Notes: a model not told the origin generated them from the sequence alone. A stretch of 64,000 nucleotides of DNA from Parachlamydiales bacterium (GCA_015661075.1 JACVQJ010000003.1:28623-92622), one strand, 5' to 3'. Shown: positions 1 through 64,000, counted from the stretch's first letter. Translations and numbers: made by a program.

Positions 1-1
1 G

Positions 2-919
2 ATCGCTGTCATTGGAGTCGTAAAAAAGAAATCAGCGACATCTGTTGCCCCTTTAGAGGTGGTGCAGGAAGTGCCGCTTGCGGCAGATGCGCCAGCGAAT
101 GGCTCTGTCCATTTAACGAAACCCGAGATCAATGATGAAATTCCTGAGGTTAACCGGATTCCACAGCTATTTGCCCTGGATTCATCGAAACTCCCCATTG
201 TCGAGACGATTTCTTATACGAGCCGCGTACCCTGGCTGAAGGATCGCCCGGCGTGGATTGCCGACTATGCGACCCATTACTCAACGTCGCGCCATTTTAT
301 TGCCCGCAGTCTGAACCGCAAACCCGATTATTTTACTCAAAAGGTAACCCCCGGCGATCGCTTCAATGTTTTCAAATGCGACAAGAATATCCAATTTCAT
401 CTGCTGATTGATCTGTCTCGCTGCCGGATGTGGTTTTACTATGTCGATCTCGATGCCAACGAGCGCATGCTATTGAAGACATACCGCGTCGGAGTGGGAC
501 GGATCGATCCCAAGACGCAGTCCGGATATTTGACGCCGACGGGAAAATATATTCTAGGCAGCAAAATCGCGATTTTTAAGCCCGGCACGATGGGGATTTT
601 TCAGGAACGCAAGACTGAAATGATCCGCGTTTTCGGCACACGGTGGATTCCGTTCGAAAAAGAAGTCGAGGGGTGTACTGAAAATCCGAAAGGGTTTGGC
701 ATCCACGGCGCTCCCTGGGTGATGGATCCTCTCAGCGGCCAATGCATCGAAGATCGCAGCAAAATCGGCAAATATGAGAGCGATGGATGCATTCGCTTGA
801 ACTCTGAAGATATCGAAGAATTGTTCTCCATCATTGTGACCAAGCCCACGCAAATCGAGCTCGTGAAGGATTATCACGATGCAAGACTCCCCGGTGTGGA
901 AAAGGGTGCCAATCCATGA
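2..919 (+). CDS. L,D-transpeptidase (YkuD-domain) protein; 5' end lies outside the window
   Basis: The frame of listed ORF 59..919 stays open back to nt 2 ([19 protein letters not shown]-, a hydrophobic N-terminal segment), so the GTG at 59 is probably internal. The C-terminal half has the YkuD catalytic pattern (..FGIHGAPW.. then ..[14 protein letters not shown]..). The stop overlaps the accA start (ATGA at 916-919). Confidence 0.75.
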
Positions 920-1866
920 CTCTGCCCCACGAAAAGCAGATCTTCGAGCTCGAACAGACCATGGGCAAGCTGAAAGAGCAGAACAAGAATAATTCGCTCT
1001 GGAGCCAGGAAGAACTGCAAAAAATGGAGAGCAAGCTTGAGCTTCTGAAAAAAAATGTCTATTCACAGCTCAAACCCTGGGACCGGGTCGCTATTTGCCG
1101 CCATCCTCTGAGGCCGCATGCGGTTGATTATATTGAAAACATTGCGGATGAATTCGTCGAATTGTGCGGCGATCGGACGTTTCAGGATGATCACGCCATC
1201 ATTTGCGGCCTGGGCATGATCAGCTCTCAGAAATTCATGATCATCGGCCAGGAAAAGGGAAAAGATACGGAAAGCCGCCTCTTTCGCAATTTTGGGATGC
1301 CTCATCCCGAAGGCTATCGCAAGGCTTTGCGATGCATGAATATGGCTGCGAAATTCAATATTCCCATCGTCACGCTGCTTGATACGCCCGGAGCCTATCC
1401 CGGATTGACGGCTGAAGAACGCGGACAGGGATGGGCGATTGCGAATAATCTTTGGTCCATGGCTCGGCTGCCGGCGCCGATCATCGTTGTTTTGATTGGA
1501 GAGGGCTGTTCGGGCGGCGCTCTTGGCGTGGGCGTGGGAGATACGATTGGCATGCTCGAGCATGCCTATTATTCTGTTATTTCGCCGGAGGGTTGTGCGT
1601 CGATTCTATGGAAAGACGCCAAGAAAAACGCAATGGCTGCAGCCGCCCTGAAAATGCAGTCGGAAGACTTGATGGAGATGGGGATTATCGATGCGATTAT
1701 CCCCGAGCCGCGCGGGGGCGCGCATGTGGACCCCAAGCAGGCGTACGCCGCTGTAAAATCTTTTATTTGCGAACAATCGGAGCTGCTTTGCTGTATTCCC
1801 AAACAGCGGCTCATAGAAAATCGCTATCAAAAATTCCGCAAAATGGGCAAATTTAAAACGCAATGA
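916..1866 (+). CDS. accA: acetyl-CoA carboxylase carboxyltransferase subunit alpha
   Basis: 316 aa. Typical AccA blocks are present (..[19 protein letters not shown].., ..[10 protein letters not shown]..). ATGA coupling to the upstream gene. Confidence 0.95.
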
Positions 1867-1890
1867 TCCATCTTAGGTTGCGGTTCCTTC

Positions 1891-3801
1891 ATGCGATTAC
1901 TGATTCAGGCAGCTCTCAGAAACACTCGTCATTTAACGCTGGCTCTATGTACATTTTTTACGCTGATCTTTTTGACCGTCGCCAATCAGTGTGAGATGTT
2001 TTCCGTCGGCCTGATGGCCAATACCGGAGCTGATTTTTTCTCGCTTTTTGGCCCGGATGATCGAGGGCAAGTCAAAAAAATCCGCTTTGGAGAGGTTGTT
2101 CAGCGCTGGGAGCTCATTGATCAAAATCACGACGGGGCGATCAGCAAACAGGACGCCGCCATTTATATGGCGCAGCGCAAGGGATCCAATCCATTGGGCT
2201 GGGTCATGCATCGCGTTGCCTCCCATTTCGATATCGATGAAAATTTCGTCATGTTAATCGCGATTTTGGCCGCTGTGGCTCTTTTTAAGGCCGCCACGCT
2301 CTTTATTTCGCGCTATGCGACTCAACTGCTCGCGATACGCATTACACGCGATTTGCGCCAGCAGTTCTTTGAACATATCCAGTCTCTTCCCATGAGCTTT
2401 TATCAGGAGCATAATCTGGGCAGCCTGAGCTCGCGGGCTGTCGGCGACGCCGGTCAGATTGCCATGTCGATTAATTCATTGCTGACTAACTATTTACAGA
2501 CTCCTTTCACTCTTATTTCGACACTGGCCGCCTGTTTTTATCTTTCCTGGCAATTATCGATGGTGATTTTTCTGGGATTACCTCTCATCGTGCTGCCTGC
2601 CGTTATATTGACGCGGCAGGTCAAGAGAATCACCCGGCAGCTGCAAAAGAATCAGGAGCGGTTTTCATCAGTTTTATTGGATTTTCTTGCAGGGATTCAG
2701 ACAGTCAAAATTTTTGCCATGGAAGGTTTTTCGCTGCGCAAATACAAAGAGCAGAACGACCAGATGGCTGCGCTGGAGAGTCAGAGCGCCAAGTATAATT
2801 TGTTGACGCGCCCGGTCATGCATCTCATTGCGACAGCCTGTTTGGCCATCGTTGTTCTTTTTGGGCTGTATACTCTTCGAATGACCGTCGGGCAGCTGCT
2901 GATGTTTTGCGGCTTGCTCCATCTGTTTTATGAACCGGTCAAGAAGTTCGCTGAGGAAAATGCCAACGTTCAAAAAGGGGTGGTGGCAGCGGAGCGCATG
3001 TTCGAGGTGCTAAATCTCAAGCCACAGATTCAGGATCACGATGGCGCGATCCACATGGATCAATTTAATACCGCCATTGAGTTCGATCGCGTTTCTTTCA
3101 AATACAACAATGATTGGGTCATACGCGATCTCAGCTTCAAGGTCAAAAAAGGGGAGGTCGTTGCATTAGTCGGGGCGACCGGCGCCGGCAAATCGACCAT
3201 CGTTCAGTTATTGCCCCGCCTCTATGAGGTGCAGGAAGGGGAGATTCGCATCGATTCCACCCCGATCGAGACTTTGAGTCAAAAATCTCTGCGCGAGCAG
3301 ATTGCCTTTGTGCCCCAGCGGCCGTTTTTGTTTTATGATACCGTGGCCGCCAACATCGCCTTCGGGCGCTCCTATAGCCGAGAAGAGATCGAAGACGCTG
3401 CGAAAAAGGCGTATGCGCATGAGTTCATCGTCGATCTGCCCAAAGGATACGATACCCTGCTCGCTGAGATGGGCAAGAGCCTCTCCGGCGGCCAGCAGCA
3501 GCGCTTAGCCATCGCCCGCGCTCTTGTGAAAAAAGCGCCGATTCTGGTCATGGACGAGGCGACATCCTCTCTCGATGCGATCAGTGAAAGCCGCATTAAG
3601 CGGGCCATTCAGGATCTACAGGGAGAAGTGACGCAAATTCTCATCGCGCATCGCCTTTCGACGATCGAGCATGTCGATCGAATTATCTTTCTCGAAAAGG
3701 GCCGTAAAATCGCTGAAGGCTCCAAGGAAGAACTATTACAGACCTGCCGGCCGTTCCGCCTTATGTGGGAAGCGTATCATCAGAGTTCTGTTGAGGCATA
3801 G
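1891..3801 (+). CDS. ABC exporter, fused permease-ATPase (MsbA/lipid-export-like) with an enlarged TM1-TM2 loop
   Basis: 636 aa. A six-TM exporter domain is followed by an NBD with Walker A GATGAGKST, signature LSGGQQQR, Walker B ILVMDEATS and H-loop IAHRLS. Confidence 0.9.
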   Translation: MRLLIQAALRNTRHLTLALCTFFTLIFLTVANQCEMFSVGLMANTGADFFSLFGPDDRGQVKKIRFGEVVQRWELIDQNHDGAISKQDAAIYMAQRKGSNPLGWVMHRVASHFDIDENFVMLIAILAAVALFKAATLFISRYATQLLAIRITRDLRQQFFEHIQSLPMSFYQEHNLGSLSSRAVGDAGQIAMSINSLLTNYLQTPFTLISTLAACFYLSWQLSMVIFLGLPLIVLPAVILTRQVKRITRQLQKNQERFSSVLLDFLAGIQTVKIFAMEGFSLRKYKEQNDQMAALESQSAKYNLLTRPVMHLIATACLAIVVLFGLYTLRMTVGQLLMFCGLLHLFYEPVKKFAEENANVQKGVVAAERMFEVLNLKPQIQDHDGAIHMDQFNTAIEFDRVSFKYNNDWVIRDLSFKVKKGEVVALVGATGAGKSTIVQLLPRLYEVQEGEIRIDSTPIETLSQKSLREQIAFVPQRPFLFYDTVAANIAFGRSYSREEIEDAAKKAYAHEFIVDLPKGYDTLLAEMGKSLSGGQQQRLAIARALVKKAPILVMDEATSSLDAISESRIKRAIQDLQGEVTQILIAHRLSTIEHVDRIIFLEKGRKIAEGSKEELLQTCRPFRLMWEAYHQSSVEA

Positions 3802-4999
3802 GCATCTTTAAACAGACGACCATTGCTGAGATGTTGTCGGTCGATCCTGCATTATAGGCGGATATGACCGTAATGCTGGCCATATTCGCGCAATCTCTTG
3901 CTCCATATGAACGGATCGCATTGGCTAATTCAACGCTGGATACGACGTCGGTCACTCCGTCGCAAACGAGGTAGAGATATGTTTCATTTGTTAATTTGTG
4001 AATGGGTACGCGCGTAATGACCGGCCGTGCGCTAATGCCATGAATGTAAATATCGCCAATCGCGCCGGCGAGCGCCAGGTTCCCCGTCGAGCCCGAGATG
4101 CGGAAAACATCATGAGATTTCTTGGCAATGATGCCGCCGCGCTTGAGTATGCGGCGTGTAAAATGGGTGAAATAGCGAGTATCATTGAGCGTGATGGGCC
4201 AGATTTGTTCTTCACGATCATTGCATTGAGCGGGCTTCATATCTTCAGTTAAAGCCGTGATTCTGTCACCGCTCTCATCGATGAAAATTCTTGTATCGCC
4301 GCTGTGGGCCACCCAGAGCTGGCTGTCAATAATCAATGCGATGGATGCAGCAGTTCCGGAATTGTCCCTGATCTGATCATTCAGTGTCACAAACGTGCGT
4401 TTCAGGGCATTCCAAATGATCGGATCTATTGGCCCATCGGGAAAGCGCTGGCCCAGATTGTCGATTTGTATTTGGAATTGTGTACAAAAGTGATTTTTTA
4501 CGTGATTAGCGGTCTCGTTGCCGTTATGGCCGTCCAGAATGCCAAAAATCTGCGCATCATATTTCTGATGTTGAATTTCCAAGGTTGTTTGGCATGCAAT
4601 GTGTTCGTCTTCGAGTGTGATTCGATCGCCCTGAAAATGGCAATAGCCGCATTTAAATGGTCCAATTTGCAGATTTTCGAACTGAAAGATCAGTTTATTT
4701 TCTCTAAATAGCTGATCCATTTCTTGAAAATGTATCCTCAAAACGTTGTCTGCACGGAATGGAATGGATTTTTTCTGGAGAATTAGACCTCGGCGGTTTT
4801 TGTGGTCGCAATGCATGGCCTCATTGGCTGCGATCAGTTGTTTGGGCAGGCTCCGAGCGATATGATCCCAACATTCAATGCGGCGATTATAAGCGATTGA
4901 TCGGAAGGTTGTCGAATCATCATTGTATTGAGCAGCAAATGTAGTGATTGGCGATGGCATAATAATAATTTTTTTGATTTTTGAATGGTAGTTTTGCAC
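3761..4999 (-). CDS. PPM/PP2C-type Ser/Thr phosphatase with ~100-aa N-terminal extension
   Basis: PP2C motif series: ..GDRITLEDEH.., ..GILDGHNGNE.., ..GTAASIALI..LWVAHSGDTRIF.., ..LYLVCDGVTDV.., ..GSTDNISAMVV. No signal peptide. Alternative start at 4960 (MPSPITT). The 3' end overlaps the convergent ABC gene by 41 nt. Confidence 0.8.
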   Translation of the reverse strand: MQNYHSKIKKIIIMPSPITTFAAQYNDDSTTFRSIAYNRRIECWDHIARSLPKQLIAANEAMHCDHKNRRGLILQKKSIPFRADNVLRIHFQEMDQLFRENKLIFQFENLQIGPFKCGYCHFQGDRITLEDEHIACQTTLEIQHQKYDAQIFGILDGHNGNETANHVKNHFCTQFQIQIDNLGQRFPDGPIDPIIWNALKRTFVTLNDQIRDNSGTAASIALIIDSQLWVAHSGDTRIFIDESGDRITALTEDMKPAQCNDREEQIWPITLNDTRYFTHFTRRILKRGGIIAKKSHDVFRISGSTGNLALAGAIGDIYIHGISARPVITRVPIHKLTNETYLYLVCDGVTDVVSSVELANAIRSYGARDCANMASITVISAYNAGSTDNISAMVVCLKMPMPQQNSDDTLPT

Positions 5000-5122
5000 G
5001 CCGATTCCGTTTTACGCAACAACAATCTGTGCTCGACTTTGAGCTGTGTAGAGAAAAAATATGAATGCAAATATCCACAAAAACTTTTATGGTCATGCAA
5101 GCTTAAATTAACGAGTGTTTTC

Positions 5123-6934
5123 ATGTCTCAGGAGCCTTCTGGACTATTTCACGAGCAGCTTTTAGCTTTTTTGCAAGAAGATCTCCTCAGGAAAAAGAAA
5201 GAAGAAGGATGGGACGATCGATTTGATCCGCAGGTTCGCGATTATAGCGATGCGCTTAGTAGGGCTGTTCGCACATCGGCTCCGATGCCGTTGGATCAGA
5301 TTGTAGAAAAATACCAGCATCTTTTCTCCGGCCGGGGACCGGTGCATCTGGAGCAAAAGATCCTGCAGGCTTTTTCTGATAGCGAAATGCAGCGATGCGG
5401 TTTGCCTCGCTTGCGAATGGTTCGCGGCTTGCCGCGCCAATACCACCAAAACAGTATTGCAATTTCTAAAATCAAATCGGATTTTTCCTATTTGCCCGCT
5501 CTGCTCAAAACTGCAGGTGCCAAAGCCATTTTTTCTCTTTATTCCGAATATCCGGTGCCTCGCAATGCCAAAGTGACTATTTTGACTTGGGTGATTCCGG
5601 ATGGATTGGGCGATTTTTATGCATCGATTCATGTAGCGCGGGTGATAAAAAATGCTTTCCCGTTTTTGGAGATTCATCTTTTTGCTATCAGTGAAAAAGA
5701 GCTTGCGTCTGTGGATGATATTTCGATTGCTTTGTGGGATGGATCTGAGAGTCAATTGAATGCATTGCGCGGCTCAGATCTGATATTACAGATGCCGACT
5801 CACTATCCTAAAATCGATGAGATTCAAGCGCAAGTCGAAAGGATTGCGAGCGATGATCCTATGCCGAAATGGGAGTCTGTCGGCCAATATGGATATATTG
5901 AGTCGGACAATTTCCACCCCCGAACTAAAGCTCATTGCATGGGCCTGCATTTTCTGGAAAAAGGGGTTCTCATTCGCAAACCGGCCGAGTCATTTTCGAT
6001 CCTGGATTTGCAAAATGCGGGCCTTTTGAGATGGATGTTCGGTCAAGATTCAGTCAGTGATGCGGTGGTGGCAAAATATCGGAAGCATCATCGCTTTTTT
6101 CTGGGCTATCTTTTCAGCGAGGCGGGCATTTTTATCTATCTGCACGCACTTTTGAAATCACTGGAAAACGATGCAAAAGATGTTGATGTTTGCTTTCCTG
6201 ACGCTTCTCGAGTCATTTCCTATTTCGCATCACGCATCGATGAGAAAAAAGATTTGATTGAGAAGCGGTACGGTGTGCAAACGATCGCATTGCATATTGG
6301 CGCTCATCGAGCCGAATCGATCGGACCTCATAGTGGTAAAACCTTGCGCATTTTTTGTCCGGAGACGATCGACTCAACGGATTTTCAAAGGCTCGTCTCG
6401 TTTAGCGAGGATTTTGTGGGTTGCCGGGGCGATCAGAGCTTCAGCGACGCTGTCTCTCACAATAAATGCTTTTTTTATGAACCGCGCGATCATAGCCGTT
6501 TTTTCGTCAAAGATCTGATTGCTTTGGGGGAAAACCGCATTTCTTCCCATCCATCGGCAATGGGCATTTTACGTCTGTTTGGAAAGGTTCTGGATCATCA
6601 TCTGCCCCCAGAAGAGGGGGAGTGGGTCGACGAAATCTCGATCCAGCGCTCGAAAATGATAGATTGGATGCAAATCGCTGAAGAGATGGGGACCTATCTC
6701 CAGGATCCCACGGCGCACGCCGGGTTTAAAAAGCTCAATCGGATCATTCAGGAAGAGTACTCGTGCAACGAGTTTTTCATTCAACTGACTCAGCGAGCGA
6801 TTTGTCACCGCCGCCGTCCGCAAATCGAGCGGGCTGAAGAGAGGGAAATCAATCGGTTCATCCGCTCTGAGCAGTCCTTTGCCATTTCCGTAGAGCGCAT
6901 CCGCCATGAGCTGGCGAATGAATCGTTTGGATGA
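5123..6934 (+). CDS. large hypothetical protein (~603 aa), possibly GT-B-like
   Basis: Long ORF with normal codon texture. I moved the start from 4985 to ATG 5123 (MSQEPSGLF..) because 4985-5122 is AT-rich divergent intergenic-looking DNA. Segments ..KVTILTWVIPDGLGDFYASIHVARVIK.. and ..DFVGCRGDQSFSDAVSHNKCFFYEPRDH.. recall the two halves of GT-B glycosyltransferases. This is a weak inference. Confidence 0.6.
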   Translation: MSQEPSGLFHEQLLAFLQEDLLRKKKEEGWDDRFDPQVRDYSDALSRAVRTSAPMPLDQIVEKYQHLFSGRGPVHLEQKILQAFSDSEMQRCGLPRLRMVRGLPRQYHQNSIAISKIKSDFSYLPALLKTAGAKAIFSLYSEYPVPRNAKVTILTWVIPDGLGDFYASIHVARVIKNAFPFLEIHLFAISEKELASVDDISIALWDGSESQLNALRGSDLILQMPTHYPKIDEIQAQVERIASDDPMPKWESVGQYGYIESDNFHPRTKAHCMGLHFLEKGVLIRKPAESFSILDLQNAGLLRWMFGQDSVSDAVVAKYRKHHRFFLGYLFSEAGIFIYLHALLKSLENDAKDVDVCFPDASRVISYFASRIDEKKDLIEKRYGVQTIALHIGAHRAESIGPHSGKTLRIFCPETIDSTDFQRLVSFSEDFVGCRGDQSFSDAVSHNKCFFYEPRDHSRFFVKDLIALGENRISSHPSAMGILRLFGKVLDHHLPPEEGEWVDEISIQRSKMIDWMQIAEEMGTYLQDPTAHAGFKKLNRIIQEEYSCNEFFIQLTQRAICHRRRPQIERAEEREINRFIRSEQSFAISVERIRHELANESFG

Positions 6935-7112
6935 AATCATTCTCGAGCTAAAGGCTGTAGAAAAAGTCCTTCCCGTTCATGAGGCTCAGCTTTTGTCCTA
7001 TCTCCGACTATCAAACAAACAGGTGGGTCTCTTGATCAATTTTAACGTTCCTGTTCTCAAGAAACTTTTGGAAAACGCTGAGTTTAAAAGAACTGAGACG
7101 CCGAGACGCTGA
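6906..7112 (+). pseudogene. C-terminal remnant of a GxxExxY-family protein, 3' end fused to a palindromic repeat
   Basis: ..DEIILELKAVEKVLPVHEAQLLSYLRLSNKQVGLLINFNVPVLKK.. matches the conserved C-terminal half of GxxExxY proteins. The N-terminal half, including the GxxExxY motif, is absent. From codon 57 (nt 7074) onward the residues are encoded by repeat family F. Confidence 0.6.
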
Positions 7113-7332
7113 GAAAGAAAAAAATGCACAAGAGTGAGGGATACAAGCCGCCCATGTTTGCAAATGCATGCATGCGAAGCTGCGAAACTTTTAAGAAAGA
7201 AAGGGCACTTGAAAACCTGGCGTTAATTAGCCCCCTTTCTTTCTTAAAAGTTTCGCAGCTTCGCATGAAGAGCTTCGCTCAACATAGGCGGCCTCAGCGC
7301 CTCGGCGTCTCAGTTCTTTTAAACTCAGCGTT
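7074..7332. repeat. 259-bp nested palindromic element (family F)
   Basis: Outer 40-bp inverted repeat, 7074-7113 vs 7293-7332, with 1 mismatch (aacgctgagtttaaaagaactgagacgccgag..). Inner perfect 35-bp inverted repeat, 7171-7205 vs 7233-7267 (catgcgaagctgcgaaacttttaagaaagaaaggg). One copy in the window. No flanking direct repeat seen. Confidence 0.85.
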
Positions 7333-7389
7333 ATTCTCTAATAACCACTGAAGATGTGAAGGATGTTGATTTGGGATGTTAGCCATTAT

Positions 7390-7571
7390 CTCGACTTTGT
7401 ACATTTTTAGGGCCGCCTGCCTCGCCTATTTGCCCTCTGACGTTCGACCTCTGGTCGAACTAGACGTTTATTTAATAAGGAAGGGGATAGTCAACCCCCT
7501 TCCTTATTAAATAAACGCCTCTGAGGGCAAATATTTCGAGGCCTTCGCCCCTAAAAATGTACAAAGTCGAG
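7390..7571 (+). mobile_element. family A MITE-like palindromic element, copy 1 (182 bp)
   Basis: Terminal inverted repeats ctcgactttgtacatttttaggg.. / ..cctaaaaatgtacaaagtcgag. Internal 8-bp hairpin gttcgacc-tctg-ggtcgaac and a long central hairpin. Flanked by the perfect 5-bp direct repeat attat (7385-7389 and 7572-7576). Confidence 0.9.
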
Positions 7572-7600
7572 ATTATTGGCAAATATTTCGATTTTGTGCC

Positions 7601-7915
7601 ATGGATGAAATAAATGAGGAGCGAGATTCTATGGCCCAAGATATCTACTCACAGATGAGACAAGAGATCGCTTCTCTCTGGAAGATTCTTCAACATTCGT
7701 CGGGACATCGACTGCTTGATCGCAAAAGCGAGATTCATCGCAAACTTTCTGTTGTCAATGGATTCGCTACAAAAATCGGCGGCCGGATTCAGCGGGACTT
7801 TGATCAGTTAAAGCTGGATATCGATCGCTTTTTGCTGGGCGAGTTGACAACGGCTGAAATCACTCGAATGTTTCAGGACGTGTTGAAGATCGAGCAAGAT
7901 ACGAGAGAATTGTGA
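7601..7915 (+). CDS. small hypothetical protein (104 aa), helical/coiled-coil-like
   Basis: The only sizeable ORF in this gap, with a charged heptad-like composition. No recognisable motif. Confidence 0.5.
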   Translation: MDEINEERDSMAQDIYSQMRQEIASLWKILQHSSGHRLLDRKSEIHRKLSVVNGFATKIGGRIQRDFDQLKLDIDRFLLGELTTAEITRMFQDVLKIEQDTREL

Positions 7916-7918
7916 ATT

Positions 7919-8743
7919 TTAATCTATGATGCGATGGGGATAGCGGAATTTGAATCCCAGCTTTTTGATTTTGTGGTTCGATATACGTTTGTTGCCCCCG
8001 CGCCAAGAGGCGTCGCCGGGATTCCATTGGATGGATGGGAGGCCTAGTTTGGCTGCGATCTGATCATAGAGATCTCGCCGGGTTGGATGATCATCGTCTG
8101 CGAGATTATAAACCCCCTCAAGACGGCGACGGAGCGCATAGTCAACGGCGCTGGTGACATCGGCGCGGTGAATCATGTTGGAGTAATTTTTCCCTGAACC
8201 GGGAAGCGTCTGGCCCTGCAAGGCTCTGAGGCGGTGGGACAATTCGCGCAAGGGTCCGTAAATCTCCGATACTCTCAGGATGCAGACATGCCAGCCGAGA
8301 TCTTCCAGAGACAGAAAAACGCGCTCGGTCTCGATGAGAATCCGGCCTTGCTCTGATTTTAGTTTCAGCTTGCTCGATTCATCGACCCAAAGGCCGCGAT
8401 GATCGCCGTAGATGGCCGTGCTGCTGGTGTAAATCAGACGCCGCGGGGGCGAGCGGTCCAGGGCAACGCGGCGGATCGCGTGGGCCATCTGGAGATAGGT
8501 CTCTTCGAATTCATCCGGCAGATCGGCAGAGATCGTGACCAGGATGGTGTCGTTATTCAGAATCAAAGAGGCCAGTTCGTTTTCATCGTTTCCTTTGAAA
8601 ATGACGCATTTTTGAGCCACCCGGCTAAGGTCGGCCAATCGATCAGGATGGCGAGTCGTCGCCGTCACCTGATGCCCTTTTTTGGTCCAAAGCGCTGCGA
8701 CATCGCTGCCGATATATCCCGCGCCGAGAATCGCAATTTTCAT
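7919..8743 (-). CDS. NAD(P)-binding epimerase/dehydratase-family (extended SDR) protein
   Basis: N-terminal Rossmann motif MKIAILGAGYIGS. 274 aa. Start overlaps the upstream exonuclease stop (8740-8743). Confidence 0.8.
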   Translation of the reverse strand: MKIAILGAGYIGSDVAALWTKKGHQVTATTRHPDRLADLSRVAQKCVIFKGNDENELASLILNNDTILVTISADLPDEFEETYLQMAHAIRRVALDRSPPRRLIYTSSTAIYGDHRGLWVDESSKLKLKSEQGRILIETERVFLSLEDLGWHVCILRVSEIYGPLRELSHRLRALQGQTLPGSGKNYSNMIHRADVTSAVDYALRRRLEGVYNLADDDHPTRRDLYDQIAAKLGLPSIQWNPGDASWRGGNKRISNHKIKKLGFKFRYPHRIID

Positions 8744-9438
8744 TTTTTTGCCTTTAATAGCCCTAATTTTACAAACCCGTCCCTAAGCGGAGCATTTTCT
8801 TTTTTGTCCAGAGCCCCGCTCGTGTCCAGCCATTCGACGTAATCCTTCGGAACATCAGCCAGATTTTTACCCTGGTGTTTTCCGAAGGGCATGCGAGTCA
8901 TATCCTGAGGCCGGCTGAGAAGTTCGATGACCGTATTGAGGGGAAGGTCATCGATCATTTTGCTAAAAACCTGATGAAGTACAATCACGTCATCTAACGC
9001 CCTGTGCGCCTGGTTCGATTCGATTTTATATACTTCGCGTAAGAATTGGAGGTTATGTCGAGGCAGGTCAGTGCGGTATTTGCGAGACCATTTCAGTGAG
9101 TCGATATACTTCCATTCAGGCGGCTTGCGATTGATCCTTTGAAATTCGTCTTCTAAAAACAGCTGATCGAAGGCGTCATTGTTGTGAGCAATCAATACCG
9201 TGTCTCCTAGGCAAAAAGAAACGAATTCGTCCGCCACCGAGCCAAATGCAGGCGCATCCTTGACCATTTCGTCCGTGATGTGGCTGATGGCGGAGGATTC
9301 GGGGGGAATGGGGCATTGGGGGTTGATCAGGGATGCGAATGTTTTGTTTTGAACCGGGTCATACGCTGCTATCTCAATCACCCGATCTTTCCCGGGGCGT
9401 ACACCTGTCGTTTCCGTGTCATAATAAATGGGGCGCAT
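8740..9438 (-). CDS. DEDDh 3'-5' exonuclease (DnaQ/epsilon-like) with C-terminal DUF3820-like tail
   Basis: Exo motifs ..YYDTETTG.., ..IAHNNDAFDQLFL.., ..HRALDDV... The C-terminal ..MPFGKHQGKNLADVPKDYVEWL.. resembles the DUF3820 tail seen on such exonucleases. Confidence 0.85.
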   Translation of the reverse strand: MRPIYYDTETTGVRPGKDRVIEIAAYDPVQNKTFASLINPQCPIPPESSAISHITDEMVKDAPAFGSVADEFVSFCLGDTVLIAHNNDAFDQLFLEDEFQRINRKPPEWKYIDSLKWSRKYRTDLPRHNLQFLREVYKIESNQAHRALDDVIVLHQVFSKMIDDLPLNTVIELLSRPQDMTRMPFGKHQGKNLADVPKDYVEWLDTSGALDKKENAPLRDGFVKLGLLKAKK

Positions 9439-9586
9439 AAAAACCTTTTAAACAACGCCACATCTAACCCGAATCGTAAATTTTTCGCAATGGTCCCGTA
9501 GCCGATTTTTGGTTCATCAGGCTCATCCTCTTTCCTTTTTTCTATAAAATGAGGTATCTTTAAGCAGACAATTTAGATTTGAGCCT

Positions 9587-9751
9587 ATGAAAAAATATTT
9601 GATCCTATTTTCAATGATTTGCCTGTGCGGCTGTTTTCAGACCTCGACCGATGATAGCGAGCTGAGGACCGTTCCCGTAACGAATAATCCCCACATTATC
9701 CCGAATCATGGATCATCGATCCCGGGCATGGGAGAATCAACCCCCTACTAG
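9587..9751 (+). CDS. small putative lipoprotein (54 aa), below the ORF-track size cutoff
   Basis: My translation: MKKYLILFSMICLCGCFQTSTDDSELRTVPVTNNPHIIPNHGSSIPGMGESTPY*. Signal-peptide-like N-terminus with a lipobox-like LCGC. It ends 8 nt before the likely true pdhA start. Confidence 0.4.
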   Translation: MKKYLILFSMICLCGCFQTSTDDSELRTVPVTNNPHIIPNHGSSIPGMGESTPY

Positions 9752-9758
9752 ACTGGAA

Positions 9759-10778
9759 ATGATGGCTATCGGCCGGGATAAGAGTTTTTTTACCTTCGAT
9801 TTACAAAAAGTGATCGATGAGCTGGGCTGCGATGCTCTATTGGCCCATCTTCAAAAAATGCTCTTGATCCGGAACCTGGAAATCCGCGGCGAGGCGGCCT
9901 ATCAAAATGGTAAAGTAGGTGGATTTTACCACTCATATATCGGACAGGAAGCCATTCAGACGGGTTGCGTGGCGGCTGCAGGAGATCAACACTGGTATAC
10001 CACCACATACCGATGCCATGCGCTCGCCCTGCTTTTGGGGGCGACACCGAATGAAATCATGGCCGAGCTATTTGGCAAGGAAACGGGGAATGCCAAGGGC
10101 CGCGGCGGATCCATGCACCTTTTTACCGATCGATTGCTGGGCGGATTGGCAATCGTCGGCGGCCAGGTCCCCATTGCGACCGGAGCCGCTTTTAGCATAA
10201 AATATCAGAAGCAAAAGGGGATGGCCTCGTTCTGTTTTTTGGGTGAGGGCGCTGTGGCTCAGGGCGCATTTCACGAATCGCTGAACCTGGCCTCTTTGTG
10301 GAACCTTCCCGCCATCTATGTCATTGAAAATAACCACTGGGGAATGGGCACAGCCGCGAATCGCGCGATCGCAGTTGACCCAATTGCGGATCATTTATCT
10401 AAAAGCTATGACATGCGCTCTATTCGGGTCGATGGAATGGATTTTTTCGCCTGCTATGCCGCTTTTAAGGAAGCTCTAGCCGTTGTATTGAAGACATCGA
10501 GGCCGATTCTGATCGAGGCCGATACGCAGCGCTTCCGCGGCCATTCGATCTCGGATCCCGGCCAGTATCGCTCCAAAGAAGAGCTGCGCTGGGCGATGGA
10601 GCGCGATCCGATTGCGCTCATGAAAACTGTTTTGATCCTGCATAATATGCTTACGGAAGAAGAGTTTAGAAAAATGGACTTAGAACAGCGAGACAAGGTG
10701 CTTGCGGCCGTTTCCTTTGCCGAGGCAAGTCCCTGGCCATCGACTGTTAGTCTCGAAGAAGGAGTGATGGCGCCATAA
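9759..10778 (+). CDS. pdhA: pyruvate dehydrogenase E1 component alpha subunit
   Basis: TPP-binding E1-alpha blocks (..YHSYIGQEA.., ..GGSMH.., ..FLGEGAVAQGAFHESLN..IYVIENNHWGMGT..). Start moved from 9708 to the MMAIGRDK methionines (9759) so it does not overlap the small lipoprotein ORF. Confidence 0.9.
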   Translation: MMAIGRDKSFFTFDLQKVIDELGCDALLAHLQKMLLIRNLEIRGEAAYQNGKVGGFYHSYIGQEAIQTGCVAAAGDQHWYTTTYRCHALALLLGATPNEIMAELFGKETGNAKGRGGSMHLFTDRLLGGLAIVGGQVPIATGAAFSIKYQKQKGMASFCFLGEGAVAQGAFHESLNLASLWNLPAIYVIENNHWGMGTAANRAIAVDPIADHLSKSYDMRSIRVDGMDFFACYAAFKEALAVVLKTSRPILIEADTQRFRGHSISDPGQYRSKEELRWAMERDPIALMKTVLILHNMLTEEEFRKMDLEQRDKVLAAVSFAEASPWPSTVSLEEGVMAP

Positions 10779-11758
10779 TGGGACTGCAAACTGTAGAGAT
10801 CCGCGAAGCCCTGCGCCAAGCCCTCGATGAGGAAATGGCTCGCGATGAGAGGGTGTTTCTCATCGGCGAAGAGGTCGGCGAGTATAACGGCGCCTATAAG
10901 GTGTCGAAGGGCTTGCTGGACAAATGGGGGCCCATGCGCGTTCTGGATACGCCCATTTCTGAAAATGGCTTTACGGGCTTGGCCATCGGCGCTGCAATGA
11001 CGGGGCTAAGGCCCGTCGTCGAGTACATGAGCTGGAACTTTTCGTTCGTCGCCGCGGATCAGCTCATTTCAAATGCTTGTAAGATGCACTACATGTCAGG
11101 CGGAAGGTTCAACGTGCCTATCGTGCTGCGCGGCTGCAACGGTTCGGCGGCGCAGGTCTCCTGCCAACATTCCCACTGCGTCGAAGCGATCTATGGCAAT
11201 TTGCCCGGCTGGGTCATTGTGTCTCCGAGCAATGCCTACGATGCCAAAGGCCTGCTCAAGGCAGCGATCCGCTTCAACAATCCCGTCCTGTTCCTGGAAA
11301 ATGAGCTGGATTACGGGGATAAAATGGATATACCCCAAGATGAGTACATCGTCGAGATCGGAAAGGGAAAAGTGATCAAAGAGGGTCGTGATGCGACCAT
11401 CGTCTCTTACTCCCGCATGCTGAAATCCTGCGTTGCGGCGGCCCGCGAGATGGAAAAAAATGGATATTCGATCGAAATTATCGATTTGCGCACCGTCAAG
11501 CCGGTGGATATCGCCCTGATTGCGGCCTCGATTCGCAAGACGCATCGATGCCTTCTCGTCGAAGAAGGTCACCGCTTTGCCGGCATTTGCGCGGAGATCG
11601 GCTTTCAGATCATGGAACATTGCTTTGACGATCTCGATGTCCCATTAGAAAGGGTTTGCCAGAGAGAAACGCCGATGCCCTATTCAAAAGTGCTGGAACA
11701 GGAAACCATACCGAATCCGGAGCGGATCACCGCTGCTCTTAAACGATTATTTAATTGA
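10778..11758 (+). CDS. pdhB: pyruvate dehydrogenase E1 component beta subunit
   Basis: 326 aa with typical E1-beta/transketolase-like sequence (..EEVGEYNGAYKVSKGL..DTPISE..). The start abuts the pdhA stop. Confidence 0.95.
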   Translation: MGLQTVEIREALRQALDEEMARDERVFLIGEEVGEYNGAYKVSKGLLDKWGPMRVLDTPISENGFTGLAIGAAMTGLRPVVEYMSWNFSFVAADQLISNACKMHYMSGGRFNVPIVLRGCNGSAAQVSCQHSHCVEAIYGNLPGWVIVSPSNAYDAKGLLKAAIRFNNPVLFLENELDYGDKMDIPQDEYIVEIGKGKVIKEGRDATIVSYSRMLKSCVAAAREMEKNGYSIEIIDLRTVKPVDIALIAASIRKTHRCLLVEEGHRFAGICAEIGFQIMEHCFDDLDVPLERVCQRETPMPYSKVLEQETIPNPERITAALKRLFN

Positions 11759-11764
11759 GGATCT

Positions 11765-13042
11765 ATGCCTTTTATTCTCACCATGCCGAAGCTGTCCCCG
11801 ACAATGGAAGAGGGAACCATCGCCCAATGGCATAAAAAAGCCGGCGATCATATTCAGTCCGGCCAATTGCTGCTGGAAGTAGCGACCGATAAGGCGACGA
11901 TTGAATACAACGCTTTGGATGATGGGTATCTAAGGAAAATTCTCGTGAATGAGGGGCAAACGGCTGCGGTGAATCAGCCGATTGCGGTGTTTACCGTTCA
12001 GCCCCATGAAAGTATTGAAGGATTTCCGGCGGCATCTTCAGCTATGAAAGAATCTTCAGTGCCTTATACAGTTGCTCCCGTAGCCAAGGCAGTCACAGGC
12101 GCTGCCATGCAGCAGCCGGCATTCGTTCCTGAGCCGCCGCTCAAAAATTATCAATTTGCGTTTCCGACGGGTAATATTTCCGAGCGCGTATTGGCCTCTC
12201 CGCTGGCCAAAAAAATGGCGAAGGAAAGGGGATTGGATTTATCGACCATTAAGGGGTCGGGTCCGAAGGGGCGGATTGTCAGCCGCGATCTGGATCTGGC
12301 CCAGCCCAACCTGGCTGTGACCTTTGGCCGGCGCGAGATGCCGGATGTGCTGCCGGGAACATACGAAGAAGTGGCGTTAAGCCCGATGCGGAAGATCGTG
12401 GGGCTGCGATTGCAGGAAGCGAAAACGTTCATTCCCCATTTTTATATCCGCCAGGAAATCGATGCGGCCGCGCTCACCCTCGTGCGCGAACAGCTAAAAT
12501 CCTACAACATTCACTTGACTGTCAATGATTTCATCATTCGTGCGGCGGCGTTGTCCTTGCGCGATCATCCGAGTGTCAATAGCGGCTTTCATTCCGTCCA
12601 TCAGACGATCATTCAGTTTAAGACGGTTGACATTTCTGTCGCGGTCACTGTAGACGGGGGATTGGTGACTCCCATCATCCGCCATGCGGATTACAAAAAT
12701 ATCGGAGAGATCTCCGTGGAAGTGAAGGAACTGGCCGCGAGGGCCAAGTCCGGCAAACTGGAGGTCCATGAATATAAAGGCGGCTCGTTCACGATTTCCA
12801 ATCTGGGCATGTACGGCATCACCGATTTTGCTCCCATCCTCAATCCGCCCCAAGCGGCTATTTTAGGCGTCGGCGGTATTGAAGATTGCGTGCGGATCAA
12901 GGCCAATGGCAAAGCGTCGGCCGGCAAGAAGATGAATCTGATTCTTTCCCTCGATCATCGCGTCGTCGATGGCGCCGAGGGCGCCAAACTGATCAAGACG
13001 ATTCAGAAATATCTGGAAAATCCGGCCGTTTTGCTTATTTAA
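11765..13042 (+). CDS. pdhC: dihydrolipoamide acetyltransferase (E2)
   Basis: N-terminal lipoyl domain (..LLEVATDKATIE..), an E3-binding segment (..ASPLAKKMAKERGLDL..) and a catalytic domain with ..SLDHRVVDGA... Confidence 0.9.
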   Translation: MPFILTMPKLSPTMEEGTIAQWHKKAGDHIQSGQLLLEVATDKATIEYNALDDGYLRKILVNEGQTAAVNQPIAVFTVQPHESIEGFPAASSAMKESSVPYTVAPVAKAVTGAAMQQPAFVPEPPLKNYQFAFPTGNISERVLASPLAKKMAKERGLDLSTIKGSGPKGRIVSRDLDLAQPNLAVTFGRREMPDVLPGTYEEVALSPMRKIVGLRLQEAKTFIPHFYIRQEIDAAALTLVREQLKSYNIHLTVNDFIIRAAALSLRDHPSVNSGFHSVHQTIIQFKTVDISVAVTVDGGLVTPIIRHADYKNIGEISVEVKELAARAKSGKLEVHEYKGGSFTISNLGMYGITDFAPILNPPQAAILGVGGIEDCVRIKANGKASAGKKMNLILSLDHRVVDGAEGAKLIKTIQKYLENPAVLLI

Positions 13043-13959
13043 AGCCAGCGGTTTTTGATGAATAGCAGCATGGCAAAGAGCGAAAAAACGCCTGCGGTGG
13101 AAAGAATGATCATAAAGGCGTGGGGATAGTCTTTGAAAGGCACGGCCACGTTCATGCCATAGATCGAGGCGATCATGGTCGGTATGCTCAAAATGATCGT
13201 GATCGCGGTCAGTCGTTTGATGGTCTTGTTGACGTCGTTGGTAAAAATAATCTGATACGAGTCGCGCAAGCTGCGGATGCTTTTTACGTTGACGTGGCAG
13301 AGTTCCTCGGATTGGGTGATGGCGATGACCTGCTCCTGCAATTGCTCGCGGTCTTTATCGGCCAGTTCCAGATAATTGTGCGTAGCCAGGGCCTCTAGCA
13401 GATTGCGCATGGAGACCAGGGCGGTTAGATATTGATTGAGGGTCTCTTCATTCTTTGTCAGAGCGATGATTGCGTCGCTGTCGATCATGCGCGTGGGTTG
13501 TTCGTGCAATAAAATCGAATGGCGGACCTGTTTGATGCTCGTTGTGAATTGATGGGAGATTCTCGCCAAAAGATAGAGCAGCAGCATAGATCGGTTCGTT
13601 GTCGGGATATCGATATTGGAAAGAAGCATGTGGTTGATCAGCGGATTGGAATAGGGCGAGATCGCGATCAGGTATTTTTTTGTGAGAATCAAAGTCAAAG
13701 GTTCGGCATGCAGGCCCACCTCCTGTTCCCCGGGATGGCGGGTGAATAGAATGAGATTGTCCCCATGCTGCTCGACGCGGGGGATTTCATATTTGTCAAT
13801 GCTTCCATGAATATCGCCGATCTCGTGGGAGACGAGCTGATCGATTTGATCGAGATCTTCTAATGAGGCCTGCTTGACATAGACAAAACAGCCGAGGCAG
13901 TAATTCGCGATGGGATTGAATTCATTGTCGTGTTCTGTTTTTAAATATATTTCAATCAT
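13039..13959 (-). CDS. corA: CorA-family divalent cation transporter
   Basis: Two C-terminal TM helices with the ..IASIYGMNVAVPF.. (GMN) signature. Convergent 4-nt overlap with pdhC. Confidence 0.8.
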   Translation of the reverse strand: MIEIYLKTEHDNEFNPIANYCLGCFVYVKQASLEDLDQIDQLVSHEIGDIHGSIDKYEIPRVEQHGDNLILFTRHPGEQEVGLHAEPLTLILTKKYLIAISPYSNPLINHMLLSNIDIPTTNRSMLLLYLLARISHQFTTSIKQVRHSILLHEQPTRMIDSDAIIALTKNEETLNQYLTALVSMRNLLEALATHNYLELADKDREQLQEQVIAITQSEELCHVNVKSIRSLRDSYQIIFTNDVNKTIKRLTAITIILSIPTMIASIYGMNVAVPFKDYPHAFMIILSTAGVFSLFAMLLFIKNRWL

Positions 13960-14026
13960 GAACCTGGTCCCCTTTAATTTTCTTCATAGGGGCTGTCAGG
14001 GAATAAAGTAAAGGCAACTGTTTAGA

Positions 14027-14196
14027 GAGCCATTCCCGATGTGCCTCTTCGACGATATTCGGAATCTTTTCGACGATTTTACGCCCATTTTTCCGAAGTC
14101 CATATAACTCAAGGAGATATTGGACTTCGGAAAATGGGGTAAACTCGTTCGAAAATATCCCGAATCTCCCCGAAGAATTCACATCGGGAATGGCTC
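14027..14196 (-). mobile_element. family B MITE-like palindromic element, copy 1 (170 bp)
   Basis: Terminal inverted repeats gagccattcccgatgtg / cacatcgggaatggctc. Imperfectly palindromic interior. Flanked by the perfect 5-bp direct repeat ttaga (14022-14026 and 14197-14201). Inverted relative to copy 2. Confidence 0.9.
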
Positions 14197-14203
14197 TTAG
14201 ATA

Positions 14204-15250
14204 CTACTCGTCAGCTTTTTCAAGTTCAGCGATTTTCTTTTCCAGCTGCTTGATGCGCTCGACATATCCTTCGAGTCTCCGCACGTGTACTTCCTGGCGA
14301 TTGAATTCATTCACCGGAATCGCGGGGCTTCCGCGGTATTTGCCGGATTTAATTGATTTGCTCACGCCGCTGCGCGTGGCAATCATGGTCATATCATCGA
14401 TCTCGACATGTCCCAATACGCCCGCCTGGCCTCCCATCATGACATGATGGCCCGTTTTGGCTGATCCGGCGATGCCGGTTTGCGCGGCAATGAGATTGTA
14501 GGCGCCGATCTCGACGTTGTGGGCAATTTGAACTAGGTTGTCGATCTTCGTTCCCCGGCGGATGATCGTCATGTCAAAGCGGGAACGGTCGATCGTGGTA
14601 TTCGCTCCGATTTCGACATCGTCTTCAATTACGACAATGCCGAGCTGCTCGAGTTTATGATGGCAGCCGGTTTTATCGGTCGTATATCCAAATCCGCACG
14701 AGCCGATGATGGCGCCGCTTTGCAATATGACGCGATGGCCAATGCAGCAGCGCTCACGGACTACGCAGGATGGATAAATGTGGCCGTCTTGGCCGATTTC
14801 AACATGGGCGCCAATAAAAGTGTGGGCGTCGATGCGAGTCCTGTCTCCGATCCGGACGTGGGCGTCGATCACCGCGTAGGGACCCACCGAAACGCCAGCA
14901 CCGAGGATAGCGCTTGGGTCGATCATGGCCGTGGGATGGATTCCGGTAAACGCTGTTTGCATTTGACTGGAGATGAAAAGCTCGATGATTTGCTGGAATA
15001 CACGCGATGGATCATCGCATACGAAATAATTTTTGCCGCTGTCCGTGGGCGTTTGCCGATCGATGCAAATCACTCCGGCGGCGCTCTCTTTCATCGCCTC
15101 CCGATAGCGGGGATTGGCTAAAAAAGACGCCTCGACGCTCGTTGCTTTGTCTATGGCGTTAGCGCCTGAGATCACGTGCAACGGATTGCCGATCAACTCG
15201 ACTCGGAGTTGATCGGCTAATTCAGCCAGAGTAAAACTCTTTACCTGCAT
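14204..15250 (-). CDS. lpxD: UDP-3-O-acylglucosamine N-acyltransferase
   Basis: 348 aa. Left-handed beta-helix hexapeptide repeats plus a C-terminal helix. Conserved chlamydial context lpxD-skp-bamA. Confidence 0.92.
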   Translation of the reverse strand: MQVKSFTLAELADQLRVELIGNPLHVISGANAIDKATSVEASFLANPRYREAMKESAAGVICIDRQTPTDSGKNYFVCDDPSRVFQQIIELFISSQMQTAFTGIHPTAMIDPSAILGAGVSVGPYAVIDAHVRIGDRTRIDAHTFIGAHVEIGQDGHIYPSCVVRERCCIGHRVILQSGAIIGSCGFGYTTDKTGCHHKLEQLGIVVIEDDVEIGANTTIDRSRFDMTIIRRGTKIDNLVQIAHNVEIGAYNLIAAQTGIAGSAKTGHHVMMGGQAGVLGHVEIDDMTMIATRSGVSKSIKSGKYRGSPAIPVNEFNRQEVHVRRLEGYVERIKQLEKKIAELEKADE

Positions 15251-15255
15251 GCCGA

Positions 15256-15861
15256 TTAACCTGCGTGTTGATCGGACGTTTCTTTTCCGGCATTTTCGTC
15301 AGGCTGCTCTTCGCTGTTATCAGAGAGCTTTTTCGATTTGGAGTCGACATCGAAATTCTTGTCCATTTCTGAAATGACCTGCTGGGTCAATTCCAGATCG
15401 GGCCGATAGTAAAAACAGGCTTCTTTGTTGATCACGTAATCGAGTTTTTTGTCTTTAGCGACTTTTTCAGAAGCGCGGGTAATCTGAGCGCTCATTTTAT
15501 GTACGAGCTGCATTTGCGCTTGCTGCATGACCTGGTAGAATTGCCCTTGATAGCGAGAGAGGTCTTCGTTCAAGGTCTGAAAGCGCGCTTTCATCTCTTC
15601 TTCGGCTTTCGGAGACAGGCTGTCGAGATATTCGCTGTCTTCAAATTTGGCAGACAGGTCTTTGAGTTCCTTTTCAGTATCGTCGATTAAAGAGGACAGC
15701 TGCTTGCGCAGGCTCTCAAAGTTTTCCTGCTCTTTTTTGCCGTATTTGGAATTGGTAATGCAGGTCGAGAAATTGACGACCGATGTAGCGTCGGCAGCGC
15801 TCAGAGAAAATGTGACTCCGCATGCTGCAGCGACCCATGGTAAATATTTTCTTAGAAACAT
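15256..15861 (-). CDS. skp: OmpH/Skp-family periplasmic chaperone
   Basis: Signal peptide followed by a long charged coiled-coil. Located between bamA and lpxD. Confidence 0.8.
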   Translation of the reverse strand: MFLRKYLPWVAAACGVTFSLSAADATSVVNFSTCITNSKYGKKEQENFESLRKQLSSLIDDTEKELKDLSAKFEDSEYLDSLSPKAEEEMKARFQTLNEDLSRYQGQFYQVMQQAQMQLVHKMSAQITRASEKVAKDKKLDYVINKEACFYYRPDLELTQQVISEMDKNFDVDSKSKKLSDNSEEQPDENAGKETSDQHAG

Positions 15862-15913
15862 GAAATCACCCTCATTGTTAATTGATTGATTGCCAACGCA
15901 AGAATAAAGAAGC

Positions 15914-18340
15914 TCAGAACTGGCCTCCCATCGAGAAAAATAATTTTTGCCGATCGTCTAGATGGGCCGGATTGATCGCATAGCCATATCCCAGCACGAT
16001 CGGAGTTCCTTTGTTGATCTCGAGGCGAACCCCGGCGCCTGTACCGCAGCGCAATGTGTGCACCGACCAAGTGTCGAGCGTCACACTGCCGGCATCGAAG
16101 AAGAAAAAGACGTCGAGCATGCGCAAAAGCGAATAGTTGTATTCCGCAGATAGCAGGCAGGATGAAAAACCGCCAGTAGGAGTTTGGGTAAATTCTTCGA
16201 CTTGCTGGCCATGCTCATTCGTATATGTATAGTGAATTTTGGGGCCGAGAATAGATGGCTTATAGCCACGGACCGTCGATTCACCGCCCAAAAAGAAGCG
16301 TTCACTATAGGGAACATTTTTCATGGGCTCGCGCTCGCCGTATGGAGTAATGAAGCGCGCCTCGCCCCGGATTTTGAAGGTGCTGTTTGCTGTGACAGGG
16401 AAATAGATCGAATTCAAATAACTGACCTTCCAGAAATGAAACTTACCGCCTACGCCGGCCATTTCTCCCTCGAGATAGGATCGCCAGCCGCGATGGGGTT
16501 TCGCGGAGCTGTCAGTCGAGTCATACGCGATGTTCGCGCTGATGGCGGACAAAAAGCCTTTTCCCTGATTCCTTGATTTTGCTTCCCAGTAGGATTTTGA
16601 CTCTTCGCCATCCTTGGGCTTATGGATTTTTATCGAGTTTTGGGTGTGGCGCAGACGATCGCGTACACCCGCCGTCCAATAAACGGAGAGGGGATAGTTG
16701 AGTAGAACGGTTCCACCGTATGTGCTCACTCTGGAGTTTTTAGACTGGAGTTCGCTAAAGGTCTGGCTTAGTTCGACCCCAAAACGCCACAAAGTGTCGT
16801 TGACATAGGGGTTCATCCAGGAAAGGAGGATGTTTTCTTCTTTTTTGCCGAGAGTCGCCCGCGCATGGAAATACTGGCCGCCGCCGCGCAGAGAACTCAT
16901 CTGGCCATGCAAGGCCCGCCCCAAGCCGGCGATATTGAAATTGCGCTCCGTCAGATCCAGGCCGCCAAAAATACTGTCCATCGAGCTGAAACCCATGAAC
17001 AGACTGACATTGCCCGTCGTCGTCTCTTCCACTTCGATGTATACATCGCGGTAATTGTCACCGAGGCCGGCATCATCGCTGGTGCGGACCGCATAGACAT
17101 TGACGGTTTTAAAATAGCCGATCGCTTCGAGGCGCTGCTGGGTAGCCTTCAGTTTTCTGGAATCGAACGTTTCGCCCGGAACCAGCAATGACTCGCGCAG
17201 AATGACGTTATTCTTGGTCGAATGGTTGCCGAATATGTGGACCAGTCCGATCTTGTATTGCTGTCCTTCATCGATGACAAAATCGACATTGAAGATGGGG
17301 TCGTTTTCGCAAAGAGGCGTTTCAAATTGGACGCTGGCATCGATATATCCCTTCTGGCCGTATAAATCTTTCATGGCCTGGGCGCTGTCGCGTATTTTGT
17401 CCGGCGAAAAGATGTCGCCCTCGTGGACCAAAGCCCGTTTCATCACTTCATCGGTGGTAAGAACCGAATGGCCGCTCACATGAACCTGACCAATATGATA
17501 CTGGATCCCGCGATTCGCAGTAATGTCGACGATGATTTTGTCGCTGACGGGATCGTCGAGGATTTGAATATCAACCGCAGCATCGGCATAACCTCTGTTA
17601 TGCAGATAATTCAGGATCGTCATCTTGTCTTGTTCAAGCGCTTCGTCGCGGAACTTTCCGACGCCAGTCAGCCAGCTCGTAAAAAAGTTGTATTTCTTCA
17701 AATAGATCGCATCGCCGAGATCGCTCTGCTCGGATTTTGAAAATCCCTTAAATACGATTTTCTTGATGTTGCCGGATTTCCCTTCCTTCACATCGATCAC
17801 AATATCGATTTCATTGGTGTTTTCAATCGGGCGGATCGTGTAGGAAAGCTGCGATTCGAAATAGCCTTTTTTGATGTAGTAGTCCTTCACTTTGTTGAAG
17901 GCCTTGTTGAATTCCTGCCGGTTGAAAATGGTGTAGGGCTTGATCTCGAGTTCTTTTTGCAATGTGCCGGTGGAATAGCGCTCGTTGCCGGCAAACACGA
18001 TCTGATGGATGATGGGCCGAGGAGTCAGTCGGATCGTGATGACGAGATTTTCATCCTGAACGCGGAGCGTTGGTTGAACGCGGTCGTATTCCTCGGACAG
18101 GGATTTCAGGTCGTTGTCGAAGGTGAACTGGGAAAAGTCGTCGCCCTCTTTGGTCTTGAGCTTGGTCAAGACGGGTTTTGGATCAAACGATGTGTTGGAC
18201 TCTGGCGAATCGTATTCGACCTGGATGCGAGAGACTTTTTTCTCTTCATAGAGTTCGGCGCCGCTCAAAGGAATGGCAGCGGAGGCAAACAGGCAGGATA
18301 GCACAACGGTAGAGCGGATCAGGAATGTGTTTTTTGACAT
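15914..18340 (-). CDS. bamA: outer membrane protein assembly factor BamA (Omp85)
   Basis: POTRA repeats plus a C-terminal beta-barrel ending ..FFSMGGQF. Start moved to MSKNTFLIRSTVVLSCLFASAA (signal peptide) at 18340. Confidence 0.92.
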   Translation of the reverse strand: MSKNTFLIRSTVVLSCLFASAAIPLSGAELYEEKKVSRIQVEYDSPESNTSFDPKPVLTKLKTKEGDDFSQFTFDNDLKSLSEEYDRVQPTLRVQDENLVITIRLTPRPIIHQIVFAGNERYSTGTLQKELEIKPYTIFNRQEFNKAFNKVKDYYIKKGYFESQLSYTIRPIENTNEIDIVIDVKEGKSGNIKKIVFKGFSKSEQSDLGDAIYLKKYNFFTSWLTGVGKFRDEALEQDKMTILNYLHNRGYADAAVDIQILDDPVSDKIIVDITANRGIQYHIGQVHVSGHSVLTTDEVMKRALVHEGDIFSPDKIRDSAQAMKDLYGQKGYIDASVQFETPLCENDPIFNVDFVIDEGQQYKIGLVHIFGNHSTKNNVILRESLLVPGETFDSRKLKATQQRLEAIGYFKTVNVYAVRTSDDAGLGDNYRDVYIEVEETTTGNVSLFMGFSSMDSIFGGLDLTERNFNIAGLGRALHGQMSSLRGGGQYFHARATLGKKEENILLSWMNPYVNDTLWRFGVELSQTFSELQSKNSRVSTYGGTVLLNYPLSVYWTAGVRDRLRHTQNSIKIHKPKDGEESKSYWEAKSRNQGKGFLSAISANIAYDSTDSSAKPHRGWRSYLEGEMAGVGGKFHFWKVSYLNSIYFPVTANSTFKIRGEARFITPYGEREPMKNVPYSERFFLGGESTVRGYKPSILGPKIHYTYTNEHGQQVEEFTQTPTGGFSSCLLSAEYNYSLLRMLDVFFFFDAGSVTLDTWSVHTLRCGTGAGVRLEINKGTPIVLGYGYAINPAHLDDRQKLFFSMGGQF

Positions 18341-18427
18341 ATGATTTCTTTCGTTTCCAAAAATCGCAGCGAATAGTTGACCCATGTTAGGTCAATACCT
18401 TGAAAAATGCAAACGAAAGAGCGGACT

Positions 18428-19027
18428 CTATAGGGTTTGGCGGCCCGTCAAGGCCCGAGACAAAGTGCCCCCATCGATATGATCCAGCGAGCTGCCGACA
18501 GGCAGGCCGAAGGCAAGCCGGGTGATTTTCACATTGGGGGAGGTGAGCCTTTCTTTTAAAAAGAGCGCTGTCGCATCGCCCTCCAGCGTCGAATCAAATG
18601 CAATGATCACTTCCTGCACCTGATTTTCGTGGATGCGCGATTCAATCCTGTCGACTCGCAGCTCGGCCGCATATCGTCCATCCAAGGGCGATAAGAGGTG
18701 CTCCACGACATGATATAGCCCACGAAACGCTCTGGTTTCTTCGATCGAATAGACATCGCGCGCCGAGGCGAGGATGCAGAGCGAATGGCCGTCTCTCAAT
18801 CGCGAATCGCAAAATTGGCATTGACCGAGTTGAGTGAGGCAGCCGCATGTAGTGCACGGTGGAATTTTATTGCGGATCTGAGCCAGAAGCCCCCCAAAAT
18901 GGGTGAGTTCGTCGGAGCCCCAATTGATGAATTCAAAGGCGAATCGCTCAGCGGTCTTGCTCCCGATGCCTGGTAATTTTTTTAGAGCGGCGATCAAGTT
19001 TTGTAAGTCTTCGGGGTATTTTGGCAT
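18428..19027 (-). CDS. recR: recombination protein RecR
   Basis: 199 aa. HhH N-terminus (..LPGIGSKTAER..), a C4 zinc finger (CTTCGC..CQFC) and a Toprim domain. Confidence 0.95.
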   Translation of the reverse strand: MPKYPEDLQNLIAALKKLPGIGSKTAERFAFEFINWGSDELTHFGGLLAQIRNKIPPCTTCGCLTQLGQCQFCDSRLRDGHSLCILASARDVYSIEETRAFRGLYHVVEHLLSPLDGRYAAELRVDRIESRIHENQVQEVIIAFDSTLEGDATALFLKERLTSPNVKITRLAFGLPVGSSLDHIDGGTLSRALTGRQTL

Positions 19028-19246
19028 GGCTTAATTAATAAGTTTGAGGGTGTTGTTGTCTGTAAGTCTTTGTGTGTGAGTGGTTAGTAATTTAAAACAC
19101 TCATAACATCATCATATCCTTTTACAATATTTTATGGAAGTTCGGGAAAAATGAGCCAGCTCTTCTCTTTTAAAGAAAAATAGGGTACACTTTGTGTCAC
19201 TGATTTTTTATGTTTTTTTGCGGTTTGTATTAATGAAAAACAACAG

Positions 19247-20245
19247 ATGGCTTTGAAAGCGAGAATTATAGGAACCGGATCTTATTTGCCTGAGCGCGTT
19301 TTGTCGAACAGCGATCTTGAAAAGATCGTCGAGACGACCGACGAATGGATCGTCACGCGAACAGGAATGAAGGAAAGGCGCATCGCGCGCAGCGACGAAT
19401 TTTCTTCGGATATGGGGATTCATGCGTCCAGGGCGGCAATATCCGACGCCGGCCTGAGCGTGGATGATATCGATTTTATTCTAGTGGCAACGACGACTCC
19501 GGATTATTTATTTCCCAGTACAGCGTGTCTGATTCAGCATGGCCTGGGCGCTCAGCATGCCGGCGCTGTGGATTTGCTCGCCGCCTGTACCGGATATCTG
19601 TATGCATTGTCTGTTGCCAAGGCCTTTGTTGAAGCGGGCATGTATCGAAATGTGCTGGTCGTCGCAGCGGAAAAGCTCTCTGCCATCACCAATTATAAGG
19701 ATCGTTCCACTTGCGTACTCTTCGGCGATGGAGCGGGTGCTTGCGTCGTTTCTTCTGCCGGCAAGGGGTTGGCTATTTCGAATATCCGCCTCGGATCGGA
19801 TGGCGAGCAGGCCCAATTTGTTATCATGCCAGCGGGCGGCTGCCGCATGCCGGCGTCCGTCGATACAGTGCAAAATGATCAACATTTTATTCGAATGGCG
19901 GGGTCAGAGACGTTCAAGCACGCCGTGCGCCGGATGGAGTCCGCCTGCAAAGGCTGCCTGGAAGACGCTGGTTTAGCTGAGAGCGATATCAGCTGGCTGA
20001 TTCCCCATCAGGCCAATTTGCGCATCATTGAAGCCATCGCCAAGCGCTTCGAGCATCTTCCGCCTGAGCGGATTTACAAGACGATCCACAAATATGGAAA
20101 TACTTCCTCATCGACGATTGGAATCGCGCTCGACGAGCTGCTCAAGCAGAGCCAAGTAAAAAATGGCGAACATATTTTATTGACAGCCTTCGGCAGCGGT
20201 TTTACGTGGGGAGCGGCACTGCTCACAGCAGGAGACGGGTTATGA
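19247..20245 (+). CDS. fabH: 3-oxoacyl-ACP synthase III
   Basis: Active-site blocks ..AACTGY.., ..PHQANLRI.., ..GNTSSSTI... Confidence 0.95.
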   Translation: MALKARIIGTGSYLPERVLSNSDLEKIVETTDEWIVTRTGMKERRIARSDEFSSDMGIHASRAAISDAGLSVDDIDFILVATTTPDYLFPSTACLIQHGLGAQHAGAVDLLAACTGYLYALSVAKAFVEAGMYRNVLVVAAEKLSAITNYKDRSTCVLFGDGAGACVVSSAGKGLAISNIRLGSDGEQAQFVIMPAGGCRMPASVDTVQNDQHFIRMAGSETFKHAVRRMESACKGCLEDAGLAESDISWLIPHQANLRIIEAIAKRFEHLPPERIYKTIHKYGNTSSSTIGIALDELLKQSQVKNGEHILLTAFGSGFTWGAALLTAGDGL

Positions 20246-21186
20246 AAAATATTGCGTTTCTTTTTCCCGGCCAGGGCGCCCAATATCCCGGAATGGGGAA
20301 AGATTTTTTTGATGCGTTTGAGATAGCCCGCCACACCTTTGAAGAGGCGGACGACTTGCTCTCTTTTCATCTGAGCCAGGTGATTTTTGAGGGGCCTGCG
20401 GCTCTTCTGACGGAAACCCGATACAGCCAGGCCGCGATCTTCGTCAACAGTATGGCCATGATGCGCACTTTGCAAGAGCTGCTACCTGAATTAATTCCGG
20501 CCGTTTGTTCGGGGTTGAGTTTGGGCGAATACACCGCTTTGTGTGCCTCCGGCCGGCTCAGCTTTGCCGAGACGCTTCGTTTGATCCAGCTGCGCGGCGA
20601 GTATTTGAATGACGCCTGCGTCAGAACGAAAGGGTCCATGTCCGCCGTTTTAGGACTTGAGGCGCAGGATGTCGAGGAAGCCATCCGGTCGATTCCTCAA
20701 GTATGGATTGCGAATTTCAATTGCCCGGGACAGACGGTGATTTCCGGAACGCACGATGGGATCCGGGCGGCCGGCGAAGTGCTGAAGCAAAAGGGCGCCA
20801 AGCGGTTGATTCCGTTGCAGGTGCAGGGAGCATTTCATAGCAGGTTGATGCAAAGCGCTCAGGATCGGCTTAAATTCCGGATTGCCGAGGCGAACATTGT
20901 TGACAGCGCAACCGGCTTTGTGATGAATGTCACGGGCAGTTATGTCGATGGGATCGATCCGGTCAAAGACAATCTTACGCGCCAGGTGACCCATTCAGTT
21001 CGGTGGGAGCAGGGCGTCCGTGCGATGATGGAAAAGGGCGTTTCGCTCTATCTGGAAATCGGATGCGGGAAGACCTTGACTGGCATGAATAAAAAAATGG
21101 GCATGACGCAGCCATTTTTCAGTATTGAAAAGGTGTGTGATCTGGATGGGGTGGCCCGTCAGATTGAAGGGGTTGTGGGTATATAA
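20242..21186 (+). CDS. fabD: malonyl-CoA:ACP transacylase
   Basis: ..FLFPGQGAQY.. and ..GLSLGEYTAL... Start moved to MKNIAFLF (20242), which gives an ATGA overlap with the fabH stop. Confidence 0.93.
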   Translation: MKNIAFLFPGQGAQYPGMGKDFFDAFEIARHTFEEADDLLSFHLSQVIFEGPAALLTETRYSQAAIFVNSMAMMRTLQELLPELIPAVCSGLSLGEYTALCASGRLSFAETLRLIQLRGEYLNDACVRTKGSMSAVLGLEAQDVEEAIRSIPQVWIANFNCPGQTVISGTHDGIRAAGEVLKQKGAKRLIPLQVQGAFHSRLMQSAQDRLKFRIAEANIVDSATGFVMNVTGSYVDGIDPVKDNLTRQVTHSVRWEQGVRAMMEKGVSLYLEIGCGKTLTGMNKKMGMTQPFFSIEKVCDLDGVARQIEGVVGI

Positions 21187-21939
21187 ATGCAATTCACAGG
21201 TAAGACAGTTCTTGTCACGGGCGGATCGGCCGGCATTGGCCGGGAAATTGCACTGGCGTTTGCGAAAAATGGGGCCAGCGTGGCGATTTTTGGAACCAAT
21301 GAAGAGCGCTCGCAGGGAGTGGTCCGCGAGATGGAGTCTTTGAAAATCGATAACGCCCAGCGGTTCGGCTATTATCTCGTCGATGTCTCGAAAACGAAAG
21401 AGGTGGAGACGACCATCCTCCAACTTCTCAGTGCCTGGGGCCAGGTCGATATTCTAGTCAATAATGCGGGGATTACTCGCGATAATCTGCTCATGCGGAT
21501 GAGCGAAGAAGATTGGGATTTAGTTGTTGATGTCAATTTAAAATCAATTTATAACACCTGCCGTATTTTGGCTCGGCCCATGATGAAAGCGAGGGCCGGG
21601 AAGATTATTAACATTACCTCTGTCATTGGATTGACGGGGAATGCAGGACAGGTGAATTATTCCGCCTCCAAGGCGGGTATGATCGGCTTCACAAAATCGC
21701 TGGCCAAGGAATTGGCCTCTCGCGGCATATGCGTCAATTGCGTGGCGCCCGGTTATATTCAAACTCAGATGACCGAGGGACTTTCGCCTCAAGTCAAAAA
21801 CGAGGTTCTATCCAAAGTTCCGCTTTCCCGCATCGGGCAGCCCAGTGAAGTGGCTCATGCGGTCCTATTTCTTGCGAGCGATCAGGCGAACTATATCACA
21901 GGCCAGGTGCTCACAGTCGATGGCGGAATGGTCATGTAA
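21187..21939 (+). CDS. fabG: 3-oxoacyl-ACP reductase
   Basis: SDR motifs ..TGGSAGIG.., ..NNAG.., ..YSASKAG... Confidence 0.95.
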   Translation: MQFTGKTVLVTGGSAGIGREIALAFAKNGASVAIFGTNEERSQGVVREMESLKIDNAQRFGYYLVDVSKTKEVETTILQLLSAWGQVDILVNNAGITRDNLLMRMSEEDWDLVVDVNLKSIYNTCRILARPMMKARAGKIINITSVIGLTGNAGQVNYSASKAGMIGFTKSLAKELASRGICVNCVAPGYIQTQMTEGLSPQVKNEVLSKVPLSRIGQPSEVAHAVLFLASDQANYITGQVLTVDGGMVM

Positions 21940-21962
21940 GCAATGTTTAAATATGAGGAAAT

Positions 21963-22202
21963 ATGTCAGTTCAACAAGAAGTAATGGATATCATTATAGA
22001 GCAGCTCGGGGTGGATGCGAACGATGTGGCTCCCGAAAAGTCATTCGTTGAAGATCTCAATGCCGATTCATTGGATCTCACTGAGCTGATCATGACATTT
22101 GAAGAGCGCTTCGGTTTTGAAATCTCAGAAGAAGATGCCGAGAAGCTCAAGACCGTCGGCGATGTCATCAGTTACATCGAAAAAAGAAAAGTGAAAGTCT
22201 GA
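21963..22202 (+). CDS. acpP: acyl carrier protein
   Basis: 79 aa with the phosphopantetheine site ..[13 protein letters not shown]... Confidence 0.95.
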
Positions 22203-22211
22203 GTTCCATTA

Positions 22212-22246
22212 AAAGCCAAATGATGGTTTGATCATTTGGCTTTTTA
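22212..22246 (+). terminator. rho-independent terminator after acpP
   Basis: The hairpin aaagccaaatgat-ggtttg-atcatttggcttt is followed by tt, directly after the acpP stop. Confidence 0.7.
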
Positions 22247-22296
22247 CAGGTTTGGATTGCCTGTGCCCTAATCGTTACCCACCTGTCTAACTATTG

Positions 22297-23292
22297 TTAA
22301 AGCGTTGGTTTCAGGATCTGAATGCAAAGCAGATGAAGATCTTTCTGCAGATCTTTGCGTTTGGTGGCAAACGAGATTTCCTTATGGAGCATCGCGGCCG
22401 TTGTCTCTATGCCGTCTTGGGCAAAATACTTTAATGTTTTCGTCAAAAGGTCGGACATTTTCTGCGGTTCTTTGAAAAAAGACGCAAAGCCGTGGTTCAT
22501 GAGAAAAACAAAGTCTCCGGCCGCTACTCGGCGCTTGCCTTTCAGTTGTTTTAGATCCCCATCTTCCACCGACCAGATATAGGGCGTGGCGCAGTTGGCC
22601 GATTGGGATGATATCATCGATCGCTCCCTGTTCAAAGTAATGCGCAGCGAGGGAAACGGCAGTTTTTCCTGGGGATGGTCTTTCGAGAGTTTGTATTGGG
22701 TTAACAGCTGATACATTCCATCAAACCCTACCTGGTTGGCTTCTGCCAGATAAATGCTCAGGAGCTCGGGGCGGTCCGAAGCGGGGAAATCGACGAGCAA
22801 ACCGCGGGTGGAGGCGGAAGGGAAAGAGATGGCTTTAACAGCGATCGCCTCGGATGAACACTCATCGATGTTTTTTTGCAGCATCAGGTGTTGCAGCAGC
22901 CGCGCGCACTCGGCCTCGCCATACATGCGCTCCCAAAGTCGCGAATTTTCCTTCAGCCGGTTGATGTTTTCAAGCAGGCACTCGCTCATGGTGTTGAGCG
23001 TATTGGCCAGCTCTTTCAGCTCTCTTGGGCCGGTTACCTGAATCGATTCGCCATAATGACCCGCGGCAATCGCCAGAGCGGAATTGTTCAGCTTTTGTAC
23101 CGGTTCGGAAATTTTTCCCGCGATGAAATACAACGAAACCGTCGCGATGATAGCCAGGAGTGCAACGCCGAGAACAGCCAGATGGGTGTGCTCGATAAAA
23201 ATCCGGCTATAGCATAAGAGGAGGGCGATCAATATGATGTCTCCGACCAATGCGGGAAGAAGAGAGAGCAGCAAACGGGTGCGGATTTTCAT
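22297..23292 (-). CDS. membrane HAMP-domain protein with degenerate PPM/SpoIIE-like (RsbU-like) C-terminal domain
   Basis: Start moved to MKIRTRLLL (23292), giving an ATGA overlap with the upstream stop. Two TM helices with a very short loop, then a HAMP-like segment (..ISEPVQKLNNSALAIAAGHYGESIQVTGPRELKELANTLNTMSECL..). The C-terminus aligns by eye to the SpoIIE/PP2C fold, but the expected metal-binding Asp positions read ..YLAEANQVGFDG.. and ..FLMNHGF... Confidence 0.6.
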   Translation of the reverse strand: MKIRTRLLLSLLPALVGDIILIALLLCYSRIFIEHTHLAVLGVALLAIIATVSLYFIAGKISEPVQKLNNSALAIAAGHYGESIQVTGPRELKELANTLNTMSECLLENINRLKENSRLWERMYGEAECARLLQHLMLQKNIDECSSEAIAVKAISFPSASTRGLLVDFPASDRPELLSIYLAEANQVGFDGMYQLLTQYKLSKDHPQEKLPFPSLRITLNRERSMISSQSANCATPYIWSVEDGDLKQLKGKRRVAAGDFVFLMNHGFASFFKEPQKMSDLLTKTLKYFAQDGIETTAAMLHKEISFATKRKDLQKDLHLLCIQILKPTL

Positions 23293-23732
23293 GGCGCTCG
23301 CTGAGCAGCTCCATTGAGACGGCATGAAAGGGGGTTGGCATAGCTTTGCAATAGAGCCACGGCCACAGAGGGGCACTCCGAAATGACAGATAACAAATGG
23401 CTGCGCGAAAGGATGAATAGCCGGACATCGGTTTTGCAGATGGCAAAATAGCTTCTGGGCTGCTCATTGAATAGAGACTCATCTCCAAAAAAGTCTCCCG
23501 AATTCAGTTCGCATACCGCGCGCATGCGCTCATCGAGGATTTGCACAGTGCCGTCGTAGATGATGTACATGCGGTTCGCCGCTTGATGCAGGGAAAACAC
23601 CTGATCTTTCTGGTCGTACTCGTCGTAGAGCAGTTTTTCGGCGATGGCCAATAGAAGATCGAGGTCGAGATCATTGAAGATCTTGACCTTTTTCAAAAAG
23701 AAAGCCTTTTCAATCAGACTAAAGTGTTTCAT
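23289..23732 (-). CDS. stand-alone cyclic-nucleotide-binding (cNMP/CAP-effector) domain protein
   Basis: 147 aa. ..FFLKKVKIFNDLDLDLLLAIA..NSGDFFGDESLFNEQPRSYFAICKTDVRLFILSRSHL.. is a typical cNMP-binding beta-roll. No HTH or other output domain. ATGA overlaps at both ends. Confidence 0.8.
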   Translation of the reverse strand: MKHFSLIEKAFFLKKVKIFNDLDLDLLLAIAEKLLYDEYDQKDQVFSLHQAANRMYIIYDGTVQILDERMRAVCELNSGDFFGDESLFNEQPRSYFAICKTDVRLFILSRSHLLSVISECPSVAVALLQSYANPLSCRLNGAAQRAP

Positions 23733-26515
23733 GTCTCTAACAGCTCATAGGCAAAGTGATGGAACGTTTCATCGGAGCGCTTGATTTGCTCGCGCAGCTC
23801 CTGGCGCCAGTTCGGCATTTGCAGCATGGCCTTTAAACGGGCCGCGACGACTTTATCGTACAAGGAACCCGAGCGATCCAGCGTGGCCAGCAAATCCGAA
23901 AGCGACAACTGGGGTAAATCTTTTTTGAAGCGCAGACAGGCCGCCAGCTTGTCTTCCAGGGGCCGATCATCGATCAGTGGAGAGATGCGTCGAAATAATC
24001 GCGGATCGCAGGTTCTTTCCAGGCTTTCGACAGCATTGGATTGAATTTTGGCATTGCGGCTATAGAGTGCGCGCGCCAGCATCTCCGGCTCTTGCAGTGA
24101 GCCTGCCGCCCCTAATAAATGGATTACGAAGTCAATCACGCTGCGAAAGCCGGTCAAAAGAGCGTTTTCCAGTAATTCAAGGTCGTAGAGCGGGTATTGT
24201 TTTTGAATCTTATGGCCAAAGTAAAAATAGAAATAGGCCCGGTCGATCTCGATTCCAATCACATCCGTCAGATTGGCCTGGAGTTGCGGCAGCGCTAACC
24301 GGCCCAGGATTTTTCCCGCCAGAATGCGGCTGCGGTCGGGAATGGACAAATCTTTGGTGAGAGACAAAAGAATGGGCACTGTTTTGAGCCCCATGGCAAT
24401 GATGATCTCTTCGGTTCGGCGCCGTTCGTTCGGACGGAAGTATACGCTAGCGGCAAGAAGGTCTTTCACGGTCGACGAATCGGCGATTTTACCGAGGGCG
24501 TCGAGGCAATAGAGGCGGAAAAAATTGTCACGCGACGATTCCAGCTCATCGATCAGGCGCGGCGCATCTCTACTGAAGTGGGGATCGGCCAGGCGCGCGA
24601 TGCAGCGCGCGGCGGAGCGCTTCACGAGAATCGCATCGTGAGATAAAAAGGGCAGCGCCTTCCCTGCGCCCTGCGGCACTTCGCCTTCGGCAAGAATGTC
24701 GAGCGCCATACTGATCTCATCGATGCGCGATGATTTCAGCATGATTTCGATCTTTTTCGTTGCGATCGCGCGATGGATGGCCGCCGTTTCGATGGGCTGG
24801 GAAACGAGAGATTTCTGCAGCGTCAATATAGCCGATCCTTGCAATAACAGATCGCTATTTTCCAGATCGTCTTCGACTTTTTCCGGATGATGCAATCCGC
24901 GCTTGGCGAGATAGAAGCTGGCCCATTTGCAAAATTCCGGCGATTCGCTTTCATTCATCCAGCTCGCGATGCTGTCCAGCACTCGGGCGTCGTTCGAAAA
25001 TGAACTGGCTTCGAACATTTTCAGCAGCTGGATTTTGCTCAGCGTGCCAAAACCGCGGCTCACTTCGAGAATCTGCGCGAGCACGGTTGCGTCGTGCAGC
25101 GACAAAAGCGATTCACAAGCCAGCAGGCGAACCTCTTCGCGGCCGCTACGGAGCGCCGCCAGAATGTCTTTGCGGGCCTCTTTCTGCTCCCTGCGACCCA
25201 TTGAGGCTAGCCAGTCCTTCAATTTTCGGTCAAAATGCAAGGCATTGTCTTTCAAATTGATCAGGATCGCTTTGGAATACAGGGCCCGGATCAAAAGAGT
25301 GATGGCGAGCGAAATGAGGGTCAGCGCCAAGCCTAGCCAGCGGCTGCCGGATTGCATCCCCAATAATAGCAATGAACTCACCAGCATTCCGATCGGCTCG
25401 AAAAAGGAGTCGTTGATGATGCGTACCTTTGACTTCAGCTGTGCTGGCACGGCATTGGACAGGAGATTGAAGCAGTTGTCTTCTATGGTAAACAGAATGC
25501 CGTCGACCGCAATGAGCCCCAAGATAGCGATAATGAGGGTATCGTATGTGACCCATTGAGAATAAACAGCCAAAAAGAAGATCGGCGTGATCAAAATGGC
25601 GTTGCAAAGGCCGATGCGCCTCACGAAGCGGCTATAGAAGAAAAATCCGACCAGGATATTGCAAGCCGAGATATAGGCGCGGCATTTGCCCAGAAATTCG
25701 GCGATCGTTCCAACCGAAATCCCGGATTCGGCCGAATTAAAAATCCGTCCAAAACTATCCATATAACTGTATTCGGAAACGGTGATCAGCAGCTGTGTGA
25801 TCAGGCTCAATGAAAGAAGATAGATGGTGAAAGGGGAGCGGCTGATGAGTTTGACGATTGAGGCAAAACCGCTGCGATCGGTTGAGAATACGCCATCCAC
25901 GGTGTCATCGTGCACAGCAGGGGTTTTGTGTGCGATGGTTCGCGCTTCGGTCAAGGCGATGAGCAATGATACTGCGGCGATAATCAATAGAGCGGGGATT
26001 CCTAGCATGTTCAGGGCGATGTTGATGAGAATGCCCGAGCAGATGTTCCCCAAAAAATATGCAGCGCTATAGAGAGAATAGACTCTTTTCGCGTCCTGCA
26101 GATCGTGGTATTGGTCGATGAATGTCCAGGAACAGGCAATCAAAACGGTAAAGAGCATCCGGGAGGCGATTTTAAAAGCGTACCAAAATATGAGCGGGGG
26201 CGAGCCGCTCACAAAAAAGGCCGATGAGGCGCAAAGAAGGGCGCCGATGCTGATGGCAATGGTCAAAATTCGATAGGGACTTGTGAATCGCAAACAATAG
26301 AGCACGATCGTTGAGACGCAAACCATTGAAAGGGAGGTTATTAAAAAAACGATCGGAAGAAATTGGGCGCCGGCTTTTTCTAGAAAAAACCCATCGGATA
26401 GAGTCTCGAGGGTTGTTATTCCAAGAGCCCAGAAAATGGCCAGACGGGCAAATCGCAATGATTTGATCCCCTCACCGGGATAAATACCAAAAACTTTTTG
26501 AAAAAGGCGTTGCAT
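23729..26515 (-). CDS. 12-TM TLC/MFS-like transporter domain fused to a ~500-aa HEAT/ARM-repeat domain
   Basis: 928 aa. The N-terminal ~420 aa are polytopic and resemble the Npt/TLC-MFS style. The remainder is helical repeats of HEAT type (..VRLLACESLLSL.., ..VKRSAARCIARLADP.., ..FRLYCLDALGKIAD.., ..IQSNAVESLERTCDP..). Confidence 0.7.
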   Translation of the reverse strand: MQRLFQKVFGIYPGEGIKSLRFARLAIFWALGITTLETLSDGFFLEKAGAQFLPIVFLITSLSMVCVSTIVLYCLRFTSPYRILTIAISIGALLCASSAFFVSGSPPLIFWYAFKIASRMLFTVLIACSWTFIDQYHDLQDAKRVYSLYSAAYFLGNICSGILINIALNMLGIPALLIIAAVSLLIALTEARTIAHKTPAVHDDTVDGVFSTDRSGFASIVKLISRSPFTIYLLSLSLITQLLITVSEYSYMDSFGRIFNSAESGISVGTIAEFLGKCRAYISACNILVGFFFYSRFVRRIGLCNAILITPIFFLAVYSQWVTYDTLIIAILGLIAVDGILFTIEDNCFNLLSNAVPAQLKSKVRIINDSFFEPIGMLVSSLLLLGMQSGSRWLGLALTLISLAITLLIRALYSKAILINLKDNALHFDRKLKDWLASMGRREQKEARKDILAALRSGREEVRLLACESLLSLHDATVLAQILEVSRGFGTLSKIQLLKMFEASSFSNDARVLDSIASWMNESESPEFCKWASFYLAKRGLHHPEKVEDDLENSDLLLQGSAILTLQKSLVSQPIETAAIHRAIATKKIEIMLKSSRIDEISMALDILAEGEVPQGAGKALPFLSHDAILVKRSAARCIARLADPHFSRDAPRLIDELESSRDNFFRLYCLDALGKIADSSTVKDLLAASVYFRPNERRRTEEIIIAMGLKTVPILLSLTKDLSIPDRSRILAGKILGRLALPQLQANLTDVIGIEIDRAYFYFYFGHKIQKQYPLYDLELLENALLTGFRSVIDFVIHLLGAAGSLQEPEMLARALYSRNAKIQSNAVESLERTCDPRLFRRISPLIDDRPLEDKLAACLRFKKDLPQLSLSDLLATLDRSGSLYDKVVAARLKAMLQMPNWRQELREQIKRSDETFHHFAYELLET

Positions 26516-26579
26516 CTCACTCGTAAAAACGGGCTGTTAGTCTTTATATTATACGATATCGAGGCATTATTTCTCTGTT

Positions 26580-26723
26580 TTGAACGCATTTCTTGCCGCA
26601 ATCCCACCCCTTCAGGGGTGGGTCTAGGCAAGATATTTTATTCGTGCGGTAAGCGGCTTTAGCCGCACCGCCTCCAAAAGCTACGTAAAGAATCTCCTCC
26701 TTTTAAGGAGGAGTTCTTCAAAA
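26580..26723 (-). repeat. family C multi-stem-loop repeat, copy 1
   Basis: As a reverse complement it matches 45750-45904 nearly base for base. It contains stems cccacccc/ggggtggg, gcggc/gccgc, cttgcc/ggcaag and ctcctcc/ggaggag. Confidence 0.85.
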
Positions 26724-26758
26724 AATCTTTTTTAGCTGGTATTGACCTATACCATTAG

Positions 26759-26854
26759 CTCGACTTTGCAACTTTTTGGACCCGAAGGCCTCGAGATATT
26801 TGTTCTCGGAGCAAATAGACGAGGCAGGCGGGTCCAAAAAGTTGCAAAGTCGAG
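26759..26854 (-). mobile_element. family A element, short variant (96 bp) lacking the central module
   Basis: ctcgactttgcaactttttggacc..ggtccaaaaagttgcaaagtcgag. The arms are homologous to the two family A arm types. Flanking 5-mers attag / tttag match at 4 of 5 positions. Confidence 0.8.
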
Positions 26855-26980
26855 TTTAGATCTCCATTTCCGAGTTTGCGTGAATGGCCTGTTTATCCTT
26901 GAGGAAATTCGGCCAAGCGGTGTAGAACTATTGATACTTAAAATTTTTTAGCGCGGCTGTTTTGCGCTCAGAGGCAAAGT

Positions 26981-27934
26981 ATGGAAAGACATCACTTGGT
27001 AATCATTGGATCAGGACCGGCAGGTTATTGCGCGGCGATCTATGCGGCGCGAGCTAACTTGAAACCAGTTCTGTTCGAAGGTTTTATGTCGGGAACCGCA
27101 GGCGGACAGCTCATGATCACCACCGAAGTGGAAAATTACCCGGGTTTTCCCGATGGGATCCTGGGACCGCAATTGATGGAAAGCTTTCGAGCGCAGGCCA
27201 AGCGTTTCGGGACTGTCGTGTTCACAGAGGATGTTGAATCGATCGATTTGTCCAAAAAGCCGTTTTTTATCAAGAGCTCGCAGAACCAGATGTTAGCCGA
27301 TGCGATCATCATTGCGACAGGGGCTACGGCGAAGCGGATGGACATCGAGGGCACTCGCGACGGAGAGTTTTGGCAAAAGGGCGTGACGGCGTGCGCCGTA
27401 TGCGATGGGGCGGCGCCGATTTTTCGCAACAAACCGCTATTCGTGATCGGCGGCGGCGACAGCGCGGTTGAAGAAGCGATTTTTTTAACCAAATATGCCA
27501 GCCGTGTTTTTCTCGTCCACCGCCGCGATCAATTGCGAGCTTCGAAAATCATGGCGGCCCGCGCTCTGAAACATCCCAAGATTGAAGTACTCTGGAATCG
27601 GACCCTGGAAAAAGTACAGGGAGATCAGATCGTACGAAAGGTCATTTTACAAAACCTGTTGACCCATGAAATGGAACAGCGAGAGGCCGGCGGTGTATTT
27701 TTTGCCATCGGACATTCGCCCAACACAGTTTTTTTGCAAGGGCAGCTGAAATTGAATGATGCGGGATACATTGTTGTGAAGAAGGGAACTACATATACGA
27801 GCAAGGCGGGAATTTTTGCTGCGGGCGATGTGCAAGATCCAGTGTATCGGCAGGCGGTTACAGCAGCCGGCTCTGGATGCATGGCTGCGCTGGATGTCGA
27901 ACGGTGGCTGAGCAAAAAAGGAATTGTGGAATGA
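26981..27934 (+). CDS. trxB: thioredoxin reductase
   Basis: FAD motif GSGPAG, redox centre CAVCDG, NADPH motif [10 protein letters not shown]. Confidence 0.95.
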
Positions 27935-28746
27935 AGATTAAGGCAATCATCCTCAGCGTTTTGTTTTTTCCGGGGCTATGCCACAGTCTTGAAGTACAGC
28001 CATGGTTTGGCGACGTTTTTGAATTTCATTTTCTAGGTAGCTATGTTTACAGCCGTTTCAATAGCGTTCAGGGCGGAGATCCTCAGTTGAAGAGTCCTTT
28101 CAACTCAAATCTGGGTTATTTGGGATTGGAATTTTGTCCAACATCTGACTGGAGTATTGATGGCGATGTGCAGGTGGCGGATACGACGGCCGTGCCATTT
28201 AATTTTCGATCGGTGGCTCTGCAGCTGCGCTATCTATGGGCGGACGACATCGTTGGTAATCCTGTGACCTTTTCCACGGGAGCCAATTTCCGCGCTACTT
28301 CTGAGTCAGCCCTGCGCGATGTAAGCTGTCCTTCTCATGCCAATGTCGATTTTGAGATGAATTTTGCTCTTGGAAAGGAATTCGATGCTTCAGAGAGCTG
28401 GCGATGGCGGCTTTGGTGTTTTGGGGCTCTGGGTCAGGCGAATCGCGGATCGCCATGGGTGCGAGCGATGGCTGCCGTTGAAACGAACATCGATGATAAG
28501 CATAAATGGGGGCTTTTGGCGATAGGCAGCAATGGCTATGGCCGCCACTCTCATGTGAATACCGAACATTTTAACGGGTATGGAAAGATCCGGCAAAAAT
28601 CGATCGATGTGGGAATCCGCTACGGCTATCGCACAGGAGTCTGGGGGACGCTGCGCGTGGAATATCAACGGCGCGTCTTGGCAAAAGCATGTCCCCAGAA
28701 TGTTAACGCATTTATCTTTAGCTATTTGTTGCCATTCTCTCTTTAG
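27931..28746 (+). CDS. secreted hypothetical protein, possibly an outer-membrane beta-barrel
   Basis: Start moved to [19 protein letters not shown] (signal peptide), giving an ATGA overlap with the trxB stop. Alternating aromatic/polar beta-strand-like pattern. Ends ..[11 protein letters not shown]. Confidence 0.55.
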
Positions 28747-29180
28747 AAATCATCGTCCGGTACTTGTGGTGGAGAGGGGAGTCGGCGTCGAACAGCTTCC
28801 GGAAGCTCGATTGTGAACTCTTTCGCTTCAAGAATTTTAGGATTTCTTATCCTCTGCGCATTGCATTTTATCCATGCAAAAGCCTCTGTTACACAAGGGA
28901 ATTCCCTGTAAGACATGGATTGAGGTAAAAGAACATAGATATTCGGGGTATTATATCCTACGAAGCATAGGCCTGTAGCTGGGCGATCGCTTGAAAACTT
29001 ATTTGTTTCAAAAATCTTGTAAGTATTTATATTCCGTTCGTTCAGTCTTATCCATATAAAAGCCTCTTCTACGCGAGAGAATTCTTTGTAAGAAACGGAT
29101 GGAGGTGTGTGAATAGACGGAAGCTCGCCAATAGAACCGTGTCTGGTACTTAGGCTGTATTCAACAAGGAAAGCGGACAC
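28743..29180 (-). CDS. small hypothetical protein built from an internal tandem duplication
   Basis: 145 aa. ..PPSVSYKEFSRVEEAFIWIRLNERNINTYKIFETNKFS.. repeats as ..LPQSMSYREFPCVTEAFAWIKCNAQRIRNPKILEAKEFT... The DNA segments starting at 28861 and 29041 align with a 180-nt period. Confidence 0.55.
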   Translation of the reverse strand: MSAFLVEYSLSTRHGSIGELPSIHTPPSVSYKEFSRVEEAFIWIRLNERNINTYKIFETNKFSSDRPATGLCFVGYNTPNIYVLLPQSMSYREFPCVTEAFAWIKCNAQRIRNPKILEAKEFTIELPEAVRRRLPSPPQVPDDDF

Positions 29181-29184
29181 TTTA

Positions 29185-29565
29185 TTAACCTTTTTGTAAA
29201 CCGATCCAAATCGCTACGGCTGTAGCGTATTGCTCTGTATGGCTGATTGAAACGAGCAACGTGGGATCCTGAAATTCTTTTTTCAGAGGATCAGAAAGAT
29301 AGACGACGGGCTTGCCGTACTCGTCATTGAGAACCTCGATGTCGTGCCACTGGACTTTGGCTCCAAACCCGGTACCAAAAGCTTTGACGATGGCTTCTTT
29401 CGCCGCGAAGCGTCCGGCGAAATGGGGCATCGAGTCTTTGAACTTATTGCAGTAATCTTGTTCTTTCTTGGTAAAAATCCGGTTCAAAAAAGGCTGCCCC
29501 TGCCGTTCAATGCTTTGGCGCAATCTGGCCACTTCCAGAATGTCGTTTCCGATCCCTTGAATCAT
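29185..29565 (-). CDS. acpS: holo-ACP synthase
   Basis: 126 aa. N-terminal MIQGIGNDI.. motif and ..FAAKEA.. block. Confidence 0.9.
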   Translation of the reverse strand: MIQGIGNDILEVARLRQSIERQGQPFLNRIFTKKEQDYCNKFKDSMPHFAGRFAAKEAIVKAFGTGFGAKVQWHDIEVLNDEYGKPVVYLSDPLKKEFQDPTLLVSISHTEQYATAVAIWIGLQKG

Positions 29566-29571
29566 TTTTTT

Positions 29572-30645
29572 TTATGGCTGTTCGTCGTTATCGTCGTGCG
29601 GATGGTAATCCCCTTCTTCATCCATGGCGTTGCAGAAAATCATGCGGCCCGAAGAGGTGTGTTTAACCGACAAAACCAATGCATCGATAGTATCCCCGAT
29701 GAAAGCGCCGCCGCCGTTCACGACGACCATCGTGCCGTCTTCGAGATATCCGACTCCCTGGCGCGGCTCTTTGCCAAAGCGCTGGATTTTGATCTTGATC
29801 CTCTCGCCGGCTTGCATTAATGGCTTCAAGGCGTTCGAAAGAGCGTGAATATTGATAATGCGCACACCTTCAATCGCAGAGATCTGGACGCGGCTGATGT
29901 CCGCCGTTAAAATATTTCCATCGAGGAGGCGCGCAAGTCTGAGCAGTTTGCTCATAAAATCTTTGACTTCAGGAAAGTCGGTGTCGTTATAGCGCATTTC
30001 CAGACCGGGGAGTTGTTCGAGTTTTTTCACAACTTCCAGAGCGCGTTTGGCTTTGTTGCGCAACATTTCATCGCTGGCCTCTGACTGGGCATAAAGATCT
30101 TTCAAGAGAAAACGGGGTAAAACCAGATGGTGATCGATCATCCCGGAAGATGCCAAATCGATGATGCGGGCATCCGCTAAAACGGAAGAATCGATGATCA
30201 GATCTTTCTTTTTCTGAGCGGTCGGAGTGAATTTGACGAACGGAATGGACACATAAAGCTCATCGGACGCCCGCAGCGTCATGATTGTGCCGAGATAAGT
30301 GCCGAAGAGAAACAGACAGATTTTGACGATTTCCAGAATTTGGCTATTTAAATGAATGCTGGCGGCGGAGATGTCGAGTACTGCCCGAAAGATCAATACC
30401 AGCGCTTCGCCCATGAAGAAGCCGATGAACAATCCGATGATGGCGATGTTGAACGAGCGCAGGTTGAACCGTTTGAAGAGAAGATCAAAGCCGATGAGCA
30501 AGAAACCGAGAAGCGATCCGAGTCCGACGCCCATGAGTAAGTTGGGGAAGGTGTAGCCGGAATCGCCGGAGATCATGTAGGTAGTAATAAAAAAAATGCA
30601 CAGTATGAAAAAGAATAACCTGGTGAAGGCCAATGCGATGTTCAT
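29572..30645 (-). CDS. membrane-anchored PIN + TRAM domain protein (YacL-like)
   Basis: Start moved to MNIALAFTRLFFF (30645). Four N-terminal TM helices, a PIN-like core (..LIIDSSVLADARIIDL..) and a C-terminal TRAM-like barrel (..GVGYLEDGTMVVVNGG..). Confidence 0.75.
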   Translation of the reverse strand: MNIALAFTRLFFFILCIFFITTYMISGDSGYTFPNLLMGVGLGSLLGFLLIGFDLLFKRFNLRSFNIAIIGLFIGFFMGEALVLIFRAVLDISAASIHLNSQILEIVKICLFLFGTYLGTIMTLRASDELYVSIPFVKFTPTAQKKKDLIIDSSVLADARIIDLASSGMIDHHLVLPRFLLKDLYAQSEASDEMLRNKAKRALEVVKKLEQLPGLEMRYNDTDFPEVKDFMSKLLRLARLLDGNILTADISRVQISAIEGVRIINIHALSNALKPLMQAGERIKIKIQRFGKEPRQGVGYLEDGTMVVVNGGGAFIGDTIDALVLSVKHTSSGRMIFCNAMDEEGDYHPHDDNDEQP

Positions 30646-30868
30646 ATTTTTTTTTCCTGTATTTGGGTCTTCATCCCATCGAGAAGGCTTTTTTTGTGAA
30701 AAAGCGCTCTTCAAGGATAGTTTACTTAAATCTGGGTAGTTTGTCCTTATTTAGGTTAGCAAAATGCTCTGATGAAATAAATCATCTTGTACATCTGTCC
30801 AGCCATAAAAAATTGAATTGTAGTTTGCTCGGCGTTTTTTTGTCGACCATACAAAGAAAAAAAAATCC

Positions 30869-31291
30869 TCACTTGTGATATGGAGATTTTTTAGAGATCT
30901 CCAGGGAGCGGTAGATCTGTTCGATTAGCACAAGTCGGGTCAATTGATGGGTAAAAGTTAGTGGGGAAAGACTCCATTTTAAGTATGCCTTTTGCAGCAG
31001 ATCTGTTGGAAAGCCGTTGGGGCCTCCAATCGCGAACGTAATTCGGCTGCCGGTTTTTTCAATGGCCTGAAGCAGGTGTTGACTGAATGCGATGCTATCA
31101 TAAGAAATGCCTGCCGGATCAAGCGCGATAAAAGTTTCATTTCGAAGCAAAAGAGGAAGCTGACTGTCATCGTCCGCCTGAATCCAGCTCATCTGTAAAA
31201 GGGGCGAAAGTCGCTTTTCGTATTCTGCGATTGCGATCCTGAGCCACTCTTCTTTGCATTTTCCGACCGCGATCACTTTGACTTTAAACAT
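30869..31291 (-). CDS. rlmH: 23S rRNA (pseudouridine1915-N3)-methyltransferase, SPOUT family
   Basis: 140 aa. MFKVKVIAVGKCKEEWLRIAIAEYEKRL.. and the C-terminal ..LSLSPLTFTHQLTRLVLIEQIYR.. are typical of RlmH. Confidence 0.85.
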   Translation of the reverse strand: MFKVKVIAVGKCKEEWLRIAIAEYEKRLSPLLQMSWIQADDDSQLPLLLRNETFIALDPAGISYDSIAFSQHLLQAIEKTGSRITFAIGGPNGFPTDLLQKAYLKWSLSPLTFTHQLTRLVLIEQIYRSLEISKKSPYHK

Positions 31292-31317
31292 GTTTTTGCC
31301 ATCCTAGGAGAGTAAAA

Positions 31318-31497
31318 CTCGACTTTGTACATTTTTAGGGCCGCCTGTCTCGCCTATTTGCCCCCTGACGTTCGACCTACGGTCGAACTAGGCGTTAATT
31401 TAAGAAGGAAGGGGATAGTAACCCCTTCCTTCTTAAATTAACGCCTCAGAGGGCAAATATTTCGAGGCCTTCGGCCCTAAAAATGTACAAAGTCGAG
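31318..31497 (+). mobile_element. family A MITE-like element, copy 2 (180 bp)
   Basis: Same architecture as copy 1. Lies 26 nt from the rlmH start and 15 nt from the lgt start. Flanking 5-mers taaaa / taaag match at 4 of 5 positions. Confidence 0.9.
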
Positions 31498-31512
31498 TAA
31501 AGGGTAAACGCA

Positions 31513-32409
31513 ATGATATTGTCTCAAATTCCCCATCATTTCACGTCAATAGCTGTATTTCATTGGGATCCAGATCCAGACCTTTTCATTATCCCTGGTC
31601 TGAACTGGCCCATCAAGTGGTATGGTCTTCTTTTCGCGCTGGGTTTTGCTGTCGGCTTTACCATTTTTCAAGCCATTGTCTATCGCTATCTTTTACAAGT
31701 GTCTGATTGTGAAAATCAGCGTTTAAAGGAAATGGCACTCAAAATGACCGATCGCATCACTCTTTATGCCGTTGTTGGAACCGTCATAGGAGCGCGATTG
31801 GGCCATTTTATCTTTTATGAAAATCCTTCCCTCTATATTACCCATCCTCTGGAAATATTGCGAGTATGGAATGGAGGATTGGCCAGTCATGGGGCAGCGA
31901 TTGGCATCATTGCTGCAATTGTTTTATTTTCCCGTTACTCAAAAACGATTGAACCCGGATTAACCTGGATTCGATTGTTGGATTTTATTTGTGTTCCGAC
32001 CGCTTTGGCCGGCGCGTTGATCCGCTGGGGCAATTTTATCAATCAAGAGATTCTAGGTACGAAGAGTGCGCTTCCATGGGCCGTTGTTTTCGGCCATCCG
32101 GCCGATCACAGCTTCCCTGCCCCTCGCCATCCCGTTCAGCTCTATGAATCTTTTTTTTATCTGATCGTCTTTTTGATACTCTGGCATCTGAGCTATCGGC
32201 GGAAATATCTGCTAAGACAAGGATGGCTGATCGGTCTGTTTTTGATCCTTGTTTTCGGATATCGCTTTTTCATCGAGTATTTCAAGATTGAACAGAGCCA
32301 TCTTGTATCCGCAGCCCATCAGCTGACGATGGGACAGTGGCTTAGCATCCCGCTGGTCATCATGGGAGCTTTGTTGATGTTTTTTTCAAAGCGATCGGCC
32401 AAGAGTTAA
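31513..32409 (+). CDS. lgt: prolipoprotein diacylglyceryl transferase
   Basis: Polytopic, 298 aa, with Lgt blocks (..GGLASHGAAIG.., ..RHPVQLYES..). Confidence 0.9.
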   Translation: MILSQIPHHFTSIAVFHWDPDPDLFIIPGLNWPIKWYGLLFALGFAVGFTIFQAIVYRYLLQVSDCENQRLKEMALKMTDRITLYAVVGTVIGARLGHFIFYENPSLYITHPLEILRVWNGGLASHGAAIGIIAAIVLFSRYSKTIEPGLTWIRLLDFICVPTALAGALIRWGNFINQEILGTKSALPWAVVFGHPADHSFPAPRHPVQLYESFFYLIVFLILWHLSYRRKYLLRQGWLIGLFLILVFGYRFFIEYFKIEQSHLVSAAHQLTMGQWLSIPLVIMGALLMFFSKRSAKS

Positions 32410-32804
32410 TGATTCTTGGGTCGATAAGCGATGCAAGAGATTTCTATGGGCGAGTCTAGCGGCAGTTTGGCCACCTGGATCGTTTGCCTGGCTGGCGGCG
32501 GCGAATGGTTAAAACGCTCGCCATAGGTCCGATTGAATGCCGGGAATTGGGCCAGGTCTTTTAAAAATACATCTGTTTTTACGACATGCTCCAATGTCAA
32601 ATGGGCGGAGGCCAAAATCGCTTCCAGATGATCGATGACTTTGTGGGTCATCGCTTCGATATCTCCGCTGATGAGCTGGTCAGTTTTGGGATCGATCGGC
32701 AGCTGCCCGGAAACAAAGACATATTCACCTGCTTTGATTCCCTGGGAATAAGGCCCGATCGCTTTCGGAGCATGCTCGCTATAAATTTTTTCGGTTTTTC
32801 GCAT
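32406..32804 (-). CDS. ridA: RidA/YjgF-family reactive-intermediate deaminase
   Basis: 132 aa. ..APKAIGPYSQGIKAGEYVFVSGQLPIDP.. and ..PARQTIQVAKLPLDSPIEI.. are classic YjgF blocks. Confidence 0.9.
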   Translation of the reverse strand: MRKTEKIYSEHAPKAIGPYSQGIKAGEYVFVSGQLPIDPKTDQLISGDIEAMTHKVIDHLEAILASAHLTLEHVVKTDVFLKDLAQFPAFNRTYGERFNHSPPPARQTIQVAKLPLDSPIEISCIAYRPKNH

Positions 32805-32854
32805 AGTTACCTTTAAAAAATTAAATTATGTCTTTTGGTGTGGATTTCCTCAAG

Positions 32855-33023
32855 GAGCCATTCCCGATGTGAATTCTTCGGGGAGATTCGGGATATTTTC
32901 GAACGAGTTTACCCCATTTTCCGAAGTCCAATATCTCATTGAGTTATATGGACTTTGGAAAATGGGCGTAAAATCGTCGAAAAGATTCCGAATATCGTCG
33001 AAGAGGCACATCGGGAATGGCTC
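32855..33023 (+). mobile_element. family B MITE-like element, copy 2 (169 bp)
   Basis: Same termini as copy 1, in opposite orientation. Flanked by the perfect 5-bp direct repeat tcaag (32850-32854 and 33024-33028). Confidence 0.9.
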
Positions 33024-33094
33024 TCAAGAGTTTGCTTGACCCGATAACGGGGGGCAGAGGATAATGGGCGCATAAGAATTGATAGGGGGATGGT

Positions 33095-33565
33095 ATGAAT
33101 TTTCTTACGATTGCGGGCCATTTAGGCGCTGATCCGGAAGTGCGGTTTATTTCATCGGGCAAAAAAGTGACGACCATGCGCGTCGCTACGAATACGCGCC
33201 GCAATGGCGCCGACGACACGATCTGGTGGCGAGTGACGATCTGGGGCGAGCAATTCGATAAAATGATTGCTTTTTTCAAAAAAGGCAGTGCGATCGTGGT
33301 ATTTGGAGAACTCCAAAAACCGGAAATTTTTACCGGCCGCGATGGCAAGCCGCAAATCTCTATGAATATTACGGCGTCGAGCATTCAATTCAGCCCATTC
33401 GGAAAACCTGATCGCCAGGGTCAAGGCCAAGAGGGGGCTAGTTCAGCGCCCGGAGCCGCTCCGTTTGGTGCGACGGGCGATAATGTAAACAATCCCTACG
33501 TGCCGCCCATTCAGTCGGGCAAGGCGCCGATTGGTGAGACGGTTGATGATGAAGTCCCATTTTAA
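33095..33565 (+). CDS. ssb: single-stranded DNA-binding protein
   Basis: OB-fold N-terminus (MNFLTIAGHLGADPEVRF..), a Gly/Pro/Gln-rich linker and the acidic tip ..DDEVPF. Confidence 0.95.
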   Translation: MNFLTIAGHLGADPEVRFISSGKKVTTMRVATNTRRNGADDTIWWRVTIWGEQFDKMIAFFKKGSAIVVFGELQKPEIFTGRDGKPQISMNITASSIQFSPFGKPDRQGQGQEGASSAPGAAPFGATGDNVNNPYVPPIQSGKAPIGETVDDEVPF

Positions 33566-33578
33566 TTGAGATCGACCC

Positions 33579-35048
33579 ATGCTGAAAATCGTTTGCCAGA
33601 AAGCGTTTGAGAAACGCGAGCTGTTCGAGTTAATGGTCTTGCCGTATTGGGAAGGTCCCGGAGAAGCGGCGGATCTTTCGATGTGGAAAGAAATCGCGGT
33701 TCAACCTCTCGCGAGCGGCGATTTCAATGGGAAAGCAGGCGATACTCTTCTTCTCTATAGCCAGGGCCGCCTTTTGTTTCTGGGTCTTGGCAAAAAGGAT
33801 GCCGTGAATGGCGAGTCTTTGCGGCGCGCCTATTCGGCGGCGGTCCGGCTGGCCCAGACGAAAAAAGTTAAAACGATTCACCTCGTTGTCCCAAAAATAC
33901 CCAAGATGGCTGATGAAGATGTCTTGCGGGGCATCTCTGAGGGAATTTTGCTGACGAATTATTCTTTTTCGCAATTGAAGTACGACTCATTGAAGGAAAA
34001 TCCTGTCTGTTTGCTTGAAAAGGCTTATTTCATCGGGTTGGAGATGAAGCATGAGGCCTTGATTCAAAAATTGACACAGATCGCAGCGGGCGTCTATCTG
34101 ACGCGCGAGCTCGTCAATGGCAATGCCGATGATGTGACGCCGAAAATGCTGGCTGAAACGGCCCTTTCATTAGAAAAGCGAACGCCAGGTCTCAAAGCGA
34201 CGATTTTGGATAAAAAACAGATCGAAAAAGAAAAGATGGGACTGCTCTTGGCCGTTAATCGCGGCTCATCAATGGACCCCTATCTCATTAATTTATCCTA
34301 TCAGGGTAATCCTAAATCCAAAGAGCACATCGTGCTCGTTGGCAAGGGGATCACTTACGATACCGGCGGCCTGGCGCTGAAGCCGGCAGATGGCATGGCG
34401 ACCATGAAGTGCGATATGGCCGGGGCAGCTACTGTACTTGCGGTTGTTCATACCGCCGCCGCTTTGCAGTTGAAAGTCAATGTGACGGCCGTCGCTCCGG
34501 TGACGGAAAATGCGATTGACGCCAATAGCTACAAAAACGGCGATGTCTATCGCTCCATGAGCGGCAAAACCATCGAAGTCAATAATACGGATGCTGAGGG
34601 ACGGCTGGTTCTGGCCGATGCGATGACCTATGCGATCAAACATTGGCAACCGACGAAAATGATCGATGTGGCGACCCTGACGGGAGGGATTATTATTGCC
34701 CTGGGCGAGGAGATCGCTGGCGTTTTTGCCAATGACGATCAATTGGCGAAAGACTTGGCTATTTCTTCGGAAGCTACGGGAGAAAATGTTTGGCGCATGC
34801 CACTGCATGCCGATTATAAGGAAATGCTCAAATCCGAAACGGCGGATCTCTTGAATTCAGCGGGTAAATCGGCATCTTCGATGACGGCAGCCCTCTTTTT
34901 GCAGGAATTTGTCGGATCGGTACATTGGGCGCATATCGATTTCGCCGGAAGCAGCTATCTATCCAAGCCTAAATATTACAATACTTCGAAGGCGACCGGC
35001 TTCGGCGTGCGCCTGCTCATTGATTTTCTCGAGCGCCACGCTACATGA
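33579..35048 (+). CDS. pepA: leucyl aminopeptidase (M17)
   Basis: ..VGKGITYDTGG.., ..MKCDMAGAA.., ..NTDAEGRLVLADA... Confidence 0.93.
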   Translation: MLKIVCQKAFEKRELFELMVLPYWEGPGEAADLSMWKEIAVQPLASGDFNGKAGDTLLLYSQGRLLFLGLGKKDAVNGESLRRAYSAAVRLAQTKKVKTIHLVVPKIPKMADEDVLRGISEGILLTNYSFSQLKYDSLKENPVCLLEKAYFIGLEMKHEALIQKLTQIAAGVYLTRELVNGNADDVTPKMLAETALSLEKRTPGLKATILDKKQIEKEKMGLLLAVNRGSSMDPYLINLSYQGNPKSKEHIVLVGKGITYDTGGLALKPADGMATMKCDMAGAATVLAVVHTAAALQLKVNVTAVAPVTENAIDANSYKNGDVYRSMSGKTIEVNNTDAEGRLVLADAMTYAIKHWQPTKMIDVATLTGGIIIALGEEIAGVFANDDQLAKDLAISSEATGENVWRMPLHADYKEMLKSETADLLNSAGKSASSMTAALFLQEFVGSVHWAHIDFAGSSYLSKPKYYNTSKATGFGVRLLIDFLERHAT

Positions 35049-35923
35049 CTCTTCGATGGCGCCAATCTCATTCGGCTCGGTTGATCGAAGCATTAAAGAT
35101 GCGCGTCGATCCCTCTTTTTCTGCCCGATTTATCAAACGCGCTCTGGAAGCCAATGTTTGCCGGGTGAATGGCCGTATCGAGCGATTCGCATCGGCTGCT
35201 CTATCTGCCGGCGATATCATTGAATTGAAAGATCGTTGGGAGAGTTTTGACGAAAAGAGCTCTGATGAGGTTTCGATCCTGTATGAAGATCGTGAGCTCT
35301 TGATCATCAATAAAGCCCCGCTTTCCGTATGTACTGACAGCTATTTCTCTCAAAAGCTTCAAAAAACCGTTTGGCTGGCTCACCGTCTCGATAAGGACAC
35401 AACAGGGGTCTTGTTGTTTGGGAAAGATCCTGGCGTTGCTGTTGAGCTTCAGGAGTGTTTTAAACAACGCCTTGTCCAGAAGGAATATTTAGCGATCGTT
35501 GACAGAGCAGTGGAAAAAAAAGAGGGAGTTATCGAAACCCGGCTGGCGAAAAAAGGATCATACCAGGGACAGACAATCTGGGGATCGTGTGCGGGGCAGG
35601 GGCTTTATGCCAAAACCGCATGGCATTGCGTGTCTGTTTCGCGCAATGCGTCATTGTTATTATGCCGTCCCGAAACAGGGCGCACCCATCAAATCCGGGT
35701 GCATCTGGCAGAAATGGGGCATCCGATCATTTTTGATCGCCAATATTCCTCTCATTTTCAATCGAAAATATATGCCGCACGCCCTATGTTGCACTCTTTG
35801 GGCCTGAAATTGCAATGGCGTGGGAGATCGTTAGAGATCAACGCTCCTCTTCCCCAGGACTTCATCGAAGTTCTGAATCAATCCGGTTTGCACTATGAAG
35901 CAGAAAAACGATGCAGTTTTTGA
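35045..35923 (+). CDS. RluA-family pseudouridine synthase with N-terminal S4-like domain
   Basis: Catalytic motif ..HRLDKDTTGVLLF.. and ..GRTHQIRVH... ATGA overlap with pepA. Confidence 0.85.
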   Translation: MTLRWRQSHSARLIEALKMRVDPSFSARFIKRALEANVCRVNGRIERFASAALSAGDIIELKDRWESFDEKSSDEVSILYEDRELLIINKAPLSVCTDSYFSQKLQKTVWLAHRLDKDTTGVLLFGKDPGVAVELQECFKQRLVQKEYLAIVDRAVEKKEGVIETRLAKKGSYQGQTIWGSCAGQGLYAKTAWHCVSVSRNASLLLCRPETGRTHQIRVHLAEMGHPIIFDRQYSSHFQSKIYAARPMLHSLGLKLQWRGRSLEINAPLPQDFIEVLNQSGLHYEAEKRCSF

Positions 35924-36972
35924 TCGTCAAGACATCTTCTCTCGGGGATATCATTCAGGCGTTTGGCGTATTAACTTATTTACATCGAAAGTTTCCCGCG
36001 GCATCCATTGACTGGGTCGTAGACGAGCGGTTCGCATCGATTGTCGCGGCACATCCCTTGGTGAGAAGAGCTATCTCGTTCGATATCAAACAATTTAAAA
36101 GGCGTTTTCGCGATCAAACGTTCCGGCACGGCATTTGTCGTTTTGTTCGTGCGTTGAGAGATCAAAAGTATGATGCGGTTTTCGATTTGCAGGGCAACTG
36201 CAAATCAGGCGCGATTACATTTCTTTCCCGCGGCAGAGAAAAAGTGGGTTTTGGAAGAAAGAGCGTTCGCGAATGGCCAAATATTATGGCTACGCGCACG
36301 CGGTTTGAAATCCCGCGCAGGGTGAATATTCGTTTGCAGTATACGACCCTCATTCAGAAGTTTTACAACGATTCCTCTCCCGCTGTGATGGAGGGGGTCC
36401 GATTCAAGATGAGCCTCGAGGAGCAATATCAGTTAAAAGTGCTGCTATCATCGAGCGAGCTCGGCAATAAATGCCGGGTGATGGTCTGTCCCGGATCGAA
36501 ATGGATCAATAAACAGCTTCCTCTGGAAACGTTGGCTGATTTTATGAAAAAAATTGAGGTGGCTCTGCATTGTTCCTTTCTTCTGGTCTGGGGAGGGGAA
36601 GAGGAAAAACAAATGTGCCATAGTCTTTGGCAGCGCTTTTCGCATTGCAGCGTGGTCGTTGATCGCCTGGAGGTTCCTTTGTGGCAGAACTTGATGTGCG
36701 AGGCGGATCTGGTGATTGCAATGGACTCCAGCGCTCTACATCTTTGCGGCACCACGTCGACGCCATCGTTCAGCATTTTCGGTCCCACTTCACCGGAAAT
36801 TTTTAAACCCCCCGGCACTGCTCACGCGGCCTACCTGGGCTGTTGTCCCTACAATAAGTCATTCGATAAGCAGTGCCCGCTGCTTCGCAGCTGCTCTACC
36901 GGCGCCTGTATCCGCGATATTTCCGCCGATCAGTTGTTCCATCATTTTCTTCAGACCATAAAGTTTAATTAA
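35911..36972 (+). CDS. glycosyltransferase family 9 (LPS heptosyltransferase-like)
   Basis: MQFLIVKTSSLGDIIQA.. N-terminus and ..DLVIAMDSSALHLCG.. are typical of GT9. Confidence 0.8.
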   Translation: MQFLIVKTSSLGDIIQAFGVLTYLHRKFPAASIDWVVDERFASIVAAHPLVRRAISFDIKQFKRRFRDQTFRHGICRFVRALRDQKYDAVFDLQGNCKSGAITFLSRGREKVGFGRKSVREWPNIMATRTRFEIPRRVNIRLQYTTLIQKFYNDSSPAVMEGVRFKMSLEEQYQLKVLLSSSELGNKCRVMVCPGSKWINKQLPLETLADFMKKIEVALHCSFLLVWGGEEEKQMCHSLWQRFSHCSVVVDRLEVPLWQNLMCEADLVIAMDSSALHLCGTTSTPSFSIFGPTSPEIFKPPGTAHAAYLGCCPYNKSFDKQCPLLRSCSTGACIRDISADQLFHHFLQTIKFN

Positions 36973-37111
36973 TTTTAAACATTTAAGTATTTGCGTGTCT
37001 TTTATAAATCTTAAATGTGTGTAAATTTTCATTTCTTTGTTGAAAATTATGGAGTTTTATTGAATAGAAACTATTAAATAATAGGTGGATTTGCACTTGG
37101 CAGAGGTCTTA

Positions 37112-37243
37112 GTGAGAAGTCTCGTGATCATCACATTCTTAATCTTCTGCTTGGCGTCATGTGTGGATCGAGCCAATAAATACAATAAATATAGCGAGCC
37201 TGAAAAAACCACTCTGAAAGAAAAACGTGACAGGCATTGGTAA
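37112..37243 (+). CDS. small putative lipoprotein (43 aa), below the ORF-track cutoff
   Basis: GTG start preceded by agagg. My translation: (M)RSLVIITFLIFCLASCVDRANKYNKYSEPEKTTLKEKRDRHW*. Classic lipobox L-A-S-C. Confidence 0.4.
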   Translation: MRSLVIITFLIFCLASCVDRANKYNKYSEPEKTTLKEKRDRHW

Positions 37244-37251
37244 TAGAAACT

Positions 37252-39861
37252 TTACAAATACAATTTCCTTTTCCAATTCCCGATTGATTTCATCACGTCA
37301 AAAATATCGTAGTTGTGGAAGTTGGCGGCTATCCTGTTTTTCGCACGATCCGCGACCAGTTTTCCGCTCATGGCTCCCAGAAAAAGAGACGCAACGGTAC
37401 TGATGATGTGGAATGAGAAGAATGATGCGCTCAGAGCCCCGACGGCGACGGTCGTTGGATAGTCGACGCGATTCGAGAGGAGTATCACTGTTGCCGTACC
37501 TGTGATCGTTGCCGCAGCATGGCCAAATATGTATGACAGCTGCCACGCGAAGACAATACCGGCCAAAATGCAGATCGTTGCAGGGGCGCCTCCGAGGGAT
37601 TGAATGATGATCTGAGTCATGGGCTCTATTTTGCGGATGCGAAGCAGCCTGGCATTTTCTGAGACCTTCTGGATCTGTAACGGCATACGGGAAAGGTCCG
37701 TTAACACCACCAGTTGATGGGATCTCATCGATAATTCCAGTTGCTGGCGAACAGGTGGTATCGATTCTGTTAACTGGGCGATGAATTCGTCGGATATTGG
37801 AGCGGCATCTGGTTCTGATCGAGCGAAGGTTTGAAGCAGGCGACCCATCGGGCTTTCTCGATAGCATCCCGAAACGCGGCCGAGGACACGTCTAAATCCG
37901 GCGATATCGCATGAGCGAAATTGGCTCAGCATCATACTGAGCTGTTCAAAGTCTTTGTATTGATCTTCCAAAGAAACAATCGAAGCTTGCCCCGATTGGG
38001 TCCGGCGGATCATGACTCCCAGATTGCCCATTTCATGATGAATCGGTTGCATCGATTGGTCGATTCCAGGCTGAAGAGGGGATGGAACGCGTTGGGGATC
38101 GCACGTTAGCTCGCCCTTCAGCGCCTGAATCATTGCATTGAGTTCTCTAGTGAGATCCAATGAATTCGGTGGAATTTGGATCGAGCGGATCAAAGTCAAT
38201 CGCATTGAATCGAAGATTTCGCGCAGCTGGCCTCTTTCTGGTAAACTTGCCTCCACGGTTGGAATCAGAATTAGAATTTTTTGCACGTCATGCCAGCCAA
38301 GATTGAGTCGATCTTGACAGGCGGCGATGGCTTGCGCCCAGGAGTCTAAGGGCGCCGGGATCGGTCGTTGCATTCGCTGAACGGAATCGTTCAGCTCATG
38401 GATCGCTTCAGAGGGTAAATGGACGATCTGTTCGAGTTTTCCCTGAATTAACCGATCACTTTCCTGGATGGGCTGATGGATAACAGTTAATTGGGTGCGC
38501 AGATCCTGTTCGACACTCAGAGCCATTTGCTGAACGCGCTTCTCCGACGGCCCGAATAGCTGCTCTATGACCATTCCAGAGAAGAGCTCTCGTCCTTCGC
38601 CAATGATTTGCCCTTTCAAAGCCTCATATTGCTCCAGCAGATCCTTCAATTCTTCCGGTGTCGAGGGTGGTTCAACATCGAAAATATGTAAAGCAGAGTA
38701 AAAAATTTCTTCTGAATGTTCTGGATCGGAAATAAATGTGAGAAAAATGCGGCTGATGTCGATTTGATCTATGCTGACGCAGATCAGTTGAGAGAGTGTA
38801 TTGCTGGCTGGTTTGAGCTGATTTTGAACTTCCTGGTGCGTTTTACAGGATGCAAGCTGGTGCGCTTTGATGAGTTTTGTAACTACCTCGAGTAATTTTT
38901 CCTCTCGGGAGTCATCGGCGTTCGGTAAATGAATGGTCGATTCAATATGGGTTTTGAATTTTTGCAGCTGCCGGATCAGCGCCGATGTGATTGCGACGGC
39001 AAACGGGAGCATAGTAAAATGAAGAGAAGGGCTTGGAGCTCCAGTGCTTTTCGCGTGGAAGAGGAATGAGATGCATTTTCCTATGCTAAAGCGAAGAAAC
39101 CGGTTGGCCGCATATCCGATCGTAGCGTCGAAAAAAAACCCGCTCCACCGAATAAAAAACCATGAGCTTTTTTTTAGCGAAATAAAGAAGGGGACGCGCG
39201 GTAAAAATTCATAGACGGCATTTTGGGCAAATTGCCGGCAGATTTGTTCGAAGGGAGTGCCTTGCTTGAGGAGTTCTCTTTTGGAGCGAGCCTTGTCTTT
39301 GCCGTTGGCATAATTTTCGGCCGACTCAAAAAAAAGATCCAACATGAAACTGGCATCGCTCAGCAGTCTGTGGTTCAGCGCAGGGATATTCAGGCCGCCC
39401 TCGCCATGAATTAATTCCGAGCGCATCTTGGCCAGAAGCGTTTTCATGAATGTATCGAGGGTGTTGGGAATGATGCCAAGGCGGAACAGAAAAAAATATT
39501 TGAAGCCCGCGGCTCTTTTCTGGAAAAATGATCGGTTTTTGCCGGTTTTTTCCATGAATAGACTGTAAATGGAGCGATGCGTGTCAAAGCTGCTGTTGAC
39601 GATATCCATCGCGTCGCATGCGGCTATCTGATGGTCCATCGCGATCACCATCGCCAGCATGGAAGCCTTGTGGATGAAAATATCGAGCTCCCGATCGGTT
39701 TGTTCATGCGGATCATTTACAGGGCGATCGTCTAGGGAGGGAGCCTGTGCAATCGAATCGGCCAATGCCGGGGGGGCAATATATTGAGAGCTGTTAGATG
39801 ATATCCCATCCTTAGGCGTTGTGCGATCAGGTGTAGATGGTGAGACGGCCTGAATACCCAT
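37252..39861 (-). CDS. large hypothetical protein (869 aa), candidate secreted/membrane-inserting effector
   Basis: No signal peptide. Ser/Pro/Thr-rich, disordered-looking N-terminus. A long helical middle. A C-terminal ~100-aa hydrophobic block (..ICILAGIVFAWQLSYIFGHAAATITGTATVILL..VAVGALSASFFSFHIISTVASLFLGAM..). No enzymatic motif recognised. Confidence 0.65.
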   Translation of the reverse strand: MGIQAVSPSTPDRTTPKDGISSNSSQYIAPPALADSIAQAPSLDDRPVNDPHEQTDRELDIFIHKASMLAMVIAMDHQIAACDAMDIVNSSFDTHRSIYSLFMEKTGKNRSFFQKRAAGFKYFFLFRLGIIPNTLDTFMKTLLAKMRSELIHGEGGLNIPALNHRLLSDASFMLDLFFESAENYANGKDKARSKRELLKQGTPFEQICRQFAQNAVYEFLPRVPFFISLKKSSWFFIRWSGFFFDATIGYAANRFLRFSIGKCISFLFHAKSTGAPSPSLHFTMLPFAVAITSALIRQLQKFKTHIESTIHLPNADDSREEKLLEVVTKLIKAHQLASCKTHQEVQNQLKPASNTLSQLICVSIDQIDISRIFLTFISDPEHSEEIFYSALHIFDVEPPSTPEELKDLLEQYEALKGQIIGEGRELFSGMVIEQLFGPSEKRVQQMALSVEQDLRTQLTVIHQPIQESDRLIQGKLEQIVHLPSEAIHELNDSVQRMQRPIPAPLDSWAQAIAACQDRLNLGWHDVQKILILIPTVEASLPERGQLREIFDSMRLTLIRSIQIPPNSLDLTRELNAMIQALKGELTCDPQRVPSPLQPGIDQSMQPIHHEMGNLGVMIRRTQSGQASIVSLEDQYKDFEQLSMMLSQFRSCDIAGFRRVLGRVSGCYRESPMGRLLQTFARSEPDAAPISDEFIAQLTESIPPVRQQLELSMRSHQLVVLTDLSRMPLQIQKVSENARLLRIRKIEPMTQIIIQSLGGAPATICILAGIVFAWQLSYIFGHAAATITGTATVILLSNRVDYPTTVAVGALSASFFSFHIISTVASLFLGAMSGKLVADRAKNRIAANFHNYDIFDVMKSIGNWKRKLYL

Positions 39862-39895
39862 AAAAGATTGCCTCTAAATGCGTTGATACATCATC

Positions 39896-40558
39896 ATGGA
39901 CATAGTCCTTTGCAAGGCAAGTAGAATATTTAATTGTAGGTTTTGTATCAAAGAAATATTGGAATTACTACAGATTGCAGACCGTCTTCTCGGCCCTGGA
40001 GGTTGTCCCTGGGACCGGGAACAAACGTTATTGACCCTGCAAAAATATCTGTTGGAAGAGACGCACGAGCTCATTGAGGCTATCGATCGGGATGATTCCG
40101 GGCAAATTGTTGAGGAGATGGGCGATGTATTGTTTTCTCTCATTTTTATAGGAAAATTGGGTGAAAAAGCCAATCGATTTACATTCAACGATGCGGTTCA
40201 GTGTGTTTGTGAAAAACTGATTCGGCGCCATCCCCATATTTTTGCAGGCGTGAGCGTGAATGGCGTCGATGACATCGTTCAGAACTGGGAAGCCATCAAG
40301 AAGAAAGAAAAAGAGCGGAAAACGATTTTTGAGGGGATCCCTCCCACATTGCCGATTTTGGCCCGGGCGCAAAAAATGATTGAAAAGCTTCAGCGCCACA
40401 AAAGTTCATTGGCACCCATCGGATCTGGCCAGAAAGTTTCTGAAGAGGAAGTGGCGAGACGTTTATGGGAGTTGCTGGGACAGGCCCAAAGTTCAGGGGT
40501 CGATGCCGAGTCAGCCTTGCGCCGTTATTGTCAGCAGATAAAAAACACCGGAGAGTGA
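39896..40558 (+). CDS. mazG: nucleoside triphosphate pyrophosphohydrolase MazG
   Basis: ..GGCPWDREQTLLTLQKYLLEETHELIEAI..EEMGDVLF..RRHPHIF... The true start may be TTG at 39959; only 34 bp separate ATG 39896 from the divergent gene. Confidence 0.85.
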   Translation: MDIVLCKASRIFNCRFCIKEILELLQIADRLLGPGGCPWDREQTLLTLQKYLLEETHELIEAIDRDDSGQIVEEMGDVLFSLIFIGKLGEKANRFTFNDAVQCVCEKLIRRHPHIFAGVSVNGVDDIVQNWEAIKKKEKERKTIFEGIPPTLPILARAQKMIEKLQRHKSSLAPIGSGQKVSEEEVARRLWELLGQAQSSGVDAESALRRYCQQIKNTGE

Positions 40559-40645
40559 TCCGCGGCAAAAACTGAATCCTTAAGGCTGCTACCTTCCGGT
40601 CCTGACCTGGTTCAGATTGCTTATCCCGCGAGTTCCCCGGTGAAA
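40548..40645 (-). ncRNA. ffs: signal recognition particle RNA (4.5S/SRP RNA)
   Basis: The minus strand reads ..cgcgggataagcaatctgaaCCAGGTCAGGACCGGAAGGTAGCAGCCttaaggattcagtttttgccgcgg... The capitalised block is almost identical to the E. coli 4.5S domain IV core (CCAGGUCAGGUCCGGAAGGAAGCAGCC) with its GGAA tetraloop. Flanking strands pair (tctgaa/ttcag, cgcgg/ccgcg). Ends are approximate, and the 3' end overlaps the mazG stop. Confidence 0.8.
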
Positions 40646-40650
40646 ACTAA

Positions 40651-40680
40651 AGTATAGTATCTATCTTTCCTTTATCTCAA
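40651..40680 (-). promoter_or_regulatory. sigma-70-type promoter for ffs
   Basis: On the minus strand: TTGAGA (40680-40675), 18 nt, TATACT (40656-40651), about 7-10 nt upstream of the predicted RNA 5' end. Confidence 0.45.
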
Positions 40681-41891
40681 CGTACTTCCGTTTTCTTTTC
40701 GGGAATGGCGTTTAAATTCAGCAAGTAGGTCTCCGGAAAGAATTTTGAAAGAATTTTTATGGCATTATCGCCATTTTGAGCCATCGCCGAAGCCGAATAG
40801 AGGCATAGGCCGACGCCGTGTCCCTTGCCAAATCCGCTAAAGCTGACCGATTCTTCTTTCAATGAAACAGTGAAGTCGCTGCTGAGCAGATGCTGCTTGC
40901 CCAAGCGCTCTTGCAGAGTAAAGAAATCAATGTCATGCGCATCATGACCGTCTTTGATTCTCAGGCCGTAGACTTTGTTCGACGAGGCATCGACGAATAA
41001 TTCGATGCTGTTGATTTGGGGCACATCGAGCAGATGGGCCAGCGTTTTCTTCGCGATCGAATAGTTCCATTTTGCATCTTTGCGATCCAATGCGGCATGG
41101 GGCGCTTCTACGCCAGCGCTGATAGCGAAAGCATCCTTGCGGAACATCGTTTGGAAAGCGGCTGTTTTTCCGGCGCTATGTTCAGTCCAGGATGTGGCGA
41201 ATGGAAGAGATCTTCCCTCTTTGGGATGGACGAGAATCAGATGGCGCGTGGATTCCACAGCTTTCGCAACCGAAGAAACAGGGGAAATCAATCCGGATCC
41301 CTGATAGCCGACATCGGCGGCAAAAACGTTCCAGAAGGCCTCATGATGCCTTGAGGCGGTGTAGTAGGCGTTCGTTCGGATGAGGATCGCCATGGCAGAC
41401 ATCACTTCGCTTTCGAGGGGTTGGGCGAGGTGGACGGACAACAGGCTTTTTACATACGATTCGATGTCGAGATCGTTCACGATGTTGATCCGGTTGCCAA
41501 CGGCGTAAATGGCGACGCTTCCGCTATATTGGATGCCATTGATAAAAATGGATGTTTCATCCGAGCGGGGCTGAATCAGCAATTGATAGAAGCCGGGAAA
41601 CTCTTCTCCCCATTTGAGACCCGTTGGTGTGGCATGAACCATGAAGCGCTTGCCGAGAAGGCCTGAGGCGACTTTGGTTCCATCCTGCGGGTTGAACAGG
41701 AAATAGGAGCCCTTGACCTCCAGGAGCGCTTCGGTTGCGTCTCTTTCAAGGAGCACCTGAATATTTTGTGGAGCGGCGGGCTCCGCGATGTTTTCAAAAT
41801 TAGCGTCGGGGGTGGAACCGACATCGGCCCAAATAGTCGTTAGCGATACACCGCACAGGGCCGCAGCGATGATAGCAGGAATGATGCGCAT
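40677..41891 (-). CDS. spoIID: SpoIID/LytB-domain protein (peptidoglycan remodelling)
   Basis: Start moved to MRIIPAIIAAALCGVSL (signal peptide, 41891). C-terminal ..GFGKGHGVGLCLYSASAMA.. is the SpoIID signature region. Confidence 0.8.
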   Translation of the reverse strand: MRIIPAIIAAALCGVSLTTIWADVGSTPDANFENIAEPAAPQNIQVLLERDATEALLEVKGSYFLFNPQDGTKVASGLLGKRFMVHATPTGLKWGEEFPGFYQLLIQPRSDETSIFINGIQYSGSVAIYAVGNRINIVNDLDIESYVKSLLSVHLAQPLESEVMSAMAILIRTNAYYTASRHHEAFWNVFAADVGYQGSGLISPVSSVAKAVESTRHLILVHPKEGRSLPFATSWTEHSAGKTAAFQTMFRKDAFAISAGVEAPHAALDRKDAKWNYSIAKKTLAHLLDVPQINSIELFVDASSNKVYGLRIKDGHDAHDIDFFTLQERLGKQHLLSSDFTVSLKEESVSFSGFGKGHGVGLCLYSASAMAQNGDNAIKILSKFFPETYLLNLNAIPEKKTEVR

Positions 41892-41895
41892 ACGT

Positions 41896-42933
41896 TTACT
41901 CCATTTTTCTTGAGGGGCTTTTCTTCCCCATGTGATGATAAGCAATTGCTGTCGCCTCCCGTCCGCGCGGAGTCCTCTTCAGAAAACCCTGCAGGATCAG
42001 GTAAGGCTCGTAGACCTCTTCCAGCGTGTGAGCCTCTTCTCCCACCGCTGCAGCCAAATTACTCAGGCCGACAGGTCCACCTTCGTGATGATCCATGATA
42101 ACGCTTAGAATTTTTTTGTCCATTTCCTCTAAACCCGCCTCGTCAATGGCGAGCATTTCCAGCGCTCGATTGGCAACCAAAGTGTCGATCGATGCGATTG
42201 TATGGGCTTGCGCATAGTCGCGGACCCATCGCAGTAAATTATTCGCGATGCGCGGAGTGCCGCGCGAGCGCCTCGCGATCACTTGCGATGCGGCCATATC
42301 GATCGAAATGTTTAGCAGTTTTGCGGATCGCTGAATGATTTGCTGCAAAATCGCAGGTTCATAATAATCCAGGCGCAAATGAATGTTGAAGCGCGAGCGC
42401 ATCGGGGCGCTCAAAAGGCCTGATCGTGTGGTCGCGCCAATCAGGGTAAATGGATTGAGCTTTACTTCCACGCTGCGGGCATTGGGGCCAGAGTCGATCA
42501 TCAGATCCAGAGCAAAATCTTCCATGGCGGGATAGAGATACTCTTCCGCGCTTTTGGCCAGGCGGTGGATTTCATCGATAAAAAGGACGTCGCCGAGTTT
42601 CAGATTGGTCAATAGTCCTGCAAGGTCCCCGGCTTTTTCAATCGCCGGTCCGGAAGTGACGACGAGATTCGATCCCATTGATTTGGCGATAATGTGGGCC
42701 AATGTGGTTTTTCCTAGTCCCGGCGGGCCGGAAAAAAGACAATGGCCCAGCGCTTCTTTGCGCCCTTTGGCGGCTGTGATAATGATCTCAAGGCGTTTAC
42801 GAACCGATTCCTGGCCGAGAAAATCGTTCAATGTCTGTGGACGAAGAGGGATTTCAAAAGGCTGATCCGGCTGAGCCCACGAAGATTCGATAAAATTGCT
42901 GCCCTTAGGGGCGCTTGAGGAGTTGTCCATCAT
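41896..42933 (-). CDS. ruvB: Holliday junction branch migration helicase RuvB
   Basis: Walker A GPPGLGKTT, Walker B ..VLFIDEIHRL.., sensor and winged-helix regions. Confidence 0.95.
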   Translation of the reverse strand: MMDNSSSAPKGSNFIESSWAQPDQPFEIPLRPQTLNDFLGQESVRKRLEIIITAAKGRKEALGHCLFSGPPGLGKTTLAHIIAKSMGSNLVVTSGPAIEKAGDLAGLLTNLKLGDVLFIDEIHRLAKSAEEYLYPAMEDFALDLMIDSGPNARSVEVKLNPFTLIGATTRSGLLSAPMRSRFNIHLRLDYYEPAILQQIIQRSAKLLNISIDMAASQVIARRSRGTPRIANNLLRWVRDYAQAHTIASIDTLVANRALEMLAIDEAGLEEMDKKILSVIMDHHEGGPVGLSNLAAAVGEEAHTLEEVYEPYLILQGFLKRTPRGREATAIAYHHMGKKSPSRKME

Positions 42934-42987
42934 TAAAACTCTAGCAAGAAAACGAATTCAAACGCTATATCATATATGATTCAGCAT

Positions 42988-43167
42988 CTCGACTTTGTTC
43001 ATTTTTAGGGTCGAAGGCCTCGATGGATTTGCCCTCTGAGGCGTTCATGTAAGAAGGAAGGGGGTGACTATCCCCTTCCTTCTTACATGAACGCCTAGTT
43101 CGACCAGAGGTCGAACGTCAGAGGGCAATAGGCGAGGCAGGCGGCCCTGAAAATGTACAAAGTCGAG
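42988..43167 (-). mobile_element. family A MITE-like element, copy 3 (180 bp, inverted orientation)
   Basis: Same termini and modules as copies 1 and 2, but reverse-complemented. Lies 54 nt from the ruvB start and 21 nt from the dcd start. Flanking 5-mers agcat / aacat match at 4 of 5 positions. Confidence 0.9.
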
Positions 43168-43188
43168 AACATAACAAAGGTGGTTTTC

Positions 43189-43755
43189 ATGTTACAGTCA
43201 GATCGATGGATTCGGAAAATGGCGCTCGAGCATGGAATGATCGAGCCGTTTGTAGACCGGCAGATGAGAGCTACCGAAGGGAGCAAGATCGTTAGCTTTG
43301 GATTGTCGAGTTATGGATATGATTTGCGCGTCGCTGATGAATTCAAGGTGTTTACCAATGTGTATAACTCGATCGTCGATCCCAAGAATTTTCGCGACGA
43401 TTCTTTTGTCACTTTCAAGAATGCATCGACGTGCATTATTCCGCCGAATTCCTTTGCCCTGGCCCGAAGCATCGAATATTTTCGCATTCCGCGGAATGTA
43501 TTGACCCTCTGTATTGGGAAGTCGACGTATGCCAGGTGTGGAATCATTGTCAATGTGACTCCGTTCGAACCCGAATGGGAAGGTACGGTCACTCTCGAAA
43601 TTTCCAATACAACCCCCCTTCCGGCGAAGATTTATGCCGGGGAAGGACTCGCTCAAGTCCTCTTTTTTGAGGCCAAAGAAGCGTGCGAGGTTTCATATGC
43701 TGATCGTAAAGGTAAGTATATGAAGCAGATGGAAATAACTTGTCCACGTATTTGA
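43189..43755 (+). CDS. dcd: dCTP deaminase
   Basis: ..[16 protein letters not shown].. and the rest are typical of Dcd. Start moved to [12 protein letters not shown] (43189), because the listed [12 protein letters not shown] extension is encoded by the family A repeat terminus. Confidence 0.9.
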
Positions 43756-43851
43756 TTAAAAATGGAACCCTCCTGATAATTCAGGTCAGGACGTGGGTTT
43801 ATGGGCGGGACAATCAGCCAGATTCATTCGAAATCGGTTCGATCATCCATC

Positions 43852-44130
43852 ATGAGGAAACTTTTTGTTCACTCATGGTGGGCGGTTGTGTTTTCTACGC
43901 TGTGCATCGCGTTCTATTTTCAGGCGGCGCACAGCCGCTCTACAGTGCTTTTCGATCTATCTTCGCGCATGCAGGATATGGAGCAGGAAAAGTTGATCGT
44001 CGCGCAAGAGCAGGATGAACTAAATCTCCGCCTGCAATCTGAATCCGATCCGGCCTGGATTGAAATGACCCTGATGAAAGAACTCGGCGTAGTGCCCGAG
44101 GGTTGGACGAAGGTCCATTTCCAGAAGTAA
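43852..44130 (+). CDS. FtsB/DivIC-like septum-formation initiator (bitopic coiled-coil protein)
   Basis: Start taken at MRKLFVHSWWAVVFSTLCIAFYF (a single TM). A coiled-coil follows, with the ..DPAWIEMTLMKELGVVPEG.. C-terminus typical of the family. Confidence 0.55.
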   Translation: MRKLFVHSWWAVVFSTLCIAFYFQAAHSRSTVLFDLSSRMQDMEQEKLIVAQEQDELNLRLQSESDPAWIEMTLMKELGVVPEGWTKVHFQK

Positions 44131-44177
44131 CAGTAATTTCAGCTAGCTATTCCTACCTTGCCGGCATCAGCCGTGGT

Positions 44178-44369
44178 CTTTAAGGATAGGAGTTCTTCGA
44201 CAGCTAATGGCGGGCGCTTAAAAGCGACCGATAAAATAAATAGCTCGGCTTACCCGCCCCTGAAGGGGCGGGATTGCGCTTCGAGCAAGCTGTTCAAAGG
44301 CACTTGTGATGGGAAGCTGTGCTGCTTAGAAGTGACCAGATGCCTGGAACGACAAAGAAAGAAAAGGGG
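44178..44369 (+). repeat. family C (diverged) + module D repeat, copy 3
   Basis: Collinear with 45750-45973. Module D (44301-44369) is nearly identical to 45905-45973. The C part is diverged, but its stems are preserved by paired substitutions. Confidence 0.8.
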
Positions 44370-44557
44370 ATTCCCTTCCCAGGAAGAGACGCGAATCCGT
44401 TTTTGATTAATAAAAGCGCAAAAACTCTCGAAAAGGCAAAAGGGACTGTTGGAAGAGGTCGTCGGCCAGAACGAGGCCGATCAGATCAGCTATCTCAATC
44501 GCGAAGAGTTGCTCGCCGTTTTCGAGACGATCTGGAAAGGCGTTTCTCAGCGTCTTT

Positions 44558-45616
44558 TCAAAAGCAAATGCGCTTGTTCAGATTCGGGATTTTTAGGGGT
44601 GGTGGTGGTGAGAGTTTTTTCTGAGTTAATTGGGAGGTAAGGCGTAAGGATTTGAGCGTTTTATTTAATTCGAATAACTCTTTTTTGTCAGCTTTAATTT
44701 GTGTGTTGATTATTGCATATTTTTTATAATGAAGCTCGCATGTATTTCTATTAGAGAGATTCTCAAATTCGAGAGTTTCAATTTGTTGAGCAACTGAATT
44801 ATTGCTAGCGGTGGAACTTGAAAAGCTATCAGTGAGCCCTTCTTTCTTATTGTCAGTTGGAGTGGGCATTATAGTTGTGCGTCGTTGGCTAAGATTTATG
44901 GGAAATTCGGACTTTTTAGGAGGGGTGGGGATATTATTTTTTTCTGAGTCATCTGAGCCAATAGGTGTTGATGAGATAACTGTTGGGGATTCGGGCATAT
45001 GTTTAATTGGCTTTAAATTTTCTTTGAGGCCTGTAATTCCATCAGTAATAACTATATGTTTATTTATATCACGGGTATAATTATCATAATGAGTATCGGC
45101 TATTTTTTGATTTAAGACCAGCGCTTCTTCGAGATCTGAAATTCGTTTTATAATTTCCTTCTCATTGGTAGGGAGGGAACTTCGAATGTCAATAGGGATC
45201 TCTTTAACGGCGCTCGATTCGTTAGTTGGAATATCCTTTTCAATTTTATCTACAATTTTTTTAGCAAGAGTTTCACGGAACAAATCTGATATCCGATTTT
45301 GCAAAATAAGCGATCCTATCTTCTTGGCGCTTTTTAGAATCATGCTATTGTCTGTTTTTTTGTCGGTAATTTTATAGGCAAGATCTACAATATCTTGAGT
45401 AAGATTGTCTAAGCCATTATCGTTATATATTTGGGTGTTTTTATCCCAGGTTTTTAACAAATGACTAAAAGCCACTTTTGCGAGGTTTCTGATCTCCTGA
45501 TTGATTTTTCTATCAAATAACGTTGAAAGTCGGATGCAAAAACGTTTAAAAAACCCAGGGATTGCAAAATTGCTAGAGTATGTTGTTAAACTAGTTGGGC
45601 TTAATGCAGGATTCAT
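44558..45616 (-). CDS. hypothetical protein (352 aa) in a visibly AT-rich segment; effector-like low-complexity protein
   Basis: Asn/Lys/Ile/Ser/Thr-rich sequence, a Pro-rich C-terminal region (..KLSPPPPLKIPNL..), no signal peptide and no TM. Composition contrasts with neighbouring genes. Bracketed by the C+D direct repeats. Confidence 0.6.
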   Translation of the reverse strand: MNPALSPTSLTTYSSNFAIPGFFKRFCIRLSTLFDRKINQEIRNLAKVAFSHLLKTWDKNTQIYNDNGLDNLTQDIVDLAYKITDKKTDNSMILKSAKKIGSLILQNRISDLFRETLAKKIVDKIEKDIPTNESSAVKEIPIDIRSSLPTNEKEIIKRISDLEEALVLNQKIADTHYDNYTRDINKHIVITDGITGLKENLKPIKHMPESPTVISSTPIGSDDSEKNNIPTPPKKSEFPINLSQRRTTIMPTPTDNKKEGLTDSFSSSTASNNSVAQQIETLEFENLSNRNTCELHYKKYAIINTQIKADKKELFELNKTLKSLRLTSQLTQKKLSPPPPLKIPNLNKRICF

Positions 45617-45749
45617 AATTAACCTCTATATTATCTATGTCTTATACATATATTATATAATAAATTAATAATAATGTAAAGGATGTAATAAGTCTTTATA
45701 TAGCGTGGTTGCGCTAAGTGTATCGCGCTTATAGTAAGCGACTTAAAAT

Positions 45750-45973
45750 GATAGGAGTTTGAAGAACTCCTCCTAGAAAGGAGGCGATTCTTTAAGTAGC
45801 TTTTGGAGGCGGTGCGGCTAAAGCCGCATACCGCATCTCATAAAATAGCTTGCCTAGACCCACCCCTAAAGGGGTGGGATTGCGGCAAGCAGTGCGTTCA
45901 ATGGCACTTGTGATGGAAAGACGTGCTGCTTAGAAGTGACCAGATGCCTGGAACGACAAAGAAAGAAAAAGGG
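45750..45973 (+). repeat. family C + module D repeat, copy 2
   Basis: Contains stems ctcctcc/ggagg, gcggc-taaa-gccgc, gcttgcc..ggcaagc and cccacccc-taaa-ggggtggg, followed by module D cacttgtgatgg..aaagaaagaaaa. Confidence 0.85.
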
Positions 45974-45995
45974 ATAAATATTAACTTCTTTGGTA

Positions 45996-46055
45996 AGGGA
46001 CTGTAATAGAGTAGAGGAGTTAAGCGATTAACTCCTCTACTCTATTACAGTCCCT
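45996..46055. repeat. perfect 28-bp-stem hairpin with 4-nt loop
   Basis: agggactgtaatagagtagaggagttaa-gcga-ttaactcctctactctattacagtccct. There is no U-tract on either side, so it is not a standard terminator. Confidence 0.9.
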
Positions 46056-46218
46056 AAGGACATCTGGAGTCGGCCGCGTCATTCCGCCTATCCATAGAGG
46101 AATGGTTCTCTTAAAACAGCTGCTCCTGCTTTCATTAGGAATTGCTGAGCCAGTTGCAAGTTTCTTGCAAAACTTTTTCTTTAGCACTAATCTACCGTTT
46201 GATTGATTCGAGGATCGA

Positions 46219-47475
46219 TTGCACGATTTGGCTCTGGTTTTTATTTTACTTTTTTTGATTTCGGGATCTGCATTACTGTCTGCATCTGAAACGGCGCTTT
46301 TTTCATTATCGCCTTTGACGCTGCGCTATTATCGCACTGCCAACGATCCGCACCAGAGACTGATCTCTCAGCTCATGGATCGGCCTCGCGATGTGTTGGT
46401 CACGATTCTTATCATGAACGTTGTTTCCAATTTGCTGATCCAAAACACCGTTTCGAGCATTTTTGATCAATTCGGCTACTGGACCCTCAAAGTGGGTCTT
46501 CCTCTTGTCCTCGTACTGGTATTTGGAGAGGTCATTCCCAAATCGATTGCATTGCCGAACAATGCAGCGATAGCTTCCAAAGCGGCACCCGTTGTCAATT
46601 CACTGATGCGATTATTCAGGCCTTTTCTCGTTCGGCTAAATAGTCTGGCCAGTTTGATTTCCCGCGTTGTTTTCTTTTTCCTGCACGAGGATGAAGAGAT
46701 TAGCGCCGACGAGCTGCGCCACGTCGTCAAGACTTCATTGGCCGGCGGCGTATTAAGCCGCCACGAGGCCGAGCTGATCGACGGCGCTTTGGATTTAAAG
46801 GACGCCACCGTGAAAGAACTCATGCGTCCGCGCGATGAAGTGCTTTTTTACGATATTCAGGAGCCGATGCCGCAGCTGATGCATCTGTTTGTCGCGCAAA
46901 AATATACTCGTATTCCCGTCTGCGATTCCCAGCTCGACAATTTGTTGGGCATCCTGTCGGTCCGGCGATTTTTCTTTCACCAGGAAAAAATACATTCCAG
47001 TGCTGATCTGGTCCCGATTTTAAAAAAACCCTATTTTGTTCCTGAAACCACTAATGGCTGGTCATTGCTCCAGACCTTGCGCGAAGCGGGCGAGGACATG
47101 GCGATTGTGGTGGACGAGTATGGCTCGATTTCCGGATTGATTACGCAGGAAGATTTGATTGAGACGGTTGTAGGGCAGATCGCCCGGCAGGATGAAAAGA
47201 GCCTATATACCCGATCCGGCGACGATGTCATCATCGCCAGCGGAAAAATGGAGATCAGCGAGTTTGAGGATCTGTTTGGCGTGAAGCTTTTGTCCAAAGA
47301 AAATCCAGTGACTTTGGGAGGATGGTTGATCGAGCAGCTGGGAGACATTCCGGCCGCCGGTACAAAATACGCCACAGATGATTTTCTTTTTTATGTTCTG
47401 GCCGCCGATCCGAACAGGATTCGAAGAATCTATGTCCGACGCATTCGCACGCCGAAAAAAGGATGGAAGCGATGA
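46219..47475 (+). CDS. DUF21(CNNM)-CBS-CorC_HlyC hemolysin-like membrane protein
   Basis: Four N-terminal TM helices, a CBS pair and a C-terminal CorC/HlyC-type domain. TTG start as listed. First of a tandem pair. Confidence 0.85.
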   Translation: MHDLALVFILLFLISGSALLSASETALFSLSPLTLRYYRTANDPHQRLISQLMDRPRDVLVTILIMNVVSNLLIQNTVSSIFDQFGYWTLKVGLPLVLVLVFGEVIPKSIALPNNAAIASKAAPVVNSLMRLFRPFLVRLNSLASLISRVVFFFLHEDEEISADELRHVVKTSLAGGVLSRHEAELIDGALDLKDATVKELMRPRDEVLFYDIQEPMPQLMHLFVAQKYTRIPVCDSQLDNLLGILSVRRFFFHQEKIHSSADLVPILKKPYFVPETTNGWSLLQTLREAGEDMAIVVDEYGSISGLITQEDLIETVVGQIARQDEKSLYTRSGDDVIIASGKMEISEFEDLFGVKLLSKENPVTLGGWLIEQLGDIPAAGTKYATDDFLFYVLAADPNRIRRIYVRRIRTPKKGWKR

Positions 47476-48689
47476 TGGTTCCGTGGCTATCATTTTTAGG
47501 CTTTACGCTTCTGGCCGTCTTCATTCAGGGGTTTTTTGCCATGTTTGAAATGGCATGCGTTTCATTTAATAAAATGAGGCTGCATTATTTCGCCAGCCAG
47601 GGAAAAAAACGCGCTATTTGGCTCAGCAAATTGATCCAACGGCCGTCCCGACTCTTTGGAACGACTCTGATCGGCATCACTGCTTCCATGCAAATCGGGT
47701 CCGAATGTGCCAGAAGATTTTATGAGTCCCTTTCGATCGATCCCGACTGGGCTCCTTTGACACAGGTTTTTCTCGTCATTATTTTTGGCGAGCTCGTTCC
47801 CATGTTTGCGGCCCGCCGCCATCCGGAACAGCTTGCGATGACTTTTTCGCCTTTGATGATATTGATCTCGCGGATTTTGAGTCCGATCATTTGGGCATTC
47901 GATATGATCGCGATGCTGATCCATCGCATCATGGGCAAATCCCGCGAAGTTCCTTCGTTTCTTTCCAGAGAAGAAGTGCAAAAGGCCTTTGAGGAAGGCG
48001 AAGAGGTGAGAGAGGAATTTAATTCGCTTGTTTCTAAGGTGTTCAGGGTGAAAAATCTGCATGCCCGCCAAACAATGACCCCGGTTCATGCCGTAAAAAT
48101 GATTGCATCCAGCGCATCTATTGATGCGGCGAGGCAGCAATTGACGGCCCATTATACACCGTTTCTTCCGGTCTATCATCAGAGCGTGCAAAATATCGTA
48201 GCGATCGTTCATTTGAGGGATTTGTTGAATGTTGATCCCAAAAAAAAGGTCTTGGATGTTTCGAAACCGCCGTGGTTTGTCACTCAGGAGGCCTCGCTCA
48301 TGCAGATCCTGGAGCAATTTCGCCGCAACAGCCAGAGTGTGGCTGTCATCCTGGATGCGGGCGGTCATGCGTGCGGCCTATTGACCATCGACCAGATCAT
48401 CGATACGATTTTTGGCCCCGAGCAGTATTCTCCTCTGGAAATAGATAAAGGCAACCTATACGTGGAGCGCACGGTGGCAGGCTCAATGACCGTCGAGCAA
48501 TTTAACCGCGATTTTCAAGCCCATCTCCCGTTTAAAAAGAAAGAGACGCTGAGCGATTTGATTGTCTCCCAACTTCATCACCCTCCCGCTAAGGGCGAGG
48601 CGATTGAGATCGGATCCTTTGAATTGACCGTTCTCGAGCCAAGTATTCGCGGTGCGAAGATGATCTCTGTGAAAACGATCGATATTTAG
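47463..48689 (+). CDS. DUF21(CNNM)-CBS-CorC_HlyC hemolysin-like membrane protein (paralogue)
   Basis: Same architecture as the upstream gene. Alternative starts at 47472 and 47475 are tightly coupled to the upstream stop. Confidence 0.85.
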   Translation: MEAMMVPWLSFLGFTLLAVFIQGFFAMFEMACVSFNKMRLHYFASQGKKRAIWLSKLIQRPSRLFGTTLIGITASMQIGSECARRFYESLSIDPDWAPLTQVFLVIIFGELVPMFAARRHPEQLAMTFSPLMILISRILSPIIWAFDMIAMLIHRIMGKSREVPSFLSREEVQKAFEEGEEVREEFNSLVSKVFRVKNLHARQTMTPVHAVKMIASSASIDAARQQLTAHYTPFLPVYHQSVQNIVAIVHLRDLLNVDPKKKVLDVSKPPWFVTQEASLMQILEQFRRNSQSVAVILDAGGHACGLLTIDQIIDTIFGPEQYSPLEIDKGNLYVERTVAGSMTVEQFNRDFQAHLPFKKKETLSDLIVSQLHHPPAKGEAIEIGSFELTVLEPSIRGAKMISVKTIDI

Positions 48690-48803
48690 GCGTCGTAAGC
48701 AAATAACTATTTCATTTTGCGGCCATTATAGAGGCCCATCTGTAAACGATCGCTCCTCGGAGATATTAGAAAATATCCCGCTCGTCATTTGCTTACGACG
48801 CCT
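48688..48803. repeat. 116-bp palindromic element between convergent genes (family E); possible bidirectional terminator
   Basis: 17-bp perfect terminal inverted repeat aggcgtcgtaagcaaat / atttgcttacgacgcct. It fills almost the whole gap between the stops at 48689 and 48809. One copy in the window. Confidence 0.7.
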
Positions 48804-48808
48804 TAGTT

Positions 48809-49936
48809 CTACTTTCTGATTTTGCGGACGACTTCGGTCAGGCGCTCGATACAGGCGTCGATTTCTTCGCGCGTGTTCATCCGGCTGACGGAGAATCGCA
48901 GCGAGGATCGGGCGATAGAACGGCTCATTCCCATTTGCAGCAATACACGGGACGGCTCCAGAGCTCCCGATGAACAGGCGGAGCCGTGGCTAACAGCTAC
49001 GCCGGCCATGTCGAGATGGATGAGAAGTGTTTCTCCGTCGATCCCCGGAAAAGCGAGATTCGAGGTGTTGGCGATGCGCGGACCTGCGCCGTTGATTGTA
49101 ATGTCGGGAAACTCGCGAATCAGGCTGATCTCCAAATGATTGCGAAGGTCCTGGAGATGGTGGGTGATGTCGGTCTGCTTTTCCTTGAGAATTTGTATGG
49201 CTTCGGCCAGGCCTAAAATGCCAGCGAGATTTTCCGTGCCGGCCCGCCGTTGATACTCTTGTCCGCCGCCGGTCAATAGAGGGGTCAGTTTTAAGCTGGA
49301 GCGCGCGATCACACCGCCAATTCCTTTGGGAGCATGGAATTTATGCCCGCTGAAGGCGATAGCACTGACGCCGGGAGGCATGGGAAGCGGTTCTTTGCCG
49401 ATATAGGCCACAGCGTCGAGGATGAGGGGAATTTCTCGCTGATGCGCAATACTTGCGATTTTTTCGATGTCGAGTTTGACTCCGGTTTCACCATTGGCCG
49501 CAGATAAAACGATGGCACTCGTATGGGGAAGAATAGCTGCTTCAAGTTGTTCGGGAAGGGGAGCGCCCCAGGCGTCGACGGGCAGATAAGTCACCGACAC
49601 TCCTGAATTTTCCAATGACTGAACGGTTTTATAGACTGATGCGTGTTCGATCGATGTCGTGATGAGATGCCCCTTGGACCGGCCGCCAAATGAGCCGCGG
49701 ATCAGCATATTGATGCCTTCCGTGCCGCCGGAGGTAAAAATAAGTTCTTCCGGTTTGGCGCCAAAAAATGAGGCGATCGAGCGGCGGGCGGTGTTCAGCA
49801 GGGATTTGGCCTGTTGGCCAAAATAGTGGATGCTCGATGGGTTCGCCGGCGGGCCACTGAATTCGGCAATCATGGCCTTGAACACACGAGGATCGAGAGC
49901 CGTTGTAGCGTTGTTATCGAGGTAGAGCCGTGCCAT
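48809..49936 (-). CDS. cysteine desulfurase (NifS/IscS-type class V aminotransferase)
   Basis: PLP-lysine block ..AFSGHKFHAPKG.. and catalytic Cys loop ..SHGSACSSG... Confidence 0.9.
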   Translation of the reverse strand: MARLYLDNNATTALDPRVFKAMIAEFSGPPANPSSIHYFGQQAKSLLNTARRSIASFFGAKPEELIFTSGGTEGINMLIRGSFGGRSKGHLITTSIEHASVYKTVQSLENSGVSVTYLPVDAWGAPLPEQLEAAILPHTSAIVLSAANGETGVKLDIEKIASIAHQREIPLILDAVAYIGKEPLPMPPGVSAIAFSGHKFHAPKGIGGVIARSSLKLTPLLTGGGQEYQRRAGTENLAGILGLAEAIQILKEKQTDITHHLQDLRNHLEISLIREFPDITINGAGPRIANTSNLAFPGIDGETLLIHLDMAGVAVSHGSACSSGALEPSRVLLQMGMSRSIARSSLRFSVSRMNTREEIDACIERLTEVVRKIRK

Positions 49937-50720
49937 TATTTATGAGGGGTTCCAAGCTGTTGTTATTGTAATTTAGGGCCACCTCTTCAGCTGCCGAAAT
50001 CATTAAAACGGTGATGTTATCACCACCGCCCATTATTTTAGCGCAATCAATCATTTTTTGAGCTGCTTTGTCCATCGAGCGAGAGTTTCGCAAAATCTTT
50101 TGCAGCTCGTCTTTGGAAACGGCATCAGACAAACCATCGCTGCAGAGGAGATACAAATCCTGGGGATCATGCTGAGAAAAGGAAATCTCCGGATTCGCAG
50201 CTCGAGGGGTGCCTATGGCGCGGGTGATGATGTTTTTAGGCGGCGTGGGCTGCTTGGGCCTCTTTTTTGAAAGCCAGCGAGCCAGTAGAGAATGATCGCG
50301 GGTCAGCAGTTCCAGCCGGTCATTGCGAAAGCGGTAGATTCTACTGTCTCCGACATGGGCGTAATAGATGATTGAATCGGTCCATAACACACAGCAAATG
50401 GTCGTCCCCATTCCATGGAGTGATTCGCTGCCGCAGCCCATTTTGTATACCCATCGATTGGCTAGTTCGATGGATTCGCGCAGTTGATGTGAGTAATCGA
50501 TTTTGTCTTCAAATTGCCGGGTGGTTTCCCAGAGCTGGCGCATTGATTCGCAAAGGATCTGCACGGCTTCTTTCGCCGCAACATCTCCCGCCCGCCGGCC
50601 GCCCATCCCGTCGGCCAGAACAAAAAACCCCCATTCCGGTTTGGCTGCCCAGACATCCTGATTGATCAATCGGTTGAGGCCGATATCAGATAAGCCGTAA
50701 TAATGAAGTGAGGACTGCAT
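49914..50720 (-). CDS. bacterial PP2C-family Ser/Thr phosphatase (Stp/PrpC-like)
   Basis: ..YGLSDIGLNRLINQD.., ..LADGMGGRRAGDVAA.., ..YAHVGDSRIY.., ..LLCSDGLSD.., ..GGGDNITVLMI... The 3' end overlaps the desulfurase start by 23 nt. Confidence 0.88.
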   Translation of the reverse strand: MQSSLHYYGLSDIGLNRLINQDVWAAKPEWGFFVLADGMGGRRAGDVAAKEAVQILCESMRQLWETTRQFEDKIDYSHQLRESIELANRWVYKMGCGSESLHGMGTTICCVLWTDSIIYYAHVGDSRIYRFRNDRLELLTRDHSLLARWLSKKRPKQPTPPKNIITRAIGTPRAANPEISFSQHDPQDLYLLCSDGLSDAVSKDELQKILRNSRSMDKAAQKMIDCAKIMGGGDNITVLMISAAEEVALNYNNNSLEPLINNGTALPR

Positions 50721-50736
50721 CGAGCATCCTTGTTAA

Positions 50737-50895
50737 CTCGACTTTGTACATTTTTAGGGCCGCCTGCCTCGCCTATTTGCCCTCTGTCGTTCGACCTCTG
50801 GTCGAACTAGGCGTTTATTTAAGAAGGAAGGGGATTAAACGCCTCAGAGGGCAAATCCATCGAGGCCTTCGGCCCTAAAAATGTACAAAGTCGAG
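50737..50895 (+). mobile_element. family A MITE-like element, copy 4 (159 bp, central stem half-deleted)
   Basis: Termini are intact. The right arm of the central hairpin is missing. Flanked by the perfect 5-bp direct repeat gttaa (50732-50736 and 50896-50900). Lies 16 nt from the PP2C start and 1 nt from the CPBP stop. Confidence 0.9.
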
Positions 50896-50896
50896 G

Positions 50897-51748
50897 TTAA
50901 GTTCCCAAAAAGTATAAATTAGCAATACTTAACGCGTTAAATGCCGCATGCAAAATCATTGATGCGAGCAAGGATCCCTGTCTTTCATACACATACCCTA
51001 AAAATATGGAGAAGATGAAGAGAGATCCAATGATCGGGATATTGCCCAAGCCCTGTTCGTTGGAGTAATGAAAGAGCGCAAAACAGGCTGAGGCGATCAG
51101 AATGGCCGCGGGTGCATTGAAATAGCGGCGTAAATATGTTTGAAGAAACCCTCGAAACAGAATCTCTTCGATGACAGGAGCAAAAATGATGATCGAAAAG
51201 ATAGCCATGAAAAAATAGAGCGGTTTTCCAAATGTCATTTTGAGGAAGAGAATGATGAGCTGATCCGGAAGCTCGAAAGTGTGAAAAATGAAATAAACGG
51301 CCAGTTCGAGAAATTGTCCGGCAAAAATGACGACGGGGAATGCGATGAGGCAAGCTGCAAGAGCAGTGATTGCGTCGTTTTTCAGAGGATTATCGGGATT
51401 GCGGCGCCAAATCGTTTGCCGGATGGGGTGGAAAATTCCCCGTGAGAAAAGCCAGATGCATGTAATGGCTGATGTACTGGTCAAAAATGTGACCCAGGTC
51501 CCGATGCCGATGCGGTCTTGCAGGCCCCATTGAATGATCAGGTGGGTAAAAATAGCCGGCAGGAAGAGATTAACGGCAAAATAGATAACGAAAGCGATCA
51601 AAACGAGTAGAAAAGGCGGGGGGCAGATCGGTGGGGGCGAATTTTGCCAGCGAAAAAAAAAGCCTTTGCGAAAGGCAATCCACAATATCACAAAAGATAC
51701 AGCGGCGGAGAGAATCGCTCCCTCCACCTCTGATGTGAGCGATGTCAT
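50897..51748 (-). CDS. CPBP-family intramembrane glutamic endopeptidase (CAAX protease/Abi)
   Basis: Polytopic, with the motifs ..EEILFRGFLQ.., ..FALFH.. and ..HAAFN... Confidence 0.85.
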   Translation of the reverse strand: MTSLTSEVEGAILSAAVSFVILWIAFRKGFFFRWQNSPPPICPPPFLLVLIAFVIYFAVNLFLPAIFTHLIIQWGLQDRIGIGTWVTFLTSTSAITCIWLFSRGIFHPIRQTIWRRNPDNPLKNDAITALAACLIAFPVVIFAGQFLELAVYFIFHTFELPDQLIILFLKMTFGKPLYFFMAIFSIIIFAPVIEEILFRGFLQTYLRRYFNAPAAILIASACFALFHYSNEQGLGNIPIIGSLFIFSIFLGYVYERQGSLLASMILHAAFNALSIANLYFLGT

Positions 51749-52386
51749 CGGCTCTTCGCCAAATGAATGTATTCGCCAATGCGGGTGGCAAGTTCCTCAA
51801 CGATTTGAGTATGAGCGATTCCCAATGGGGATTTGCTGTACTCATCCGTTCCCCACACGGCCACGGTGTAATCCGTCGGAAGAAGGGTCTTGGGAATATA
51901 ATACGAATCGCGGACGAGTTCCTGGAGCACGATTTGCGGGGTGGTCCCTCGCAAATCGACAACCCGGATGCGGACGCCCATTTTTAAATCGATCGATGTT
52001 TCAAAGGGAACTTCCTGCACTTTTTTGTTGCCTTTGGCGATCGCAACGTTTTCATGTTCGGCCAGTTCCAGAAAAACAACAAATTCGTTGGTTGGAAATT
52101 CGCGCTTCATCCAGGACAAATCGGGACTGAACGGATTTTCGGTATAGGCGATGTTGTCGTTTCGAGAGACGAAGATCGATCCGCCCTGCGAGAGCCGGCT
52201 AACGAACATGGTCGTAAGTTCTTCGGATAAGCTCCAGGGAAGGTCGAACGACGTGGCATCGATGACAGAAGCGACAGTCACTATCGGCTTGGCTCGGCCG
52301 TCTTCATGGAAGCGAGTCAAATCGCTTCCTTTGTGGCTGCAGGCAGTCAAAGCGAGAGAAAAGGCAAAGGCAATCAAAAAGCGCAT
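51745..52386 (-). CDS. hypothetical lipoprotein
   Basis: MRFLIAFAFSLALTACSHKG.. has a signal peptide and the lipobox L-T-A-C. 4-nt overlap with the downstream CPBP gene. Confidence 0.7.
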   Translation of the reverse strand: MRFLIAFAFSLALTACSHKGSDLTRFHEDGRAKPIVTVASVIDATSFDLPWSLSEELTTMFVSRLSQGGSIFVSRNDNIAYTENPFSPDLSWMKREFPTNEFVVFLELAEHENVAIAKGNKKVQEVPFETSIDLKMGVRIRVVDLRGTTPQIVLQELVRDSYYIPKTLLPTDYTVAVWGTDEYSKSPLGIAHTQIVEELATRIGEYIHLAKSR

Positions 52387-52424
52387 GAAATCCTCACTAA
52401 ATTCCAGTATATGAACTGTAGCAA

Positions 52425-53528
52425 TCAGCTCGATTCTTTTCCAGCGAATATGCCATTGAGAAAAATATCGTCGCGAACATCAGAAAGGTTTTTCTCTTTT
52501 CCAAAAGCATAGGAATCGATTTCTTTGCGGATTTGATAAAATTGGGATTGATTTTCCTCGAAAGTCCGAGCGATGAAATCGAAGACATTTTCTTTTCCTT
52601 TTGTGGAAATTTCCATGCCGCACCGATGGAGAAAACGCCCTCGATCATTTTTTAAATCGGTTTTCGCGGGGTTAAAAAAATACATCGGTTTATTGAATCG
52701 GAGAAAATCATATCCAATCGATGAAAAGTCTCCGAGATACGCATCGCTCATCGACAGAAGGGGGTAAATGGGAGGGAAGTCTTCCAGAAAGAGTACTTGC
52801 GGATGGTCTTTGTATTTTTCGCAAATCAGGATGGTTTTCGCGGGGTGCTGCTCGTAAAGATAGGGATGGAGCTTGATGAGAAGATTAAATGGCTGTGTGA
52901 TTTGATCGATCAAAGAGGCGCATTCGTTAAAAAAGGAGGAAGGGTTTTCTTGGCAATCCCAAGTGGGAGCATAAAAGATCGTTTTTTTTCTCTTGTCCAG
53001 TTTTGAAAAAATTCGGCTGTGTGCGAGCTCTTGATAAAATTTTTGATGTTCAACAAAAAACGAATAGCGGTAGTTGCCTGTGGCAATCGTTTGGTGGATC
53101 TTGTCGAACATGCCGGTGTCTTTGAGAAGATCCAGCATATGATCTCCGTAAACCAGAGAGATATCTTCAGGATTGTGAAGCTCTTTTGTCAGGGTATGGC
53201 CCTTGTCGGAGTTTCCATGCGGGCAGTAGACGATGCGCATTTTTTTCTGACAGAAAAGGGGAAATAATTGAACCAGCTCAATGGCCCATAATTTGCTGCT
53301 GACAAAAAGAATGTCGAAGTTCGATGCGAGGTATTCCAGGGAGAGCTCTCTTTCTTCCATCAGAGTGGTTTTTACCTGAGGATAAAAAGATGATGCTATC
53401 TCAAGGGTTTTATCGTCTGAAACAATGAGGGGAATCTCGAGGATGGCAGCCAGAACCCCCAAATGATCGAGGACATTGCTAGGCCGTGGATGTAGAGCGA
53501 CGGCGCGGTGGGGTAAAGTCTTTTTCAT
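52425..53528 (-). CDS. CDP-glycerol glycerophosphotransferase-family (TagB/TagF-like) protein
   Basis: ..KKTIFYAPTWDCQ.. and ..AYLGDFSSIGYDFLRFNKPMYFF.. match the conserved YAPTWR and D-x-SS..DF...KP blocks of the Glyphos_transf family, by eye. Confidence 0.65.
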   Translation of the reverse strand: MKKTLPHRAVALHPRPSNVLDHLGVLAAILEIPLIVSDDKTLEIASSFYPQVKTTLMEERELSLEYLASNFDILFVSSKLWAIELVQLFPLFCQKKMRIVYCPHGNSDKGHTLTKELHNPEDISLVYGDHMLDLLKDTGMFDKIHQTIATGNYRYSFFVEHQKFYQELAHSRIFSKLDKRKKTIFYAPTWDCQENPSSFFNECASLIDQITQPFNLLIKLHPYLYEQHPAKTILICEKYKDHPQVLFLEDFPPIYPLLSMSDAYLGDFSSIGYDFLRFNKPMYFFNPAKTDLKNDRGRFLHRCGMEISTKGKENVFDFIARTFEENQSQFYQIRKEIDSYAFGKEKNLSDVRDDIFLNGIFAGKESS

Positions 53529-53680
53529 ACATGGAGGCCCCTGCTTGTGATTAATAATAAGGTTCTCGTTTCTGGTTCTAAGGGTGGCAAATTTGAGTCA
53601 AAAATGGAAGTAAGTTGCGCAATTTTCATAACAACCTAAAAACAAGATGCTTGTACGTAATCGTTTGCTGCTGTAGACAT

Positions 53681-55657
53681 TTAGGAATGGTTTGCGCCGA
53701 TAGCAACAATGGCCGAAAAGGGAAGCAGTTCGATGGATTCATTCAATGGAAAGCCTTTTTGCGGCTCATTCAGATGGTGGCGGTCCCAGCAATCGGCCGT
53801 ATTGACGATGAGCCTCCATTTGTTCGCGGGAGGCAGATAAACAAGAGCTTCTCGAACATCGGCATTGAAGGCGGCATAAATGGGCGTATCGCTTTTGAGA
53901 GTGAATGCAATGAAGCGCGAGTGGGTTTTCCAGTCGGGGCGGTGAGGAAGGTGGCCATGCCACTCGATGTCCTCGTCCTCCAGGAACCATTTTTTTCTGA
54001 ATACCGGATGCGATTTGCGAAAACGGATCAGGGAAGTGACGAATTCCTGCATCGAATGATTATGCTTCAATACATCCCAATCAAACCAATTGATGTCATT
54101 GTCCTGGACGTAAGGATTGTTGTTGCCTTTTCTCGTGTGCCCGTATTCATCTCCCATGAGAAACATCGGAATTCCCTGCGATAAAAATAGCGCAAGCCAA
54201 AAATTGCGCAGCTGGCGCTCCCTCAGCTCGTGAATCTCCCGATTTTGCGTCGGCCCTTCAGCGCCGCAGTTCCAGTTTTCGTTATGATCGGCTCCGTCCC
54301 TGTTGTTCTCGCCGTTTTCGATGTTATGTTTGTGCTGATAGGTCACTAAATCGCGCAGGCAAAAGCCATCATGCGCCGTGATGAAGTTGATGCTCGATTG
54401 CGGATTAGTTGTTGGATAGGTCGGTTCGCTGCCGCAAATAGAGGCGGCAAAGCCCCCTGTTTCATGATCCGTGCCTTTGATGAAGCGACGCACATGATCG
54501 CGATAGGATCCATTCCATTCAGACCAGGAGCCCCATTTGTGGAACTGACCGACCTGGCTGAGACCGGCTGCATCCCATGGTTCGGCGATCAGCTTGACGT
54601 TTTTCAGAACCGGATCCTGATTCATGGCCTTGAGAATGGGCGGATCTGCCATTGGATGGCCAAACGAATCGCGGGTCAAAATGGATGCCAGATCAAACCG
54701 GAATCCATCCACTTTCATCTCTTGTGTCCAATACCTGAGACTGTCGATGATGATTTTCTGGCCCAAAGGGCCGTTGGTCAAAAATGTATTGCCGCAGCCG
54801 GTGTAATTGGTGTCAGCCCCATGTTTATCCTTGATGAAATATCCGGCAGAGTCGATGCCCCGAAATGAAACGGGATAATCGTCTCCTTCGCCCGTATGGT
54901 TGTAGACGACATCGAGGATGACCTCGATGTTGGCCCGATGAAGCTCTCGCACCATCGTTTTGAATTCATCGATGGCTTTTTGCGGATGGGATGCATAGCG
55001 GCTTACAGGAATAAAAAAACTGATCGGGTTGTAACCCCAGTAGTTGATGCGCGGCAGTTGCGTGGATGAATAGACTTTCGGGGAGTGGGTTTCGTCGAAT
55101 TCATAGACAGGCATCAGCTCGACAGCGTTGATGCCGAGCTGTTTCAGATATTCGATTTTTTCAATCAATCCGGTGTAAGTCCCTTTGGATTGGACCTGGC
55201 TCGATGGATGCATCGTAAATCCGCGCACGTGCATTTCATAGATGATCAGATCTTCCAGAGGAATGCGGGGATTGTCGACGCCCTGCCAGTCAAATGGCGT
55301 TGGAGGCGCAATGTCGCACAGATATGGATTTCTGCGGCAGGCAAAATCTCCCCAATGACAGCTCCCAGAAAACGAGCGGGCATAGGGATCAGCGAGAAAA
55401 ACTCCGCCGTCGATGCGATAGGCATACGACCCATTGGGCGGAAGCGCTTCGACGGATACATGCCAAACGCCGTCGGTCGGTCCGCGCATGGGGATTTCAA
55501 CAATAGGTGTCGCTGCCTCAGCAACGAACAGACATAGATCGACTCGATGGGCTTTTGGAGATGCGAGGGCAAAATTGGCGCGCTGATCAGAAAAAGTAAG
55601 CCCCAACGGTTCCGGGGAGCCATCGCCTGATAAGGTCGGAGTTTGACTGCGAGCCAC
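53681..55657 (-). CDS. glgX: glycogen debranching enzyme (GH13)
   Basis: GH13 blocks ..VILDVVYNHT.., ..GFRFDLAS.., ..IAEPWD.., ..FITAHDGF... I prefer the in-frame GTG at 55657 ((M)ARSQTPTLSG.., ~658 aa). The listed 71-aa extension to 55870 runs through AT-rich promoter-like DNA. Confidence 0.88.
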   Translation of the reverse strand: MARSQTPTLSGDGSPEPLGLTFSDQRANFALASPKAHRVDLCLFVAEAATPIVEIPMRGPTDGVWHVSVEALPPNGSYAYRIDGGVFLADPYARSFSGSCHWGDFACRRNPYLCDIAPPTPFDWQGVDNPRIPLEDLIIYEMHVRGFTMHPSSQVQSKGTYTGLIEKIEYLKQLGINAVELMPVYEFDETHSPKVYSSTQLPRINYWGYNPISFFIPVSRYASHPQKAIDEFKTMVRELHRANIEVILDVVYNHTGEGDDYPVSFRGIDSAGYFIKDKHGADTNYTGCGNTFLTNGPLGQKIIIDSLRYWTQEMKVDGFRFDLASILTRDSFGHPMADPPILKAMNQDPVLKNVKLIAEPWDAAGLSQVGQFHKWGSWSEWNGSYRDHVRRFIKGTDHETGGFAASICGSEPTYPTTNPQSSINFITAHDGFCLRDLVTYQHKHNIENGENNRDGADHNENWNCGAEGPTQNREIHELRERQLRNFWLALFLSQGIPMFLMGDEYGHTRKGNNNPYVQDNDINWFDWDVLKHNHSMQEFVTSLIRFRKSHPVFRKKWFLEDEDIEWHGHLPHRPDWKTHSRFIAFTLKSDTPIYAAFNADVREALVYLPPANKWRLIVNTADCWDRHHLNEPQKGFPLNESIELLPFSAIVAIGANHS

Positions 55658-55935
55658 GATGAATGCCTGTTTTTTATTTATGTGTATAAGTTTTATTTTA
55701 ATATCAATAAAAATTGTTAAAAAATCGTTGTTTGTGCTAATGTTTAAATATAGGCGCAACAGGCTTTTTTGTGGCAAATGTTGGAAATCAACGCGGGAAA
55801 TTCCTTGCCAGCTTTCCAGGAAAGATTTATAACTGTTGCAGTAAAAATTGAACATTTTCTCCGTTTGCAAGATGAGCCTGCTATAGTATTTGCATTTGCA
55901 AACGGATGCACAAAATTACATTCGTGGAGGACTGC

Positions 55936-56448
55936 ATGTCGTTTGAGAACGCCAAGGCGAATCTAAGAGAGTTCGGCAAAGAGCTGAATCTTGAAGGATT
56001 GCTTTTTGATGAAAATAATACCTGTATTCTCGGCATTGATAATGCCTTTTCATTGCATATCACATATGAACCCAACTCAGATCGTCTCTATCTCTATTCG
56101 CCCATCCTCGATGGACTGCCAAAAGATGATAAGATCCGCCTGAAGCTTTTTGAAAGGCTCTTAGAAGGATCGATGCTGGGCGGCCAAATGGCCGGCGGTG
56201 GTATCGGTGTGGCTCCCAAAGAAGAATTGATATTGATGCACTGTGTCCTGGATATGGGATTGGGCGTCGATGGCAATGCCTTGCGCCGATTTGCGCCTTT
56301 ATTCGTAGAAACTGTTGAAAAATGGCGCGAGATCGTCACCAAGATTTGTGCCGGTGAAGATCCAGGACCTTTTCAATTCCCCGTTCCCCAGCAGCAGATG
56401 CCATCGCAAATGTCAGCCAAGCCGGGCGAGCGTTTCATTAAGATCTAA
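55936..56448 (+). CDS. CesT/SycE-like class I type III secretion chaperone
   Basis: Start moved to MSFENAKANLREFGKELNLEGLLFDENNTCILGIDNAFSLHITYEPNSDRLYLYSPI... The pattern (..lgl..L.fde.g.c.l..d....) followed by ..LLEGSMLGGQ.. is the usual T3S chaperone layout, with a Pro/Gln-rich tail. Confidence 0.65.
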   Translation: MSFENAKANLREFGKELNLEGLLFDENNTCILGIDNAFSLHITYEPNSDRLYLYSPILDGLPKDDKIRLKLFERLLEGSMLGGQMAGGGIGVAPKEELILMHCVLDMGLGVDGNALRRFAPLFVETVEKWREIVTKICAGEDPGPFQFPVPQQQMPSQMSAKPGERFIKI

Positions 56449-57764
56449 TTTCGATTTATGCGGAGCGCTGGCAACGGTGCTCTGCGAACTAATTTTCTCA
56501 CAATCGCTTCGACAGGCTCTGCAAAAGGCGCCTGATTGGTTTCAATGGCATTTTTTACCTGTTTGACGCTGGACATGACCGTTGAATGGTCCCGATTGAA
56601 TAGGCGCCCGATTCCCTGAAAAGGCATTTCGAGCAGTGTGCGGCATAAAAACATCGCGATCTGGCGCGGCTGTGCGAATTCGCGCATCTGGGATTTTCCC
56701 GTCAAATCTTCCGTTCGGATACCGAAATGGACCGCAGTCTGTTTGATCACTTTATCGATCGTCAAAACCGATTCCGATTCTTTTTCCAAAAGATCTTTCA
56801 AAACCCGCTCGACATGAGGGATTTGAAGGTTTTTGGGGCATCTATGCGCGAGAGCGTGAAGCGCTTCGATCGATGCGTGGCTTTTGCTGGTAAAACGCAG
56901 AAGAAGAAAATCAATGAGTTCAGTGGAAGGGGACAGATCCAGAAATTTAGATTTTTGGTTCAGGATTTGCTTCAGTGCGGCCGGATCCGGAGGATGGAGA
57001 CTCAATGAAATGCCCCATTCAAAACGGCTGATCAGGCGCTGTTCGATATCCGGGAGTTGGCCGGGTGTGTCGTTGGCGCTCAAGATGATGGGTAGATCAA
57101 GGGTATGCAGAGAGTTGAAGGTGTGGAAGAATTCTTCTTGCGTGGCACTTCGGCGCGCCAGGAGATGAATGTCGTCGACGATCAGCGCGTCGATGGCCCG
57201 GTAAGCGTTGCGAAAATCCTGCATATGGCCCAACCGGATCGCCTGGACGACATGATCAGTAAAGGTCTGCGCGCTGACATAGAAAACCTTCTTGCCGAGC
57301 GCTTGCAGCGAGAGAGCAATTCCCATCAGCAGGTGCGTTTTGCCTGAACCGGATGGGCCGGAAAAAAATACCGGATTAAATCCGCATTTTCCCGCGCGGG
57401 CGATTTCATTGGCTGTTTCATATGCGATCAGGTTGGCGCTCGATGGCAAAAACTGATCGAGGCTGTACTCCTTTTCGAGTGGATCGGGATTGATTATAAA
57501 AGTCAGCTCGGCTGTTTGCTGTTTAGAAATGATCCGCGTTTTTTCGAAATGAATTTTGATGGGGCGCTGATTGTTATTGCAGAAATTAAGCGGCATCAAG
57601 GGCCGGATCTGCTCTTCGAACCAGGACTGCTGGAAGGGCGTTGCCTCCAGAAAAATATTGGCGGCATCAAATCGCACGACCTTCATGGGTCTCAGCCACT
57701 GGGCCACTACTTCAGGGCCCAGTTTCTGTTCCAGCTTTGACAGAAGATCATCCCAAGCTTTCAT
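56445..57764 (-). CDS. dnaA: chromosomal replication initiator protein DnaA
   Basis: AAA+ Walker A GPSGSGKTHL, ..LIVDDIHLL.., and a C-terminal DNA-binding domain (..FNRDHSTVMSSVKQV..). Start moved to MKAWDDLLSKLE (57764), giving an ATGA overlap with the yidC stop. Confidence 0.93.
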   Translation of the reverse strand: MKAWDDLLSKLEQKLGPEVVAQWLRPMKVVRFDAANIFLEATPFQQSWFEEQIRPLMPLNFCNNNQRPIKIHFEKTRIISKQQTAELTFIINPDPLEKEYSLDQFLPSSANLIAYETANEIARAGKCGFNPVFFSGPSGSGKTHLLMGIALSLQALGKKVFYVSAQTFTDHVVQAIRLGHMQDFRNAYRAIDALIVDDIHLLARRSATQEEFFHTFNSLHTLDLPIILSANDTPGQLPDIEQRLISRFEWGISLSLHPPDPAALKQILNQKSKFLDLSPSTELIDFLLLRFTSKSHASIEALHALAHRCPKNLQIPHVERVLKDLLEKESESVLTIDKVIKQTAVHFGIRTEDLTGKSQMREFAQPRQIAMFLCRTLLEMPFQGIGRLFNRDHSTVMSSVKQVKNAIETNQAPFAEPVEAIVRKLVRRAPLPALRINRN

Positions 57765-59662
57765 TTTTTCACAGTTAACGCTTCTTCTTTCATTTTTTTC
57801 GTCAAATACCATTGCTGGAGGATCCCGAGAAGCGTGGATGAAATGAAGTAGATGTTCAATCCCGAGGGAAATCCGTAAAACATCACGGTAAAGACGATCG
57901 ACATGATATTGCCCATCATTTTTTGCTGTTTTTGGGAATCCGACAGGTCCTTCTCGTCCTTGGGCATTTTCGATGTCATTTTTTGCTGCAAGAACATGGT
58001 CGCGCCCAATATGATCGGGAGCAGGTGGAATTCATTTCCGATCATGAAGATCGGATAGCCCCAGCTAAAAAGAACGTCCGGCGCGGCCAGATTGTCGATC
58101 CATCCGGGAATAAACGATGCCCCTCGCAGCGGAAACGTCGATTTGAGCAAATAGAACATTCCGATCAAAAACGGCATTTGCAAAAGCATTGGAAAGCAGC
58201 CGCCGAAGGGATTGATGCCCTCTTGGCGATAGAGATTCATGACCTCCAGCTGGCCTTTTTTTGGATCTTTTTTAAACCGGTCCTGAATGGCTTTGACCTT
58301 GGGCGCCATTTCCTGCATCCGGACGGTCGATTTGATCGACCAGTTATTGAGCGGATACATCATCAATCGAAGCGCGATCGTCAGCAAAATGATCGAAAAA
58401 CCCCACGAGCCGGATATGGTATAAAACAGCTTCAAGAGCAAATAAAGAAATTTTGAGAAGGGCTGGGAGATAAAAGAGAACCATCCCTGGATGCTTTGCG
58501 CATCCGCGTAATCGGGATTATATCCTTTCAGCGGGTCGTCATAGAGTTCGTCCAGTTCTTTTAAGAGAGTGTCGTCGAAGGGACCGGCAAAAACACGAAA
58601 GGTCTGCGCAGCTCCGCTTTTTAAGGGCAAATAGGTCGAGTATCCCGGGAATTTATCCGCCGGATAGGGTTGGTAGGCGGCGTCGATGACCGTCATGCGG
58701 GTAGGCACCGTGGCGCCAGGGATTTTTGCCGCACGGTAACCGGAGGCGATATCAGTCAATGGATCCATGATCAGGCCGAGAAATCCATTCGAATTGCTGA
58801 TCCAATGCGGCGATACGGAAGTGACGATCATGACGGGGTTTTTGTCAGACAGATCGATCGTCTCGACATCGGCTGTATTGTTGCGCATGATCTGGTAGCG
58901 GAGCATTGGGCTGAAGCTGCCGCTGAGCATTTCTGCTTCCGGCACTCCGGAAGAAAGCCATAATCCGCGCGCGTCGCCCTCGATTTGTATGCTCGCTTCA
59001 AAGCAGTAAGGACCATTTCGCTCTTCCGGAATAGTAAATGTCTTGATGATTCGGCGCTGGGCCTGGCTCGCTTCAAACTGGATTAGATTTTTTTCAAAGC
59101 GCGTGACCCTGTATTCCAGCGATGATATTTCGGAATCGTCGCTCACGATGTTCATGGCGTAATACTGAGGATCTAGCAGATGACGGACAGTTCCGTCCGC
59201 TTGATAGATGGAGCGGCGGAGCAGAGGATAGTAGCCGCCGATCGTTCCTTCGGATATGTTGGAAGAACCCGCTTGATAGGCCGGCTGCGATGGAAAATGG
59301 GCATTGGCCGGATCGTCTTTCACGATCAGGCGGTCAAATCCGATCTCTTTGACAAGGCTTTTGGATGTTTTTCCGGTTTTCAGAGGCAGGTTGATTTCGG
59401 CCAGACTTCCGCCTCGCGATGAAAATACCAGCTGCTGATATTCGTTTTCCAAAACGTAAAGTTGTTCCTCGCCTTTCGCTGTATTTTTCGCTGCCAGTCT
59501 TTGGGTTTGCTGCACAACGGGGGCTTCCGTGGCCACTTGTTGCGATGTCTGTTGTGGCGCCGGCTTTGAATCTTTGTTGCCCCACTCGAACCAGGCTTGA
59601 ATGCCAAAGAAGGCAAGGCTGACGCAGGCGATGAAAAGCAAAGAGCGTTTGTCCATGATCAA
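57761..59662 (-). CDS. yidC: membrane protein insertase YidC
   Basis: 633 aa: an N-terminal TM, a large periplasmic domain and the conserved C-terminal 5-TM core (..MQEMAPKVKAIQDRFKKDP..LYRQEGINPFGGCFPMLLQMPFLIG..). Confidence 0.93.
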   Translation of the reverse strand: MIMDKRSLLFIACVSLAFFGIQAWFEWGNKDSKPAPQQTSQQVATEAPVVQQTQRLAAKNTAKGEEQLYVLENEYQQLVFSSRGGSLAEINLPLKTGKTSKSLVKEIGFDRLIVKDDPANAHFPSQPAYQAGSSNISEGTIGGYYPLLRRSIYQADGTVRHLLDPQYYAMNIVSDDSEISSLEYRVTRFEKNLIQFEASQAQRRIIKTFTIPEERNGPYCFEASIQIEGDARGLWLSSGVPEAEMLSGSFSPMLRYQIMRNNTADVETIDLSDKNPVMIVTSVSPHWISNSNGFLGLIMDPLTDIASGYRAAKIPGATVPTRMTVIDAAYQPYPADKFPGYSTYLPLKSGAAQTFRVFAGPFDDTLLKELDELYDDPLKGYNPDYADAQSIQGWFSFISQPFSKFLYLLLKLFYTISGSWGFSIILLTIALRLMMYPLNNWSIKSTVRMQEMAPKVKAIQDRFKKDPKKGQLEVMNLYRQEGINPFGGCFPMLLQMPFLIGMFYLLKSTFPLRGASFIPGWIDNLAAPDVLFSWGYPIFMIGNEFHLLPIILGATMFLQQKMTSKMPKDEKDLSDSQKQQKMMGNIMSIVFTVMFYGFPSGLNIYFISSTLLGILQQWYLTKKMKEEALTVKK

Positions 59663-59819
59663 ATACCTCTAGGTTCCGACCACTTTATCAAATCGATCCA
59701 AACATGGAAAGGGGATATGCATTGCAAATGGTTTTGAATAAATTACTATCTTTTGTTAGCATGCGATTAAGCAGCAAATAAACTTTGGTTGAATTTAATT
59801 ATTAATATCGAAGGTGTGC

Positions 59820-60959
59820 ATGTCTAAATTAAAATCTGTGTGTTTGAATATGATCGTGAAAAATGAGAGCAAGGTCATTCGGCGCTGTATCCATTCGATC
59901 CGGAGTCTGATTGATTATTGGGTCATCGTGGATACCGGTTCGACGGACGGAACGCAGGAGATCATCAAAGAAACTCTGAAAGATATTCCCGGAGAGCTTT
60001 ATGAGCGTCCCTGGAAAAATTTTGAGCATAACCGCAATGAAGCGATGCGGCTGGCGTATCCAAAGGCCCGATATCTGCTATTTATCGACGCCGATGAAGT
60101 ATTAAAGGCACCGAAGAATTTTTCGCTCGGGACGCTCGACAAAGATATCTTCCTAATCAATGTCCAGCTTTCGAGCGGAACGATGTTTACCCGTCAGTTC
60201 ATGATCGGCACGCGCATTCGATGGTTTTGGAAAGGCGTCGTTCATGAGCAGGTATATACAGATGTCAAGAGCACGACCCATCGCTTTTTGGAAGACGCCT
60301 ATCTATATGCCAGCGATGACGGAGGGAGAACAGGCCAGGATTCCAGCGTAAAATTTCTCCACGACGCTGAAGTGCTCGAAGAGGCTCTCAAAACCGATCC
60401 TCGCAATAGCCGCTACGTGTTTTATCTGGCCAACAGTTATTCCCACGCAAAAAAACTGGATCTGGCTTTGCAGAACTATGAAAAAAGAGTTATCATGGCA
60501 GGCTGGGATCAGGAAGTCTTCTATTCTCTCTATTGCATCGGCCGGATCCAGAGTGAGATGAATATGCCACCCGAGGTATTCATCAATAGTTATTACAAAG
60601 CGTATCGCTATCGGACGACTCGAGCCGAGCCGCTCTTTTGGATCGCACATCACTACATGGAAATCAAGGACTACGAAGCTGCGTACGAAGTTCTTGTCAA
60701 GGCGGTCGAAATTCCGCTTTCCAAAGACGCCATGATGGTGGAGCACAGCATTTATGAGCATGCTTTGAAATGGATGTTTGCCGACTGTCTATTTTCATTA
60801 AAAAAATACGAAGAGGCCGAAAAAATATATCAAGAGCTTATGGCCAAGCCCAAATTGCCGAAAGAAGTTCGCCCGGTCATGATGCAGAATATGAAGCAGA
60901 TTCAAAGATATCTGCAAAAGACCAGGAAATCGGGTGAACTCCCGGAGCTTGGTTTTTAG
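59820..60959 (+). CDS. family 2 glycosyltransferase fused to TPR-like helical repeats
   Basis: ..VCLNMIVKNESKVIRRCIHSIRSLIDYWVIVDTGSTDGT.. and ..FIDADE.. indicate a GT-A fold. The C-terminal half is TPR-like. ATG 59820 is preferred over the listed GTG 59814. Confidence 0.8.
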   Translation: MSKLKSVCLNMIVKNESKVIRRCIHSIRSLIDYWVIVDTGSTDGTQEIIKETLKDIPGELYERPWKNFEHNRNEAMRLAYPKARYLLFIDADEVLKAPKNFSLGTLDKDIFLINVQLSSGTMFTRQFMIGTRIRWFWKGVVHEQVYTDVKSTTHRFLEDAYLYASDDGGRTGQDSSVKFLHDAEVLEEALKTDPRNSRYVFYLANSYSHAKKLDLALQNYEKRVIMAGWDQEVFYSLYCIGRIQSEMNMPPEVFINSYYKAYRYRTTRAEPLFWIAHHYMEIKDYEAAYEVLVKAVEIPLSKDAMMVEHSIYEHALKWMFADCLFSLKKYEEAEKIYQELMAKPKLPKEVRPVMMQNMKQIQRYLQKTRKSGELPELGF

Positions 60960-60969
60960 ATATGGCTTT

Positions 60970-62415
60970 TTACATTTCTGGTTTAAAGCTGCATTCCGTT
61001 AGAGGAATCAATTTGGTTCGATTCCAGAACTTGAATCCTAAGTAAAACATCATAAAAATTGGCAATCCAATATAAGTTCCGATCAAATTGTCGAGGTTGA
61101 CATTATGAAGGATCCATGCATCGAATTGTTGTCCCGCGATGACGAAAACGCATAAAACGAGCGCAAAGATCGAGCCAAACGGAAAGCCTTTGGCAAGATA
61201 GGGCAAGTCGGAGAGTTTGCGGCCTTGCGCCAGGTATGCTTTGCGGAAGCGGTAGTGGCAAAGCGCGATGCCGAACCATGCAATAAACCCGGTTAAGCTC
61301 GAAATATTTAATAGCCAGACAAACAATTGCCCGCTTCCGACCTGGGATGACAAAAATACGGCTGCGCTAATAATTGAGGTTAACACTAAAGCAGCAATGG
61401 GAATGCCATGTCTTTTTGACGTGGTCATTAAAAACCGGGGTGCATTTCCTTCTCGGGCAATATGCCACAATGTTCGGGCGGCTGTGTACATGCTCGCGTT
61501 GGCTGCAGAAAGAATCGCTAGCAAAATCACAATCGTCATGGTGACCTGAGCAAAATGCAAGCCGGCCATCTGCAAAATAATCGTAAAGGGGCTGGCTCCG
61601 ACATTGGTGGTGCTCGCGACAATCAATAGAGGGTTGTTATAAGGAACCAGAAAACTGATGATACCCATCGTCAGGATGTAGAATATAACAATCCGCCAGA
61701 AAACATTGCGTACTGCTTTCGGAATGCTGGTCGTCGGGTCTTTGGTTTCTCCGGCGGTGATTCCAAAAATCTCCGTGCCCTGGAATGAAAACCCCGCAAT
61801 CATCAATACGCTCATAAAACCGACCCAGCCAGAATGAAACGGCGCGTCATCGATAGTCCAGTTGGTCCAATCGAGGGGTTTTTGATGTCCGACGATCCCT
61901 AAAATCACGAAGATGCCGATCAAGATAAACAAGATGACGGCGGCTACCTTGATGCCTGAAAACCAATATTGCATCTCGCCGTAAAATGCGACGGGTACGA
62001 TGTTCATTAAGACAATCAATACGAAAAAGATCACTGTCCAGGCGAAAAATGAAATCTCCGGAACCCAGGTGTGTATGATCAGCGCTGCGGCAGAAAGGTC
62101 CACCGCTGTGGTCACAGCCCAATTGAGCCAGTAATTATACGACATCGCAAATCCAAAGGCCGGATCAACGAAGCGAGTCGCGTAGTCGCAAAAACTGCCT
62201 GTTGTGGGAAGCAGCGTGGACATTTCGCCCAGGCTCGTCATTAAAAAATAGACCATCATGCTCATGATCAGGTAGGCAAGTAGAGCACCTCCGGGCCCCG
62301 CCGTATGAATGGCGGTGCCGCTGGCGACAAAAATGCCTGAACCGATCGAGCCGCCGATAGCGATCATCGCGATATGACGCGCGCTAAGCCGTCGATGCAA
62401 CGAGTTACATTCCAT
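60970..62415 (-). CDS. APC-family amino acid permease, LysP-like
   Basis: ..RRLSARHIAMIAIGGSIGSGIFVASG.. closely parallels the E. coli LysP N-terminus (..RRELKARHLTMIAIGGSIGTGLFVASG..). 12 TM helices. I prefer the start at MECNSLHRRL (62415), because 62416-62645 looks like a structured leader. The listed start at 62496 remains possible. Confidence 0.85.
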   Translation of the reverse strand: MECNSLHRRLSARHIAMIAIGGSIGSGIFVASGTAIHTAGPGGALLAYLIMSMMVYFLMTSLGEMSTLLPTTGSFCDYATRFVDPAFGFAMSYNYWLNWAVTTAVDLSAAALIIHTWVPEISFFAWTVIFFVLIVLMNIVPVAFYGEMQYWFSGIKVAAVILFILIGIFVILGIVGHQKPLDWTNWTIDDAPFHSGWVGFMSVLMIAGFSFQGTEIFGITAGETKDPTTSIPKAVRNVFWRIVIFYILTMGIISFLVPYNNPLLIVASTTNVGASPFTIILQMAGLHFAQVTMTIVILLAILSAANASMYTAARTLWHIAREGNAPRFLMTTSKRHGIPIAALVLTSIISAAVFLSSQVGSGQLFVWLLNISSLTGFIAWFGIALCHYRFRKAYLAQGRKLSDLPYLAKGFPFGSIFALVLCVFVIAGQQFDAWILHNVNLDNLIGTYIGLPIFMMFYLGFKFWNRTKLIPLTECSFKPEM

Positions 62416-62478
62416 ATAAAATCCAGTAAAAAAATATATGCAGAAAAGTCCCCAAAGAAATGGACGACTCGAATCGAT

Positions 62479-62645
62479 GCGAAGGGCTCCACGCATTGCG
62501 TGACAGTGTTAATCCTTTCGCAATTAACACTACGGAGCTGTCTAATAATAAACTGATATGATTTCGGCGCTTATCTCCTGGACACTGCTTCCATGGCGTT
62601 GGGATGCCTCGACAGTGCTTGTTAGTAAGCGCACCTCTTCTGCGG
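62479..62645 (-). promoter_or_regulatory. candidate lysine riboswitch (L-box-like) leader of the LysP-like permease
   Basis: The minus-strand RNA gcAGAAGAGGUGCGCuuacuaacaAGCACUGUC..cagugu..uaaGCGCCGAAAuc..GUGUUAAUugcgaaaggAUUAACACUGUCACGCAaugCGUGGAGCCCUUCGC shares the order and sequence of L-box core blocks as I remember them: AGAGGUGCG, GCUGUC, GCGCCGAAG, and hairpin + ACUGUCACG + hairpin + GAGAGCC. P3 would be unusually short. Confidence 0.55.
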
Positions 62646-62651
62646 TCACTG

Positions 62652-62681
62652 ATTCTACGTAAATGTTGGGATTTTGTTCAA
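62652..62681 (-). promoter_or_regulatory. sigma-70-type promoter for the riboswitch-like leader
   Basis: On the minus strand: TTGAAC (62681-62676), 18 nt, TAGAAT (62657-62652). This places the transcript start just before the AGAGGUGCG block. Confidence 0.5.
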
Positions 62682-62792
62682 AATATTTAAAACCTGGCAC
62701 AAAAAAATAGAAGCCGCTGCATCAATTTAACAATTCTTGACCATAAGTTAGGGATTAGTTAAACTTGTCGCTTTATTTAAAGGAATGATTTT

Positions 62793-64000
62793 ATGGCGGC
62801 AACTAATCAGTATTTGCAAGATAATTTACACTATAGACCTCTGAGTGCACATCTTGGAAGGGCAACCGTTTGGACAGCCACTGAATTACAAAAAAACGCA
62901 TCTGATTCGGCATGGCATGGAAGGATTGTCACTGTCCTCTCAAAAACTATTGTAGCCGTTGCCGCGCTCGCTTGCATACCTCTATCTTTAATTGAATTAG
63001 TAAGCAGCTTCGTTTTGGCATCAATCGCTGGTTGTTTCAATAAAATCCTTTTTGATAACAGGAGCGAATTCCTGCAAAAGCATACGCTTAAGCTCCTCTC
63101 TTTTTCTATACATAGCGCGCTCGGAACGGTAGCTCTTGTGTTCTTGTTCTATAAGAACTGCCGGGGGCTTAACTTGAAGTGTCACACCCTTTCAGCAGTT
63201 GTCGATCACAGCATCCATCTCGGCATAGCGATCTTTGTTCAGGCCACATATGGAGCTTACTTAGACCGCCAGGCGGGAAGGGATGAAAAATTATTTGCTA
63301 CTCGAATCATCAATTTATTCAGAGACAGTCATCCCAGATTGATTCAGGATCTCAGGAGACAAATTGAACGCGATGCAGGAATTCTCCTTTCCGTCTTAAG
63401 AGAAAGGATTGTAAATGCACCCGCTGTGAGCACCTATCTCGGGCAACATCTTGAAGCGCGAAATTTCATAATGACTTTTGACCTTGGCACGTTTATCTCC
63501 TCCGTAGAATATCGCCGGCAGGCGGTTGGAATCGTTGGAAGTGTCCTTACCGATTTACAACTGGCCTCTCCGATGGGCGCCCAACAGTGGGATTTAAACC
63601 AACATAGACCCGATGAATCGCGGTATCAAGATCATCTTGCACAGCTCATCAAAGAAGCATTCCTCGAAATTCATAACAAACCCGATCTTTGGCACGGTTT
63701 AGACCAGGAAGAACTGCCGGGTAATGAACTTTTGGAATGTATGGATGCGACTACATTTACACCGCTTGCAGCAGCGGCGGCCTATCGGGAAATTCTTGAA
63801 GATGGGATGTATTGCCCTGAACAGTTTGACGGCAATCTCGCTCAGTACAACGGACGAAGAGAACAAATTATTGAAGCCAAACAGATTGTTGGAGGGTTAA
63901 CCCAAGCTCAGAAAGATCAGCTCTACCAAAAAATCATTAGAGGATCCGATTACAATGTCGATAATCAATGTATTCAAGAGGCTTTTTTGAAAATCAGCGC
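62793..64000 (+). CDS. Inc-like hypothetical membrane protein, 3' end outside the window (not in the ORF track)
   Basis: My translation from ATG 62793 stays open to the window end (>400 codons): MAATNQYLQDNLHYRPLSAHLGRATVWTATELQKNASDSAWHGRIVTVLSKTIVAVAALACIPLSLIELVSSFVLASIAGCFNKILF... About 44 polar residues are followed by a bilobed hydrophobic segment (aa 45-82), the layout of chlamydial inclusion-membrane proteins. Further hydrophobic stretches follow. Confidence 0.6.
   Translation, partial: MAATNQYLQDNLHYRPLSAHLGRATVWTATELQKNASDSAWHGRIVTVLSKTIVAVAALACIPLSLIELVSSFVLASIAGCFNKILFDNRSEFLQKHTLKLLSFSIHSALGTVALVFLFYKNCRGLNLKCHTLSAVVDHSIHLGIAIFVQATYGAYLDRQAGRDEKLFATRIINLFRDSHPRLIQDLRRQIERDAGILLSVLRERIVNAPAVSTYLGQHLEARNFIMTFDLGTFISSVEYRRQAVGIVGSVLTDLQLASPMGAQQWDLNQHRPDESRYQDHLAQLIKEAFLEIHNKPDLWHGLDQEELPGNELLECMDATTFTPLAAAAAYREILEDGMYCPEQFDGNLAQYNGRREQIIEAKQIVGGLTQAQKDQLYQKIIRGSDYNVDNQCIQEAFLKIS

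Follow-up and report, generated by a model that had tools for sequence, protein, structure and literature searches.

The lysP gene of a Parachlamydiales bacterium, a member of the phylum Chlamydiota represented here by a MAG, is preceded on the minus strand by a leader RNA that truly derives from the lysine (L-box) riboswitch, and in this copy structures important for the function of the switch are missing. As a riboswitch class the element is ordinary: in score, core sequence, helices and genomic context it carries the marks of the Rfam family RF00168. It is a degenerate variant of that family and not a canonical member, because the P3 arm with its L2-L3 contact and the G.U pair that contacts the ligand, both important for function, are absent. 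The preliminary description had proposed a lysine-riboswitch-like leader at this place, and both the RF00168 score and covariation within the clade bear this out; that the copy in the window (the whole 64-kb stretch of DNA analysed) works as a lysine sensor, as was also implied, is doubtful, since P3 and the L2-L3 contact are missing and the first base of P4 is A and not G. With modest confidence, and by analogy with L boxes studied elsewhere, we favour the reading that this copy has recently lost most or all of its ability to sense lysine, such that lysP would be largely unregulated by lysine.

The search with the Rfam covariance model, which had been suggested as a check, returned a significant RF00168 match that spans the model at full length (positions 1-182) and scores 52.1 bits where the gathering score is 30, the E value being 5e-12 in the local search and 9e-11 over the whole window. 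The SRP RNA, at 40543-40642 on the minus strand, was the sole other Rfam family above threshold within the 64 kb. The covariance model built for the clade (R1) gave the window aptamer 139 bits, the window having belonged to its training set, and an identical leader occurs in the Logan assembly L081, the reads of which may not be independent of the source MAG. All the L-box blocks that had been picked out by eye were found on the minus strand where they had been placed (Table 1). Like the RF00168 L boxes of B. subtilis lysC and T. maritima asd, the leader is built around a five-helix junction with the strands AGAGGUGC, GCCGAAA, ACUGUCACG and GGAG, it has a P2 arm with an apical L2, a P4 with an A-rich L4, a P5 and a short P1, and it is placed in the 5' leader of a lysine-related gene. 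Unlike them, it is without the P3 basal helix and the L2-L3 kissing complementarity, it closes P4 with A-U instead of G.U, its P1 comprises only 4 bp (6 with a bulge), and the 5' internal loop of P2 has AAGCA where the sarcin-ricin (loop-E) motif AGUA, which with the A-rich L4 serves P2-L4 docking, is expected, so that the motif reads AGCA. This last difference was considered as a window-specific lesion and dropped, since other chlamydial copies (L165, L002, L089, L004) show variation at the motif as well.

Table 1. Features of the lysP leader and gene, in window coordinates
Feature	Position	Strand	Details
Promoter-like site	62652..62681	(-)	-35 TTGAAC 62681-62676, 18-nt spacer, -10 TAGAAT 62657-62652
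L-box aptamer homologue	62474..62647	(-)	RF00168 full-length match
P1 5' strand	62637..62643	(-)	GAAG 62640-62637; possible GC extension 62643-62642 across bulged A
J1/2 core strand AGAGGUGC	directly 3' of P1 5' strand	(-)	present
P2-P2a-P2b arm, 66 nt	62567..62632	(-)	helices intact; GCGCUUA/UAAGCGC around GCACUG/CAGUG + GGC/GCC
L2 loop AUCCCAAC	62605-62598	(-)	apex of P2 arm
J2/3 junction GCCGAAA	3' of P2 arm	(-)	present
Degenerate P3 region	62532..62563	(-)	only a 5-bp AU-rich hairpin, GUUUA-uuau-UAGAC, 62553-62540
P4 arm, 27 nt	62505..62531	(-)	L4 loop CGAAAG intact; closing pair A62531-U62505
J4/5-P5 strand ACUGUCACG	3' of P4	(-)	present
P5 hairpin	62503-62489	(-)	from RF00168 alignment and folding
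J5/1 AGCC	62488-62485	(-)	within GGAGCC CUUC GC, 62490-62479
P1 3' strand CUUC	62484-62481	(-)	plus GC 62480-62479
Expression platform, 63 nt	62416..62478	(-)	pyrimidine-rich; hairpin GAGUC..GACUU 62470-62446
Platform tract CUUUUCUGC	62448-62440	(-)	complementary to 5' GCAGAAGAG
CAUAUA + UAUAUG	62440-62435 + 62418-62413	(-)	pairing covers start codon
U7 run	62434-62428	(-)	in platform
Weak SD-like UGGA	62425-62422	(-)	in platform
lysP-type lysine permease gene, 481 aa	60970..62415	(-)	stop codon included; start ATG 62415

Most of the aptamer is well preserved. In the MAFFT alignment the window keeps every pair of P1 (4/4) and P5 (6/6), together with 8/9 in P2, 3/4 in P2b and 9/10 in P4; for P2a the count is 4/6 in the MAFFT register and 6/8 standard pairs when read from the Rfam alignment, and the P2 arm as a whole has a folding energy of -24.2 kcal/mol. 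The junction strands (J1/2 AGGU, J2/3 CGA, J4/5 G, J5/1 AGCC) are intact and the same as in the orthologues, the GAAG/CUUC of P1 is invariant in 9/9 clade copies, and the L4 sequence CGAAAG is that of most clade copies, those of L089 and L004/L084 being different.

The conservation and covariation of the helices in orthologous leaders, a further check named in the preliminary description, proved to be strong across the clade copies. When the L-box secondary structure was counted on a MAFFT alignment of 9 distinct copies (A2), 90.3% of cells were paired, as against 35-44% with the partners slid by 1-3 columns, and changes on both sides were seen in 22 of the 46 pairs, values that on any measure were reached by none of 500 shuffles. 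The P2/P2a/P2b, P4 and P5 helices are thus backed by covariation in the relatives. The L2 and L3 loops of the clade are likewise complementary and covary between its subgroups, which carry the loop pairs UCCAA/UUGGA, CCAAAA/UUUUGG, CCCAAG/CUUGGG and UACUAAA/UUUAGUA.

The downstream gene, which had been likened to lysP, encodes an APC-family amino-acid permease (PF00324 at 7.8e-130). Among the NCBIfam models the LysP-type PRK10836 fits it best, with 558 bits and under the 735-bit cut-off of that model, and the identical 481-aa protein stands in NCBI as 'MAG: lysine transporter [Parachlamydiales bacterium]'. The ATG of the ORF track at 62496 does lie inside the small hairpin, as had been observed, this hairpin being P5, and is an artefact of ORF extension. 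Comparison with other gene calls and proteins places the lysP start at ATG 62415 and not at 62496: a Logan gene call arrives at an identical 481-aa protein, and its first residues, MECNSLHRRL, can be aligned to the MSKNTLHRRL and MQNNTLRRRL of orthologues. The distance from aptamer to start codon is 59 nt. The intergenic region that contains the aptamer is 377 nt long, and at its far side a divergent 446-aa ORF, with no Pfam match, starts from near 62793 on the plus strand.

The good promoter reported upstream of the leader is present as a sequence match, its hexamers agreeing with the consensus at 9/12 positions, and it is the sole such site on the minus strand in 62200-63000. A -35/-10 pair is found equally far upstream of AGAAGAGG in the orthologous leaders (alignment A1), although in a consensus scan of the window, L082, L003, L009 and L167 only the window and L009 passed. 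The transcript is predicted to start a few nt ahead of P1.

The window copy is set apart from its relatives by three lesions, which became evident on comparison across 61 L-boxes linked to lysP, its own among them, that come from Chlamydiota, Lactobacillaceae, Thermoactinomycetaceae and metagenomes. The pair that closes P4 is G.U in 60/61 of these and A-U in the window only; the P3 basal helix has 2/7 pairs in the window as against 6-7/7 in all 60 others; and the L2-L3 duplex of the window, whose P3 loop is not complementary to L2, is the weakest of the 61 at -0.5 kcal/mol, the others ranging from -1.5 to -17.8 and the clade orthologues from -5.8 to -17.8. The P3 arm itself is worth -2.5 kcal/mol in the window and -5.1 to -13.0 in the orthologues. 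A very short P3 had already been remarked upon, and its shortness is real; it is no harmless variation, since 60/60 of the other L-boxes have a basal helix of 6-7 bp and an L2-complementary loop. The A for G at the first base of P4 had escaped the preliminary description. Among the 57 columns that are invariant in 8 orthologues the window keeps 52 and differs at 5, and one of these 5 is the first P4 nucleotide (column 121), in which G has become A (A62531). All 11 intact clade copies are free of the three lesions, including the later-found L166 and L167, in which the G.U pair is present and L2 and L3 are complementary by eye.

The assignment of A62531 to the position known as G114 or G144 follows from the Rfam alignment, in which the consensus UGG at the P3/P4 boundary is matched by UAG in the window, and the base also belongs to the first P4 pair in all alignments. 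In T. maritima, G114 closes P4 with U140 and hydrogen-bonds lysine (PMC5049679); this closing pair is the contact to the lysine carboxylate, and its equivalent in B. subtilis lysC is G144-U170 (PMC3384330, PMC5049679). The window therefore carries the same P4 closing G.U to A-U exchange as the B. subtilis lysC mutant G144A (Wilson-Mitchell, Grundy and Henkin 2012, PMC3384330), for which the Trm1/2 for lysine is >13 mM, as compared with ~0.15 mM for the wild type, the latter value being inferred from a 2-fold increase to 0.3 mM (PMC3384330). The L2-L3 interaction is, in turn, important for folding and regulation (PMC3082890), L2-L3 mutants being reported as impaired and not necessarily dead. 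Both effects belong to the B. subtilis lysC transcriptional switch in vitro and would carry over to the window RNA by analogy. G144A was made in the laboratory as a single change to a transcriptional L box that is intact elsewhere, whereas the window copy arose in nature and is also without P3 and L2-L3; it can be regarded as a natural equivalent of the laboratory specificity mutant.

The history of the element in the Chlamydiota appears to be one of repeated disappearance. The LysP proteins nearest to that of the window share 68-84% identity with it and belong without exception to Chlamydiota MAGs or to unbinned metagenome contigs, and their leaders were examined with Rfam and with R1. An intact L-box precedes 11 distinct lysP loci (L002, L003 (=L085), L004, L005, L009, L082 (=L083), L084, L089, L165, L166, L167), and 13 chlamydial lysP loci are without one (L001, L006, L007, L008, L010, L011, L014, L086, L087, L088, L164, L168, L169), some of which (L164, L086) have a promoter immediately ahead of the SD. 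A third kind of leader, that of L163, is an internally deleted shell in which the promoter, AUAGAAGAGGU and the start of P2 are followed, after the absence of ~105 nt, by UUUCGCAUUGG and the platform. In an NJ tree without bootstrap support the chlamydial permeases form one clade, within which genes with and without the L-box are interleaved, and the early branch L089 has the element; because of this the L-box looks ancestral to this lysP clade and, in the simplest reading, has been lost repeatedly. The window pairs in the tree with L162, its nearest relative (84% amino acid identity), and the next neighbour, within the window's own subclade, is L164, in which the element is lost. Closer relatives were sought in order to date the window lesions: after L162, the nearest are L164, in which the element is lost, the relic L163, and loci with intact copies. 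The leader of L162 is visible only from P5, since its 1.6-kb contig opens inside that hairpin; comparison with it covers the final 22 nt of the aptamer together with the platform. Taken together, the intact switch, the lesioned switch of the window, the deleted shell (L163) and the plain promoter (L164, L086) make up a natural decay series of a kind that is rarely documented for riboswitches and that could reveal the order in which an aptamer breaks down once regulation becomes dispensable.

On the reading of a disabled or weakened sensor, the lysP mRNA of this Parachlamydiales bacterium would begin with the leader, its transcription starting from the leader's own promoter. In the intact copies, lysine binding within the five-way junction would make P1 and the core more stable and so turn off expression of the importer. 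The window copy would represent an early stage of element loss, with the junction core, P1, P2, P4 and P5 still in place, the P3 basal helix and the L2-kissing loop gone, and the P4 closing pair converted. Such an aptamer would respond to physiological lysine very weakly or not at all, and lysP would be expressed, largely independently of lysine, at the level which the residual leader structure permits.

The conservation of the remainder bears on the age of any damage. Outside P3 the aptamer of the window has a mean identity to the orthologues of 0.68, the others having 0.65-0.74, as against 0.38-0.46 at the third codon positions of the neighbouring gene. Over the stretch between P5 and the AUG, the window and L162 are identical at 64/80 positions (80%), compared with 58% at third codon positions. 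Between the same two leaders, changes judged compensatory by eye are seen in platform hairpin 1 (GAGUC/GACUU vs GGGCC/GGCUC) and in the hairpin covering the start codon (CAUAUA/UAUAUG vs UGCAUAA/UUAUGCA). These comparisons argue that purifying selection has acted on the leader RNA during most of its existence. With so much conservation in the platform and in the aptamer apart from P3, the alternative to recent damage is an RNA that still works, and it is for this reason that our confidence in a disabled sensor is kept at its modest level.

The foremost alternative is accordingly a fully working lysine OFF-switch, in which neither the short P3 nor the A-U pair keeps lysine from binding, P1 becomes more stable, and translation of lysP (or Rho-dependent read-through) is turned off. 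We consider this possible though on the whole doubtful. It would account at once for a Rfam score above the gathering threshold, for the intact state of the junction strands, of L4 and of the P1, P2, P4 and P5 helices, for conservation of the aptamer outside P3 and of the platform at well above the third-codon-position level, and for the compensatory change between the window and L162 in the start-codon hairpin; lysP would also be a sensible target for an obligate intracellular bacterium. Moreover, the G114 position is not invariant in nature, being described as '>80% conserved' among L boxes, so that variants with a base other than G occur naturally (PMC3384330). Against these points, each of the three lesions is unique among the 61 lysP-linked L-boxes and absent from the 11 intact clade copies, the same G-to-A exchange abolished the lysine response in B. 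subtilis (PMC3384330), the missing L2-L3 interaction matters for folding (PMC3082890), and the modelled accessibility of the window's ribosome-binding region is the same whether the aptamer is closed or open.

This last point concerns the expression platform. The platforms, from P1 to AUG, have a constant length of 56-70 nt across the copies and consist of 62-78% pyrimidine. A scan of the window, L082, L003, L009 and L167 found no terminator-like site between the aptamer and the AUG. A separate search for a hairpin plus U-run gave only long irregular hairpins of -5 to -12 kcal/mol (rough energies, the script having forced non-canonical end pairs) with no U tract directly after them. An intrinsic terminator was thus rejected, in agreement with the earlier remark that no convincing stem precedes the U-run, and the window differs in this respect from the Bacillus transcriptional switches. 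By elimination, because an intrinsic terminator is lacking, the intact copies would most likely, if tentatively, act on translation initiation, possibly with the participation of Rho. The suggestion of translational control made beforehand is plausible to this extent, and the folding tests give no demonstration of it.

In the ensemble model, accessibility in the window with the aptamer closed and open is 0.55/0.55 for the SD and 0.04/0.04 for the AUG. In 4/9 orthologues (L009, L082, L084, L165) SD/AUG accessibility rises modestly when the aptamer is open (shuffle fractions 0.01-0.17), and in the closed state it is not below that of shuffled platforms (mean z +0.10). A switch by SD sequestration found no support on either count, the accessibility being unchanged in the window and, in the closed state, no lower than in shuffles. 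Pairing of the pyrimidine tract with GGAGNN of J5/1 (mean z -0.15) or with the 5' P1 strand (mean z +0.20) likewise does not beat composition-matched shuffles; in the window the latter pairing amounts to -13.9 kcal/mol, which is matched by 7% of shuffles. RNAalifold on the platforms gave no shared consensus helix, and the by-eye 'covariation' of alternative platform pairings reflects their pyrimidine-rich composition. The idea of Rho-dependent (rut) control found no support in platforms that are U-rich rather than C-rich and so short. In the whole-leader MFE structure of the window, P1 is replaced by a 9-bp pairing between the 5' GCAGAAGAG and CUUUUCUGC, and the 3' strand of the former P3, GCUCC, pairs with GGAGC of J5/1.

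For the intact chlamydial copies the best available model may, by analogy, be the E. coli lysC riboswitch, which reportedly exerts translational control accompanied by RNase E cleavage and has a defined SD-sequestering helix. It too is an L-box without an intrinsic terminator which acts after transcription initiation in a Gram-negative mRNA; unlike in E. coli lysC, no conserved sequestering helix is demonstrable in the chlamydial platforms.

Two further readings would have the window RNA function in an altered manner. It could be a natural functional L-box variant which, without P3 and L2-L3 and with A-U, senses lysine by a remodelled fold (for example, through L2 UCCCAA and the platform sequence UUUGGGGA, 62456-62449) or senses a carboxyl-modified lysine-like metabolite, a proposal to which we would give little credence. 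Re-specification proper, by which the A-U pair and a remodelled P3 would suit the aptamer to some ligand that is not free L-lysine, such as a carboxyl-modified lysine derivative, appears to us very improbable. It has a precedent in the G144A variant, which discriminates against lysine and for which the Trm1/2 with lysine ethyl ester is 0.85 mM (PMC3384330), and it would be consistent with the continued conservation of the remaining aptamer; yet the variant is seen in one genome only, the gene downstream has stayed an ordinary lysP orthologue, the loss of an entire tertiary contact (P3, L2-L3) resembles damage and not tuning, and repeated loss of the element is documented in the clade. The idea that the resemblance is due to chance, or that the leader is structured but has no relation to the L-box, has nothing but the atypical P3 to commend it and a negligible probability, being refuted by the E value across the full model, by core strands that recur unchanged in orthologous leaders with RF00168 scores of 59-90 bits, by the clade-wide covariation and by the syntenic placement ahead of orthologous lysP genes.

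Riboswitches have been described as rare in Chlamydia, with the phylum nearly devoid of them (Barrick and Breaker, PMC2258182), and a survey of 2785 genomes in 2017 listed lysine riboswitches in Firmicutes, Gammaproteobacteria, Thermotogae, Fusobacteria, Actinobacteria, Tenericutes and few others, Chlamydiae not being among the taxa listed (PMC5584792). The preliminary description knew of no report of L-boxes in Chlamydiae, and the searchable literature contains none of a lysine riboswitch or L-box in this group, while automatic Rfam or GenBank annotation may already exist. The placing of a lysine riboswitch in the Chlamydiota is thus an extension to a further phylum, and the gene concerned is the importer of an amino acid that these intracellular bacteria take from their hosts.

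The nearest known counterparts are the lysine riboswitches linked to lysP/gabP in Firmicutes (PMC5584792), which share with the chlamydial loci the COG0833-type LysP permease family and the layout of aptamer followed by gene; outside the chlamydiae, the nearest LysP relatives include those of Thermoactinomycetaceae, whose L-boxes are strong (L015, 126.6 bits). The chlamydial elements differ from these in the phylum of the host, in a patchy distribution with repeated loss, and in a sequence flavour of their own, R1 scores being 139-171 bits within the clade and 28-86 outside it. The 11 intact relatives are ordinary new members of the L-box family.

In the window copy of the lysine riboswitch leader, the L2 loop UCCCAA (62605-62598, minus strand), whose usual partner L3 is absent from this copy, is complementary to UUUGGGGA (62456-62449, minus strand) in the platform that follows the aptamer. 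The UUUGGGGA element is not present in L162, the nearest relative among the chlamydial lysP loci, and, as a matter of sequence complementarity, it could be either a relocated kissing partner of L2 or a chance match. A further complementarity involves the junction strand J5/1, of which the GGAGC (62490-62486, minus strand) matches the GCUCC of the former P3 3' strand (62538-62534, minus strand), and this pairing is formed in the minimum free energy structure of the whole leader. Were this predicted pairing real, the junction core would be kept in a non-binding fold. The L2 loop also coincides with one copy of an exact 8-nt repeat, ATCCCAAC, the other copy of which lies in the promoter spacer (62672-62665, minus strand); over some 300 nt of sequence such a repeat is probably due to chance.

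The longest open reading frame of lysP begins at ATG 62496 (minus strand), 27 codons upstream of ATG 62415, and this extension overlaps P5, P1 and the platform. Judged from the alignment of orthologues together with the Logan gene call, the true start is ATG 62415 (minus strand), not 62496; it is preceded by only a weak SD-like UGGA (62425-62422, minus strand).

The surroundings of lysP are collected in the table together with other RNA elements. The divergent ORF has no Pfam match. The glycosyltransferase and YidC genes also accompany lysP on L081, the Logan contig carrying the same leader.

Features near lysP and other RNA elements
Feature	Location	Strand	Remark
Divergent ORF, 446 aa	window ~62793 to beyond 64000	+	shares 377-nt intergenic region with lysP
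Promoter-like TTGACC-17-TAAACT	window 62737-62765	+	in region between lysP and 446-aa ORF
GT2 glycosyltransferase with TPR repeats	window 59814-60959	+	downstream of lysP
YidC, long, 633 aa	window 57761-59662	-	downstream of lysP
Bacterial small SRP RNA (RF00169)	window 40543-40642	-	51 bits
L-box relic, internally deleted	L163:1375-1440 (GCA_023264535.1, JAHFLY010000001.1)		5' of lysP with 81% identity

The relic at the chlamydial locus L163 retains, on its 5' side, the promoter, AUAGAAGAGGU and the beginning of P2 and, on its 3' side, the P1 3' strand UUUCGCAUUGG and the platform, about 105 nt of the aptamer being absent. Of the Rfam families, only the SRP RNA and the lysine riboswitch score above threshold in the window. 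At L011, a chlamydial lysP locus lacking the L-box, an SRP RNA lies just 5' of the lysP orthologue and a long palindromic stretch (L011:4431-4557) lies 3' of it, where sub-threshold, plant-miRNA-like Rfam matches on both strands suggest a large inverted repeat or hairpin.
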